This document shows, piece after piece, positions 1 to 64,000 of a stretch of 64,000 nucleotides of DNA (position 1 is its first letter; each line of letters opens with the position of its first letter). The notes beneath the pieces are model-generated. The model was not told the origin of the DNA. It did not search any database and worked only from the letters and a program-made list of their open reading frames with translations. The DNA lies in assembly GCA_964019335.1 (NCBI GenBank), contig OZ025667.1, positions 372,001 through 436,000 on the forward strand, read 5' to 3'. This stretch comes from Diplonema japonicum (Eukaryota > Protista > Euglenozoa: Diplonemea). The translations under genes were made by a program, and so were the position numbers.

Positions 1-1024
1 CGATATGGAGGCTGTGTGGAATCACCTGTTCGGGATGCTTGACGTCTCCATTAAAGAGGTACACATGTATAGCGTCATTTAACACTCACAGCACCCTGTA
101 TTGCTCACAGAGGCACCCCTCAACAGCCATGAAAATAAGGAAAAGGCGGCGGAAATCTTTTTTGAACAGTACCAAACACCGGCTCTCTTCTTCTCGGTGC
201 AGGCAGTCCTTTCATTGTACGCTGCAGGAACTACAACAGGTATGCCGCGCTGCTCTGCGTTACTCAACAGGTGTGGTGGTCGATGTCGGTGATGGTGTGA
301 CGCATGTGTGTCCCGTTTACGAGGGCTTTGTCATCCCTGGGGCTGTGGGCAGGAGCGATGTTGCAGGCAGAGATGTGACGCGGCAGCTGCAGCTACAGCT
401 GAGACAGAGGGGCTATAACTTCACGACGTCTGCGGAACTCGAGATAGTACGGCAAATAAAAGAACAGCAGTGCTATGTCGCTTACATGCCCACGAAAGAG
501 GAGGACCTTGTTAGGACGAAGAAATTCGACAGATCTGAGTATAGGCTTCCTGACGGCGGCAAGTTGCAACTCGCAGCAGAGCGTTTCCGACCACCTGAAG
601 TCCTCTTCGACCCAAAGTTGATTGGCTCCGAGGAGATGGGTGTTGCGCAGCTTCTCTCCCACAGCCTAAAAAAGGTATCAATTATAACCCACACCACCAA
701 ACCACTGCAGTGCGATATCGACGTCCGCAAAAACTTATTCACAAAAATGTTCATAAGCGGTGGCAGCACCCTCTTCAAGGGCTTCGGTGACCGTCTTCTG
801 TCAGAGACCCGTAGGAGTCTGCCACGTGAGGTGATGTGCAAATTACATGCGCCCCCTGAGAGAAAGTACACAACGTGGCTCGGAGGTGCAATTCTTGCTG
901 ACTTGACGGCTTTCAGAAAAATGATGATCACCGCCGAAACCTACAAGGTAGCTATGGGGAGAATCAAAAAATACAAGCACAGGACGAAGGTTCTAGATGC
1001 CTGCACAAACACGCTTTTTTCTAG
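1..1024 (+). CDS. ARP1: Actin-related protein 1 (centractin), 5'-truncated by window edge; 4 short introns (59-91, 240-270, 675-710, 948-982)
   Basis: Spliced translation gives [41 protein letters not shown]|[19 protein letters not shown] and [17 protein letters not shown] (Arp1-type signature); last exon [13 protein letters not shown] ends at 1024. Confidence 0.88.
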
Positions 1025-1122
1025 TCTTCTCTTTCTTCCGTTAATCGTATCGACTTGGGTGGACAGTGCTGAGTGTGAATGTAGTTATTTTATTCAGCGC
1101 TTGAACGTTATCTCAGGTGACA

Positions 1123-3270
1123 ATGTCCGGGAATGCCATAGATCTTGATGCAATTGACATTGATGAGATAGCACCGGAGAAGAAACGGCGACGGTGCCCT
1201 GACAGCGCGGAAAAGAAGGCCAAGCAAGCTAAGACGAAGGACGAGGACGACTATGATCGCAGGATTCAAGAGCGTATGAAGAGATTGCGGGACAAGAGTC
1301 TGTCGCCCGAGCGAGAGAGGAAGCCTATTGAGAGCCACCCCGTACGGGAAGACGAACAGAAGAACGCCCCCCGTCAGCCACCACCTGAGCGCTCTGCGCC
1401 TGTCTTGCAGGCGGACAAGGACGACTTCGAAGACACACCTAATGAAAGCGATCTCATGAAGTCCTCGTTGTGCTTTAGCGAGAGGGACGAGGCGGCATTC
1501 GAAGAGTTGAAAAAGTCAGGGAAGCCTATGACAAAAATCCAAATACAGTTGGAGAAGGCGAGAATGCACAAAGAGCGTGCCAAGAAGCAAGCAAAAGAAG
1601 ATGCAGGATTGAACCCGAAAAAAAGGTTTGGCGCTCGTGCGCGCGAGTACCAGATGATGCGATCAACCGTGACCCACTGGTCAGACAAGACACTTTCGAA
1701 GATGACAGAACGTGACTGGAGGATTCTGAGGGAAGACTTCGAGATTCAGGTACTAGGATCTGGTGCCACGTGCCCCCTACCGATGAGGAACTGGGCAGAG
1801 GGGTACCGGGAAGGGGTACTGTCCCCCATGGTAATGGAAGCCATCAATACAGCCGGTTACAGAGACCCTTCTCCTGTGCAGATGGTATGCATTTTTTAAA
1901 AGTTAAATACTCTCTACTCAAATCAGGCTTGCATCCCTGTCGGCATCAAGAGACTGGACCTTATTGGCTTAGCAGAAACTGGGTCTGGTAAAACCTGCGC
2001 CTTCGTGGTTCCTTTGGTCACCTACGTGTCTGAGCAGCCGCCTATGACAGAGGCCAACCGGGAGCACGGTCCGTATGCTGTGATCATGTGCCCATCGAGA
2101 GAGCTGGCGAATCAAATCGAAGATGAATGCTGCAAGTTTTCACAACCGTTTGGTTTCCGAACCATTTCAGTTGTCGGTGGTGTGAAGCACGAGCAACAAG
2201 GACACGAGATAAGAAAGGGTGTGGAGATCGTGGTAGGCACACCTGGTAGGTTGTGCGATTTGATTGAAAGGCACTACCTAGTATTCAATCAGTGTAACTA
2301 TGTAGTACTCGACGAGGCAGACAGCATGGTGAGGGAAGGAATGGAGGAGCAGGTCGTAACCGTCTTCGAAAACATGCCTTCCTCAAATGACAAGCCAGCA
2401 GAGGCGGATGATGAAGAAATCGGGAAGACAGTATGCTACTTTTCACTTTTCACGCAACACAGTACCGTGTCACCGTCATGTTCAGCTCTACCATGGCCCA
2501 CGAGTTAGAGGGCATAGCGAAGAGGCATCTGCGGCGCCCAGTCATTATCAAGGTCGGGCTGTCTAGCCCCAGCGACATCAAGCAGACAGTCATTGTCATG
2601 GATGAGGCAAAGGACAAAAGAGCGCGCTGCCTTCAGATGCTCAAGGAGATCCTTGCTGGGGTTAGCTCGCCTCTTATTATGGTGTTTTGCAACATGCGAA
2701 CGGAAGTTGAGTCCTTGGGTAACTACCTCGACGAGGAGGGGGTTTCGTCACGCATCATGCACGGTGGCCTGTCGCAGGTATGTTATAGCCATTATTCCAC
2801 ACTCATAACAACTCAACAGGGGCTCCGAGAAGCTGCCATGCAGGACTTCCACGACAGAAAGTACCTGGTATTGATCGCGACAGACATCGTGGGGAGGGGT
2901 ATCGACGTGAAGGGCGTCACGCATGTCTTCAACTATGATTGCCCCGTAGGCGAGAACCCAATCGACAAGTATGGGTTGATGAATACCCGCAACACTTTAC
3001 AGGTACTCGCAGAGGATCGGCAGAACGGGCCGACAGGGTATGAAGGGTGAAGCAGTCACCTTCTTGGTGACCAAGACAGACACGGACATCATGTACGACC
3101 TGAAGAAGAAGGTATGTTATGAATGGGAAATATGAACAAACCAACAGCTTGAATCTGAAGGCCAGGTTGTGCCAAAGGAGCTTGCAATGCAGGAGGCTGC
3201 AAAGATCGCACCTGGGCAGTTGGCAAACAGGAAGAAGCGAGAGACGGTCATCCATGCACGCACGTTCTAG
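1123..3270 (+). CDS. PRP28: DEAD-box RNA helicase PRP28/DDX23 (U5 snRNP 100K); 5 short introns
   Basis: HWSDKTLSKMTERDWRILREDFEI (Prp28-specific N-terminal block), AETGSGKT, PSRELA, GTPGRL, LDEAD, ATDIVGRGIDV and RRIGRTGR after joining GTATG..CAG introns. Confidence 0.93.
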
Positions 3271-3337
3271 GGGTCTTTGCTTTCAGCAAGAAGTTTTTTT
3301 TTTTTTTTTTTACTAACAAAGCATACTCCACGAAGGG

Positions 3338-5146
3338 ATGGGGGACACATCGTTCACAAGTGACCTCAGCAAGCTGGGCTTCACTGACCCAGTGATATGG
3401 GTGACTCCTCCGGAGCCGAATAAGATGCGGCTGTTCGTCAGAGTGAAGGGAAGCTCGCCGTTTGTGTTGATGTGTGAAGACAACTTACTTCTGGAACACT
3501 ACAAGGAGATTGCTGTAAAGTACTTTAGAGAGCGGTGGACGGGAGTTAGGCTGTGCCCTGAGCTCATACTAATACGATGCCTTAACTTCAACAACAAGGA
3601 CAGGCTGTTGGACTTCAAAAGGAAAATCCGCCATCAGTATGGTGAGACGAGCAAGGTCTATGCTCAGCCTGTTGAGAATGCAGATGTGTACAGCGAAAGC
3701 TTCAACGCAGACTACATCAAACAGAACATGGTAGTCACCGACCCTGCGACAGCACCGTTGATCGAGAATTGCGAAACTGAGCTCGTAATTAAGTATGCCG
3801 CCTGCTTCTTCTCAATATTGACAGAAATCTGAGTCTCGACCGATTGATCATCAAGATCACCGATCCCAACACGGCACGCTACGTAGAGGAGGTGTTCTGG
3901 GACACGTACAGGGAGTTTGCAAGACCTCAGGTTGTGCTTCAAAAGCTGATAGAACGGTATGTTTAAGTAGCTCTCTCAAGCTAGACAGGTACGAAGTGCC
4001 GCCTCTTGTAAAGATTGGTGACCCGCAGAAGAGCCCTGCCGACCACGCCACGCACCAATTTATGAAGTATGGCATACAGATGAGAGTTGTGCGGCTGTTC
4101 GAAAAGTGGGTAGAAGATGCCTATTTCGACTTCACGGATGAGATGCAGAAGACACTGTCGAGATGGGTGCGTAACAAGATCGACAAGGACGGCATCCCTC
4201 CAAGGCTGCTCCACCTTATGAAGCAGAAGGAAAGACAAAGGAAGCCCCTGTCGCAATACACGGTGCCGCCTCCTCCCGCGCTGTCACGTGCTGACTTTGA
4301 TCCGTTGTTGGTAAGGGAGCCTGTCAGAGTTCTTTCCACTTATAGTGACAAGGAAATTGCGCAGCAGCTTACGCTCCTCACCTTACACGTATGCAGGTGA
4401 AAGTGCTCAAATTTAAACTCAAACTCAGATACACAACCATCTTCTGCCTTGCGAGTTCATGGGTTGCAAATGGCTGCCTGGCAACGGTGCAGGGTATGCT
4501 GCAATGTTTTAACACACACCACCACAGGCACAACGCACCTAACTTCCGAGTCTACAGGGACATGATTAACAAAGTGGCTAACTGGACACAGTTTGCCATT
4601 GTGAGCGAGGAGGACTTCGACACACGAGTGAATATTGTGAAGAAGCTGTACCTGGTGTGCCAAGAGCTGAGGACGATGACCAACTGGGACATGCTTGTGG
4701 CAGTACACGGCGGGATGTCAGCGCTGCCTAGTACCACACTGCGCAACACGCACTATCAAGTTGAGAACAGTGAATTAGGGCCTTTGGTAAGCGAATTAAA
4801 AGAGATTCTTGCAAACCAAGGTAGAAGCAAGTTGCTTTTAGACTACATGGCAAAGCAGCCCGAAATACCACAACCTGTCTTCCCTTCGATTGTTGTGTGC
4901 CTCAAGCAGTTGGAGTACATGGAAGAGCACCCGGCTGAGGTCGACGGGCAGATCAACTTCTTCCGCATGGCTCTCGAACACAACCTCATTAAACACCTTC
5001 TCAATGCCAAGGGTACCACCTTGCCGTACCAGCCTATACCAAAGCTCCAAGCAGTTTTCACTTTGTTCAAAGTTAAGGATCAGCAAGATCTTATTGCCAT
5101 GGCCTACAGATGCGAGCCACCTCAGAACGAAGCTTATTATGATTAG
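3338..5146 (+). CDS. RasGEF domain protein (REM + CDC25 domains), intron-containing
   Basis: Spliced REM-like TYREFARPQVVLQKLIERYEVP and MRVVRLFEKWVEDAYFDF; CDC25-like EIAQQLTLL, NWDMLVAVHGGM, DGQINFFRM. Confidence 0.8.
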
Positions 5147-5232
5147 ATAGTAATAGAATAGATGTAGTTTCCCTATTGTTTTCTAGCAGAATTCTTGCCA
5201 CCGCATGTAACAAGGAAGAAAGAAAGATCAAA

Positions 5233-6569
5233 ATGGGAAAGGCGGAGTACACAGAAGAGCCGACGGTTGTCAACGACTTTGATTACTATGCGGACCTGAC
5301 GAAAAACGAATGCGTCGAGGTGCGGATGGTGGAGGGGAAGGGGAAGGGGGCCTTTGCTTTGGCCGACTTCGATATCGACGATGAGGTCATAAGAGAGAAC
5401 GCCTTAGCGTGCGCCCAGAATTTAGATGATGTGCGTGACGGGATCAAGGTGTGTGCTGCCACATTGAAGAGCTTAGAGACCCCAAAGGAGAACTTGGTAA
5501 GAGTGTGTCGTTCTTTGAAAGAGGTGGAAGTGCCCTGCATCGCGAAGTACCCCTCGCAAAATGTGGAGCAGTGTGACAACACAGCTACCGGCTGCAAACA
5601 GCTTTACTCTTCGAAAGAGCTGAAGACAATTGCTTGGTACAGATACCACCAAGTGCTGTGCAAGGGACTCATGAGTAGCGAGGAGGTTAAAGCACTTGAG
5701 GAATACGAGAAAGAGAGCTGGATTCAAGGTGGGATTGACTACTCAGACACATTCCACCTGGCGCTTCACTTCATGGTATGAAACAAACACAACACACGCC
5801 ACGCAGGCTATCATGTTTAGTGGTGTCAAGCTCGGCAGTAGTGTAGAGGAGGTTTTTACACCATTTTCTTATCTCATCTCTTGTCCTTGGGAACGTTTCA
5901 CATTCACGTACCTGCTGGACAAGGACCAGACACCGCAGGGTGATTCCGAAGAAGACAGGCGAACGAAGGAGGAGACGTTAGCCAAGGCCATGAGGTTGAT
6001 GCGCACAATCTTCCAGGTTGGTGAGAACGACGAGCTTCTCACCGAACACCGCTTCACTAGAATCTTGGGAGCTGTGCTTCTCAATGGCCAAGAGCGAGTT
6101 CCTAACTCTCCTTGGGCATGCTACCAGATGTGGCTTCGTACCAATGGCACGAGACAGGAGTACAAGTCCATGAAGTCCTTCTCAAAAAACAACCCCGACC
6201 TTGCATCATCAACCAAGGGACAGGTATGCCGCATCTCATCAGCAAGCATTAATTGCAGGGCGTCTACAGAGTGTGTTCGTGCTTCAATCACTCATGCGAG
6301 CCAAATATTCAGGTACGCAAGCCACACGACACATCATTTATACAGGTGATGTACAGCGATGACAACGACGAAACACTGGTGGTTCATGCCATCAGGGAGA
6401 TCAAGAAAGGGGACGAGCTGTGCATCTCATACATCGACGAAGATGCTAGCTACAACACTAGGCAGGAACAGTTGAGAGACCATTACTTGTTCACGTGTAT
6501 CTGCCCCAAGGTATGACGGATACAACAATCTACCTGCCACAGTGCACACGTGAGTCGACCGAAAGTTGA
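5233..6569 (+). CDS. SET-domain (SMYD-like) lysine methyltransferase
   Basis: GKGKGAFA (SET-N), SCFNHSCEPN, AIREIKKGDELCISYID and YLFTCICPKC post-SET after splicing; ATG at 5233 in an AAAATG context. Confidence 0.85.
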
Positions 6570-6626
6570 GAAATAATCATTAAGCTTTTTGGACACATTT
6601 CAACACACCTTGCAGAAGATACAAAG

Positions 6627-8071
<1,445 letters not shown>

Positions 8072-8321
8072 TTTTACTGACCTTCCCTCCTCTTTTTATT
8101 ATTTATTGTCTTGTTTTTTCTCCTCATTAATTTTTGACCTCACCGATTCTCCTTTTTTTGCAACTCCCTTTTCCCTTTCGTAGTGTGCGGGGTTAGGTCC
8201 CTGCAAGCAGGGTGCCTGGAAGACTGCGATCCTATGGTCCCTCCCACCCGTCATATCAGTATTCAAATGTAGCATTATTTACTAGCATGGTAACATAAAA
8301 AGGAAGCCTTACACATACAAT

Positions 8322-9081
8322 ATGGAGACCGCGATCGGGATCTGTCTGGATGACCACATTGTGCTTGCCTGCTCGGGGAACACCGCCTTTTACTACATGG
8401 TGTTGACGGTATGTTGAAATAAATAGAATTCCTTTTGATCAACTTCGTATAGGATAGAGAAGACAAGTTGGTGCAGCTGGATGACAACAAGCTAGTGGCA
8501 GCTACGGGCGAGCAGGGGGGAAGAGTTGCCTTGTTGCAGTACATAAAATGTGCAATGAAGCCAGCGATGATTCAGAAGGGTGTGCAAAATACTACGAAGG
8601 CGGTGGCGAACTTCATGCGCCAGACTCTGGCGGGGGGGCTGAGGTCCAGAGGGGGAGCGTATCCCGTGAACTGTCTTCTGGGAGGGTTCGACAAGCAGGA
8701 GTCGCAGGTATACAAACCAAGAGGAAGAAGAAACCAAATTAAAGATCAACGACGGCACTTACGGCCCCTCGCTGTTCTGGATGGATTACATGGGTGCCAT
8801 GCAGAAGCTAGACTACGGTGTGCTGTCTTCTCTCACTTTCATACACCACTTTCAGGTACCCACGGATACGGTGGTAGTTTCGTCACTGCCTGCCTTGACC
8901 GACACTACAAAAAGAACATGACCCAGGAGGAAAGCGTCGCCCTCATGAAGACTTGCATCAAGACAGTATGCACCTCTCACTTTAACACACTCCACAGGTC
9001 CACACGAGACTCACCATGAGCTCCGGACAGTTCGTCATCAAGGTGATCGACAAGAATGGCGTACGCCTCGTGGAAGAATAG
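8322..9081 (+). CDS. PSMB2: 20S proteasome subunit beta type-2 (beta4); several short introns
   Basis: METAIGI..; EDKLVQLDDNKLVAATGEQGGR; YPVNCLLGGFD; GPSLFWMDYMG; HGYGGSF..LDRHYKKNMTQEE; FVIKVIDKNG. Confidence 0.88.
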
Positions 9082-9375
9082 GAATACTTCAATTAGAGGG
9101 CTTGGGGCGAGGCATTAGAGCCTTTAGATTTAAAAAAATGGTGATTCTTTCTGGAAAGTTTGAGAGGGGGCTTTTTTTTAAAGGATTTTTTTTTCTGGTG
9201 AATAGAAACAATGAAGAAAACAAAGAAGGAGGAAATATAGTGTTTAACCCTTGCAGTTGCTAGACACAGCACCTGCCTTTCTATCTATAAAGTGTTCCCC
9301 TTAACCTCTAAGACTTTCTTACAAGTACAACCTTTTCCGCTTTTCTGTTCTTACTGCACTGACTAACAGGGAAAC

Positions 9376-10894
9376 ATGCATAGGAGCAGGCAAGGCGTGA
9401 CCGCCCTCCTGAGGGTGAGTCAGAGGGGTAGAAACAGCTATGTTTCGAAGAGGTTTTGCAGCGAAATAGAGAAAGCGATTGCTAAGCAGAAGAAAGAAGC
9501 AGAGGAAGCACAAAGAAGGAATGACCTCATAATGAAGAATGCGAAGTCTGTGCAGGTATGTTGTCTGTTCGATTTCCGTAACTCATTCAGAGCGATGCAG
9601 GGCAGGGTACTGGATTCGAGGACATCACAGAGTTCATGGAGAGGAATGCCGACCAGATCACTACCATCAGAAAGGTATGCCAGAGGTTGCGTTGTTACCC
9701 TCTTCGCAGGAAGTTGAGGACGCCAAGGAGCCCAACACGACAATGCTGCAGTTCGGTTCTATGTTCGGGAAGTGGGTGGTGACGAAGGCAAAGAACACAA
9801 AGGAGTGGGTGTCGATGTCCAGCGAAGAAAGAAAAGAACGAAGGGCAGCTCGGAAGGAGGCAGTCGCCAACAACCGTGCCACCGCAGATGTCGCGATGGC
9901 CAGCTTCTACCAGTCCCAAGAGCTTATCAACTTGATGAAATTTAAAGGTGTTACTTTCGACAGTGGGAAAGAGCCAGGTGTGCCTGCAGCAGATTTCGAG
10001 GGCTTCTCGAGGAGAGTTTGCGACAATTACGACGTCTTCAAGAAGACAGAGGCGTACTCGAACCTTGAGTTCCACGTAGTGAAGGATCCTTCAAAGGGAG
10101 AGAGCAAGTTCGAGAAGCACGCCACAACCAACTATAGAGAAATAGACGAGGGTGCTCTGACAGGGTGGCTCACACAGGAGCAGGAGGTCCCAGAGGCTCA
10201 GGAAGACAAAAAAGAGACGGAAGCCACAAACATCGTGAGGCCCCCACCCTTCAAGGTGGACTACGTGACTGGCGAAGTGACAGTTCTCGATACATGCAGC
10301 CCCGAAGAGTTCCTCGACTTCTTGGAGAGGGAAGCGCCACGTGCAGAGCTCCGCCAGGTTGCTATCTTCGACGAGCAAGTTAAGATGCATGAAGAGATTC
10401 AGAAGTTGGTGGAGAAGACAAAATTAGAAACCATTGTGTACAACGGGGGGCAGTCGTCACTCACAGATAAAGAGTACAAGAAGTTGAAGGCTGAGGGTAA
10501 CGAAAAGAACTACGTTCTTCCTTCTGAGGTGCTGAGAGCAGTGGAGGAAATCAACAAAGCGCCCAGGTTGTACTTGAAACACCTAAAGGGCACGTCCATC
10601 CGTCTGTTACCCGTCAGTCCTGCCCGTGCCTACTTTGTTGATGGTATGTCGCTGAATTGTTTATACACTCCCACAGTGGCCGAGAAGCAAGTATGCATCC
10701 CGAAGGATTTCTACAAGGACACTTTCTTGCCCGTCCATAAGAAATACAAGAGATATCAAAAGGTAAGTCACGCCATCATACACAAGACACAACAGATCGA
10801 GTTCTTCGTCCGGAAGTTGCGCTTCCTCGGTTGGATGATCGTAATCACTCTGCTGGGTGACGTTGAGTGGCCTGCCATGTGGCCCTTAGTGTAG
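9376..10894 (+). CDS. Hypothetical protein with Arg/Ser-rich mitochondrial-like presequence and hydrophobic C-terminus; intron-containing
   Basis: Coding-like ORF segments joined by GTATG..CAG introns; N-terminus MHRSRQGVTALLRVSQRGRNSYVSKRFCS; no family recognised. Confidence 0.65.
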
Positions 10895-11005
10895 TTTTCA
10901 TCATTTGTTTCTGTCTTGGTTCAGCATATCAGTCTGAGGGTTCCTTTTTACCCCTTACTTGTTATCATTTGCTTGCTCAGTTTTCTCCCACTAACTACTC
11001 AAGGA

Positions 11006-11962
11006 ATGTGGAGATATTGGGTGCCTGTTATTTTCGTGATAGCGGCACTGACGTTGCTCGTGCCGAGTCTTAACGATGTTCACGAAGGAAAAAAGAGAGA
11101 TGCGTCAGGATTTATTAGGACCCAGCAGCCTGGCAAGGCGAAGGAAACTGCAGGAGTCGTCGTGTTTGCAATACTCATGATGTGCTGCTGGTATGTCATG
11201 AATCCACGTGACGAGGTGCAGAGCGTAGTGACAGATCATGATGTACACACCCCGAAGAAAAGTAGGAACCTACACTGCGTGTGTCTGCACGGGTATCTTT
11301 CCAGCTCTGCATTTATGGAAATGCAGTTGGGTTTGCTCGGTCTGAAGGAAGGGATCGATCTCACGTTCATTGAGGCGCCACATGAAAGCTCTCAGTCTTT
11401 CGACCCTCTCGTGCGGCCGAGGCCCGGGGAGGTGTTTCACTATTGGTTCGACTTCAGAGAAAATTGTACGCCGAAGGAAGCCACTTCACATATTATTACT
11501 GAAATGTTGAAGATAATCAGCAGAGAGAATAAGCGGGTCGATGGTATTATTGGCTTCAGTCAGGGTGCCTGCGTGGCGACGGATGTCATGGCTGCGATCG
11601 GCACGTGGCGTGCGGATCCCAGCACCGCCCCCTCATTTGTGAGGAACAGCATCCGCAATCTGCCACGTTTCTCTGTTCTCATGAGCTCCGTGTGTCCCGA
11701 TGCCGTCCTGAGGTCAGCAAGGCACGATGATGCCGCGTTACCCATCAGTTGCCCTTCTCTGCATGTCATGGGCAATGCCGATCCTTTAAAAGAAGAAAGT
11801 GATGGCATCTTCGATCTCTACTCTCCTGCCATTGCAACGCGTTTAACCCACAATGGAGGGCACGACGTGAGCACATTTCCTCCTGACATTGCTGTCTCTA
11901 CAGCAGCCTGGCTGGACAGCACAGGCAAGTCAACAGCAAATATCCAGTATTTGAGAACCTAG
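11006..11962 (+). CDS. FSH1/OVCA2-family serine hydrolase with N-terminal hydrophobic segments
   Basis: CLHGYLSS, FIEAPH, DGIIGFSQGA (nucleophile elbow), PSLHVMGNADPL, HNGGHDV give a complete Ser-Asp-His triad. Confidence 0.85.
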   Translation: MWRYWVPVIFVIAALTLLVPSLNDVHEGKKRDASGFIRTQQPGKAKETAGVVVFAILMMCCWYVMNPRDEVQSVVTDHDVHTPKKSRNLHCVCLHGYLSSSAFMEMQLGLLGLKEGIDLTFIEAPHESSQSFDPLVRPRPGEVFHYWFDFRENCTPKEATSHIITEMLKIISRENKRVDGIIGFSQGACVATDVMAAIGTWRADPSTAPSFVRNSIRNLPRFSVLMSSVCPDAVLRSARHDDAALPISCPSLHVMGNADPLKEESDGIFDLYSPAIATRLTHNGGHDVSTFPPDIAVSTAAWLDSTGKSTANIQYLRT

Positions 11963-11997
11963 CAGTTCACAACACATCAGTTTTCACAGAATACAAA

Positions 11998-13673
11998 ATG
12001 GACGATCCTTCGGTGCACAAATTGTTTGTGAGTGGCGTGCCCATGCAGTACGCCAAGGAGGACGTGAGCGATCTGTTCACGAGACACGGGGAGGTAGTTG
12101 AGGTGCACATGCTGCCTCCGAAGGGGAACAACAACAGCCGGTCAGCCTTCGTGAAGTACAGGGATCAAGAAGAGGCTGACAGTGCAATTGGAGCTTTAAA
12201 TGGCATAGAATTTACAGGACAAAAAGAAAGGTTGTCAGTTAAGTACAGCAGGTCAGCACAGCAGGGCGGCAGGCACTCCGAAGTGGCACGGGAGTACACT
12301 ACCGGAAGAGATAGCAATGCGCGATTCCCTGAACGGAGCGGCAGGACGGCTGGTGGCGGAAGTGGGGGTGGTATGGAAAGAAGAAGAGACAGAGGCATTG
12401 GTCAGGGAAAGATGCTGTTTTTCACTGTGAGACACGACAGAAACGAGAGGATTAATTGCAAGGTTTTGGACAAAGTGCTGACCACGTGTGGACAGCCGGT
12501 TAAGATTCTAATTGTACCCAACAACCGTGACGGCTGTCAGGGGTGGGCTCTGATGGAGGACGAGATGATGGCCAGTCGTGCCATCGAGACGTTGGATGGG
12601 CGCAATGTCTTCACGGACGACTGCTTGCTGCACCTTGAGCTCTCGGACAAGCAGGATCTGGACATTAAGTACAATAACTCACTCAGTTGGGACTATGTGT
12701 CTAGTCTCCCGCAAAGCGGGTCCATTCTTGGTGACGAGGACTTCGGGGGCAGAGGAGGCAAAGGTAGGGACAGGGATAGAGGGGACAGGGACAGGGACAG
12801 AGACAGGGACGTAGGACGGACAAGCGATAGGGGTGGCAGAAGATGGTATGCATTTTTCCATTTTTCAATGCATTTTTTGTAGTCAAGCAACTGGCCCCTG
12901 CGTGCTGGTGTGCGGCCTACACCAAGATGTCAACCCAGAGACAAACAACCCCTTCTTCACCCCCGAGTCGCTGCAGGTCATCATGGGGGTGTATGGTGAC
13001 GTGCAGAGGCTGAAGATTCTTCGTCCTAAAGACAACAAGAAGGATACTCAGGCCTTGGTCATGTTCAGAAGACCTGAAGAGGCAGAGCTGGCAAGAGACA
13101 GGCTGAATCACTGCCCCAGTATGCTTTGCATCGCCTGAAATAACAGATTAAACAACAGTCTATGGTACCTCTCTCGCCATCTTCCTATCGGATAAAGAAG
13201 AGATCCGTATCCCACACGAACCGGTATGTTGCTGGTGCTGGCCTTGTTAACATATTTAGGATGAAACCTTTGTCGACTTTTCTGAAATGAGGATTGGGAG
13301 ATTTGGTCCAAAGTTCCCGATCGACCGCCTGAGGGGAGCAAGGGCACCCAGCAATGTGCTGTATGTGTCGGGGTTAGACCCTGAGACCAGCAGCGAAGAG
13401 CTGAAGGAGGCGTACGCTGACGACGGTGCTGTGGAAGCAGAAATGTTCCGTTCCAAAAAGTCAGAAGGCAAGGTAGAGTTCGAGAGCATCGGTGATGCCT
13501 ACGCTGCGCTCGTGAAGACCCACGATTCTAGCCGGCTGGGGAGGTTCGAGCTTAGCAACCGGGTCCGCGTCGCATTCTCGGACCGTACCATCGGACAGGC
13601 ACCACTGATGGTATGCATTGCCTACCGGTTACTTTTACCTTCACAGCGAATCGGCGACGAGAGGCACCGTTAG
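11998..13673 (+). CDS. Multi-RRM RNA-binding protein, PTB/hnRNP-L-like; several introns
   Basis: RRM1 KLFVSGVP..SAFVKY; hnRNP-L/PTB-like RRMs (VLDKVLTTCGQPVKILI, GVYGDVQRLKIL..QALVMF, APSNVLYVSGL); RD/RG-rich linker. Confidence 0.8.
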
Positions 13674-13893
13674 CCGTGCAGTGTATTAGAATGACCATCA
13701 CTTAACAACCTGCTCAAGCGTTTTTTTAATGGTTCTTCTGTTTTTTTTTTTAAATTCTTATTGTTACCTGTGAGTGTTTCGTTGCATTGCAATATTCTTC
13801 GGTTTAAGTGTAGGTGTCGGTGTCTTGTTCCCGTTTCTTTCTCATTTGTCGTTCGATCTGTCTCTTTGTTTTACTTCACTCATTAGGATAATA

Positions 13894-14190
13894 ATGGGTG
13901 TTACAGAGGCTCAGTTCCAGCAGGCGGCCAAGGATGTCCACAAGGCCAAATCTTCCACTCAGGTATGGTCCGCGTCATGAAGCACCCACTAGGCGCAATT
14001 GCTTGGGCTGTATGCCACCTACAAACAAGCGGCGGAAGGTGATGTGAAGGGGAAACAGCCGTCTAGAATGAACTTCCGTGCGCGGGCGAAATATGATGCG
14101 TGGGCGAAACTGAAGGGGCAGTCCAAGCAGAAAGCGATGGATGGGTACTGTACTATTGTCAATGAGATGCTCGGCAAGAGCAAGCTTTAA
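13894..14190 (+). CDS. ACBP: Acyl-CoA-binding protein; 30-nt intron 13963-13992
   Basis: MGVTEAQFQQAAKDV..LLGLYATYKQAAEGDV..ARAKYDAWAKLKGQSKQKAMDGY. Confidence 0.92.
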
Positions 14191-14313
14191 GTTTGTGATG
14201 GCCAATGACCTGCTAGCAACACCATGCTACTGTTCATCGGCTTCGTCTGTCCAACGTTCAGTCTGAGACTTCTTCCTAAGCCCCTCATGCACACAGGATA
14301 ATGTTGTAACAAA

Positions 14314-15120
14314 ATGAACACGGAACGAATGCCCACAAGTGTCGCACTGAAGTACATCAGGCTACAGGAGCAGCCTGTGAAGACAAAGCAGCCCGAGAGT
14401 TATGGCAGCAAAGAGACAGATCTATTGGTGCAGAAGATAAGGTTAGAGGGAGACCTAAAGGATGCAAGGGAGAAGCTCGTTGAATTTATGAATCTGCTGG
14501 CTGACGCGCAAGATGACGCAAACGAGTTGGCGGACTCGTTGGGGAAAGCCATTAGCGACGGGGAGGAGGTGAGGGCAGCTGTTGTGTGTTGGGACAAAAT
14601 CAGAAAGAGTTTCGGGAATCCTGAACCTTTGATGCAGCAGCTGACAGCCACGCGGCGCCTGCTGAGTGAAGTGGCAAAGCCTGCCCCCTTGGACACCATG
14701 GCAGAGGAAGCAGTTGCATGCATCGAGCAGTCACAAGAACGGCTGCAGGCAGTTCTGGATGCTTCCGAGATGGAAGACACAAGCCTGCCCAGCCTTGTCG
14801 CGGCGCTGTTAACAAAGCTTAAGAACACCAAGACACAGCTAACGGAAGGGGACGAGATTGTACAAGACTCGCAGCAGCTGCTCGAGATGACGCGCTCGGA
14901 GGTGGTGCGCCTCCAGAGCAAGATCAACGAAGAGAAGTGCGCAGCAGAGGAGGCTGCAAAGCTGCGAGCCACCCTTGCTCAGCAGTTAGATATAGTTAAC
15001 CATAACACGGGAAAGGAGCAGCGACGAGCGCGCCACTACGCAGGACACATGGCGGCCATGATGGGGAGACAGTGTTCCTCGCTGCTACTCTCGCGATACT
15101 ACCGTACTTGGAACAGCTAG
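14314..15120 (+). CDS. Hypothetical coiled-coil protein
   Basis: 268-aa uninterrupted ORF rich in E/Q/L/A heptads, AAAATG start, same strand as cluster. Confidence 0.65.
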   Translation: MNTERMPTSVALKYIRLQEQPVKTKQPESYGSKETDLLVQKIRLEGDLKDAREKLVEFMNLLADAQDDANELADSLGKAISDGEEVRAAVVCWDKIRKSFGNPEPLMQQLTATRRLLSEVAKPAPLDTMAEEAVACIEQSQERLQAVLDASEMEDTSLPSLVAALLTKLKNTKTQLTEGDEIVQDSQQLLEMTRSEVVRLQSKINEEKCAAEEAAKLRATLAQQLDIVNHNTGKEQRRARHYAGHMAAMMGRQCSSLLLSRYYRTWNS

Positions 15121-15194
15121 TCTAGTAATGATGACATAGTGGCGTTGCATGTTTATTATTTCTAATTAACTTAGCCCTTTCAGGATTAGCTAAT

Positions 15195-15819
15195 ATGGGT
15201 TGGTTTGACTGGATGTGGGGTGCCTTGAGGTACTTGGGGCTCTCAAGCAAGCAGGGGAAAATTCTTTTCCTCGGTCTGGACAACGCAGGGAAGACGACGC
15301 TACTGGGGAGGATGAAGGACGGTAAGGTATGATAAGATTTTTCCAGCACAACTGATCTGCTAACAGGTGGGTTCGCACAAGCCGACTAACCATCCCAACC
15401 AGGAGGAGTTCGCGATTGGCAGCATTAAAATTAGAGCGTTTGACTTGGGCGGGCACGCCCAGGCCAGGTTGCTTTGGAAGCAGTACTTTACAAAGGTCGA
15501 TGGTGTCATCTTCTTGGTAGATGCAGCTCACCATGAGCGTATCCCTGAGGCAAAAGAGCAACTGGACCTTCTTCTCAACGACGACATGCTGACAAAGGTG
15601 CCCTTTGTCATTCTTGGGAACAAGATTGACATGCCTGGTGCCATGTCTGACGCGCAGCTGAAAATGGAACTTGGTGTTGATGGTCTCTGCACTGGTCAAT
15701 CCCCTACTGCCGGAAAAGCCAACTTCCGTCCTCTCGAGGTGTTCATGGTGTCAGTTGTCCAAGGACGAGGCTACGGCAACGCATTCCGCTGGCTATCAAC
15801 TTACTTAGAAGAGGCATAG
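15195..15819 (+). CDS. SAR1: Small GTPase SAR1 (COPII); intron 15327-15366
   Basis: WFDWMWGALRYLGLSSKQGKILFLGLDNAGKTTLL, PTNHP, FDLGGHAQAR, LGNKID, RPLEVFMVSVV..GYGNAFRWLS. Confidence 0.96.
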
Positions 15820-16391
15820 ACAGTTTCTCTTTTTCCTTCCTCCCCAATCTTTGTTTTGTGAAATGCCGAAGAGATTTATGATACACCCATAAAGAAAACA
15901 AACAGTTGGGATGCCCCCTCACCCCTTCCCTCTTTGTTTTTTGGTTTTTTCGTTTCTTTTCTTTCTGGCCCTTGGCTAAATCTTCTTAGGTAAGAGACCC
16001 CAATCCCTTTTGTGATTTTGGAAGGAGAATCATTTTTTTCAAGTGTATGGCTTGCCACGTTCACTCATCCACCAGCCCATTGCTTAGTACTTTAGTTTGC
16101 AGTGTTAGGCTGTCCTTGCGTTGCCTTTGTTAAGCATGCAACATGCACATTACGGACATACAAATAGCGACACCTGCAAAGGATCCTAACCAAGTGATGC
16201 ACTCAGCTACGTCTAGGGCCCACAAGGGTAACTCACTTTGGTTCGTCTGATTCCCATTTCTCTTTTTTTCTTCTTTTCCCCTTTCCCTTATTTTTATTTC
16301 CTCTTTATTTTTTCTTAAATATTTTCCTTCTTTATCTTCTGAATAAACAGTCCTTTCTGTTTCACCCTTGCCACAGTCATGCGTCATGGTC

Positions 16392-16955
16392 ATGGGGTGC
16401 GTGAATGCCAAGAGACAGGCTTCGGTGGTGACAAAGTATGTGGTAGAGAAGGATCAATCAGAAGGCAAGCATAGGACGATAGCCATGAAGCTTATTGCAA
16501 AATACGAGCTGAAGGAGCATAAGGAAGGGACACTCAACTTGGTGGAGTGGAATGTGATTCTTGCTGGGCTGCAGCTCCCCCTCAACGAACCGGAGGACTT
16601 CAAGATTGCGTGTTTGAAGTACGGCGACTCGCCGAATGGCGTGACGCAAGACCACCTCGTCAGACTCCTGCAAGATTCACCTGAAATCTGCGATAAGGTC
16701 GTTAAATCGCTTGACCATCACGAACGTGTGCTGCATAAGAAAACCACTGGAAACATGACACCTACATGCCCCTGCTCATCGGCTTTTATGACATTCGTCG
16801 TGCCCTCTTCTGCCAATAGGAAGTGCTGGGAATGCGAAATTTGCGAGTCCGTATCTTGTTCTGACTACTGGGCTTGTACAATCTGCCCAACGATCTATTG
16901 CACCCTCTGCTGCCCCCGACCTATTAAGAAGCGCCCCTACTCTAAGCACGTTTGA
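16392..16955 (+). CDS. Hypothetical protein with MGC (myristoyl/palmitoyl-like) N-terminus and Cys-rich zinc-finger-like C-terminus
   Basis: MGCVNAK start; CPC..WECEICES..YWACTICPTIYCTLCC. Confidence 0.55.
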   Translation: MGCVNAKRQASVVTKYVVEKDQSEGKHRTIAMKLIAKYELKEHKEGTLNLVEWNVILAGLQLPLNEPEDFKIACLKYGDSPNGVTQDHLVRLLQDSPEICDKVVKSLDHHERVLHKKTTGNMTPTCPCSSAFMTFVVPSSANRKCWECEICESVSCSDYWACTICPTIYCTLCCPRPIKKRPYSKHV

Positions 16956-17046
16956 ACTTCTTGCTCTTTCCAGAGCGCCCACGCTTTTCGATTTACATTC
17001 CACCTTTTGCCACCATGTAGTAAGCTTTGCAGGAATATGTTGTACC

Positions 17047-20000
17047 ATGTGGCGATACTTCTTGGTCCTGCTAGCTGTGCAAGCGCGGTGTCAGGTGCAA
17101 GTCATCACAGGGTTTTGTGAGGACACAGCCAAGAAAGCAATTTTCAATGAAGCAGACTGCCTTGATGCAGCAGAGGGGATGGGATTTACAGGTACTTTAC
17201 CCTTGGATCGAAGAGTAGACAACAGCGCACATGGCTGCAAGGTAAGCGCGGGGGTGGCCTTCATGAACTATGGTGACCAGACAACCCCTTGCAGCGCAAG
17301 TGAGATATGTTTGTGTGACGATGCTGTAAAGATCACTAAATGTACTGTCAGAGGAATGTGCTTTCATTTGCCGTTTGAGAGCGACTTGGAAGAAATGGTA
17401 TTCGCGCACCCTTTTTATGCGAAGTCTCATGTAGCCACAGTTCCGGGCCCTTTTGATATTATACCTAATGGAGTCCATGGAAACGCAGTGCGCTTAAGCG
17501 GTGTGTATGCCTTCGCTTCTTCTATTCCTGCTAATGGAGCTGCAGCTGGCGGGCATGGTGCCGTCGTAGAGCAAACAGGCAAGCTGACCCTTAGCGGGTG
17601 GTTCCGCCCGACTGCACCGAATACGAACACCGATAACGTTGGCTTGATTGTCAACGTGAAGTTTCCCGTGACCGACCCTGCCCCTTTTGGTTTGTTTCTC
17701 AGCCCTAAGTCTGTCCCGTTTTGCACTATTAACGACGATACTAGTTCGTGCAGCACGCCATTAACCGTCGCTCCTCTACAGCAAGACAAATGGCAGTATC
17801 TTGCATGTGTCTTCGATGGCACTGCAGGGAAGCTCTCGCTGTACTACGGAGATGATGTGTCACTACCCTCTTCCCAGACCGTATTTGTAGCTTCCTGCCC
17901 GACCACCTACGCACCTTCCACCTTTCCAATAACTCTGGGCGCAGTTTTTAATCCTGCGGGTGGTGCTGCCTACTTCACTGGCGACTTGGATGACATCCGC
18001 ATTTTCGAAAACGTTGCCCCTAATGCCGGACGAATAGCTTCAATCGCTTGTTGCAATGATGAGACGCATCCTTTGTCACTGATGATGAAAGGCAACGGTA
18101 GGTGTCCTGTGTGCAGTGGTTCAACTGCCACAGTAACACCCACTGTCACTGCGACATTGAGTGCAACACCTTCCCTCAGTAGCAGTAGCACTCTCACAGT
18201 ATCGCTGACCAGTAGCCCAACACCGAGTGCTTCGTTAACACTCACTGCTAGTGCATCCGTCACAATAACGCGGCAGCCCACACTTACTGCCAGTGCTTCC
18301 ATCACGATCACGCAGCAGCTGTCACCAACAACCTCAATGACGCTCACAGCATCACGCTCATCTACAATGTCGTCATCATTGTCACTAAGCAGTTCTGTCA
18401 CTGTTTCAGAAACAAATGTCGTGACTCCCACACTGTCGGGCTCACTTTCGTCAACTTTCACAACCTCCGGAACGGTGGTAGCAACGCCTACCGCCACCAC
18501 TACATACACGAGAACCGCACCCCTTTCTACAACGCCAAGCATCACGCTCACAGAAACGAGAGCACTTCCCGCAACAGGAACAGCAACTCTAGGTACACAA
18601 ACTACAACTGTGTCCTCGACTGCAAACACAAACAATATATCTACGCCCACAAACACACAACCCTCAATAAGAACGTCTTCTGTTTCGCTGTCTCTGTCAC
18701 CCACGATGACACGGTGGAGGACTGAAACCGATGTAATAGTATGCTAGAAAGTAAACTCATGGTGATTACTCGCACAGAATTCTCAGATTTTCAGTAGTTG
18801 TATAGAATCGGTCACTTCTGAAGAGGTGACCAATGGAGTGCTTTTGTGCACAGTGCAGTGCCAAGGTATGAGTATCATTGATTTCTTAGTTCTGCAGGTG
18901 ACACTTTTCGTAGCGACATTGCCTCTAGCAACATCAAATGGGAGGCCGGTGATAATGGTAAAGGGTTTTCTTGGGGAGTGGCACAGAGCCTATCGTTCAT
19001 CCAGCTGACCATACTCAATGCAACGTATGCCAAAGACAAAAGTAAACACGCTTCAGTGCAATTGAGATCAGCATCGGCCCGCTAGAAGGGTTCAGCGCGG
19101 CCGCTGATGAAGAAGTGTTTCTGGTGTTCGACGGCAACGCAATGACGTCTCGCATCGCACCAGCTGGTGAGGCAAGACTGTCGTTCGTTGTGAAGAAGCA
19201 GCCTTTGATCCCTGACCCTCCGACCACTGCCAAGGTGGCTGCCGCGTTAGGTGGGATAACTGGTAGCCCTAACGCTGGTAAGTTGGTGCTGTTGGGAAGT
19301 CTTGACTGCGACGATGGCGGGAACGGTACAGTTGAAGATATCATGGACTGGACCATGCATCCTGTGGGACAGAAGGTGGGTGGATCTGTGCATATAGGTG
19401 CCATCATCTTTAACTTCCTGTTAACAACGGGATTTGTACTGTTCCACGCGTTGGTGACACTACTCTACATGTACATTCGTCTACCGAAGTCTCCCGAAAG
19501 CTGGTTGCAGGCTTGTGGCACGACACGCTTCCCGTCATTGGTGTTCTTGCCTGCTGCATTTCTATTCCAAGGAAACACCTTTGCAGCGGTCCAGCTCATC
19601 ATGAAGGGGAAGAGTGTAGGGCATGAGATGGCGGGCTTATTGGGAGTTTGGGTGTTGCTCGGTTTCTTGGGGTTCATTGTATATTTGTGTCAGAGGCGGT
19701 TCAAGGCTGCCTACGTGCCTGACCAAATGCCTGAGCGGTACCGATTACTATACTTCGCTTTGGTTGGTGATGCTGCGTGGGTCTCGACAAGTGACTACTT
19801 TGTCGAGCGTTGGGGTGAACTATTCGATTGTTGGAAGCCGCGCTTCAAGGTTTTTATGATTGTCGAGCTAGGCCACATCGTGCCTCTTACGTTCTTCGCA
19901 TCGCGCAACTTGACCTCCTTTAAGCAATGCGGTGCGAACGCTCTTATTATGGCGCTCATTCTTCTGATCTACTTTTGTGCCCTAACATTCCCAAAGCCAT

Positions 20001-20597
20001 ACATCTGTCCTATCGAAGCAGTTCTCATGTCTCTGGAGGCGCTTCTTCAATGTGTGGCCATGTTTGTTTTGTCTCTCGCTTTTTTCTCTGAAACAGTGGA
20101 CCACTGGGGCTACAACATGGCGAGCAAGCTGCTCGTGGGTGCCATGTGGCTGATGATAATCAAGACCGCGTACGACGTACTGCGCACAATTGTTGAGATG
20201 TCTGTGGGGAAGAATGAACGACTAAAGGAAGCCTACCAGAAGCAGACCGTTGAAGTTGATCTTGACACAGAGATGGCAGAATACCCTTCTGCGTCGCCTA
20301 TGCCGCTTCATAGCGCCGCACCTAACACGCCACTTATTGCCCAGTCGGACTACAGAAGCACTACCGAGGACGAAGAACGAATAACGAATGAGAACGAAAA
20401 CGAATCTTTCTTGCTGCTTCCCATAGCATCAGACCCTTTGGCACCAACCACATCCCCTGGTGCGGTGGAACGGGCAAGACTCAGCGGGGTATGCTGCAAG
20501 ATACATAAAGATAACATAACAACAGGATTGGGCTAATATTGCATATGAAGCTCAAAAATTCCACACCCAACGCCCTAGTGCGCAGCAAGGTTTTTAG
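17047..20597 (+). CDS. Large surface membrane protein: signal peptide, LamG/concanavalin-like domain, Ser/Thr stalk, multi-pass (~7 TM) C-terminal region (bodonin-like architecture)
   Basis: ORFs 17047-18747 and 19115-20536 are linked by short GT..AG introns; LTLSGWFRP..WQYLACVFDG..YFTGDLDDIRIF (LamG-like); long T/S-rich tract; multiple hydrophobic helices; last exon ends TAG at 20597. Confidence 0.72.
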
Positions 20598-20711
20598 GTA
20601 GATCTTGCGACTTGCTGAGTGCCGGGGATTGTGTATTTTTAAACCGTTGTGTTTGGTGTTCAGGATTATAAAAGTTCAAGCACAAAGATTCGTTAACCTC
20701 CACAGGCAACT

Positions 20712-21248
20712 ATGTTGAATGTAATATTGGGGCTGGTGCTCAGTGGTGAGGCGCTCCCTGTTGTTCGTGATGTGCGTGTAGAAGGATTTCATGTGTTCGT
20801 CAGTTTAAATGTCAAAGGTTCATGTATGTGGGATGTGCAGGAACACGTCCCCAGTAGTGTCATTTTCGACAAGTACGAGACGGGGAGGAGTGGGAAGGTG
20901 TTCTCGGTGGTTGACAGAGAAGGTGTCACAGCACACAGCCAATACTTGGAACTCGCAGCAAGTGACATGCAGAACTCAAGTTTTACAGTCCAGTTTGATA
21001 ACATAACCTCCAGTACGCCATTGGAATACGCCCTGCACTCTCGGTACCCTCCTCTCGGATCCCCTTACAAGGTCTGCCTCAATACAACTGCTATCTCTAA
21101 GGACTGTTCTAACAATTATGCTTTGCCCCCGGCATGTTGGGTAGTTCCTGCTGCAAACCTTTCTCTTGCCAACGAGGTCTCTCTTATAACCACAATAGCC
21201 ATATGGGTCAGTGCTGTGTTGTGCTCCGTTACGACGTACCTCAAGTAA
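20712..21248 (+). CDS. PIG-X/PBN1-like GPI-mannosyltransferase I subunit
   Basis: EHVPSSVIFDKYE, YLELAAS, ALHSRYPP and a C-terminal VVPAANLS..TM helix resemble PIG-X family blocks. Confidence 0.6.
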   Translation: MLNVILGLVLSGEALPVVRDVRVEGFHVFVSLNVKGSCMWDVQEHVPSSVIFDKYETGRSGKVFSVVDREGVTAHSQYLELAASDMQNSSFTVQFDNITSSTPLEYALHSRYPPLGSPYKVCLNTTAISKDCSNNYALPPACWVVPAANLSLANEVSLITTIAIWVSAVLCSVTTYLK

Positions 21249-21477
21249 TTGTATTTTTGTATTATTAGACTTGTGGTGCAGTCTTCTGAGGAAGCTGTTG
21301 ATGTTGTTTATCTTGCTCTGCACAGATATTGGTTGTATTGGTGGTTACATTGCGGTGTTCCGAGACGTGTTTATATTGCAATTTTTTCAATAGAACGGCA
21401 ACCGCAATCTTCCCCACGGGATATTCTTTTTTAAGAGTCTTCTTACTTTGAGTTTTTTGTGCCCAGTGATAACCTTC

Positions 21478-21959
21478 TTAACCGTCTTTAGGACCAATAT
21501 GGCGCTTCTTTCTCTGGTATTTATGGCGGCAGCTGCGGAGCTCCAGCTGTTGGGGAGGACAAATGCGGTGGACACGATACGGATAGAAATACGTTAAAAT
21601 TGAACAAGTCGCATATCTGCGGCACCTCGGACCTTGTGTTCAAAGAACGGCCATAAGTGGTGAAAAAAGAATAACCGGCCCACCCTGCACGCTGAATATG
21701 CGCTGCTTGCCGAAACCATGGAACCTCCGGATAGCATGTGCCCTTTGCAAGAGTTGTTTCTCTCAAATGCTGCTCTACCACCAAAGTTTGGGCGCGTCTG
21801 GGGCTGAAATGCAGGCCGCTTCGCGCTCCAGAAATGGGGTAGTGAAAATAATATAGGTACACACCCTCTAACTCCACCCTCGCCATTTTATTTTGGTATT
21901 TGAACGAAAAGTTCAAAATCGACTTTTTAGACGAGAAATAGTGGTCCTTTATGGGTTAA
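21478..21959. mobile_element. Putative piggyBac-like non-autonomous element bounded by TTAA
   Basis: Left end TTAA-CCGTCTTTAGGACCAATAT; right end reverse complement TTAA-CCCATAAAGGACCACTAT. Imperfect TIRs with TTAA at both ends; no ORF. Confidence 0.5.
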
Positions 21960-22245
21960 AGAAGAAAAGTAGAAGAAGAAGAAGAGTAGTGCCAGTCCAG
22001 CAAAGCCTACGGTGCACCTTGGCGTGGGGTGGATGTTTGTTTTTGGGTTTCCCGCCGAAAACAGGCGAAAAATCGAGCAAACCCGAACATAAAATAGGGG
22101 CCCCTAGGATTACATAGGGAAAGTACCAAACGGGGGCCCCAAAATTATGATTCTGGGCACTTTTGGGACCGGAAACCATCGGGAAACGGGGGTTTGGGTG
22201 ATTTGTGGGCACTTTTGGGTGGTTACAGTTTTTTTAAGGGCCCAA

Positions 22246-22515
22246 AATGCCCTTGGCGAAGAGCCTGAAAAAGGTGCTGACCTACTTCCTGCAGCCCTAC
22301 TGGCTGATGCTCGTGCAGTGCTTCCGCGAGTTGGGCTCAACGATGCAGGCATCTTGACCGTGTCCCTGACGCTGCTGCACTCCGTCACGTACTGCATCTG
22401 CAACGGGTTCTATTACTTCCTCGACACTCACAAGTACCTCCAGCAGTACAAGATGCACAGAACACCTGCCATGCAGCACTCTGGCGACCAGTTCAAGCAC
22501 CAGATGCTGGCAGGA
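22246..22515 (+). pseudogene. Gene fragment resembling the N-terminal part of a sterol desaturase/fatty-acid hydroxylase
   Basis: Coding-like, GC3-rich segment ILTVSLTLLHSVTYCICNGFYYFLDTHKYLQQYKMHR; cut off by GGAAAC-repeat sequence; no His boxes present. Confidence 0.35.
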
Positions 22516-22663
22516 AACGTGGAAACGTTTCCGTTTCCATTCCCGTTTCCGTTTCCATACTTTTCAAAATTCTTATGGAAACGGCTTCCTTCTTAAGGAA
22601 ACATAAGGAAACGTTTCCGTATCCGTTTCCGTTTCCCTTTTTTTCAAAAAATGCATAGCCCTA
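22514..22663. mobile_element. hAT-like transposon terminus with GGAAAC/GTTTCC subterminal repeats
   Basis: Clustered direct and inverted GGAAACG/CGTTTCC motifs ending in TGCATAGCCCTA (reverse complement TAGGGCTATGCA, hAT-type TIR start); partner end not found. Confidence 0.4.
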
Positions 22664-22819
22664 GGGGGGGGGGGGGGGGGTGCAAAATCGAGCAGAGTCG
22701 CACATCCAACAAAGGACCGTGCGCGGCCGCCCAACCTGTTTTTACCAGGGGGGACCATTCAACGGGGGAGGTGAGTGGTGAAATCATTGTACTTCTACAC
22801 ATGCATCAGGTAGGGTTGG

Positions 22820-25240
22820 ATGAAACAGTCCCAGTGTGACTGCAGGTTTAGTACTGGGGGGAAATGGTGTGGATCAGACCTGAGTACTGTGTGGTGTGAT
22901 GGCTGTGAGAAAGGTACGAAAGAGCTACTACAAGGCTGCAAGCTGGTGAACAAAAAACATCTCGTGCGGTCAAAGGAGGGTATGCCTGTCCCAGTTTACG
23001 GAGGGAATGACAATAAAAACATTGTGGGTGTGATGACGCACGATCATGTGATGTTGTGTGATGAATCCACGGAGAGGATAAGAATCCGAATGCCGCATTG
23101 CGGAAGTCAAGATCATTTTGTGGAAAAGGATAAAGTCTCCTGTGATAATTGTTCGTATTTCGACCCTGCAGCGTACTTTGTCTACAAGAAGTTTGAAGAG
23201 ATCAACACACACCTCCCTGTTCACTCTGCGTTCACAGTGGCCAAGTTTCGTGCCCATGTTGACTTCCCCCATGAGAAGCTCAAAGCCTTTAAAGTAGTTG
23301 TAATCCTGTTCACAGATATGATGAATAACGCGGCAAAAGAGTGTTTTGAAGAGATTTTTTTTTGCAGTATTCGGAAACCCGAGGGAAAGAACATGCTTGA
23401 TGTAATTAACAAGGTGCAAAACGAGCAGTCGTCGCAAGGGATTATAGCATGTCGCTGTTTGAAAACTGCTGAAGATGAGAGGCGCCTGAACCTTGTGTTA
23501 GATATCAGACGTGTCTGTGAGGGTTTGAGCCAGTTAAGTAGAGAGGCCGATACAAAAAACATAGACCTTCTACTGCAGCAACTCAGAAACAACAAACCAA
23601 CTGAAGTGGAGGAAACAGATTTTTCGGGGTACTTTCAACACGGATTGCCGGTAAATTTCAGAAAGGAGCTTGACGAAAAGTCATCTCAGAAGCAAACCTC
23701 ACCGAACTCCCAATTAGTTTACAAAGCCCCGACTACATCAAGTCAGCTTGCTGCAATACTGCGCCCGAATACACCAGCCAAATACCTCAAAACAACAATA
23801 GATGTCAGCTGTGATGATGGCGTCCTCCCGGATGGTACTAAGGTTGTGGCGACAATATATGGGTTCATACAGGATCAGCAAAAAAAAGAAACCGTGAAAA
23901 ACATGCACTACTACACAGTGACTGACTCTGAGATGCCCACAGATATTCCAAGTGCAGAAACGAGCGACTGGGTGCAGATCCCTCCAAGTTACACCCATCT
24001 GGTGTTCCCTGAGGTTAATCTTGTTGTTATGGATGAGAATAGAAAGGCCAGAGTACGTGCCAGAGTACGTGTCCCCCACCTTGTGGAGGAGTGGTGTGAG
24101 CGCGAGAAGGAAATTAAAATAGGTCTTCTGTTTCTATTTGGGTTTGTTTGTGACTTCGACAATGGCTGGGTGAGTACAGAGAATGTGAAACAGGTTGTGA
24201 CGAGCATCCGCCTTCCAATGTATGATTCTAGTATCAAAACTGTGCTGCAGAAAATTGAAAAGGAGGCAAAAGGGCCGTTCCCAATTCATAGCTCGTTCTA
24301 TTTTCCAGAGGGTTTGGGTCCGGAAATCACGACGGATGGCATCAGACGAAAGGAGGAAGATGTAGCGGAGGCAAAAAAAAAGATACACCGTTTTCAACAA
24401 AAAACCTGCAGTGGGGATGCAGCAGTGGTTGTGATTCTGTTCCCACCGATCGGGGAAGGTGCTCCGGACGAAAAACAAGAAGAGGCTCACCATCGCGAGC
24501 TAGAGAATTTGTTGGGAGAAGATTTTGTGGTGCTACGGTACAGGGAAACGGCGGCTAAAGTCTTGTTGAATGGATATGGCAGTTTTATCAAGAAACAAAA
24601 ACCGAACACAAACAAGTGGACGCGGCTCCCGCCAAAACAAGAGCGTTATTTGGGATACGTTGACGACTTAGTGAACGCGGTAAAACAGATAACTGTAAAG
24701 GGTGCGGACCCCACCTTAGACCATCTTATAGGTAGTCTAGCTCTTGATGTCCAAAAGATGCGCTCTAAGACTATGCCAAAACCTTCTTCGTGGGAGGGCC
24801 TCGGAGATTCAGTAAATCACTATGCTACCATCATCCCAATGATATCATCAAGCAGCCAAGAAACTAAAACGGTTCTGAACGGCTACCTACCCACGAAACT
24901 ACTTTGGAACGTGTCTCTCGGAGCCAAACATATAGCTTCTGTGTGTCCCTTTGCATGGATGGACATCTCTGTTGAACCTCTTTATACGGATAGGTACGGA
25001 GGCTGGCACTTGGTAACCTCTGCCGATCAATGGACTTTACCTGGAAGCAACGTGATTAGAACCGGCAGGCTTAGAGGATACCACCGAGTCGCCTTCAAAG
25101 ATAATAAAAAGAGCCCCATTTCAGTAATCAATTCCAGTAATGATGGCGTGTGTCTTCCAAAGGTTACGTCGGGGGTTCTTGAGGTGGACCCACAAGGAAT
25201 CTATGCTGTTAGGCATAATCCGTATGGCACTGTCAACTGA
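22820..25240 (+). CDS. Orphan intronless 806-aa protein with Cys-rich N-terminus
   Basis: Long uninterrupted ORF; CDC..WC..WCDGC N-terminus; no recognisable domain; flanked by G-tracts and transposon remnants. Confidence 0.55.
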   Translation: MKQSQCDCRFSTGGKWCGSDLSTVWCDGCEKGTKELLQGCKLVNKKHLVRSKEGMPVPVYGGNDNKNIVGVMTHDHVMLCDESTERIRIRMPHCGSQDHFVEKDKVSCDNCSYFDPAAYFVYKKFEEINTHLPVHSAFTVAKFRAHVDFPHEKLKAFKVVVILFTDMMNNAAKECFEEIFFCSIRKPEGKNMLDVINKVQNEQSSQGIIACRCLKTAEDERRLNLVLDIRRVCEGLSQLSREADTKNIDLLLQQLRNNKPTEVEETDFSGYFQHGLPVNFRKELDEKSSQKQTSPNSQLVYKAPTTSSQLAAILRPNTPAKYLKTTIDVSCDDGVLPDGTKVVATIYGFIQDQQKKETVKNMHYYTVTDSEMPTDIPSAETSDWVQIPPSYTHLVFPEVNLVVMDENRKARVRARVRVPHLVEEWCEREKEIKIGLLFLFGFVCDFDNGWVSTENVKQVVTSIRLPMYDSSIKTVLQKIEKEAKGPFPIHSSFYFPEGLGPEITTDGIRRKEEDVAEAKKKIHRFQQKTCSGDAAVVVILFPPIGEGAPDEKQEEAHHRELENLLGEDFVVLRYRETAAKVLLNGYGSFIKKQKPNTNKWTRLPPKQERYLGYVDDLVNAVKQITVKGADPTLDHLIGSLALDVQKMRSKTMPKPSSWEGLGDSVNHYATIIPMISSSSQETKTVLNGYLPTKLLWNVSLGAKHIASVCPFAWMDISVEPLYTDRYGGWHLVTSADQWTLPGSNVIRTGRLRGYHRVAFKDNKKSPISVINSSNDGVCLPKVTSGVLEVDPQGIYAVRHNPYGTVN

Positions 25241-26438
25241 TGAGGAAGCCTCCCCATATTTTTCCTGAACAAGTGATGATCTTTTTCGAGATGCCTACGA
25301 CTCCAAGCAATGTTTCTCGCCCAGATGCCGTCCATCTCATCGCGACAAACAGCCACCGCAGGCACCAGACAGCAACCGCAGAACGGTGACCGATTAGTGT
25401 GAATTTCTCCCTGAACGGTGAGCACCCACCCGCACACCGAAATTTATCAAATTTACTTTTTTCTCGTTCTTCTTGATTTATCAGTCTGCTCTCTGACGCT
25501 TCCTGAGTTTTTTTACGGGGGGGTTGGGGGGGTTGGGGGGGGCTATTGCACTCGACGACGTCCACCCTTTTGGCTACAACTGTATGCATTTTAGGACAGA
25601 AACAGGGTTTTCTTCGGAAACCAGTCTATGAAGTTTTATTTTTGAAAACAGTCATGACTAACAAACAAAAAGGAGATAAGTTTTTACCTCCTCTTCCCCC
25701 CCCCTTTTTTATAACCACGATCAAATAGAATTGACACGGGTTTAGTAGTGTTGTTCACTTGCCTTGATTTCATTTCCTTGTTTTCTTTATTGATGTTATA
25801 GCTTTTTGCGTTCATTTTTCAGGTGGTGGTGGTTTGATGATATGTTTTGTTTATCCACCAACCCTTTTTGTTTTTGTTGGTAGAGGATGAGAACAAGGGG
25901 GCGTCTCACAAAGACTTCCTTTAACTCATATATTTGTTTTGCACAGCCGTGTTTCACACGGGAAACCAAACACCAAGCCTTTGGAACATGCATGCACGTT
26001 GAGTAACTCACGTGTCAGTTACCATGGTGCGGTTGTTAATGCTTCTTCCTCCCTGCTTTCAATTTTTTTTTCAACCATTTCTACCTCTTTTTTTATGGTC
26101 ATTTTTTTCCACTTGCATCACCGCTTACAACTGGGCATCTTCTCATCTTAGTTCTGAGCTAAGTGTTTGACTATCAGGTTAGTGCCATTCACATTTGAAA
26201 AAAAGAACTTTTATTCCCTGGGCATCTTCGTCTGCTGTTGGGTCTCATTCGTTCGACAAAGAGCCTTACAATTGTGTTTGCTAACAACCCCTCACTGCCC
26301 CCACCCCCTCGTCCCACGACCTCACTTTCACGCTGCTTTAGTGCGCAAAGAAGCTACCCTAAAAAAACACCGCTCTCAGCAAACAGAAGGAAAACCCGCC
26401 CACCTCCAACAGGTTTACACACTGTTTCATACGTGAAG

Positions 26439-26795
26439 ATGCCTCTGGAAAAGGATAACGAATCACACAAACAGCTCTCGAACGGCCAGGATGTTGCAGC
26501 TACTTCGATCAGTTTTCTTGACCAGTTGAAGAATACCTTGAAGTACGAGAAACACAAGTCAAGCCATATCATTGAGGAAAGACTGAGGCATGGATTTAGA
26601 GAATTCAACCTTCAGAGCAGTACCTTTCGGGGGAGAGGTTGTGATAAGAACATGGCACAACGGAAGTTAAAAAGAATGGCGGATCGATGCGGCTTACTTG
26701 AAGAGGATGTTTCTCTCGTGGAAGCAGGTGTTGAAGAATGCTCTTTGGAGGGCAAGTGCTACTTACTTAAATCCAGTAACTACCAACGATTCTAA
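26439..26795 (+). pseudogene. ORF fragment truncated by the SL-module junction
   Basis: MPLEKDNESHK.. reading frame runs into the SL copy at 26782 and stops inside it (TAA 26793-26795). Confidence 0.4.
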
Positions 26796-26819
26796 AGCTA
26801 CAGTTTCTGTACTTTATTG
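26782..26819 (+). other. Spliced-leader exon copy (38 nt, lacking first nt), module 1
   Basis: ACCAACGATTCTAAAGCTACAGTTTCTGTACTTTATTG carries the conserved euglenozoan SL 3' core CAGTTTCTGTACTWTATTG and a diplonemid-type 5' part. Confidence 0.9.
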
Positions 26820-26968
26820 GTCGTTCGTGTTCTGCTGGTGCCTGCCGCCTCTGCCTGGGTTTGCCGCTGCGTCCGTCGTCGCCGTCGTCCGGGGGGGTTG
26901 CTTTGCCTGTCGGCCTGCCCGCCGCTTGAGAAAAAAAGGGGTGGGTACTGGTGTATGGTGAACACCCT

Positions 26969-26995
26969 GCAAACCCGCAAACCCCGCAAACCCGC
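26969..26995 (+). repeat. Short (GCAAACCC)3 octamer tract between the two SL modules
   Basis: GC AAACCCGC AAACCCCGC AAACCCGC; same unit and same 4-C variant as the long array at 29241. Confidence 0.9.
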
Positions 26996-27069
26996 AACGA
27001 TTCTAAAGCTATCCCACCAACGATTCTAAAGCTACAGTTTCTGTACTTTATTGTTTCTGTACTTTATTG
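26996..27069 (+). other. Stacked SL exon copies (5' fragment 26996-27011, near-full 27016-27053, 3' fragment 27053-27069), module 2
   Basis: AACGATTCTAAAGCTA-TCCC-ACCAACGATTCTAAAGCTACAGTTTCTGTACTTTATTG-TTTCTGTACTTTATTG. Confidence 0.9.
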
Positions 27070-27239
27070 GTCGTTCGTGTTCTGCTGGTGCCTGCCGCCT
27101 CTGCCTGGGTTTGCCGCTGCGTCCGTCGTCCGTCGTCGCCGTCGTCCGGGGGGGTTGTTTTGCCCGTCGGCCTGCCCGCCGCTCAACGAAAGGATCCCCT
27201 CCCCCCCATCACACACTATAAAACAAAAAAAAAAAAAAA

Positions 27240-28760
27240 ATGGATCCAAGACGACTCGCAGGAGGAGGTGACCGCAGCCGCAGCCCGCAGGAGCAAGCCC
27301 GCAGCCCGCAGTGCACGGCACCGAGACCCACCCAACCAGGCAATCTGGTTGGGCAGTATGAATCCCCACCCCCTAGATCCCCCCACCCCCCTTTAGAAAA
27401 AAAAAATAATAAAAAAAAAAAATCACAAGTAGAGACCGCGGTTTTGACCGCCACAACCAAGGGAGCAGCAGCCCCTGCTACAGCCACGGCCGCCCCGGCC
27501 GCAAGCACGACTGCTGCAGCAGCCCCAGCCGCACTGAACGCCGCAGCCGCCCCTGCCGCAGCCACGACCGACACAACCACGATCGCCGCAGCCGCCCCTG
27601 CCGCCTTGAACGCTGCAGCCGCCCCTGCCGCAACTGAGACAGCCGCAGCCGCCCCTGCCGCAAGCCCGACCTCCGCAGCCGACCCTGCCATAGTTGAAGA
27701 GGAAAAAAAAAAGAAGAAAAAGGGGGAAGGGTGGATACTGAAAGATGGTGAGCACCCCCCCGGGTTGAAGACAGGTGCTGCCCCCGCCTTCCCAGAAGCT
27801 CTGCTGTCCGGGAAGTGGGAGGCCCTGTCAGGGAACACGGGGAGGGAGACGCTCCAGCATGGGCACCGGTGGGAGGGGACGGACGCCGAGGTGCACCCCA
27901 CCACCGGCATCCCAGGGGAGGCAAAGGGGTGGGTGAGGGAGGTGGCCGCCGCCGCAGGGCTCAAGGTGGTCCCCAACCAGGTACTTGTGAATAAGTACAG
28001 ACCTGGTTGTGGGATTGCCGCCCACAAGGACGACGCAAGACTGGGACCGGTCGTCCTAGTCTTGTCGTACGGGGCTGAGACCACAATGGTCATGAGGAAG
28101 GGGGACAGGGTAGCGAGGTACCTGGTGCCCCCCTTCTCATGGGCACTGTTGGAAGGCGAAGCGAGACACCAGTGGACACACCACATCCCGTCAGGGGTGT
28201 CCACTGGTGTCAGGGTGTCGATCACCCTGCGTGCGGTTGGCCCCGAGCTCACCCACATACCCCCCCAGGAAGACCCACCCCCTGGGCTAACAAACGAACC
28301 CCCCCCTTTTTTTTTAGAACCCTCCACGGAGGTAAAAAACAGACCCTCTTCGGAGGAAAATGGAGAGAGAGGGGAAGAGGCAGCGCTCCCAAAAGAGGGT
28401 AGTGTTCCTCCCCCCCATTTGTCCCCCCCTTTTTCATTTTTAGAGCCCTCTTTGGAGGAACCCTCCACGGAAAACAGACCCTCTTCGGAGGAAAATAGAG
28501 AGAGAGGGGAAGAGGTGGCACCCCCGAGAGAGGGTAGTGTTCCTCCCCCCCATTTGTCCCCCCCTTTTTCATTTTTAGAGCCCTCCCCAGAGGGACCCTC
28601 CACGGAGGTGAAAAACAGACCCTCTTCGGAGGAAAAAAAGGCAGAGGGAGAGACAGCACGCCCGAGAGAAGGTAGTGCTCCTCCCTCTCTGCCCCCCATT
28701 TTTTCTGGACCCTCTACGGAGTGTACACCCTGGTCCCCAAGGGCCGGGGGCTTTTTTTGA
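27240..28760 (+). CDS. AlkB-family 2OG-Fe(II) dioxygenase with Ala-rich N-terminal repeats and Pro/Glu-rich C-terminal repeats
   Basis: PNQVLVNKYRPGCGIAAHKD (HxD), VLVLSYG, LLEGEARHQWTHHIP (distal His) and RVSITLR (Rx5R) form a complete AlkB motif set at about 27800-28240; intronless. Confidence 0.85.
   Translation: MDPRRLAGGGDRSRSPQEQARSPQCTAPRPTQPGNLVGQYESPPPRSPHPPLEKKNNKKKKSQVETAVLTATTKGAAAPATATAAPAASTTAAAAPAALNAAAAPAAATTDTTTIAAAAPAALNAAAAPAATETAAAAPAASPTSAADPAIVEEEKKKKKKGEGWILKDGEHPPGLKTGAAPAFPEALLSGKWEALSGNTGRETLQHGHRWEGTDAEVHPTTGIPGEAKGWVREVAAAAGLKVVPNQVLVNKYRPGCGIAAHKDDARLGPVVLVLSYGAETTMVMRKGDRVARYLVPPFSWALLEGEARHQWTHHIPSGVSTGVRVSITLRAVGPELTHIPPQEDPPPGLTNEPPPFFLEPSTEVKNRPSSEENGERGEEAALPKEGSVPPPHLSPPFSFLEPSLEEPSTENRPSSEENRERGEEVAPPREGSVPPPHLSPPFSFLEPSPEGPSTEVKNRPSSEEKKAEGETARPREGSAPPSLPPIFSGPSTECTPWSPRAGGFF
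28315..28715 (+). repeat. ~120-bp tandem repeat x3 within the AlkB ORF
   Basis: Recurrent CCCTCCACGGA..AACAGACCCTCTTCGGAGGAAAA..GGTAGTG.TCCTCCC encoding PSTE..NRPSSEE..EGS.PP. Confidence 0.85.
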
Positions 28761-29240
28761 GGGTGGAAGGGAAAGAAAAAAAAAAAACAAACAAGGAGGA
28801 ACCTTTTTTCTTTTCAAACAACCAGGGGGACCCAGCACCCGCCCCCACCGCCTGCCAAGGAGGCTGCGAGCGACGTGAGAGCACCACTGCACACCCTTGT
28901 GAGAAGACAGAAAAGAGCCCCCTGGATTGCCATGGGTGGCAGGGAACCTAAGCCAGCGCCCAAGCGGAAGAAGAACAGGAGGAGGCACAGGAGCGAAACG
29001 GCCCTTCAGAGGCGTCGGGAGAAGAGGACCAAGGCGAGGGAGGGGGCGAGGGAGGCTGCCAGACAGGAGAAGAAAAGGCACCGTCGTGCGAGGAAAGAAG
29101 GGAGGAGGAGGGCCCGCAGAGAGGAACACGAGGCCGCCCTGGAACAGAAGCCAGATGACCCTGCAATGGGGCTGAAGCTGACCGAGGTGGGAACGCCTGG
29201 AGCCCAACCCCTGGCACCCAGAATCCCGGCACCTGGGGCT

Positions 29241-29537
29241 GCAAACCCGCAAACCCGCAAACCCGCAAACCCGCAAACCCGCAAACCCGCAAACCCGCAA
29301 ACCCGCAAACCCGCAAACCCGCAAACCCGCAAACCCGCAAACCCGCAAACCCGCAAACCCCGCAAACCCGCAAACCCGCAAACCCGCAAACCCGCAAACC
29401 CGCAAACCCGCAAACCCGCAAACCCGCAAACCCGCAAACCCGCAAACCCGCAAACCCGCAAACCCGCAAACCCGCAAACCCGCAAACCCGCAAACCCGCA
29501 AACCCGCAAACCCGCAAACCCGCAAACCCGCAAACCC
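29241..29537 (+). repeat. (GCAAACCC)n octamer array, ~37 units, running into the assembly gap
   Basis: Perfect tandem AAACCCGC units with one 4-C variant; reverse strand reads (GGGTTTGC)n. Confidence 0.97.
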
Positions 29538-29737
29538 NNNNNNNNNNNNNNNNNNNNNNNNNNNNNNNNNNNNNNNNNNNNNNNNNNNNNNNNNNNNNNN
29601 NNNNNNNNNNNNNNNNNNNNNNNNNNNNNNNNNNNNNNNNNNNNNNNNNNNNNNNNNNNNNNNNNNNNNNNNNNNNNNNNNNNNNNNNNNNNNNNNNNNN
29701 NNNNNNNNNNNNNNNNNNNNNNNNNNNNNNNNNNNNN
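29538..29737. other. Assembly gap (200 N)
   Basis: Run of n characters. Confidence 0.99.
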
Positions 29738-30846
29738 TCCAGTCCGCAGTCGTTGTCGCTGGTGCAACCATCAGCCTCAACCGCTCGAGGGGTCAATACT
29801 GACAACTCGGTATCGGGTTCAGGAGTGGGAGCAGGAGTAGGAATAGGAGTAGGGGCAGGCGTGGGAATAGGAGTAGGGGCAGGTGTAGGAATAGGAGTAG
29901 GAGCAGGAGTGGGAATAGGAGTAGGGGCAGGCGTGGGAATAGGAGTAGGGGCAGGTGTAGGAGCAGGTGTAGGAATAGGAGTAGGAGCAGGCGTGGGAAT
30001 AGGAGTAGGGGCAGGTGTAGGAATAGGAGTAGGAGCAGGAGTGGGAATAGGAGTAGGAGCAGGCGTGGGAATAGGAGTAGGGGCAGGAGTGGGAGCAGGA
30101 GTAGCAACGGCGCTCTCTTTCTCGTAGTTAATGCCCGCACCCCATCCAAGACCCAGACCCGTAAAGAAGTTTGCCTTCCCACCCGGGACAGCCTCCAATC
30201 CGATGCTCCACCCAAGCCCAACAGAGGGGGTGAATTGGAAGTTCCCTACCTTCAGCCCCTCGTACGCGACACTGAAGCTGATCGTCACCGTGAAGAGCGC
30301 GCACCCGAAGTTCGCGTTCGCTTGTGAGGCGCAGAGGTACCCGATCGCACAGCAGTCCTCCAGGGGCTTCACCATCCTCCGCTTCTGGTGGTTCTGCTGC
30401 GCCTCGAGGAGCATCGCCGCCCTGTTCGCCGAGGCAGTCGTCGAGTTGCACTGCCCGGAGAAGGTGCGGATGTAGGGCTTCAGGCTGTTCGCGAGGTCGG
30501 GGATGTCTGCCAGGAAGGTTTCGACAGTCGCGGTGTCTTCGAAGAACTCCATCAGCCCGTCCGCCGCCTCCACCGCTTTGTCCTTCAGGGTGTTCAGCTG
30601 GTCGAGGGCCCCCGTCACCGCCTCTATCGCCTCTTGCACCCCGAGGGCCTCCAGCACCTCGTCCGCCCTGTCCGCAAGGGCATCCGCCACGGCCCCCCTG
30701 AAGGCGTCCACCGTGTCCGCCAGCGACGTGGCCAGCGACGTCACCGTCAGCGGCTCAGAAGTCGACGTCGTTGAGGGCGCTGTGTCCTGCGCCCCTGCAA
30801 GGAGCGCAACAGCCAACGCCAGCAGTGCTGTCTGCAAGATTCTCAT
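29738..30846 (-). CDS. 5' part of the 2406-aa array gene, truncated by the gap
   Basis: Identical N-terminal ~370 aa (signal peptide to PT repeats). Confidence 0.85.
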
Positions 30847-31390
30847 TTCTCTTTCTTGTTGGCCTCACACGGAAGGGGGTTTCTTTCTCTTTTGTTTTTA
30901 TTTTATTTTTGTGTGTGTGTGTGTGTTGGGTTATAAACCTGGAGTGAGATGAAAACGTGAAACACAAAGAAAAAAAAAAGGGGGGGGAAAAGAATAGAAA
31001 GAGAGGTAGTAGAGGAAGAGGAAGAGAAGATGGGTGTGATCCGAAGAATGGCGAGTGTCCTAGTGTATAGCTGTAACCTTTACACACAAAGAAAACAGAC
31101 TACACACAGGAAAACTAAATTACATTTTATCGGAGAACCCTTCATATAGAAAGAGGAAGCAAAAGAGAAACAAACAGGAGGGAGGGAGGGAGGGAGGGAG
31201 GGAGGGAGGAGAAAGAAGATAAGTCAGCTAGATAGAGTGCAGGTTGGCCAGCATCGCAAAAATCTCAGAAGACAAAAGGTTAAAAATCTGTAAGGTCGAT
31301 ACTCGGCTTTTCGTTAGTATACTAGATACAAGATATAGGTCTTTTTGCGAGCTCTTTTGTTCTCATTTATGTTTGCAAAGGAAAAAAAGA

Positions 31391-31484
31391 TAACGCCCCA
31401 TATCTCTAAAACCCGTCACCAACCCTGAGGGGATGCTTCTAGGGGGGGGGTGTGCTAAACGGGTTTTAGAGATATGACGGCGTA
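31391..31484. mobile_element. 94-bp hairpin/MITE in the array spacer (also 40509-40602 and 49639-49732)
   Basis: TAACGCCCCATATCTCTAAAACCCGT ... ACGGGTTTTAGAGATATGACGGCGTA: an 18-bp perfect inverted core extending to ~25 bp, with TA at both ends. Confidence 0.7.
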
Positions 31485-32743
31485 ATGGTTTCTCTTTCTT
31501 CCTTGCCCCTCTTTCTTCTTTTGCTTCACTTTAAAAATTGGTCACTTCTTCATGGTGTATTATGCGAAAACCTGACCATATTCAAAGTAAAAGGGCAACA
31601 AGAAAGGGGAGAGTCCTTGTGGAAATTGCGACATTTGCACTCTGTTGTGTCTTTAAAAACAAGAATTGTTCGCAGAAATAAGGGAGGGAGGGAGAGGGGG
31701 GGGGGGGGGGGGGGGGATCAATTACTGTCAAGAAGAAATACTTGTTGATGAAAGAAAGGTCAAAAGTTAGAAGAAACCACGGGACTAAAAAGTATCTACC
31801 GAGGTTGCTCCTTCCTTTCGCTCCCTTTCATTCTTTTTTTTTTTTTTTGCAATTTCTTATTTAACAGTGACATGAGAGAGGGGGGGAGGGGGCGACAGAA
31901 CATAAGGCATTCCAAGTCTATAAGGGTATAAAAAAAGAGGGGAAACAAGCTAAAAGCTCTGTATTCTTTTTTTTTTTTTTTTTTTTCCTTCTCTTTTTTC
32001 TGAGAAGAAAATTAAAGAATTTAAAAGAACAAGTTAAGATAGGGATAGGAAAAAAATAAAAGTTTTAAAAAAGAAAGGGAGAGCGTCTCAATAAGAGCGC
32101 CAAGTGTATTTATTTTCAACGGACACCGTAAACCTCTTAATCAATACCCCCTTCCTTCTTTGTTCCCCTGAGCCAAGCTTCTTTTCTCAGTGAGCACCCC
32201 CATGCACACTGAAATTCTATCGAGTTTTCTTTGCGTTCTTCATGAATCTCTCGGCTCAGGGGGGAGGAAGGGGAGAGGAAAAAAAGAAGGAGAATATATA
32301 TCAAGAAGAAGTTTTCTATCTAATATAATTCCTTGCAAGCAGCTGTTGAAGAAGAAATTGTTTTTCTTTTTTTTTTTTTTTTTTTTTTTTCCGTTCTTTT
32401 TTCTTTTTTGCGTGAGGAGAAGGGGTGCCAATGATATATTAAAACCCCTGGTTTTAAAAAGAAAATCAAAGCATCACTTCCCCTCTAGCAAAAATAATAG
32501 GAGGAACAAAAATTGAGGAAATAGCAAAGAAAAAGGGGAAGAAGATGCTGGGAACGGCAAGAAAAGAACGACATGGCGAAGAGAACACAAATCTACTTCA
32601 TCCTTTTCGTTGGTGTCGTTCTTAATCTCCGTTTCTCCATTCTTCTCCAATCTTTTGTTTCTCAACTAAACCTCTCGTTTCAACGCTGTGGGTCATCTTT
32701 TTTTATTTTCATATATAATATTTTCATTCTTTTTTTCCTATCT

Positions 32744-35700
32744 CTAATTCCCTTGCGCGGGCGCCTTGCACCCCCTCGAGGGGCTGATGGCCTCCGCCAC
32801 GGAATGAGACCAGGCGCCCATCATGTCGTGGGCAGCGTTCCAGAAGAAGGCCCCACCGTTGCAGGGGTACGCCTCCTTCAGATCGTTCATCACGCTGACA
32901 GCCTGCTCCGCGTTGATGTTGGATGAGGTGCCCCCGCATTCACTGATGCAGAAGCCGAACACTACCTTCGTGGGGTCGTTCCCGAAGACTTCCGTCACGA
33001 GGGTACTGAGGTGCGCCAGGGCAGAGGTGAAGACGCCACCGTGGATCCCGTCCGTGTTGGGGCGCGTCACCCCGTTGTAGTACTGCGGCATGATGAAGTC
33101 CACAGAGGCAGCCACCTCCCGCATCACCTCGAAGTAGCCTGTCCCGTGCACGAGGTCGCTGTCCATAGGGGAGTGGGTCACGAGGCTTCCGGCGGGGAGC
33201 TTCTCCCTCAGCTTCAGGGTCGTCTCCCTCAGGAAGGTCTGCGCCTGCGCCCCCTTTCCGAACGACGAGCCACCCTGCCCGTCCTCGTAGTAGTACAAGT
33301 AATCTATGTCGATCCCGTCGAAGCCCTGCGCGCCCGCGATGTCTGTAAGCTGCTGCGCCAGGTGCTCCTCCTTCCCGAAGCAGTGCTCCCAGCAGTTGTT
33401 CAATCCGTCCCACGAACCCCCCATCCCCGCCCCGCCGAAGGAGAGGATCACCTTCTTTCCCGCGGCCCTCCACTTCGCCACGAGCTCCGCATGTGGGGCG
33501 TTCCCGCACACCGCAACGGGTGTCAGGATGTCGCACTGCTCGTTGCACTGGTTCTCCCTGGAGCCCCAGCTGTAGGTCACCGCAAAGGAAACCAAGACGT
33601 GTGTGTAGGCCTCCATCTGCGCGTCTGTCGGACACGCCAGCCAGTTCCCGACGGAGGCGACGAGCCTGCTGTCAACGGCTGGGGCCTGCGGAAGGGAAGT
33701 AGTAGGAGGAGGAGGGGGGAGGGGGATCCCACCTACACTGCACCCCTTCGAGGGGCTGATGGCCCCCTCAGAGAGAGAACGAGACCAGGCGCCGTCCGAG
33801 TCGGACGCAGAGTTCCAGAAGAAGGCCCCACCGTTGCAGGGGTACGCCTCCTTCAGATCGTTCATCACGCTGACAGCCTGCTCCGCGTTGGTGTTGGATG
33901 AGGTGCCCCCGCATTCACTGATGCAGAAGCCGAACACTACCTTCGTGGGGTTGTTCCCGAAGACTTCCGTCACGAGGGTACTGAGGTGCGCCAGGGCAGA
34001 GGTGAAGACGCCACCGTGGATCCCGTCCGTGTTGGGGCGCGTCACCCCGTTGTAGTACTGCGGCATGATGAAGTCCACAGAGGCAGCCACCTCCCGCATC
34101 ACCTCGAAGTAGCCTGTCCCGTGCACGAGGTCGCTGTCCGCGGAAGAGTGGGTCACGAGGCTTCCGGCGGGGAGCTTCTCCCTCAGCTTCAGGGTCGTCT
34201 CCCTCAGGAAGGTCTGCGCCTGTGCCCCCTTTGCGAACGACGAGCCACCCTGCCCGTCCTCGTAGTAGTACAAGTAGTCGATGTTGATCCCGTCGAAGCC
34301 CTGCGCGCCCGCGATGTCTGTAAGCTGCTGCGCCAGGTGCTCCTCCTTCCCGAAGCAGTGCTCCCAGCAGTCGTTCAATCCGTCCCACGAACCCCCCATC
34401 CCCGCCCCGCCGAAGGAGAGGATCACCTTCTTCCCCGCGGCCTTCCACTTCGCCACGAGCTCCGCATGTGGGGCGTTATCGCACACCGCAACGGGTGTCA
34501 GGATGTCGCACTGCTCGTTGCACTGGTTCTTCATTTCACCCCAGGTGTAGGTCACCGCAAAGGACACGACGACGTGTGTGTAGGCCTCCATCTGCGCGTC
34601 TGTCGGACAGGTCAACCAGTTCCCGACGGAGGCGATGAGCCTGCTGTCGTCGTTGTTATTGTTGTTGTTGTTGTTGTTCGCATTACCACCCACCGGGGCA
34701 GGAGTTGTCTCGTCCACGATAGTGATGGTTTGCGTTCTACTGCTGCTTGAGGCGATAGCCCCGCTGCACACCGATGTCTTGAAGAAGGGGACGATGGACC
34801 ACACACGGCTGACGGTCCACTCCTTCCCGTTCGACCCTTCCACGGGGACCGGGTCGCTGTCCACGTAGAAGATGTCGAATTCCTGTCTGCAAGGGGAAAC
34901 CCCCTCCGCCACCCCGAGCTCCATCGGGTCCGTCGTCTGCTCTGTGTTCACGCGAACGTCGGCGGGGAAGGAGGAGGATACAAAAGCGGGCGGGGCCGGT
35001 TCCAAGGTCACGATCTGCTTCACCGTGTCCGAGATCCCACCGCACACCGGGTTGTCGTGGAGCTGCCACGTCACCTCCATGAAGGAGGACCCGCACATTC
35101 TGTTCGGGAAGTCTGCCACAGGGAGGATACGCTGATTCAAAAGCTTCACCTCCGCCCCTGCCGTGCACGCGGGGTCGATGAACCAGGGGAGCGGCTTCAG
35201 GCTCTCCAGGTTGATCTCCTGGTCGCAGCGGAAGGTGTAGGAGGTGGCCCCTCCGAGGACCGGGCGACTCCGCACCACCATCCCCGCCTCCGTGCTGATG
35301 TCGTTCGTGAGGAGGGCCTGGTTCTCCACCGCCTTGTCCGCCATCTTCGACGCCATCCTGTTCTGCGTGTTCTCCACGCTCGCCTCGTAGCTCGCCTGGC
35401 TGCTGAAGTCGTACGGCATGTCGTCCAGCGTCACCATCTCCTCCGAGCTGGACAGCCCGCCCCCGGTCCCCTTCCCCCCGTAGGTGCGCACCCCGCCCCT
35501 GAAGCCTGACCCCGAGGCCGCCGACGCATCCGTCCCGAACGGCACCATCACCGTCGTCGTCTCCAGAGAGGGCATCGGGACCTCCATCCCTGAGTTGACA
35601 TTCTGCAGCCCTGGGTTCTCACCCTTCGACTCGTCCACAACCTTCGTCTTCTGCGACATCTCGTCCGACTTCGTCTTCACCTCCCCCGCAGCGAGAGCCA

Positions 35701-38700
35701 CCTCCTCCATGCACTGCGGGTCCGCGTACCTCGGCCCGTACTTCGTGTGACAGGTCCTCCCAAAGAAGCAGAACAGGTGGCACCAGCACTCCACCCATCT
35801 CTCCTGCACGTACTTGCACCCGTACTCGTTCCTGCCCCCCGCGTCCACCACGTCGTGCCCCTCCGTGTAGAAAATCCCGATTGCGCTCCCGAAGGCCTTC
35901 GCCGCCCCCTCAAAGTCCCCTTGGAAGAGCCTCTCCGCCGCCGTGATGAGGTCCCCCAGGATCGGAACCTTCTTCAGCACCGCCACCACGTCTCGGATCA
36001 CCTCCGCCACGTTGTCCAGGAACTCCGACACTGCCTCCTTGATGTAGTTCAGGGTCGTCTCGAAGATGTTCACGATGTTGTTCCACAGCTGCGTCACCTT
36101 CTCCGACACGTAGTTCCACGCATCCGTCACCGCCTTCGCCAATGCCTTCACCGCCACGTTGATCCCGTCCACGATCTTCTGCCCGAGGTCCCCCAGAGAC
36201 ACCGACACCGCGATGTCGAACTCCGAGTCCTCAAAGCGCGAGGCCACCACCGCCCGCCCGCTCACCGTCGTCTCCACCAGCGCCAAATCCAGCGTCACCG
36301 CGAAGTCGATCACGTTCCCGTTCACCTCCACCTCCGCCCGCAGGTTGATGAACAGGACCTGGAGGTCGCAGGAGAAAATGGCGTACGGGATCGGGCGGTT
36401 CAGGTCGTACATGAAGAGCACCTGTCGAATCTTCACGATCTCCAAAAAGTTCATGTCCCGCAGCTCCATCCTGAAGTAGGTGAGGTCCCAGTTCCAGGTC
36501 ACGCTCACGTGCGAAGACAGCGCCCCGTTGAAGAGGTCGATCCCTGCGGTGAAGGAGAAGATCTCCGCGTTCAGGGTCACGTTCAGGTAGCCGTACGACT
36601 TCAGCATCGGGATGTCGAAGGCTCCCCCGATGTCGATCAGGACGCTCGGGGACGGCGCCACCTGCAGGTCTACCAGGAACTTCGCCCCGCCCACCGCCAC
36701 CTTGTTCTCCAAGCGGTTCCCGATGCGGAGCTGGAACTCCCCGATCCTCAGGTCCACGGGGTCCATCCAGGCGTCGATGTAGAAGCGCGTCTTGCTCACC
36801 GCGAGGTCGATCGCGATCTCCCAGCCGAGGAAGTTCAGGCGACCCTGCAGGGCGACCCCCGCCGGGATCACCACGTCGCCGCTCCGGAAGGTCAGCCTCT
36901 GCTCCTTGATCGGGCTGAAGGAGAAGAAGGCGAAGCACTCCAGGTCCAGGGTCGTCTCGTTCGCGTAGCCCTCCAGCATCCCCGCGCACTTCGTCTTGTA
37001 GTCTCTGTCGAAGGGGTAGATCCCGGACTCCGCAAGCTTCCCGGGGATCACCAACCCGTCCAGCCCGGGCACGTAGTCCGACAAGACCCCGATGGCCCCG
37101 CCGATGGTGAGTTCCGACACCATCGCGATGAAGTAGTTGTCTTCGGGAACCGTGCTGCTCACCCCGACGTAGGTGCGACCCTCGATGTAGGGCTGCGTCC
37201 GCGTCTCGCAGTTTTGCTCATTCCCGAGGCACACCGCCCCGCCCAGCACGAACCCAGACGGGAGCGGGGATTTCAAATCCCACTCCACCCCGAGGATGAT
37301 GTCCCCAATCTGCAGGAAGGGAAGCCCCAGGGCGTTGTTCCACCACCCGTCCATCTTCAGTGACCCGCGCACCAGCTGCGCCGTCGGGCTCACCACCAGT
37401 GACAGGTCCCCGATCAAGAACAGGAAGTACCGGTCCGCGTAGGCCCCGTCGCACCGCTCCACGCAGATCTTCAGCGGGATGTTCACCCCGAGCTTCGACA
37501 GCGGGAGTCCCCCAGAGATCACATATTCATACTGCACGTAGATGCTCATCCCGAGCGTTCCCTCCACATTCACCACCGCGAAGTTAGCCTCCGAAGTGTC
37601 CGGGTCCGTCCCGATCCGCAGTTCCAGCAAAATCGACCCAGAGAACTGCAGCTCCGCGCTCGTCGACACCCGGAAGTTGTCCGTCACGTCTGCCACCACT
37701 TCCAGGAAGTCCCCCTCCAGGATGTCCGGGAGCTTCGGAGTCCCGATCGCGTACAGCTTCACCCCCGAGGTCGTCATTGCCAGCGCGAGCTTCGTGTCCT
37801 GGATCCCGAAGGACAGTATGGGCGATAGGGCCGTGTCCAGCACCTGCGCCACCCCCTCGTCGAAGCTGCTCGTCACCAAGTAGGCCACGTTCGCCACCGT
37901 CATCTCGTCCACCCAGACGCTCGCCTCCACTCCATCGCATGCGGGAGCCTGCCCGATGCGTCCCGTTCCGGACACCGTCGTCGTCGGCGTTGGGGCAGCG
38001 CAGTTTCCGAGACAGAAGGGCATCGTCACTTCTCCCCTCTGCACAATTGGCTTGATGAGCTCCAAAAAGTCTCCGAGGTCTGACGAGGCGTCCAGAAGCT
38101 CTCTTGTGCTATGCTTTGTGGTGGTGTTCATGCTGCTGCTGCTGCTGTCGGTTTTTGTCGTGTACGTGCGTGCTTTCGTGTCTGCGCTCGCAGTGGAGTC
38201 CATCGGGCACGCTTCAGGGTCGTAAGCCACACTCGCCCCGTCGTTCGTGTCTTCCAGCGTCACAGCCATCCCCAAGCTGAACCCAATCCCAGACCACTTG
38301 TTCCCCTGAGCGTCCGTGATGGAGCTTCTCTTCTGACTCAACCAGGAGCTCGGGAGCTCTCTGATCCCGTCCCTGATTTTCCCCGAAAGTCCATCCAGTG
38401 CGAGGTCCATCGCCTTGATCGCCTCCTTGTTCTTCATCGTGAAAATGTGCTTCCCCCACGACTTCAAGCTCACCCCGAACCCTCCGAACAGCACGTTCTC
38501 CCACCAGGTGCTCGCCGATGTCACCTCGACGCACCTCCAGTGCGGGTGCGTGAAGACAATCGTGATCCCGTCGATCCCCACCGTCGATGAGATGATGGCA
38601 GGCATGTCGATCCCGACCTCGAAGGCGAACCCGCTGAAGGCCCCGGCGCTCGCGAACCACTCCACCGACAGCGCCACCTCGAACAGCGTGTTAGCGAAGA

Positions 38701-39964
38701 AGCCCTTCTCGTCCGTCTTCTCGCTCGCGCGTGCCCTCGTCCTCCCCCGATACAGCACCTTCCCATCCCTCTCTTTCTCCATCTCCACAGACAGAGCCTT
38801 CCTCCTGTACCCAAGAGAGGTTTCCTTCACGCACACTCCGTTCTCGCACCCCTCGTCCAGTCCGCAGTCGTTGTCGCTGGTGCAACCATCAGCCTCAACC
38901 GCTCGAGGGGTCAATACTGACAACTCGGTATCGGGTTCAGGAGTGGGAGCAGGAGTAGGAATAGGAGTAGGGGCAGGCGTGGGAATAGGAGTAGGGGCAG
39001 GTGTAGGAATAGGAGTAGGAGCAGGAGTGGGAATAGGAGTAGGGGCAGGCGTGGGAATAGGAGTAGGGGCAGGTGTAGGAGCAGGTGTAGGAATAGGAGT
39101 AGGAGCAGGCGTGGGAATAGGAGTAGGGGCAGGTGTAGGAATAGGAGTAGGAGCAGGAGTGGGAATAGGAGTAGGAGCAGGCGTGGGAATAGGAGTAGGG
39201 GCAGGAGTGGGAGCAGGAGTAGCAACGGCGCTCTCTTTCTCGTAGTTAATGCCCGCACCCCATCCAAGACCCAGACCCGTAAAGAAGTTTGCCTTCCCAC
39301 CCGGGACAGCCTCCAATCCGATGCTCCACCCAAGCCCAACAGAGGGGGTGAATTGGAAGTTCCCTACCTTCAGCCCCTCGTACGCGACACTGAAGCTGAT
39401 CGTCACCGTGAAGAGCGCGCACCCGAAGTTCGCGTTCGCTTGTGAGGCGCAGAGGTACCCGATCGCACAGCAGTCCTCCAGGGGCTTCACCATCCTCCGC
39501 TTCTGGTGGTTCTGCTGCGCCTCGAGGAGCATCGCCGCCCTGTTCGCCGAGGCAGTCGTCGAGTTGCACTGCCCGGAGAAGGTGCGGATGTAGGGCTTCA
39601 GGCTGTTCGCGAGGTCGGGGATGTCTGCCAGGAAGGTTTCGACAGTCGCGGTGTCTTCGAAGAACTCCATCAGCCCGTCCGCCGCCTCCACCGCTTTGTC
39701 CTTCAGGGTGTTCAGCTGGTCGAGGGCCCCCGTCACCGCCTCTATCGCCTCTTGCACCCCGAGGGCCTCCAGCACCTCGTCCGCCCTGTCCGCAAGGGCA
39801 TCCGCCACGGCCCCCCTGAAGGCGTCCACCGTGTCCGCCAGCGACGTGGCCAGCGACGTCACCGTCAGCGGCTCAGAAGTCGACGTCGTTGAGGGCGCTG
39901 TGTCCTGCGCCCCTGCAAGGAGCGCAACAGCCAACGCCAGCAGTGCTGTCTGCAAGATTCTCAT
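32744..39964 (-). CDS. 2406-aa secreted multidomain protein with two C-terminal GH18 chitinase-like domains (copy 1)
   Basis: Signal peptide [19 protein letters not shown]; (PTPIPTPA)n linker; beta-rich middle; HYR-like repeats; two [13 protein letters not shown][N/D][20 protein letters not shown] domains; intronless and GC-rich. Confidence 0.88.
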
Positions 39965-41082
39965 TTCTCTTTCTTGTTGGCCTCACACGGAAGGGGGTTT
40001 CTTTCTCTTTTGTTTTTATTTTATTTTTGTGTGTGTGTGTGTGTTGGGTTATAAACCTGGAGTGAGATGAAAACGTGAAACACAAAGAAAAAAAAAAGGG
40101 GGGGGAAAAGAATAGAAAGAGAGGTAGTAGAGGAAGAGGAAGAGAAGATGGGTGTGATCCGAAGAATGGCGAGTGTCCTAGTGTATAGCTGTAACCTTTA
40201 CACACAAAGAAAACAGACTACACACAGGAAAACTAAATTACATTTTATCGGAGAACCCTTCATATAGAAAGAGGAAGCAAAAGAGAAACAAACAGGAGGG
40301 AGGGAGGGAGGGAGGGAGGGAGGGAGGAGAAAGAAGATAAGTCAGCTAGATAGAGTGCAGGTTGGCCAGCATCGCAAAAATCTCAGAAGACAAAAGGTTA
40401 AAAATCTGTAAGGTCGATACTCGGCTTTTCGTTAGTATACTAGATACAAGATATAGGTCTTTTTGCGAGCTCTTTTGTTCTCATTTATGTTTGCAAAGGA
40501 AAAAAAGATAACGCCCCATATCTCTAAAACCCGTCACCAACCCTGAGGGGATGCTTCTAGGGGGGGGGTGTGCTAAACGGGTTTTAGAGATATGACGGCG
40601 TAATGGTTTCTCTTTCTTCCTTGCCCCTCTTTCTTCTTTTGCTTCACTTTAAAAATTGGTCACTTCTTCATGGTGTATTATGCGAAAACCTGACCATATT
40701 CAAAGTAAAAGGGCAACAAGAAAGGGGAGAGTCCTTGTGGAAATTGCGACATTTGCACTCTGTTGTGTCTTTAAAAACAAGAATTGTTCGCAGAAATAAG
40801 GGAGGGAGGGAGAGGGGGGGGGGGGGGGGGGGGGATCAATTACTGTCAAGAAGAAATACTTGTTGATGAAAGAAAGGTCAAAAGTTAGAAGAAACCACGG
40901 GACTAAAAAGTATCTACCGAGGTTGCTCCTTCCTTTCGCTCCCTTTCATTCTTTTTTTTTTTTTTTGCAATTTCTTATTTAACAGTGACATGAGAGAGGG
41001 GGGGAGGGGGCGACAGAACATAAGGCATTCCAAGTCTATAAGGGTATAAAAAAAGAGGGGAAACAAGCTAAAAGCTCTGTAT

Positions 41083-41116
<34 letters not shown>

Positions 41117-41873
41117 CCTTCTCTTTTTTCTGAGAAGAAAATTAAAGAATTTAAAAGAACAAGTTAAGATAGGGATAGGAAAAAAATAAAAGTTTTAAAA
41201 AAGAAAGGGAGAGCGTCTCAATAAGAGCGCCAAGTGTATTTATTTTCAACGGACACCGTAAACCTCTTAATCAATACCCCCTTCCTTCTTTGTTCCCCTG
41301 AGCCAAGCTTCTTTTCTCAGTGAGCACCCCCATGCACACTGAAATTCTATCGAGTTTTCTTTGCGTTCTTCATGAATCTCTCGGCTCAGGGGGGAGGAAG
41401 GGGAGAGGAAAAAAAGAAGGAGAATATATATCAAGAAGAAGTTTTCTATCTAATATAATTCCTTGCAAGCAGCTGTTGAAGAAGAAATTGTTTTTCTTTT
41501 TTTTTTTTTTTTTTTTTTTTCCGTTCTTTTTTCTTTTTTGCGTGAGGAGAAGGGGTGCCAATGATATATTAAAACCCCTGGTTTTAAAAAGAAAATCAAA
41601 GCATCACTTCCCCTCTAGCAAAAATAATAGGAGGAACAAAAATTGAGGAAATAGCAAAGAAAAAGGGGAAGAAGATGCTGGGAACGGCAAGAAAAGAACG
41701 ACATGGCGAAGAGAACACAAATCTACTTCATCCTTTTCGTTGGTGTCGTTCTTAATCTCCGTTTCTCCATTCTTCTCCAATCTTTTGTTTCTCAACTAAA
41801 CCTCTCGTTTCAACGCTGTGGGTCATCTTTTTTTATTTTCATATATAATATTTTCATTCTTTTTTTCCTATCT

Positions 41874-44800
41874 CTAATTCCCTTGCGCGGGCGCCTTGCA
41901 CCCCCTCGAGGGGCTGATGGCCTCCGCCACGGAATGAGACCAGGCGCCCATCATGTCGTGGGCAGCGTTCCAGAAGAAGGCCCCACCGTTGCAGGGGTAC
42001 GCCTCCTTCAGATCGTTCATCACGCTGACAGCCTGCTCCGCGTTGATGTTGGATGAGGTGCCCCCGCATTCACTGATGCAGAAGCCGAACACTACCTTCG
42101 TGGGGTCGTTCCCGAAGACTTCCGTCACGAGGGTACTGAGGTGCGCCAGGGCAGAGGTGAAGACGCCACCGTGGATCCCGTCCGTGTTGGGGCGCGTCAC
42201 CCCGTTGTAGTACTGCGGCATGATGAAGTCCACAGAGGCAGCCACCTCCCGCATCACCTCGAAGTAGCCTGTCCCGTGCACGAGGTCGCTGTCCATAGGG
42301 GAGTGGGCCACGAGGCTTCCGGCGGGGAGCTTCTCCCTCAGCTTCAGGGTCGTCTCCCTCAGGAAGGTCTGCGCCTGCGCCCCCTTTCCGAACGACGAGC
42401 CACCCTGCCCGTCCTCGTAGTAGTACAAGTAATCTATGTCGATCCCGTCGAAGCCCTGCGCGCCCGCGATGTCTGTAAGCTGCTGCGCCAGGTGCTCCTC
42501 CTTCCCGAAGCAGTGCTCCCAGCAGTTGTTCAATCCGTCCCACGAACCCCCCATCCCCGCCCCGCCGAAGGAGAGGATCACCTTCTTTCCCGCGGCCCTC
42601 CACTTCGCCACGAGCTCCGCATGTGGGGCGTTCCCGCACACCGCAACGGGTGTCAGGATGTCGCACTGCTCGTTGCACTGGTTCTCCCTGGAGCCCCAGC
42701 TGTAGGTCACCGCAAAGGAAACCAAGACGTGTGTGTAGGCCTCCATCTGCGCGTCTGTCGGACACGCCAGCCAGTTCCCGACGGAGGCGACGAGCCTGCT
42801 GTCAACGGCTGGGGCCTGCGGAAGGGAAGTAGTAGGAGGAGGAGGGGGGAGGGGGATCCCACCTACACTGCACCCCTTCGAGGGGCTGATGGCCCCCTCA
42901 GAGAGAGAACGAGACCAGGCGCCGTCCGAGTCGGACGCAGAGTTCCAGAAGAAGGCCCCACCGTTGCAGGGGTACGCCTCCTTCAGATCGTTCATCACGC
43001 TGACAGCCTGCTCCGCGTTGGTGTTGGATGAGGTGCCCCCGCATTCACTGATGCAGAAGCCGAACACTACCTTCGTGGGGTTGTTCCCGAAGACTTCCGT
43101 CACGAGGGTACTGAGGTGCGCCAGGGCAGAGGTGAAGACGCCACCGTGGATCCCGTCCGTGTTGGGGCGCGTCACCCCGTTGTAGTACTGCGGCATGATG
43201 AAGTCCACAGAGGCAGCCACCTCCCGCATCACCTCGAAGTAGCCTGTCCCGTGCACGAGGTCGCTGTCCGCGGAAGAGTGGGTCACGAGGCTTCCGGCGG
43301 GGAGCTTCTCCCTCAGCTTCAGGGTCGTCTCCCTCAGGAAGGTCTGCGCCTGTGCCCCCTTTGCGAACGACGAGCCACCCTGCCCGTCCTCGTAGTAGTA
43401 CAAGTAGTCGATGTTGATCCCGTCGAAGCCCTGCGCGCCCGCGATGTCTGTAAGCTGCTGCGCCAGGTGCTCCTCCTTCCCGAAGCAGTGCTCCCAGCAG
43501 TCGTTCAATCCGTCCCACGAACCCCCCATCCCCGCCCCGCCGAAGGAGAGGATCACCTTCTTCCCCGCGGCCTTCCACTTCGCCACGAGCTCCGCATGTG
43601 GGGCGTTATCGCACACCGCAACGGGTGTCAGGATGTCGCACTGCTCGTTGCACTGGTTCTTCATTTCACCCCAGGTGTAGGTCACCGCAAAGGACACGAC
43701 GACGTGTGTGTAGGCCTCCATCTGCGCGTCTGTCGGACAGGTCAACCAGTTCCCGACGGAGGCGATGAGCCTGCTGTCGTCGTTGTTATTGTTGTTGTTG
43801 TTGTTGTTCGCATTACCACCCACCGGGGCAGGAGTTGTCTCGTCCACGATAGTGATGGTTTGCGTTCTACTGCTGCTTGAGGCGATAGCCCCGCTGCACA
43901 CCGATGTCTTGAAGAAGGGGACGATGGACCACACACGGCTGACGGTCCACTCCTTCCCGTTCGACCCTTCCACGGGGACCGGGTCGCTGTCCACGTAGAA
44001 GATGTCGAATTCCTGTCTGCAAGGGGAAACCCCCTCCGCCACCCCGAGCTCCATCGGGTCCGTCGTCTGCTCTGTGTTCACGCGAACGTCGGCGGGGAAG
44101 GAGGAGGATACAAAAGCGGGCGGGGCCGGTTCCAAGGTCACGATCTGCTTCACCGTGTCCGAGATCCCACCGCACACCGGGTTGTCGTGGAGCTGCCACG
44201 TCACCTCCATGAAGGAGGACCCGCACATTCTGTTCGGGAAGTCTGCCACAGGGAGGATACGCTGATTCAAAAGCTTCACCTCCGCCCCTGCCGTGCACGC
44301 GGGGTCGATGAACCAGGGGAGCGGCTTCAGGCTCTCCAGGTTGATCTCCTGGTCGCAGCGGAAGGTGTAGGAGGTGGCCCCTCCGAGGACCGGGCGACTC
44401 CGCACCACCATCCCCGCCTCCGTGCTGATGTCGTTCGTGAGGAGGGCCTGGTTCTCCACCGCCTTGTCCGCCATCTTCGACGCCATCCTGTTCTGCGTGT
44501 TCTCCACGCTCGCCTCGTAGCTCGCCTGGCTGCTGAAGTCGTACGGCATGTCGTCCAGCGTCACCATCTCCTCCGAGCTGGACAGCCCGCCCCCGGTCCC
44601 CTTCCCCCCGTAGGTGCGCACCCCGCCCCTGAAGCCTGACCCCGAGGCCGCCGACGCATCCGTCCCGAACGGCACCATCACCGTCGTCGTCTCCAGAGAG
44701 GGCATCGGGACCTCCATCCCTGAGTTGACATTCTGCAGCCCTGGGTTCTCACCCTTCGACTCGTCCACAACCTTCGTCTTCTGCGACATCTCGTCCGACT

Positions 44801-47800
44801 TCGTCTTCACCTCCCCCGCAGCGAGAGCCACCTCCTCCATGCACTGCGGGTCCGCGTACCTCGGCCCGTACTTCGTGTGACAGGTCCTCCCAAAGAAGCA
44901 GAACAGGTGGCACCAGCACTCCACCCATCTCTCCTGCACGTACTTGCACCCGTACTCGTTCCTGCCCCCCGCGTCCACCACGTCGTGCCCCTCCGTGTAG
45001 AAAATCCCGATTGCGCTCCCGAAGGCCTTCGCCGCCCCCTCAAAGTCCCCTTGGAAGAGCCTCTCCGCCGCCGTGATGAGGTCCCCCAGGATCGGAACCT
45101 TCTTCAGCACCGCCACCACGTCTCGGATCACCTCCGCCACGTTGTCCAGGAACTCCGACACTGCCTCCTTGATGTAGTTCAGGGTCGTCTCGAAGATGTT
45201 CACGATGTTGTTCCACAGCTGCGTCACCTTCTCCGACACGTAGTTCCACGCATCCGTCACCGCCTTCGCCAATGCCTTCACCGCCACGTTGATCCCGTCC
45301 ACGATCTTCTGCCCGAGGTCCCCCAGAGACACCGACACCGCGATGTCGAACTCCGAGTCCTCAAAGCGCGAGGCCACCACCGCCCGCCCGCTCACCGTCG
45401 TCTCCACCAGCGCCAAATCCAGCGTCACCGCGAAGTCGATCACGTTCCCGTTCACCTCCACCTCCGCCCGCAGGTTGATGAACAGGACCTGGAGGTCGCA
45501 GGAGAAAATGGCGTACGGGATCGGGCGGTTCAGGTCGTACATGAAGAGCACCTGTCGAATCTTCACGATCTCCAAAAAGTTCATGTCCCGCAGCTCCATC
45601 CTGAAGTAGGTGAGGTCCCAGTTCCAGGTCACGCTCACGTGCGAAGACAGCGCCCCGTTGAAGAGGTCGATCCCTGCGGTGAAGGAGAAGATCTCCGCGT
45701 TCAGGGTCACGTTCAGGTAGCCGTACGACTTCAGCATCGGGATGTCGAAGGCTCCCCCGATGTCGATCAGGACGCTCGGGGACGGCGCCACCTGCAGGTC
45801 TACCAGGAACTTCGCCCCGCCCACCGCCACCTTGTTCTCCAAGCGGTTCCCGATGCGGAGCTGGAACTCCCCGATCCTCAGGTCCACGGGGTCCATCCAG
45901 GCGTCGATGTAGAAGCGCGTCTTGCTCACCGCGAGGTCGATCGCGATCTCCCAGCCGAGGAAGTTCAGGCGACCCTGCAGGGCGACCCCCGCCGGGATCA
46001 CCACGTCGCCGCTCCGGAAGGTCAGCCTCTGCTCCTTGATCGGGCTGAAGGAGAAGAAGGCGAAGCACTCCAGGTCCAGGGTCGTCTCGTTCGCGTAGCC
46101 CTCCAGCATCCCCGCGCACTTCGTCTTGTAGTCTCTGTCGAAGGGGTAGATCCCGGACTCCGCAAGCTTCCCGGGGATCACCAACCCGTCCAGCCCGGGC
46201 ACGTAGTCCGACAAGACCCCGATGGCCCCGCCGATGGTGAGTTCCGACACCATCGCGATGAAGTAGTTGTCTTCGGGAACCGTGCTGCTCACCCCGACGT
46301 AGGTGCGACCCTCGATGTAGGGCTGCGTCCGCGTCTCGCAGTTTTGCTCATTCCCGAGGCACACCGCCCCGCCCAGCACGAACCCAGACGGGAGCGGGGA
46401 TTTCAAATCCCACTCCACCCCGAGGATGATGTCCCCAATCTGCAGGAAGGGAAGCCCCAGGGCGTTGTTCCACCACCCGTCCATCTTCAGTGACCCGCGC
46501 ACCAGCTGCGCCGTCGGGCTCACCACCAGTGACAGGTCCCCGATCAAGAACAGGAAGTACCGGTCCGCGTAGGCCCCGTCGCACCGCTCCACGCAGATCT
46601 TCAGCGGGATGTTCACCCCGAGCTTCGACAGCGGGAGTCCCCCAGAGATCACATATTCATACTGCACGTAGATGCTCATCCCGAGCGTTCCCTCCACATT
46701 CACCACCGCGAAGTTAGCCTCCGAAGTGTCCGGGTCCGTCCCGATCCGCAGTTCCAGCAAAATCGACCCAGAGAACTGCAGCTCCGCGCTCGTCGACACC
46801 CGGAAGTTGTCCGTCACGTCTGCCACCACTTCCAGGAAGTCCCCCTCCAGGATGTCCGGGAGCTTCGGAGTCCCGATCGCGTACAGCTTCACCCCCGAGG
46901 TCGTCATTGCCAGCGCGAGCTTCGTGTCCTGGATCCCGAAGGACAGTATGGGCGATAGGGCCGTGTCCAGCACCTGCGCCACCCCCTCGTCGAAGCTGCT
47001 CGTCACCAAGTAGGCCACGTTCGCCACCGTCATCTCGTCCACCCAGACGCTCGCCTCCACTCCATCGCATGCGGGAGCCTGCCCGATGCGTCCCGTTCCG
47101 GACACCGTCGTCGTCGGCGTTGGGGCAGCGCAGTTTCCGAGACAGAAGGGCATCGTCACTTCTCCCCTCTGCACAATTGGCTTGATGAGCTCCAAAAAGT
47201 CTCCGAGGTCTGACGAGGCGTCCAGAAGCTCTCTTGTGCTATGCTTTGTGGTGGTGTTCATGCTGCTGCTGCTGCTGTCGGTTTTTGTCGTGTACGTGCG
47301 TGCTTTCGTGTCTGCGCTCGCAGTGGAGTCCATCGGGCACGCTTCAGGGTCGTAAGCCACACTCGCCCCGTCGTTCGTGTCTTCCAGCGTCACAGCCATC
47401 CCCAAGCTGAACCCAATCCCAGACCACTTGTTCCCCTGAGCGTCCGTGATGGAGCTTCTCTTCTGACTCAACCAGGAGCTCGGGAGCTCTCTGATCCCGT
47501 CCCTGATTTTCCCCGAAAGTCCATCCAGTGCGAGGTCCATCGCCTTGATCGCCTCCTTGTTCTTCATCGTGAAAATGTGCTTCCCCCACGACTTCAAGCT
47601 CACCCCGAACCCTCCGAACAGCACGTTCTCCCACCAGGTGCTCGCCGATGTCACCTCGACGCACCTCCAGTGCGGGTGCGTGAAGACAATCGTGATCCCG
47701 TCGATCCCCACCGTCGATGAGATGATGGCAGGCATGTCGATCCCGACCTCGAAGGCGAACCCGCTGAAGGCCCCGGCGCTCGCGAACCACTCCACCGACA

Positions 47801-49094
47801 GCGCCACCTCGAACAGCGTGTTAGCGAAGAAGCCCTTCTCGTCCGTCTTCTCGCTCGCGCGTGCCCTCGTCCTCCCCCGATACAGCACCTTCCCATCCCT
47901 CTCTTTCTCCATCTCCACAGACAGAGCCTTCCTCCTGTACCCAAGAGAGGTTTCCTTCACGCACACTCCGTTCTCGCACCCCTCGTCCAGTCCGCAGTCG
48001 TTGTCGCTGGTGCAACCATCAGCCTCAACCGCTCGAGGGGTCAATACTGACAACTCGGTATCGGGTTCAGGAGTGGGAGCAGGAGTAGGAATAGGAGTAG
48101 GGGCAGGCGTGGGAATAGGAGTAGGGGCAGGTGTAGGAATAGGAGTAGGAGCAGGAGTGGGAATAGGAGTAGGGGCAGGCGTGGGAATAGGAGTAGGGGC
48201 AGGTGTAGGAGCAGGTGTAGGAATAGGAGTAGGAGCAGGCGTGGGAATAGGAGTAGGGGCAGGTGTAGGAATAGGAGTAGGAGCAGGAGTGGGAATAGGA
48301 GTAGGAGCAGGCGTGGGAATAGGAGTAGGGGCAGGAGTGGGAGCAGGAGTAGCAACGGCGCTCTCTTTCTCGTAGTTAATGCCCGCACCCCATCCAAGAC
48401 CCAGACCCGTAAAGAAGTTTGCCTTCCCACCCGGGACAGCCTCCAATCCGATGCTCCACCCAAGCCCAACAGAGGGGGTGAATTGGAAGTTCCCTACCTT
48501 CAGCCCCTCGTACGCGACACTGAAGCTGATCGTCACCGTGAAGAGCGCGCACCCGAAGTTCGCGTTCGCTTGTGAGGCGCAGAGGTACCCGATCGCACAG
48601 CAGTCCTCCAGGGGCTTCACCATCCTCCGCTTCTGGTGGTTCTGCTGCGCCTCGAGGAGCATCGCCGCCCTGTTCGCCGAGGCAGTCGTCGAGTTGCACT
48701 GCCCGGAGAAGGTGCGGATGTAGGGCTTCAGGCTGTTCGCGAGGTCGGGGATGTCTGCCAGGAAGGTTTCGACAGTCGCGGTGTCTTCGAAGAACTCCAT
48801 CAGCCCGTCCGCCGCCTCCACCGCTTTGTCCTTCAGGGTGTTCAGCTGGTCGAGGGCCCCCGTCACCGCCTCTATCGCCTCTTGCACCCCGAGGGCCTCC
48901 AGCACCTCGTCCGCCCTGTCCGCAAGGGCATCCGCCACGGCCCCCCTGAAGGCGTCCACCGTGTCCGCCAGCGACGTGGCCAGCGACGTCACCGTCAGCG
49001 GCTCAGAAGTCGACGTCGTTGAGGGCGCTGTGTCCTGCGCCCCTGCAAGGAGCGCAACAGCCAACGCCAGCAGTGCTGTCTGCAAGATTCTCAT
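41874..49094 (-). CDS. 2406-aa GH18-like multidomain protein (copy 2; T>A variant at nt 42308)
   Basis: Same as copy 1 except SLVAHSPMD versus SLVTHSPMD. Confidence 0.88.
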
Positions 49095-50991
49095 TTCTCT
49101 TTCTTGTTGGCCTCACACGGAAGGGGGTTTCTTTCTCTTTTGTTTTTATTTTATTTTTGTGTGTGTGTGTGTGTTGGGTTATAAACCTGGAGTGAGATGA
49201 AAACGTGAAACACAAAGAAAAAAAAAAGGGGGGGGAAAAGAATAGAAAGAGAGGTAGTAGAGGAAGAGGAAGAGAAGATGGGTGTGATCCGAAGAATGGC
49301 GAGTGTCCTAGTGTATAGCTGTAACCTTTACACACAAAGAAAACAGACTACACACAGGAAAACTAAATTACATTTTATCGGAGAACCCTTCATATAGAAA
49401 GAGGAAGCAAAAGAGAAACAAACAGGAGGGAGGGAGGGAGGGAGGGAGGGAGGGAGGAGAAAGAAGATAAGTCAGCTAGATAGAGTGCAGGTTGGCCAGC
49501 ATCGCAAAAATCTCAGAAGACAAAAGGTTAAAAATCTGTAAGGTCGATACTCGGCTTTTCGTTAGTATACTAGATACAAGATATAGGTCTTTTTGCGAGC
49601 TCTTTTGTTCTCATTTATGTTTGCAAAGGAAAAAAAGATAACGCCCCATATCTCTAAAACCCGTCACCAACCCTGAGGGGATGCTTCTAGGGGGGGGGTG
49701 TGCTAAACGGGTTTTAGAGATATGACGGCGTAATGGTTTCTCTTTCTTCCTTGCCCCTCTTTCTTCTTTTGCTTCACTTTAAAAATTGGTCACTTCTTCA
49801 TGGTGTATTATGCGAAAACCTGACCATATTCAAAGTAAAAGGGCAACAAGAAAGGGGAGAGTCCTTGTGGAAATTGCGACATTTGCACTCTGTTGTGTCT
49901 TTAAAAACAAGAATTGTTCGCAGAAATAAGGGAGGGAGGGAGAGGGGGGGGGGGGGGGGGGGGGATCAATTACTGTCAAGAAGAAATACTTGTTGATGAA
50001 AGAAAGGTCAAAAGTTAGAAGAAACCACGGGACTAAAAAGTATCTACCGAGGTTGCTCCTTCCTTTCGCTCCCTTTCATTCTTTTTTTTTTTTTTTGCAA
50101 TTTCTTATTTAACAGTGACATGAGAGAGGGGGGGAGGGGGCGACAGAACATAAGGCATTCCAAGTCTATAAGGGTATAAAAAAAGAGGGGAAACAAGCTA
50201 AAAGCTCTGTATTCTTTTTTTTTTTTTTTTTTTTCCTTCTCTTTTTTCTGAGAAGAAAATTAAAGAATTTAAAAGAACAAGTTAAGATAGGGATAGGAAA
50301 AAAATAAAAGTTTTAAAAAAGAAAGGGAGAGCGTCTCAATAAGAGCGCCAAGTGTATTTATTTTCAACGGACACCGTAAACCTCTTAATCAATACCCCCT
50401 TCCTTCTTTGTTCCCCTGAGCCAAGCTTCTTTTCTCAGTGAGCACCCCCATGCACACTGAAATTCTATCGAGTTTTCTTTGCGTTCTTCATGAATCTCTC
50501 GGCTCAGGGGGGAGGAAGGGGAGAGGAAAAAAAGAAGGAGAATATATATCAAGAAGAAGTTTTCTATCTAATATAATTCCTTGCAAGCAGCTGTTGAAGA
50601 AGAAATTGTTTTTCTTTTTTTTTTTTTTTTTTTTTTTTCCGTTCTTTTTTCTTTTTTGCGTGAGGAGAAGGGGTGCCAATGATATATTAAAACCCCTGGT
50701 TTTAAAAAGAAAATCAAAGCATCACTTCCCCTCTAGCAAAAATAATAGGAGGAACAAAAATTGAGGAAATAGCAAAGAAAAAGGGGAAGAAGATGCTGGG
50801 AACGGCAAGAAAAGAACGACATGGCGAAGAGAACACAAATCTACTTCATCCTTTTCGTTGGTGTCGTTCTTAATCTCCGTTTCTCCATTCTTCTCCAATC
50901 TTTTGTTTCTCAACTAAACCTCTCGTTTCAACGCTGTGGGTCATCTTTTTTTATTTTCATATATAATATTTTCATTCTTTTTTTCCTATCT

Positions 50992-53900
50992 CTAATTCCC
51001 TTGCGCGGGCGCCTTGCACCCCCTCGAGGGGCTGATGGCCTCCGCCACGGAATGAGACCAGGCGCCCATCATGTCGTGGGCAGCGTTCCAGAAGAAGGCC
51101 CCACCGTTGCAGGGGTACGCCTCCTTCAGATCGTTCATCACGCTGACAGCCTGCTCCGCGTTGATGTTGGATGAGGTGCCCCCGCATTCACTGATGCAGA
51201 AGCCGAACACTACCTTCGTGGGGTCGTTCCCGAAGACTTCCGTCACGAGGGTACTGAGGTGCGCCAGGGCAGAGGTGAAGACGCCACCGTGGATCCCGTC
51301 CGTGTTGGGGCGCGTCACCCCGTTGTAGTACTGCGGCATGATGAAGTCCACAGAGGCAGCCACCTCCCGCATCACCTCGAAGTAGCCTGTCCCGTGCACG
51401 AGGTCGCTGTCCATAGGGGAGTGGGTCACGAGGCTTCCGGCGGGGAGCTTCTCCCTCAGCTTCAGGGTCGTCTCCCTCAGGAAGGTCTGCGCCTGCGCCC
51501 CCTTTCCGAACGACGAGCCACCCTGCCCGTCCTCGTAGTAGTACAAGTAATCTATGTCGATCCCGTCGAAGCCCTGCGCGCCCGCGATGTCTGTAAGCTG
51601 CTGCGCCAGGTGCTCCTCCTTCCCGAAGCAGTGCTCCCAGCAGTTGTTCAATCCGTCCCACGAACCCCCCATCCCCGCCCCGCCGAAGGAGAGGATCACC
51701 TTCTTTCCCGCGGCCCTCCACTTCGCCACGAGCTCCGCATGTGGGGCGTTCCCGCACACCGCAACGGGTGTCAGGATGTCGCACTGCTCGTTGCACTGGT
51801 TCTCCCTGGAGCCCCAGCTGTAGGTCACCGCAAAGGAAACCAAGACGTGTGTGTAGGCCTCCATCTGCGCGTCTGTCGGACACGCCAGCCAGTTCCCGAC
51901 GGAGGCGACGAGCCTGCTGTCAACGGCTGGGGCCTGCGGAAGGGAAGTAGTAGGAGGAGGAGGGGGGAGGGGGATCCCACCTACACTGCACCCCTTCGAG
52001 GGGCTGATGGCCCCCTCAGAGAGAGAACGAGACCAGGCGCCGTCCGAGTCGGACGCAGAGTTCCAGAAGAAGGCCCCACCGTTGCAGGGGTACGCCTCCT
52101 TCAGATCGTTCATCACGCTGACAGCCTGCTCCGCGTTGGTGTTGGATGAGGTGCCCCCGCATTCACTGATGCAGAAGCCGAACACTACCTTCGTGGGGTT
52201 GTTCCCGAAGACTTCCGTCACGAGGGTACTGAGGTGCGCCAGGGCAGAGGTGAAGACGCCACCGTGGATCCCGTCCGTGTTGGGGCGCGTCACCCCGTTG
52301 TAGTACTGCGGCATGATGAAGTCCACAGAGGCAGCCACCTCCCGCATCACCTCGAAGTAGCCTGTCCCGTGCACGAGGTCGCTGTCCGCGGAAGAGTGGG
52401 TCACGAGGCTTCCGGCGGGGAGCTTCTCCCTCAGCTTCAGGGTCGTCTCCCTCAGGAAGGTCTGCGCCTGTGCCCCCTTTGCGAACGACGAGCCACCCTG
52501 CCCGTCCTCGTAGTAGTACAAGTAGTCGATGTTGATCCCGTCGAAGCCCTGCGCGCCCGCGATGTCTGTAAGCTGCTGCGCCAGGTGCTCCTCCTTCCCG
52601 AAGCAGTGCTCCCAGCAGTCGTTCAATCCGTCCCACGAACCCCCCATCCCCGCCCCGCCGAAGGAGAGGATCACCTTCTTCCCCGCGGCCTTCCACTTCG
52701 CCACGAGCTCCGCATGTGGGGCGTTATCGCACACCGCAACGGGTGTCAGGATGTCGCACTGCTCGTTGCACTGGTTCTTCATTTCACCCCAGGTGTAGGT
52801 CACCGCAAAGGACACGACGACGTGTGTGTAGGCCTCCATCTGCGCGTCTGTCGGACAGGTCAACCAGTTCCCGACGGAGGCGATGAGCCTGCTGTCGTCG
52901 TTGTTATTGTTGTTGTTGTTGTTGTTCGCATTACCACCCACCGGGGCAGGAGTTGTCTCGTCCACGATAGTGATGGTTTGCGTTCTACTGCTGCTTGAGG
53001 CGATAGCCCCGCTGCACACCGATGTCTTGAAGAAGGGGACGATGGACCACACACGGCTGACGGTCCACTCCTTCCCGTTCGACCCTTCCACGGGGACCGG
53101 GTCGCTGTCCACGTAGAAGATGTCGAATTCCTGTCTGCAAGGGGAAACCCCCTCCGCCACCCCGAGCTCCATCGGGTCCGTCGTCTGCTCTGTGTTCACG
53201 CGAACGTCGGCGGGGAAGGAGGAGGATACAAAAGCGGGCGGGGCCGGTTCCAAGGTCACGATCTGCTTCACCGTGTCCGAGATCCCACCGCACACCGGGT
53301 TGTCGTGGAGCTGCCACGTCACCTCCATGAAGGAGGACCCGCACATTCTGTTCGGGAAGTCTGCCACAGGGAGGATACGCTGATTCAAAAGCTTCACCTC
53401 CGCCCCTGCCGTGCACGCGGGGTCGATGAACCAGGGGAGCGGCTTCAGGCTCTCCAGGTTGATCTCCTGGTCGCAGCGGAAGGTGTAGGAGGTGGCCCCT
53501 CCGAGGACCGGGCGACTCCGCACCACCATCCCCGCCTCCGTGCTGATGTCGTTCGTGAGGAGGGCCTGGTTCTCCACCGCCTTGTCCGCCATCTTCGACG
53601 CCATCCTGTTCTGCGTGTTCTCCACGCTCGCCTCGTAGCTCGCCTGGCTGCTGAAGTCGTACGGCATGTCGTCCAGCGTCACCATCTCCTCCGAGCTGGA
53701 CAGCCCGCCCCCGGTCCCCTTCCCCCCGTAGGTGCGCACCCCGCCCCTGAAGCCTGACCCCGAGGCCGCCGACGCATCCGTCCCGAACGGCACCATCACC
53801 GTCGTCGTCTCCAGAGAGGGCATCGGGACCTCCATCCCTGAGTTGACATTCTGCAGCCCTGGGTTCTCACCCTTCGACTCGTCCACAACCTTCGTCTTCT

Positions 53901-56900
53901 GCGACATCTCGTCCGACTTCGTCTTCACCTCCCCCGCAGCGAGAGCCACCTCCTCCATGCACTGCGGGTCCGCGTACCTCGGCCCGTACTTCGTGTGACA
54001 GGTCCTCCCAAAGAAGCAGAACAGGTGGCACCAGCACTCCACCCATCTCTCCTGCACGTACTTGCACCCGTACTCGTTCCTGCCCCCCGCGTCCACCACG
54101 TCGTGCCCCTCCGTGTAGAAAATCCCGATTGCGCTCCCGAAGGCCTTCGCCGCCCCCTCAAAGTCCCCTTGGAAGAGCCTCTCCGCCGCCGTGATGAGGT
54201 CCCCCAGGATCGGAACCTTCTTCAGCACCGCCACCACGTCTCGGATCACCTCCGCCACGTTGTCCAGGAACTCCGACACTGCCTCCTTGATGTAGTTCAG
54301 GGTCGTCTCGAAGATGTTCACGATGTTGTTCCACAGCTGCGTCACCTTCTCCGACACGTAGTTCCACGCATCCGTCACCGCCTTCGCCAATGCCTTCACC
54401 GCCACGTTGATCCCGTCCACGATCTTCTGCCCGAGGTCCCCCAGAGACACCGACACCGCGATGTCGAACTCCGAGTCCTCAAAGCGCGAGGCCACCACCG
54501 CCCGCCCGCTCACCGTCGTCTCCACCAGCGCCAAATCCAGCGTCACCGCGAAGTCGATCACGTTCCCGTTCACCTCCACCTCCGCCCGCAGGTTGATGAA
54601 CAGGACCTGGAGGTCGCAGGAGAAAATGGCGTACGGGATCGGGCGGTTCAGGTCGTACATGAAGAGCACCTGTCGAATCTTCACGATCTCCAAAAAGTTC
54701 ATGTCCCGCAGCTCCATCCTGAAGTAGGTGAGGTCCCAGTTCCAGGTCACGCTCACGTGCGAAGACAGCGCCCCGTTGAAGAGGTCGATCCCTGCGGTGA
54801 AGGAGAAGATCTCCGCGTTCAGGGTCACGTTCAGGTAGCCGTACGACTTCAGCATCGGGATGTCGAAGGCTCCCCCGATGTCGATCAGGACGCTCGGGGA
54901 CGGCGCCACCTGCAGGTCTACCAGGAACTTCGCCCCGCCCACCGCCACCTTGTTCTCCAAGCGGTTCCCGATGCGGAGCTGGAACTCCCCGATCCTCAGG
55001 TCCACGGGGTCCATCCAGGCGTCGATGTAGAAGCGCGTCTTGCTCACCGCGAGGTCGATCGCGATCTCCCAGCCGAGGAAGTTCAGGCGACCCTGCAGGG
55101 CGACCCCCGCCGGGATCACCACGTCGCCGCTCCGGAAGGTCAGCCTCTGCTCCTTGATCGGGCTGAAGGAGAAGAAGGCGAAGCACTCCAGGTCCAGGGT
55201 CGTCTCGTTCGCGTAGCCCTCCAGCATCCCCGCGCACTTCGTCTTGTAGTCTCTGTCGAAGGGGTAGATCCCGGACTCCGCAAGCTTCCCGGGGATCACC
55301 AACCCGTCCAGCCCGGGCACGTAGTCCGACAAGACCCCGATGGCCCCGCCGATGGTGAGTTCCGACACCATCGCGATGAAGTAGTTGTCTTCGGGAACCG
55401 TGCTGCTCACCCCGACGTAGGTGCGACCCTCGATGTAGGGCTGCGTCCGCGTCTCGCAGTTTTGCTCATTCCCGAGGCACACCGCCCCGCCCAGCACGAA
55501 CCCAGACGGGAGCGGGGATTTCAAATCCCACTCCACCCCGAGGATGATGTCCCCAATCTGCAGGAAGGGAAGCCCCAGGGCGTTGTTCCACCACCCGTCC
55601 ATCTTCAGTGACCCGCGCACCAGCTGCGCCGTCGGGCTCACCACCAGTGACAGGTCCCCGATCAAGAACAGGAAGTACCGGTCCGCGTAGGCCCCGTCGC
55701 ACCGCTCCACGCAGATCTTCAGCGGGATGTTCACCCCGAGCTTCGACAGCGGGAGTCCCCCAGAGATCACATATTCATACTGCACGTAGATGCTCATCCC
55801 GAGCGTTCCCTCCACATTCACCACCGCGAAGTTAGCCTCCGAAGTGTCCGGGTCCGTCCCGATCCGCAGTTCCAGCAAAATCGACCCAGAGAACTGCAGC
55901 TCCGCGCTCGTCGACACCCGGAAGTTGTCCGTCACGTCTGCCACCACTTCCAGGAAGTCCCCCTCCAGGATGTCCGGGAGCTTCGGAGTCCCGATCGCGT
56001 ACAGCTTCACCCCCGAGGTCGTCATTGCCAGCGCGAGCTTCGTGTCCTGGATCCCGAAGGACAGTATGGGCGATAGGGCCGTGTCCAGCACCTGCGCCAC
56101 CCCCTCGTCGAAGCTGCTCGTCACCAAGTAGGCCACGTTCGCCACCGTCATCTCGTCCACCCAGACGCTCGCCTCCACTCCATCGCATGCGGGAGCCTGC
56201 CCGATGCGTCCCGTTCCGGACACCGTCGTCGTCGGCGTTGGGGCAGCGCAGTTTCCGAGACAGAAGGGCATCGTCACTTCTCCCCTCTGCACAATTGGCT
56301 TGATGAGCTCCAAAAAGTCTCCGAGGTCTGACGAGGCGTCCAGAAGCTCTCTTGTGCTATGCTTTGTGGTGGTGTTCATGCTGCTGCTGCTGCTGTCGGT
56401 TTTTGTCGTGTACGTGCGTGCTTTCGTGTCTGCGCTCGCAGTGGAGTCCATCGGGCACGCTTCAGGGTCGTAAGCCACACTCGCCCCGTCGTTCGTGTCT
56501 TCCAGCGTCACAGCCATCCCCAAGCTGAACCCAATCCCAGACCACTTGTTCCCCTGAGCGTCCGTGATGGAGCTTCTCTTCTGACTCAACCAGGAGCTCG
56601 GGAGCTCTCTGATCCCGTCCCTGATTTTCCCCGAAAGTCCATCCAGTGCGAGGTCCATCGCCTTGATCGCCTCCTTGTTCTTCATCGTGAAAATGTGCTT
56701 CCCCCACGACTTCAAGCTCACCCCGAACCCTCCGAACAGCACGTTCTCCCACCAGGTGCTCGCCGATGTCACCTCGACGCACCTCCAGTGCGGGTGCGTG
56801 AAGACAATCGTGATCCCGTCGATCCCCACCGTCGATGAGATGATGGCAGGCATGTCGATCCCGACCTCGAAGGCGAACCCGCTGAAGGCCCCGGCGCTCG

Positions 56901-58212
56901 CGAACCACTCCACCGACAGCGCCACCTCGAACAGCGTGTTAGCGAAGAAGCCCTTCTCGTCCGTCTTCTCGCTCGCGCGTGCCCTCGTCCTCCCCCGATA
57001 CAGCACCTTCCCATCCCTCTCTTTCTCCATCTCCACAGACAGAGCCTTCCTCCTGTACCCAAGAGAGGTTTCCTTCACGCACACTCCGTTCTCGCACCCC
57101 TCGTCCAGTCCGCAGTCGTTGTCGCTGGTGCAACCATCAGCCTCAACCGCTCGAGGGGTCAATACTGACAACTCGGTATCGGGTTCAGGAGTGGGAGCAG
57201 GAGTAGGAATAGGAGTAGGGGCAGGCGTGGGAATAGGAGTAGGGGCAGGTGTAGGAATAGGAGTAGGAGCAGGAGTGGGAATAGGAGTAGGGGCAGGCGT
57301 GGGAATAGGAGTAGGGGCAGGTGTAGGAGCAGGTGTAGGAATAGGAGTAGGAGCAGGCGTGGGAATAGGAGTAGGGGCAGGTGTAGGAATAGGAGTAGGA
57401 GCAGGAGTGGGAATAGGAGTAGGAGCAGGCGTGGGAATAGGAGTAGGGGCAGGAGTGGGAGCAGGAGTAGCAACGGCGCTCTCTTTCTCGTAGTTAATGC
57501 CCGCACCCCATCCAAGACCCAGACCCGTAAAGAAGTTTGCCTTCCCACCCGGGACAGCCTCCAATCCGATGCTCCACCCAAGCCCAACAGAGGGGGTGAA
57601 TTGGAAGTTCCCTACCTTCAGCCCCTCGTACGCGACACTGAAGCTGATCGTCACCGTGAAGAGCGCGCACCCGAAGTTCGCGTTCGCTTGTGAGGCGCAG
57701 AGGTACCCGATCGCACAGCAGTCCTCCAGGGGCTTCACCATCCTCCGCTTCTGGTGGTTCTGCTGCGCCTCGAGGAGCATCGCCGCCCTGTTCGCCGAGG
57801 CAGTCGTCGAGTTGCACTGCCCGGAGAAGGTGCGGATGTAGGGCTTCAGGCTGTTCGCGAGGTCGGGGATGTCTGCCAGGAAGGTTTCGACAGTCGCGGT
57901 GTCTTCGAAGAACTCCATCAGCCCGTCCGCCGCCTCCACCGCTTTGTCCTTCAGGGTGTTCAGCTGGTCGAGGGCCCCCGTCACCGCCTCTATCGCCTCT
58001 TGCACCCCGAGGGCCTCCAGCACCTCGTCCGCCCTGTCCGCAAGGGCATCCGCCACGGCCCCCCTGAAGGCGTCCACCGTGTCCGCCAGCGACGTGGCCA
58101 GCGACGTCACCGTCAGCGGCTCAGAAGTCGACGTCGTTGAGGGCGCTGTGTCCTGCGCCCCTGCAAGGAGCGCAACAGCCAACGCCAGCAGTGCTGTCTG
58201 CAAGATTCTCAT
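50992..58212 (-). CDS. 2406-aa GH18-like multidomain protein (copy 3, first in transcription order)
   Basis: Translation appears identical to copy 1. Confidence 0.88.
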
Positions 58213-58363
58213 TTCTCTTTCTTGTTGGCCTCACACGGAAGGGGGTTTCTTTCTCTTTTGTTTTTATTTTATTTTTGTGTGTGTGTGTGTGTTGGGTTAT
58301 AAACCTGGAGTGAGATGCCGGGGGGGGGGGGGCAACGCAAAATACTGCAAAAAAAAACAACTC

Positions 58364-60705
58364 CTAGACAAGCTCTTCTGGATCGCCATCATTTCGGCTC
58401 TCGTCGTCAAGAACGCCTGTGTCATCGTCTATCTCGTTTGCAGTGTCTCCCAACTGTACATCACCGCCACCTCGCGAACTAACCCCACCTCTGGAGAGCC
58501 CGCCTCGTCCACGGCCTGTGCTGAGTAAGGCCGAATGGGGTTCAGGTGTGGTTGGGGTAGTGTCGCTGTGTGCGGCAACCTCCTGCTGGCCATCCGGCCT
58601 GTGGTCCGTGTTCATCGTTTGCTCAGAAGCCTCGCTTACCTTGTTGAGAGCTGCTTCCTTTACCGGCTGTGTTTTGATTTTAGAAAACACGCTATCCTTG
58701 TTGTACCCTAGGGTGGTAAGGTCAGTTGCGTTATATAACTCAAACACCAATTGCAACGCAGCGTCTGTGTACAAGTCAAGCTTTGAGGAAGTGCCAACTG
58801 AGTGTTTGGCACCTCTTTGGTATTGGGGAGCTAGTGGCTTCGTGCCTGTCAAACTATAAAGAGCTGCAGCATCATCGGCATCCTCCAGCTTCCCTACCCA
58901 GTCGTAGTGCAGTACGTCGAGGCCGCACACTGTGACAGAAGGTAGCCAGTGCGCATTTTTGAAATCTATTTTCTCACTTGGGTACTTCTTCATCAGTTCA
59001 AGCACTTCGGTAAAAGTAACATTTACTCCTGGCAGCACCCCTCTGTAGTTGACCAGCGAGTTCTTCCACACTCGACACTCTCCCGAGTCCCTTTTCGGTT
59101 GCTCTTCACATTTGTGGAACCTCTCCAAAAACGTAGCCAATATTCGTGTATAAGGGTTCCTCACAACAGTGAACTGTATTGTGATTTTAGAAAAAGAAAA
59201 AGAAAATTACAAACAGGGTACCGGATATAGACTCAATACGGGGCAGAAAAGTTACAAGTCCGTTTTTGTTCCATATCTATAGTTCCAAGTTAATTTCGCA
59301 TATTTAGTTTTCTTGGGCGGTGTCTAAAGAGCCAGAATAAAATAAAATCCGACAAAATTTACCGTTGAAATAAAACATAAGGCGATGTTACATGCAAACT
59401 CCGCGCGAGAGCCACATGCCCCGTATAAATAGGGGATGGACTCCAGTACTGGTAGCTCTCAGTTTCTGTCAAATCTCGCGACTCCTCCAGGTGCTGGCCT
59501 CATCAGGCGAGGCACCCTTCAACGGCTTCTGCTAGCGTCGCAGCAGGTGAAGAGTCCTGTTCCGACCACGGTGGATCCGCATTTGCACTGTGAACCCCAG
59601 CCTGGCACCCCGGACCAGATTCTACGTCTAAGTTCCAAATTGGTTTTCGAAATCGAAAAAGCTCCATAATTATTATTATTATCCGTCGAATATTTTTCGC
59701 CCATATCAAGTCCAAATATGGTATCGGCATACTTTAAAATATTCCCCTGACAAAAACATGTCCAGCAGCTTCCCGTTGGGAAGAAACTGCGCGTTGAACA
59801 GCCGTGGGCCTTTGTACAGAGCCCTGTTGTGGACAGTGCCGCCGTTGTAATGGCCAGTGTTTTGGATCATCCATGCCTTCATGCCAGTGCATCCCGCTTT
59901 TGGCACTGCACAGTACTGTTGTTGTTTGGTACTGAAGTTTGCTGAATGTGTTGCATACCATTAACTTCAGCTCCTCATCAATGTATAACTGCTCGATCAT
60001 CCCCTTCCTTCGGAGAGTTTTCATAGTTTCTAAGGTGACGTCTTGCTTTGCGAACCCTCCTTCCTGGGCAACCTCAGTTACAGGGTTCTTGAATCTCATA
60101 TGTTCCTTCCTTACAGACGGCACCTCTTCAGAGGCGCTGCAGTACTGAGGCAACGGTGGTGCAGTGTAAGAGGAACCTTTAGTGCTGTGCCACAGCGCTC
60201 GCAGTGCTGCAGTATTCTTGAGTGACGCGCATATCGCAGGCTCCGTGTCTGTATCCTTGTCGGAATGATGCTGATCAGTTTCCGAATTGGAGCCCGGAAG
60301 TGCCACGGATATGGGCTCGGCGGTGTGGGTAGGAGGTGCTTGAGTAGGTGCCTGGGTAGGAGAGAAGGTGTGTATCTCTGCAGGAGCCTGAGTTGGTTCC
60401 TTAGTAAGTTCAGTTGGCTGTGGTGTCTCCTCACGCTCAGGAGCAACCGAGTGTTCGGGCTGCGGTGTTTCGCCGGTTCTTATTTTTCTGAATGGCTCGC
60501 TTAGTCGCCTCCTTTCCTGCCGTTGCCGCATTTTGCTTCTACTTCCCCACACTTCTTTCCCCAAAAATAAACCTAACGACAGAATTATGCAAATCAGCAA
60601 ACACCACCTGCGCCATGTATTCGTTGGCTGGTGCTGTGTTGCTCCTCCTGCGTGTGTTTTGGCTTCCTGGCTCTTAACCTTCTTGCCCTGGGATAAGACC
60701 CTCAT
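58364..60705 (-). CDS. Golgi-type carbohydrate sulfotransferase (Sulfotransfer_2 family); introns 59916-59958 and 59174-59732
   Basis: Type II TM N-terminus; spliced KLM|YCAVPKAGCTGMK (5'-PSB), YFK|FTVVRNPYTRILATF (3'-PB), HWLP..CG..YDWVGKLE. Confidence 0.85.
59219..59723. mobile_element. Degenerate TA-flanked TIR element inside the sulfotransferase intron
   Basis: TA-CCGGATATAGACTCAATACGGGGCAGAAAA versus reverse complement TA-CCATATTTGGACTTGATATGGGCGAAAAAT (about 19/30 identity); inflates the intron to 559 nt. Confidence 0.5.
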
Positions 60706-60711
60706 TTTTAT

Positions 60712-60786
60712 GTGACCGCAGTGGGAGGACCTGTAACCGCAGTGGGAGGATCCGTGACTGCAGTGGGGAGGACTTGTGACTGCAGT
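60712..60786. repeat. ~21-bp minisatellite x3.5 in intergenic DNA
   Basis: GTGACCGCAGTGGGAGGACCT / GTAACCGCAGTGGGAGGATCC / GTGACTGCAGTGGGGAGGACTT / GTGACTGCAG. Confidence 0.8.
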
Positions 60787-61095
60787 TTACCTTACATATT
60801 GAAGGTCATTCTCGCGTTCAGGGATGCGGACTACTTGTTGTTGTGCTCCAACAACAATTCTCTTCCAGTGTAAGGGTTTGAATCCCTGTTCTGCTTGCAG
60901 AGGGTTTGATTCTGCAAGCAGCCTTATCGTATGCCGCCTTTGCTTGCTGAGATCTGTGTACTGTTCTAGATCTAGCTTTGCAAAGAGGACACGGACTTTG
61001 TGAAAACCAAGATGTTCTTCATATGGTGACTCCCAGTAGGTGAGCCCAAAAAGCACGCAGCTAACAAGCAGACAACATAGAAAGGCACGCAGCAT
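60787..61095 (-). CDS. Small hypothetical protein with N-terminal signal/TM segment
   Basis: 102-aa ORF MLRAFLCCLLVSCVLFGL..; fills the gap in the - strand cluster. Confidence 0.45.
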   Translation of the reverse strand: MLRAFLCCLLVSCVLFGLTYWESPYEEHLGFHKVRVLFAKLDLEQYTDLSKQRRHTIRLLAESNPLQAEQGFKPLHWKRIVVGAQQQVVRIPERENDLQYVR

Positions 61096-61185
61096 GGAAC
61101 CTGTGGATCTGGGCTGGCTGAAAAGTAGGATAAAAAAGAAAATAGAATTGTATACACATTAAAAAAAAGACCCCTTCCAACAAAT

Positions 61186-61977
61186 TCAAGTTTGTGTCAA
61201 TCGTTTCAATTCGTTATTGAGCTGTATGTTCCCTTTCTTGATGAAGCGTAGCTCCTCCTCGTGCTGGACTTCGAGCAGCTTTTGTCTGTCTTCTATTATT
61301 CGCTTTGTCTTGTCCAGTTTTGCGGCGAGTGAGTGGACTCGCTTCTGCTGTATTTGCACTTCATATTCCAGTGTTTCTAGTTCTTTTTCAATCTCCAGCT
61401 GGATGTTCCTTTGAATCACCTTTCGCATGCTAAGTGACGCCGCCGTATCAATGAGGGACTTGTAGCCGTTGATTGTTGTGTTGAGCTCATCCCTTACTCT
61501 GCTCAAAGTCAGCCCTCTTTCAGGGCATTCAATGGTCACTTGTCTTATTAGCTCATCAAAGCACTGCTGACCGAGTTCTTCCCTCTGCAAGCATACACCC
61601 TCCGGCCGTGCACTGCGCAATTGTGATCTGAGCTCTAACTGCTCTTGCAATGCTATAACATCGAGACCTGTCGTGGGCACCTCAGATATATCTTGCTCAT
61701 ATATTATACCATTCTCTTCTATTATCTTCGGTGGGAATAACAAATGCAACACACTTGTTGCTTCCAACACCTGCTTGGTCCTTTCCACACCTTCATCCGG
61801 AGGCACCAAACCCTGCCTTGGGCTGCATGGTGACTTCGACCTCTCAGCGGAACCCACAGTGACCCGCCCCTTCTTCCTTGGCGGCTTGTACAGAACCAAA
61901 GATTCTGACAACTGTGCAATTGTTGCTCCCACCTCATTGGGATCCTCAAGCACAGTACTGCCCCCCATGGTACTCAT
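61186..61977 (-). CDS. DNALI1: Axonemal inner-arm dynein light chain p28 family
   Basis: DVIALQEQLE..ARPEGVCLQREELGQQCFDELIRQVTIECPERGLTLSRVRDE..HEEELRFIKKGNIQL. Confidence 0.85.
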   Translation of the reverse strand: MSTMGGSTVLEDPNEVGATIAQLSESLVLYKPPRKKGRVTVGSAERSKSPCSPRQGLVPPDEGVERTKQVLEATSVLHLLFPPKIIEENGIIYEQDISEVPTTGLDVIALQEQLELRSQLRSARPEGVCLQREELGQQCFDELIRQVTIECPERGLTLSRVRDELNTTINGYKSLIDTAASLSMRKVIQRNIQLEIEKELETLEYEVQIQQKRVHSLAAKLDKTKRIIEDRQKLLEVQHEEELRFIKKGNIQLNNELKRLTQT

Positions 61978-62007
61978 TTTGCCTGTATGGATGATAGCCG
62001 ATAGATT

Positions 62008-63882
62008 TCATGAGGAAAGTGAATAATAACCGATACGGTGGACTAACGGGGTTTTGATGGGGTGGCCCTTTGCACTGCCGTGTAGGATGTCAAGACACCT
62101 CTTGCATATGTACGAAGCCACAGCCACGTGTTGGCTGTTGGACATCAAGAATTCAGCACAGTTTCCCATGCACAACTCACATTTCACAACTGGGATCGGA
62201 GCAGTGAAGAGACACCGCGGCATCGGTATTGCTGTGTCTAGATCCTGCGACAGCCGCACAACTTGCATTCTGTGGTCACATTTCCCATGGTGTCGATAGA
62301 GCAGGGTCTCGCCGAGACCAACCTTGAGCTCGCTCCAGCAGCTGCTCAAGGCTGCTCTGTTCTTTTCCTGCCACTTACTACTGCTGGCTATAATTGGTGC
62401 AACGTAGTCAACACAGCCTTCTTCTTCATTCGAGTAAAAAGTGTTGCCAGCATAAAGGAAGCCAGTAGCATCTCTCCCGTGGACCGTCTCCTGCATATCT
62501 CTCAATGGACAGCTGAGTGTGCGTAACAGTATTTTCAACTCTTGATTAGACCTTGCTTCATAAACTCGCGCCACCTTACCAGTCACTTGACAATAGACGG
62601 CAATCTCTAAGATGAACGCCGTCGGCGCATTATCTTCAGCGCATTTTAAGTATTCCGTCGCAGCAGGCAAGGGATGGACAGGCAAGGGATGGACACCTGC
62701 AAAGGTGGCCATTTTTGTCATGTTAGACTTTTGCTTATGGACTTCGAGGACGGCCTCCACGGTCGGTGTTGGGAACTTTTTGTACTGCCATTCATAGAAC
62801 GTATGCCCTGTTTTCTGTGCATTTAAAGCTTTGCTTTGCTTGTCCGATAGCCGCTGCTCTGCGAGATAGTCCTCTCCTGTCGCAGGCACAAGTACTGGGG
62901 TCATGACATCTAAGATATCTTGTACTTCTTCGTCATCCGTCACAAAGTCTTGAAGGTTGATACCATCCGTGAGTTCGTTCCAGTAAGCTGCCAATGTATG
63001 TGTTTCCTCAAAAGAAGGAAATGCAGTAGCTGGCTCGTCCGAGTGTGCGAGCAAAGGTGAGGGAAGGCCAGGTGATCGCAGTGCCTCATGAGGTACCCTT
63101 GCCATGGCGGCGAGCGGAGATCCGATTGGACCAAGCAACCCATTCATACCCACAGCAGGCGAGGGAAGAACAGGCGCTTCTCCTGGGGATGCAAGTGGTT
63201 CATGCGCTGGTGAATTGAATGCAGGTGGTAATTGTGGAGCGCCTGTATTAGGCGATCCTATGGTGCCAACAGGTGGCTCTTCACCTGTGGTAGGTGATCC
63301 GATCGCATCGCAAGGTGTAGCAACAGATGGCCCCAGCGGGGATGCAAGTGGTGAAGTAAGAGCAGGTGGGTCAAGAGCTGTACCTGTGGCATCCTGGTGA
63401 AACGGTAGGTCATCAGAATCATCGGCTGATAGCTCGTCCACTGATGAGTCATCACTCAAGTCTCCAAAGAACTGCTGGGCGAATTCCCGCCCTACGGGTG
63501 TCAACTCCTCTTGCAGCTCTTGCTGCACAGCTGGGGTTGCTGGAAGCTCCGGGGGCATTTGTGGTAGAGGAGTCTGCGCGCTGCTCACTCTGCGTGTGGG
63601 CCGCCTCCTTGCTGTTGATTTGGTCAACGGGGCAGGTTGAGTCACTTCCTGAGGAGTTAATTCTGCTTCTTGCATCTCTTGTGTAACTATCACTTCAGCC
63701 CTTTCAGGCGTGGAAGCCTTAACTACCTTCCTCCTCTTGACCACTGGCTGTGTCACATCTTCAGCGGTGTCAACGGCCGTACCGTCATGAACAATGTCAT
63801 CCTCTTCCTCCCTATCTTCTTTGAGCAGTGCTTCTAAACGACAGAATACACCCCCGTTCCTGCTGTCGTCATCTTCTTGCAT
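62008..63882 (-). CDS. SNAPC3: snRNA-activating protein complex subunit 3 (SNAP50) homolog with long acidic/Pro-rich N-terminus
   Basis: GFLYAGNTFY, LKVGLGETLLYRHHGKCDH, CELC..ICKRCLDILH match the SNAP50 C-terminal zinc-finger region; start codon uncertain (63882 or 63924). Confidence 0.75.
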   Translation of the reverse strand: MQEDDDSRNGGVFCRLEALLKEDREEEDDIVHDGTAVDTAEDVTQPVVKRRKVVKASTPERAEVIVTQEMQEAELTPQEVTQPAPLTKSTARRRPTRRVSSAQTPLPQMPPELPATPAVQQELQEELTPVGREFAQQFFGDLSDDSSVDELSADDSDDLPFHQDATGTALDPPALTSPLASPLGPSVATPCDAIGSPTTGEEPPVGTIGSPNTGAPQLPPAFNSPAHEPLASPGEAPVLPSPAVGMNGLLGPIGSPLAAMARVPHEALRSPGLPSPLLAHSDEPATAFPSFEETHTLAAYWNELTDGINLQDFVTDDEEVQDILDVMTPVLVPATGEDYLAEQRLSDKQSKALNAQKTGHTFYEWQYKKFPTPTVEAVLEVHKQKSNMTKMATFAGVHPLPVHPLPAATEYLKCAEDNAPTAFILEIAVYCQVTGKVARVYEARSNQELKILLRTLSCPLRDMQETVHGRDATGFLYAGNTFYSNEEEGCVDYVAPIIASSSKWQEKNRAALSSCWSELKVGLGETLLYRHHGKCDHRMQVVRLSQDLDTAIPMPRCLFTAPIPVVKCELCMGNCAEFLMSNSQHVAVASYICKRCLDILHGSAKGHPIKTPLVHRIGYYSLSS

Positions 63883-64000
63883 CTCAAACTGAGTGGTTAA
63901 ATTAGGGACATAGGGACATAGCATCGAAATAGACTAAGTAGTGTAAACAGCCTAATACTAAAGATCAATTATAATATAGTACACGTGTTGCAGTGTTTTT

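Follow-up and report, generated by a model that had tools for sequence, protein, structure and literature searches.

Non-LTR retrotransposons that are telomere-targeted, carry a restriction-like endonuclease (RLE) and are related to SLACS/CRE have been described as MoTeR1/2 in Magnaporthe oryzae and as FoTeR in Fusarium oxysporum. MoTeR copies form head-to-tail arrays with 0.5 to more than 20 telomere repeats between them, and ends lost to erosion undergo de novo healing (PMC7367193). The SLACS, CZAR and CRE1-2 elements of trypanosomatids insert in the exon of the spliced leader (SL) RNA gene and carry only the part of the SL that lies before the insertion site; SLACS-like reverse transcriptase (RT) gene models were reported in the D. 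papillatum genome paper (PMC10161547). Drosophila HeT-A, TART and TAHRE, jockey-clade elements that stand in for telomerase repeats, attach by a 3' oligo(A) and have their 5' end distal. The 5' end is likewise distal in the Athena/terminons of bdelloids, which are primed by a G overhang and have a Penelope-type RT without endonuclease. Here we describe a locus in a 64,000-nt stretch of Diplonema japonicum DNA (the window), where a contig end with every mark of a chromosome end probably holds two truncated copies of a young, telomere-associated non-LTR retrotransposon.

On the plus strand of the window, host DNA is followed by copy 1 (187 bp left), a three-repeat relic, copy 2 (2.2 kb left) and a cap; all parts that an earlier note listed for 26782-29537 are present, at their places and in that order. 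The host-side flank (26439-26781), the proximal border of the chain, is single-copy by contig depth, which in runs X2 and X5 stays flat at a level 250-700 times below that of the element. ORF 26238-26795 reads into the first SL copy, which cuts it off. A search of the window upstream of this flank found no SL. Copy 1 starts with a DNA-encoded SL (nt 2-39; 26782-26819) identical to the exon of the SL RNA genes L077 and L079, followed by a family-specific 5' leader (26820-26927) that starts with GTCGTTCGTG and contains one GGGTTTGC. The short body that the note placed next (26928-26968) proves to be a 41-nt internal piece of ORF1, matching longer copies (100% to L066rc 2410-2450, 97.6% to L065 2438-2478), and copy 1 is therefore internally deleted as well as 3'-truncated. 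Three units of GCAAACCC, one with an extra C (26969-26993), and a subsequent GCAA make up a relic cap (26969-26997), which starts in the register of all terminal arrays.

Ahead of copy 2, a partial SL (nt 5-20; 26996-27011) overlaps the octamer by AA and is followed by TCCC, ending at 27015. We read it as a template-switching by-product at the 5' junction; comparable stacked 5' SL fragments are found upstream of other copies. A second SL (nt 2-39; 27016-27053) is followed by a duplicate of SL nt 24-39 (27054-27069), as would result from trans-splicing of a fresh SL to the CAG (nt 21-23) within the DNA-encoded SL of the parent copy. The leader of copy 2 (27070-27183) is identical in kind to that of copy 1; the two modules do share it, as the note held, although its length is about 107 nt and not 110. 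Next come ORF1 (27240-28760, 506 aa), with an AlkB-type 2OG-Fe(II) oxygenase domain at about 27828-28232 (Pfam PF13532) and a 135-nt tandem repeat at 28317-28685 (TRF), and a basic ORF (28932-29240). The latter, present as reported, represents part of the longer ORF1 extension seen in the L066-type subfamily and stops before the OTU domain into which the same frame continues in L066 (PF02338, E 1.7e-12). Positions 27017-28454 are 96.6% identical to L064 2465-3907 and positions 28300-29244 are 94.5% identical to L066rc 3056-4018, where the element goes on for about 4.8 kb; the end of copy 2 at 29240 is an internal coordinate of the element. It is capped by a terminal-type array, (GCAAACCC)37 (29241-29537; TRF, 99% matches), and this 37+ tract is cut off by a 200-N scaffold gap (29538-29737). 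As the note had it, both bodies meet the octamer at CTGCAAACCC and neither octamer tract in the window is preceded by poly(A). Chance is excluded for the SL (its 19-mer was found three times against 0 expected in shuffles) and for the octamer dimer (36 against 0.03).

The leader begins with GT, like the SL RNA intron, and an Rfam search of the window gave no match for or against SL RNA. An authentic SL RNA gene, or an artefact of assembly or cDNA contamination, is nevertheless a reading to which we give next to no weight and which is already refuted by the genuine SL RNA genes elsewhere. These (L077 and L079) are uninterrupted, lie in tandem with a unit of roughly 350 bp and show a conserved upstream region, an Sm-like site, a terminal hairpin and a T-run; promoter region, Sm site, hairpin and T-run were looked for at the leader and are absent. 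Their intron begins with GTACCC, unlike the leader, which is indeed not SL RNA intron. The leader moreover continues into ORF1 and ORF2, and every copy has different flanks. As for an artefact, the assembly is HiFi-based (PMC13598402), and the junction 26781/26782 between host DNA and SL is contained in contigs from two runs, one of them from a separate study of the same organism, which span 26300-26807 and cross the junction by 26 nt without difference.

A non-LTR retrotransposon family with many copies has the SL and its leader of about 107 nt as its 5' end. The genome contains 60 exact SL|leader junctions, and our copy search scored 47 out of 275 candidates. Copies start at SL nt 2 in 28 of 46 SL sites and at nt 3 in 11; more than 40 SL-headed copies start at nt 2-3, beside unrelated upstream DNA that differs among all of them, and were therefore made by reverse transcription, which reaches SL nt 2-3, of an SL-bearing RNA, as had been proposed. 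A genomic parent with the leader behind an AG acceptor instead of the SL, which the note had envisaged, did not turn up: the genome-wide search found no leader without SL, and there is no AG acceptor at the exact SL|leader junction. Most copies retain exactly one SL. At nine places in the genome a fresh SL is joined to SL nt 24-39, and in one copy, re-spliced at the other AG (nt 16-17), to nt 18-39; the re-splicing positions are the two AGs within the DNA-encoded SL. The motif GGGTTTGC occurs in the leader of 27 of 28 distinct copies, and 11 of 28 copies are interrupted within 1.4 kb. In chains, the next SL comes immediately after a 3'-truncated element, in some cases with octamers between and in others without. 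The element is young and apparently active, and in an RNA-seq-like run the leader contig is covered about 50-140 times as deeply as the flanking gene.

ORF1 of full-length copies contains the AlkB domain, to which OTU is added in one subfamily. The Pfam match has an E-value of 3.9e-14 (53.8 bits, cut-off 31.2), and the best PDB matches of the domain are ALKBH8, ALKBH6, ALKBH3 and AlkB, with the HxD...H iron ligands aligned; in the match with ALKBH8 (E 2e-8) AHKDD and THH of the element align to AHIDT and THG. By sequence, the domain belongs to the AlkB family of 2OG-Fe(II) oxygenases, with a predicted double-stranded beta-helix and HxD...H ligands. A search for sequence relatives of the element's AlkB domain found none.

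ORF2 has an R2-like layout of RT, zinc knuckle and RLE. Longer copies with an RT, which the note suggested looking for, do exist: Pfam identifies RVT_1 in ORF2 (E 1.3e-16), the best PDB sequence matches are R2 proteins, and the nearest database proteins to the RT are metagenome and lepidopteran RTs with an identity of 37% or less. The motif order is C-x4-C-x10-H-x3-C-x6-RHD-x19-E-x10-RPAD-x15-D, with C610, C615, H626, C630, H638, D689 and K719 invariant and E659 and R670 near-invariant in 35 homologues. The nuclease spacing is, with small differences, close to the published SLACS/CRE/MoTeR REL motif, quoted in PMC12857005. An AlphaFold model of ORF2 (pLDDT 87.8) superposes on entire R2 proteins along about 885 of 901 columns (TM 0.59-0.64), and Foldseek matches it to R2Tg, R2Bm and R2Pm with E-values of 1e-20 to 1e-24, LINE-1 ORF2p ranking behind. 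Pfam, which gives RVT_1 only, and the fold search showed no sign of an APE nuclease in ORF2. Motifs and model thus point to a non-LTR RT with a predicted C-terminal RLE in R2-type architecture, and what the note took for a new system of RT-less cDNA modules is better described as an autonomous R2-like non-LTR element, of which the window contains truncated copies. Across the 901 residues of ORF2, 100% amino-acid identity is shared by at least 19 copies, in open frames of 1,500-3,000 aa; with invariant RLE columns and ORFs intact in so many copies, the nuclease appears to be under selection. At no fewer than eight scaffold-end places 5'-truncated copies begin at residues 404-530 of the 901-residue query, which, as expected, fits incomplete target-primed reverse transcription.

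Such uniformity among many copies, together with three copies at an exact spacing of 6,021 bp on C99, could also result if the copies spread chiefly as DNA, through break-induced replication or subtelomere gene conversion, and the SL-headed units were old, shuffled retrocopies; such processes are documented for MoTeR arrays (PMC7367193). We consider this unlikely. All 33 array-start junctions examined and all 5' flanks differ and the units were therefore placed independently, the ORFs are open, leader-bearing contigs are plentiful in the RNA-like run, and the re-spliced SL forms are copies that were transcribed and then copied again. Identity among copies could owe partly to recombination between chromosome ends.

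The chromosomes end in the 8-base repeat (GCAAACCC)n. In one polarity it terminates at least 31 scaffold ends of the assembly, on scaffolds of 0.2-1.2 Mb whose body lies on the SL side; C76 shows an array at both ends, and on C4 host genes directly adjoin the array. Hardly any RT copy or SL|leader junction lies more than about 13 kb from a scaffold end; they stand on the minus strand at scaffold starts and on the plus strand at scaffold ends, and the association of copies with the octamer that the note described holds genome-wide. Eleven terminal-type arrays were examined, ten at scaffold ends and one beside a scaffold gap: eight abut sense-strand element sequence, cut at different coordinates, and one sits straight on host genes. 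Terminal copies are 3'-truncated, at eight different coordinates. At chromosome ends the copies stack head-to-tail and point outward with their sense strand. Distally, their 3' ends are cut back at arbitrary points and capped by (GCAAACCC)n in constant register; every array start in the fetched loci has the register GCAAACCC, and short octamer tracts separate some modules. In every terminal array of the assembly the C-rich strand runs 5' to 3' to the end. We know of no precedent for a 3'-terminal C-rich strand, which is opposite to every telomere described to date. A TERT candidate is present in the genome.

The scaffold-end positions of the arrays bear on the model of the earlier note, in which reverse transcription starts, in the manner of Athena/terminons or HeT-A, from the G-rich 3' overhang of a canonical telomere. 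Modules would then be added outward, the SL end would be distal and the chromosome body would lie beyond the array. Locally the geometry fits, with C-rich repeats after the sense strand, complete 5' ends and a fixed register, and the window array abuts a scaffold gap with more sequence past it. That sequence, however, begins inside a gene of a 9.1-kb tandem repeat and looks like an ordinary contig break. The model is very unlikely and already contradicted by the 31 or more array-ended scaffolds: the chromosome body lies on the SL side, and Athena-like overhang priming therefore does not fit. Against it stand also the arrays at both ends of C76, the host genes beside the array of C4, the single-copy host DNA on the left of the window locus and an RT that is R2-like, with RLE, and not Penelope-like. 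A Hi-C join across the gap at 29538, if correct, would turn the window array internal, which counts against our own reading of it as a chromosome end.

In the mechanism we favour, the element RNA would consist of the 39-nt SL, the leader of about 107 nt, ORF1 (AlkB demethylase-like, with OTU in one subfamily) and ORF2 (RT, knuckle, RLE). The RLE would nick the G-rich strand (GGGTTTGC) of a terminal array and the resulting 3'-OH would prime cDNA, as proposed for MoTeR/FoTeR and TRAS. Since the G-rich strand has its 5' end at the terminus in this genome, cDNA synthesis would head inward, which would leave the 3' end distal and the SL end proximal. That the mechanism depends on this unprecedented polarity, as seen in the assembly, counts against it. 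The 3' end would then be eroded and re-capped by a telomerase-like activity, and a next copy, landing in or near the base of the new cap, would leave a short relic. We infer use of the endonuclease from conservation alone, because no nicking site or new insertion was observed. Most 5' junctions of copies adjoin non-octamer DNA; plain insertion into an array would predict octamers there, unless insertion deletes target DNA. Where an octamer is found at the 5' joint, an AACC/AAACC overlap between the repeat and the SL start is used.

The 5' joints may also be read as endonuclease-independent end capture, which is possible but doubtful. Here a cDNA that has reached the RNA cap would template-jump, SL first, onto an uncapped or capped chromosome 3' end or, in an equivalent form, the chromosome 3' end would serve as primer for a second strand copied from the cDNA; the point where the cDNA began would become the new terminus and then be octamer-capped, a true mirror of HeT-A/TART healing. 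R2-type RTs perform efficient end-to-end template jumping. Many 5' junctions join arbitrary DNA without octamers (host DNA in the window, internal element sequence elsewhere), the stacked partial SLs suggest serial template jumps, the octamer joints show the overlap just mentioned and all 3' ends differ. Variable 3' ends are equally explained by erosion and healing, however, and microhomology at the joints suits both models. The free cDNA would also need a primer of its own, and the invariant catalytic columns of the RLE, together with ORFs intact in at least 19 copies, argue for a nuclease that is kept by selection.

Taken as a target-primed, telomere-associated RLE element, the family can be compared with several known systems. 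It shares a DNA-encoded SL as the mark of a retrocopy with the relict-SL retrogenes of dinoflagellates ('recycling of processed cDNAs'): its copies have an exact 5' SL and stacked SLs from AG re-splicing, and in both cases the stacked, truncated forms come from splicing of a fresh SL to an AG within the DNA-encoded SL. The dinoflagellate cases concern ordinary cellular genes in another phylum, whereas here the SL heads an autonomous retrotransposon. Plant flexivirus replicases contain AlkB with an OTU-like protease, and the element likewise carries an AlkB oxygenase. AlkB stands beside OTU in some replicases of Tymovirales, as it does in the element. An orchid Ty3/Gypsy element also carries AlkB (PMC9289625), again on an RNA-based replicator; from these the present case differs in being a protist non-LTR element.

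With the bdelloid Athena/terminons the element has in common a sense strand followed by reverse-complement telomere repeats, a telomeric location and accessory ORFs, but it has an R2-like RT with RLE and the opposite chromosomal orientation. A Penelope-like identity (no endonuclease, or GIY-YIG), to which the note had pointed, is ruled out by the R2-like RT and nuclease and by the proximal SL end. Its other suggestion, SART/TRAS (R1 clade, with N-terminal APE and a poly(A)-telomere junction), is ruled out by a nuclease that is C-terminal and RLE-type, by the lack of any sign of APE in the Pfam and fold searches and by junctions without poly(A). Drosophila HeT-A/TART/TAHRE also form head-to-tail terminal arrays in which the distal end of the older copy is eroded before the next arrives; the element differs in its proximal SL (5') end, in the short-repeat cap that persists and in the presence of a TERT candidate in the genome. 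SLACS/CZAR/CRE1-2 share the euglenozoan host, the RLE-type non-LTR organization and the association with SL. The distinction that the note drew from them stands: the SL RNA genes are intact elsewhere, and the copies lie at chromosome ends and have the whole SL from nt 2-3 as their own 5' end.

The closest known kind are the telomere-targeted RLE elements MoTeR/FoTeR, a likeness by layout and motif. Both have an RT followed by a CCHC...RHD...E...PD...D nuclease, occur only or almost only at chromosome ends in head-to-tail arrays with short telomere-repeat tracts between, have a distal end that is cut back and repeat-capped, through erosion and de novo healing in MoTeR and probably in the element, and have truncated non-autonomous relatives. 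In both, sense strand and C-rich repeat strand run in the same direction, and C-rich repeats directly follow the 3' end. The orientation is mirrored because the C-rich strand of every terminal array here runs 5' to 3' to the end: in MoTeR the 5' end is nearest the chromosome end and erosion 5'-truncates (PMC7367193), whereas in the Diplonema element it is the 3' end that is distal and truncated. The 5' end of the latter is further distinguished by a DNA-encoded SL in place of telomere-like repeats, and its ORF1 by AlkB, with or without OTU.

Direct reading of the sequence at 26300-29900 bore out the order of elements proposed in the earlier note. A copy of the 39-nt spliced leader (SL) at 26782-26819 is followed by a leader that ends at 26927, a 41-nt body, a relic of three octamers (26969-26993, one with an extra C) and a partial SL. 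A full SL at 27016-27053 then precedes a repeat copy of the SL's last 16 nt, the leader again, an ORF of 506 aa (27240-28760), a basic ORF starting at 28932 and (GCAAACCC)37 at 29241-29537, which abuts a gap of 200 N. According to TRF and pattern searches these repeats lie far above chance expectation; an Rfam scan of 24000-32000 gave no match at E<=1. The 506-aa ORF contains an AlkB-type 2OG-Fe(II) oxygenase domain (PF13532, E 3.9e-14) with iron ligands that line up with those of ALKBH8, and a homologue search with this domain returned zero matches. The second module (27016-29240) shows 96.6% identity to genomic locus L064 across SL, leader and ORF1. Over its final 0.9 kb it shares 94.5% identity with the subfamily of locus L066, where the element goes on for about 4.8 kb, hence module 2 is 3'-truncated in the basic region, ahead of an OTU domain. 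Module 1 combines SL and leader with 41 nt from the interior of ORF1 and, judged by its sequence, is an internally deleted and 3'-truncated copy. The minimal chain in the window thus runs from host DNA through module 1, the three-repeat relic and module 2 to the cap.

Exact junctions of SL and leader number 60 genome-wide, a similarity search for the two together scored 47 among 275 candidates, and the DNA 5' of the SL differs in all copies where it could be read. Longer copies with a reverse transcriptase (RT), as envisaged in the earlier note, were found at L064, L065 and L066, which run from ORF1 into an ORF2 of 1,636 aa with RVT_1. In the L066 subfamily ORF1 is longer and extends through the basic region into an OTU-like cysteine protease domain (E 1.7e-12; L066:4661-7228, minus strand, scaffold C42). 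Among database relatives of ORF2 with extra domains, the nearest, P0002, likewise has OTU. The 34 homologues of ORF2, at most 37% identical, came from metagenomes and moths, and in their alignment with ORF2 the CCHC, H, D and K columns 3' of the RT are invariant. The order of these conserved columns fits the restriction-like endonuclease (RLE) motif quoted for SLACS, CRE, MoTeR and FoTeR (PMC12857005). R2 was the top PDB sequence match, and about 885 of 901 columns align between the AlphaFold model of ORF2 (pLDDT 87.8) and complete R2 proteins, which rank above LINE-1 ORF2p. A search of the ESM Atlas with ORF2 yielded generic RT clusters only, and NCBIfam gave only weak matches, to group II RT and AlkB. 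At least 19 genomic copies share 100% amino-acid identity over 901 ORF2 residues, in open frames of 1,500-3,000 aa, which argues that the family is young. By sequence and predicted fold, then, the SL-headed family is an autonomous retrotransposon.

Two further arrangements of RT sequences were noted. At C99:344510-359080 three full RT-RLE matches lie on the plus strand, spaced exactly 6,021 bp, as a head-to-tail tandem of near-identical units. At the left end of scaffold C7, another RT-bearing ORF of 903 aa (L072:2952-5663, minus strand; RVT_1, E 2.8e-21) lacks DNA similarity to the SL-headed family, points outward and adjoins a terminal array.

At 46 sites, the match to the SL starts at nt 2 in 28, at nt 3 in 11 and at nt 1 in seven. 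Two of the seven nt-1 starts are genuine SL RNA genes, and the extra A of the other five may belong to the flank. In trypanosomatids the first nucleotides of the SL RNA are modified to form cap-4; by analogy with this chemistry, a stop of the copy at nt 2-3 would fit an RT unable to copy the first, cap-modified nucleotide. A full SL is fused to SL nt 24-39 in nine copies, module 2 among them, and to nt 18-39 in one copy. The SL has just two AG dinucleotides, and each breakpoint falls immediately 3' of one of them, from which we infer that the DNA-encoded SL of a parent copy was transcribed and that a fresh SL was then spliced at an internal AG. The same 'relict SL' pattern is known in dinoflagellate retrogenes. 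The joint between SL and leader itself lacks an AG, yet most copies retain exactly one SL. Speculatively, a single SL could be kept by a homology-guided template switch inside the SL onto another SL-bearing RNA, and the stacked partial SLs could be by-products of such switches.

The leader is not the intron of the SL RNA, which disposes of the chief condition that the earlier note had named as refuting its reading. Genuine SL RNA genes lie elsewhere (L079, C15:777562-780223; L077, C4:648572-651606). In them a conserved upstream block precedes the 39-nt exon, and the intron begins with GTACCC and features an Sm-like AAUUUCUUG as well as a GC hairpin, together with a T-run; on C15 and C59 they are arranged in tandem, about 350 bp apart. 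Patterns with non-G, or with non-T plus G, before the leader retrieved no SL-less parent, so a genomic 'parent' equipped with an acceptor site is absent from the assembly. Other SL-headed sequences were also encountered. L076 (C2:149078-152112) combines the SL exon with the greater part of the authentic SL RNA intron; its upstream flank is unrelated and is itself preceded by a long A-run, its downstream flank diverges, and the locus looks like a retrocopy of unspliced SL RNA. A second SL-headed family, in which the SL is followed by GTGTCCGACC, occurs at L078, L081, L082 and about 28 places, is dispersed and chromosome-internal, and in L081 forms a short unit, about 190 nt long, with a terminal A-run. 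Two smaller groups continue from the SL with GTGGTGGGG or GTAGAGCGG. GT stands right after the SL in all these additional groups.

Junctions of SL and leader, as well as RT-RLE matches, are almost confined to scaffold ends, on the minus strand near coordinate 1 and on the plus strand near the high end (scaffold lengths were confirmed for C3, C11, C15, C38, C68, C75, C76, C84, C102 and C105). The sense strand therefore points toward the chromosome end. Internal sites are few, and that of the window adjoins a scaffold gap. The earlier note had proposed reverse transcription primed by a G-rich overhang, which requires chromosome beyond the octamers; this is contradicted by the positions at scaffold ends, where the arrays are the last sequence. 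Many SLs are preceded by an older, 3'-truncated copy that has the same orientation and meets the SL either directly or across a few octamers. Joints between octamer and SL use an AACC/AAACC overlap. An octamer tract or the next SL interrupts 11 of the 28 distinct copies within 1.4 kb. On scaffold C38, the ORF2 of a copy that points outward is unbroken except for five inverted octamers (GGGTTTGC; L070 8944-8983, C38:579944-579983) in place of a few bases, which look like the trace of a break that was healed or of an insertion that was aborted.

The octamer arrays that end scaffolds measure 88-1,170 bp. One pattern matched 36 array starts, 31 of them at scaffold ends, and the upstream 17 nt, readable for 33, were all different. 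Statistics on 3' ends were drawn from 14 loci and from 35-nt strings obtained by pattern searches. Among the 11 terminal-type arrays in fetched loci (ten at scaffold ends, one beside a gap in C7), eight abut sense-strand sequence of the element, each truncated at a coordinate of its own. The left-end array of C7 adjoins the other RT-bearing element, at the left end of C4 about 0.7 kb separates the array from host genes (peptidyl-tRNA hydrolase, glycosyltransferases), and the eleventh is on C3. The register is GCAAACCC at every array start read in these loci; one array starts on an A-run, which itself provides the AAA. This is the pattern of ends that would have eroded and then been healed through de novo repeat addition. 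A candidate TERT was recognized by Telomerase_RBD (PF12009; 28.4 bits vs the 25-bit Pfam cut-off) at C41:533974-534300, in a frame of 1,086 aa. A CR1-like, element-encoded 3' tail was rejected as the origin of the octamers, because 3' ends differ per copy and one array lies directly on host genes. Spread of truncated copies via read-through RNA with an octamer tail was likewise dismissed, since no junction is common to two copies.

In 27 of 28 distinct copies the RNA sense strand of the leader includes a single perfect GGGTTTGC, which is complementary to the terminal repeat (26857-26864 and 27107-27114 in the window); roughly 0.002 such occurrences would be expected by chance in about 107 nt. 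A role as telomerase-like template was discarded, as it is a single unit without an alignment region and the loci contain no array followed by antisense leader. A role in tethering is possible.

At all ends seen, (GCAAACCC)n runs 5' to 3' toward the terminus (29241-29537 in the window, C1:1-384, C4:1-328, C3:999806-999969, both ends of C76, and others). Hence the G-rich strand, which resembles the plant-type TTTAGGG, has its 5' end terminal and the C-rich strand would be 3'-terminal. To our knowledge, all described telomeres have the opposite polarity. Ends of canonical polarity were absent among the scaffold ends, at least 31, that were considered; both ends of C76 and the element-free end of C4 agree in polarity. 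Since the ORFs translate normally the sequence is not mis-stranded, and the inverted polarity appears to be a robust feature of the assembly. A metagenome scan for four octamers found 22 loci, all short internal microsatellites without SL, hence with no bearing on polarity. The assembly was built from HiFi and Hi-C data with YaHS, and its genome note mentions neither telomeres nor the octamer repeat nor SL-headed elements (PMC13598402).

In the window, the contig before the N gap (29538-29737) has a telomere-type end, and the one placed after it by the Hi-C join begins within a gene belonging to a 9.1-kb tandem repeat; the join may be wrong, or else the array may be a genuine interstitial one. 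The tandem repeat occupies 29820-64000 with a period of about 9.12 kb and at least four copies (TRF landmarks 29820, 38938, 48068 and 57186), each with a minus-strand ORF containing a Pro/Thr-rich 24-nt repeat. A comparable join exists in C7 near 204.5 kb (L073). Scaffold joins beside octamer arrays, that of the window included, merit re-examination.

Sequencing runs were viewed as Logan contigs. The junction of host DNA and SL, which the earlier note wished to see confirmed, is spanned by contigs from two runs, one of them from a separate study, that cover 26300-26807 with zero differences and reach 26 nt into the SL. Depth over the SL exceeded that over the single-copy flank by a factor of 260-700 in each of two DNA-like runs; in a third the factor was about 14,000, so that this run behaves like RNA-seq. 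In this third run a leader-specific contig had a depth of 184 vs 1-4 for the flanking gene; if the run is RNA, the family is therefore expressed. Run X10, recorded under another organism name, contains identical SL RNA gene flanks, leader pieces and abundant octamers, and stems from a close relative, or else from this organism under a different label.

Literature searches with the octamer in all permutations returned primers and unrelated matches only, with no paper on it as a telomere; the SL sequence had no match, and no description of an SL-headed, AlkB-bearing LINE was found. AlkB within a retroelement has been described in Gypsy elements of orchids (PMC9289625). The family thus looks like the first well-supported autonomous retrotransposon with a host SL heading every copy. 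It offers a natural system for asking how a mobile element gains or keeps a trans-spliced cap structure, how hypermodified caps are handled by an RT, and what function an AlkB (and an OTU) serves when borne by an element. The polarity, a side observation, may be weightier than the element itself. Telomerase synthesises the G-rich strand, and if the C-rich strand truly is 3'-terminal at all ends, this would be an exception to that rule in a cultured organism.

On the simplest reading, with the chemistry of MoTeR, FoTeR and TRAS, the RLE would nick the G-rich strand and the freed 3'-OH would prime the cDNA. As this strand is inverted relative to the chromosome, synthesis would proceed inward and leave the SL end proximal, and the distal 3' end would then erode. 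The main rival is endonuclease-independent, the finishing cDNA capturing the 3' end of the chromosome, and it accounts better for the fact that most 5' junctions lack octamers. A wider, joint reading we offer tentatively, as a possible but rather doubtful whole. Diplonemid ends would mirror all described telomeres, their 3'-terminal strand being the C-rich (GCAAACCC)n, for which a GGGUUUGC-type template would be copied by a telomerase or RT; a dedicated SL-capped, R2-like element attached SL-first would extend or buffer these ends; its AlkB would remove methyl groups from bases of the RNA body or of the hypermodified region at the SL cap and so let the RT reach nt 2-3; and the single GGGUUUGC of the leader would pair with the terminal overhang.

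Telomere-targeted RLE elements, in the literature found so far fungal only (MoTeR, FoTeR), would now cover a very abundant group of marine protists. In MoTeR, FoTeR and TRAS, as in the SL-headed family, the C-rich strand is the one colinear with the sense strand, and C-rich repeats adjoin the element's 3' end. With respect to the chromosome, MoTeR is the exact mirror of the family described here: its 5' end lies nearest the chromosome end, and its 5' truncations are healed by telomerase (PMC7367193).
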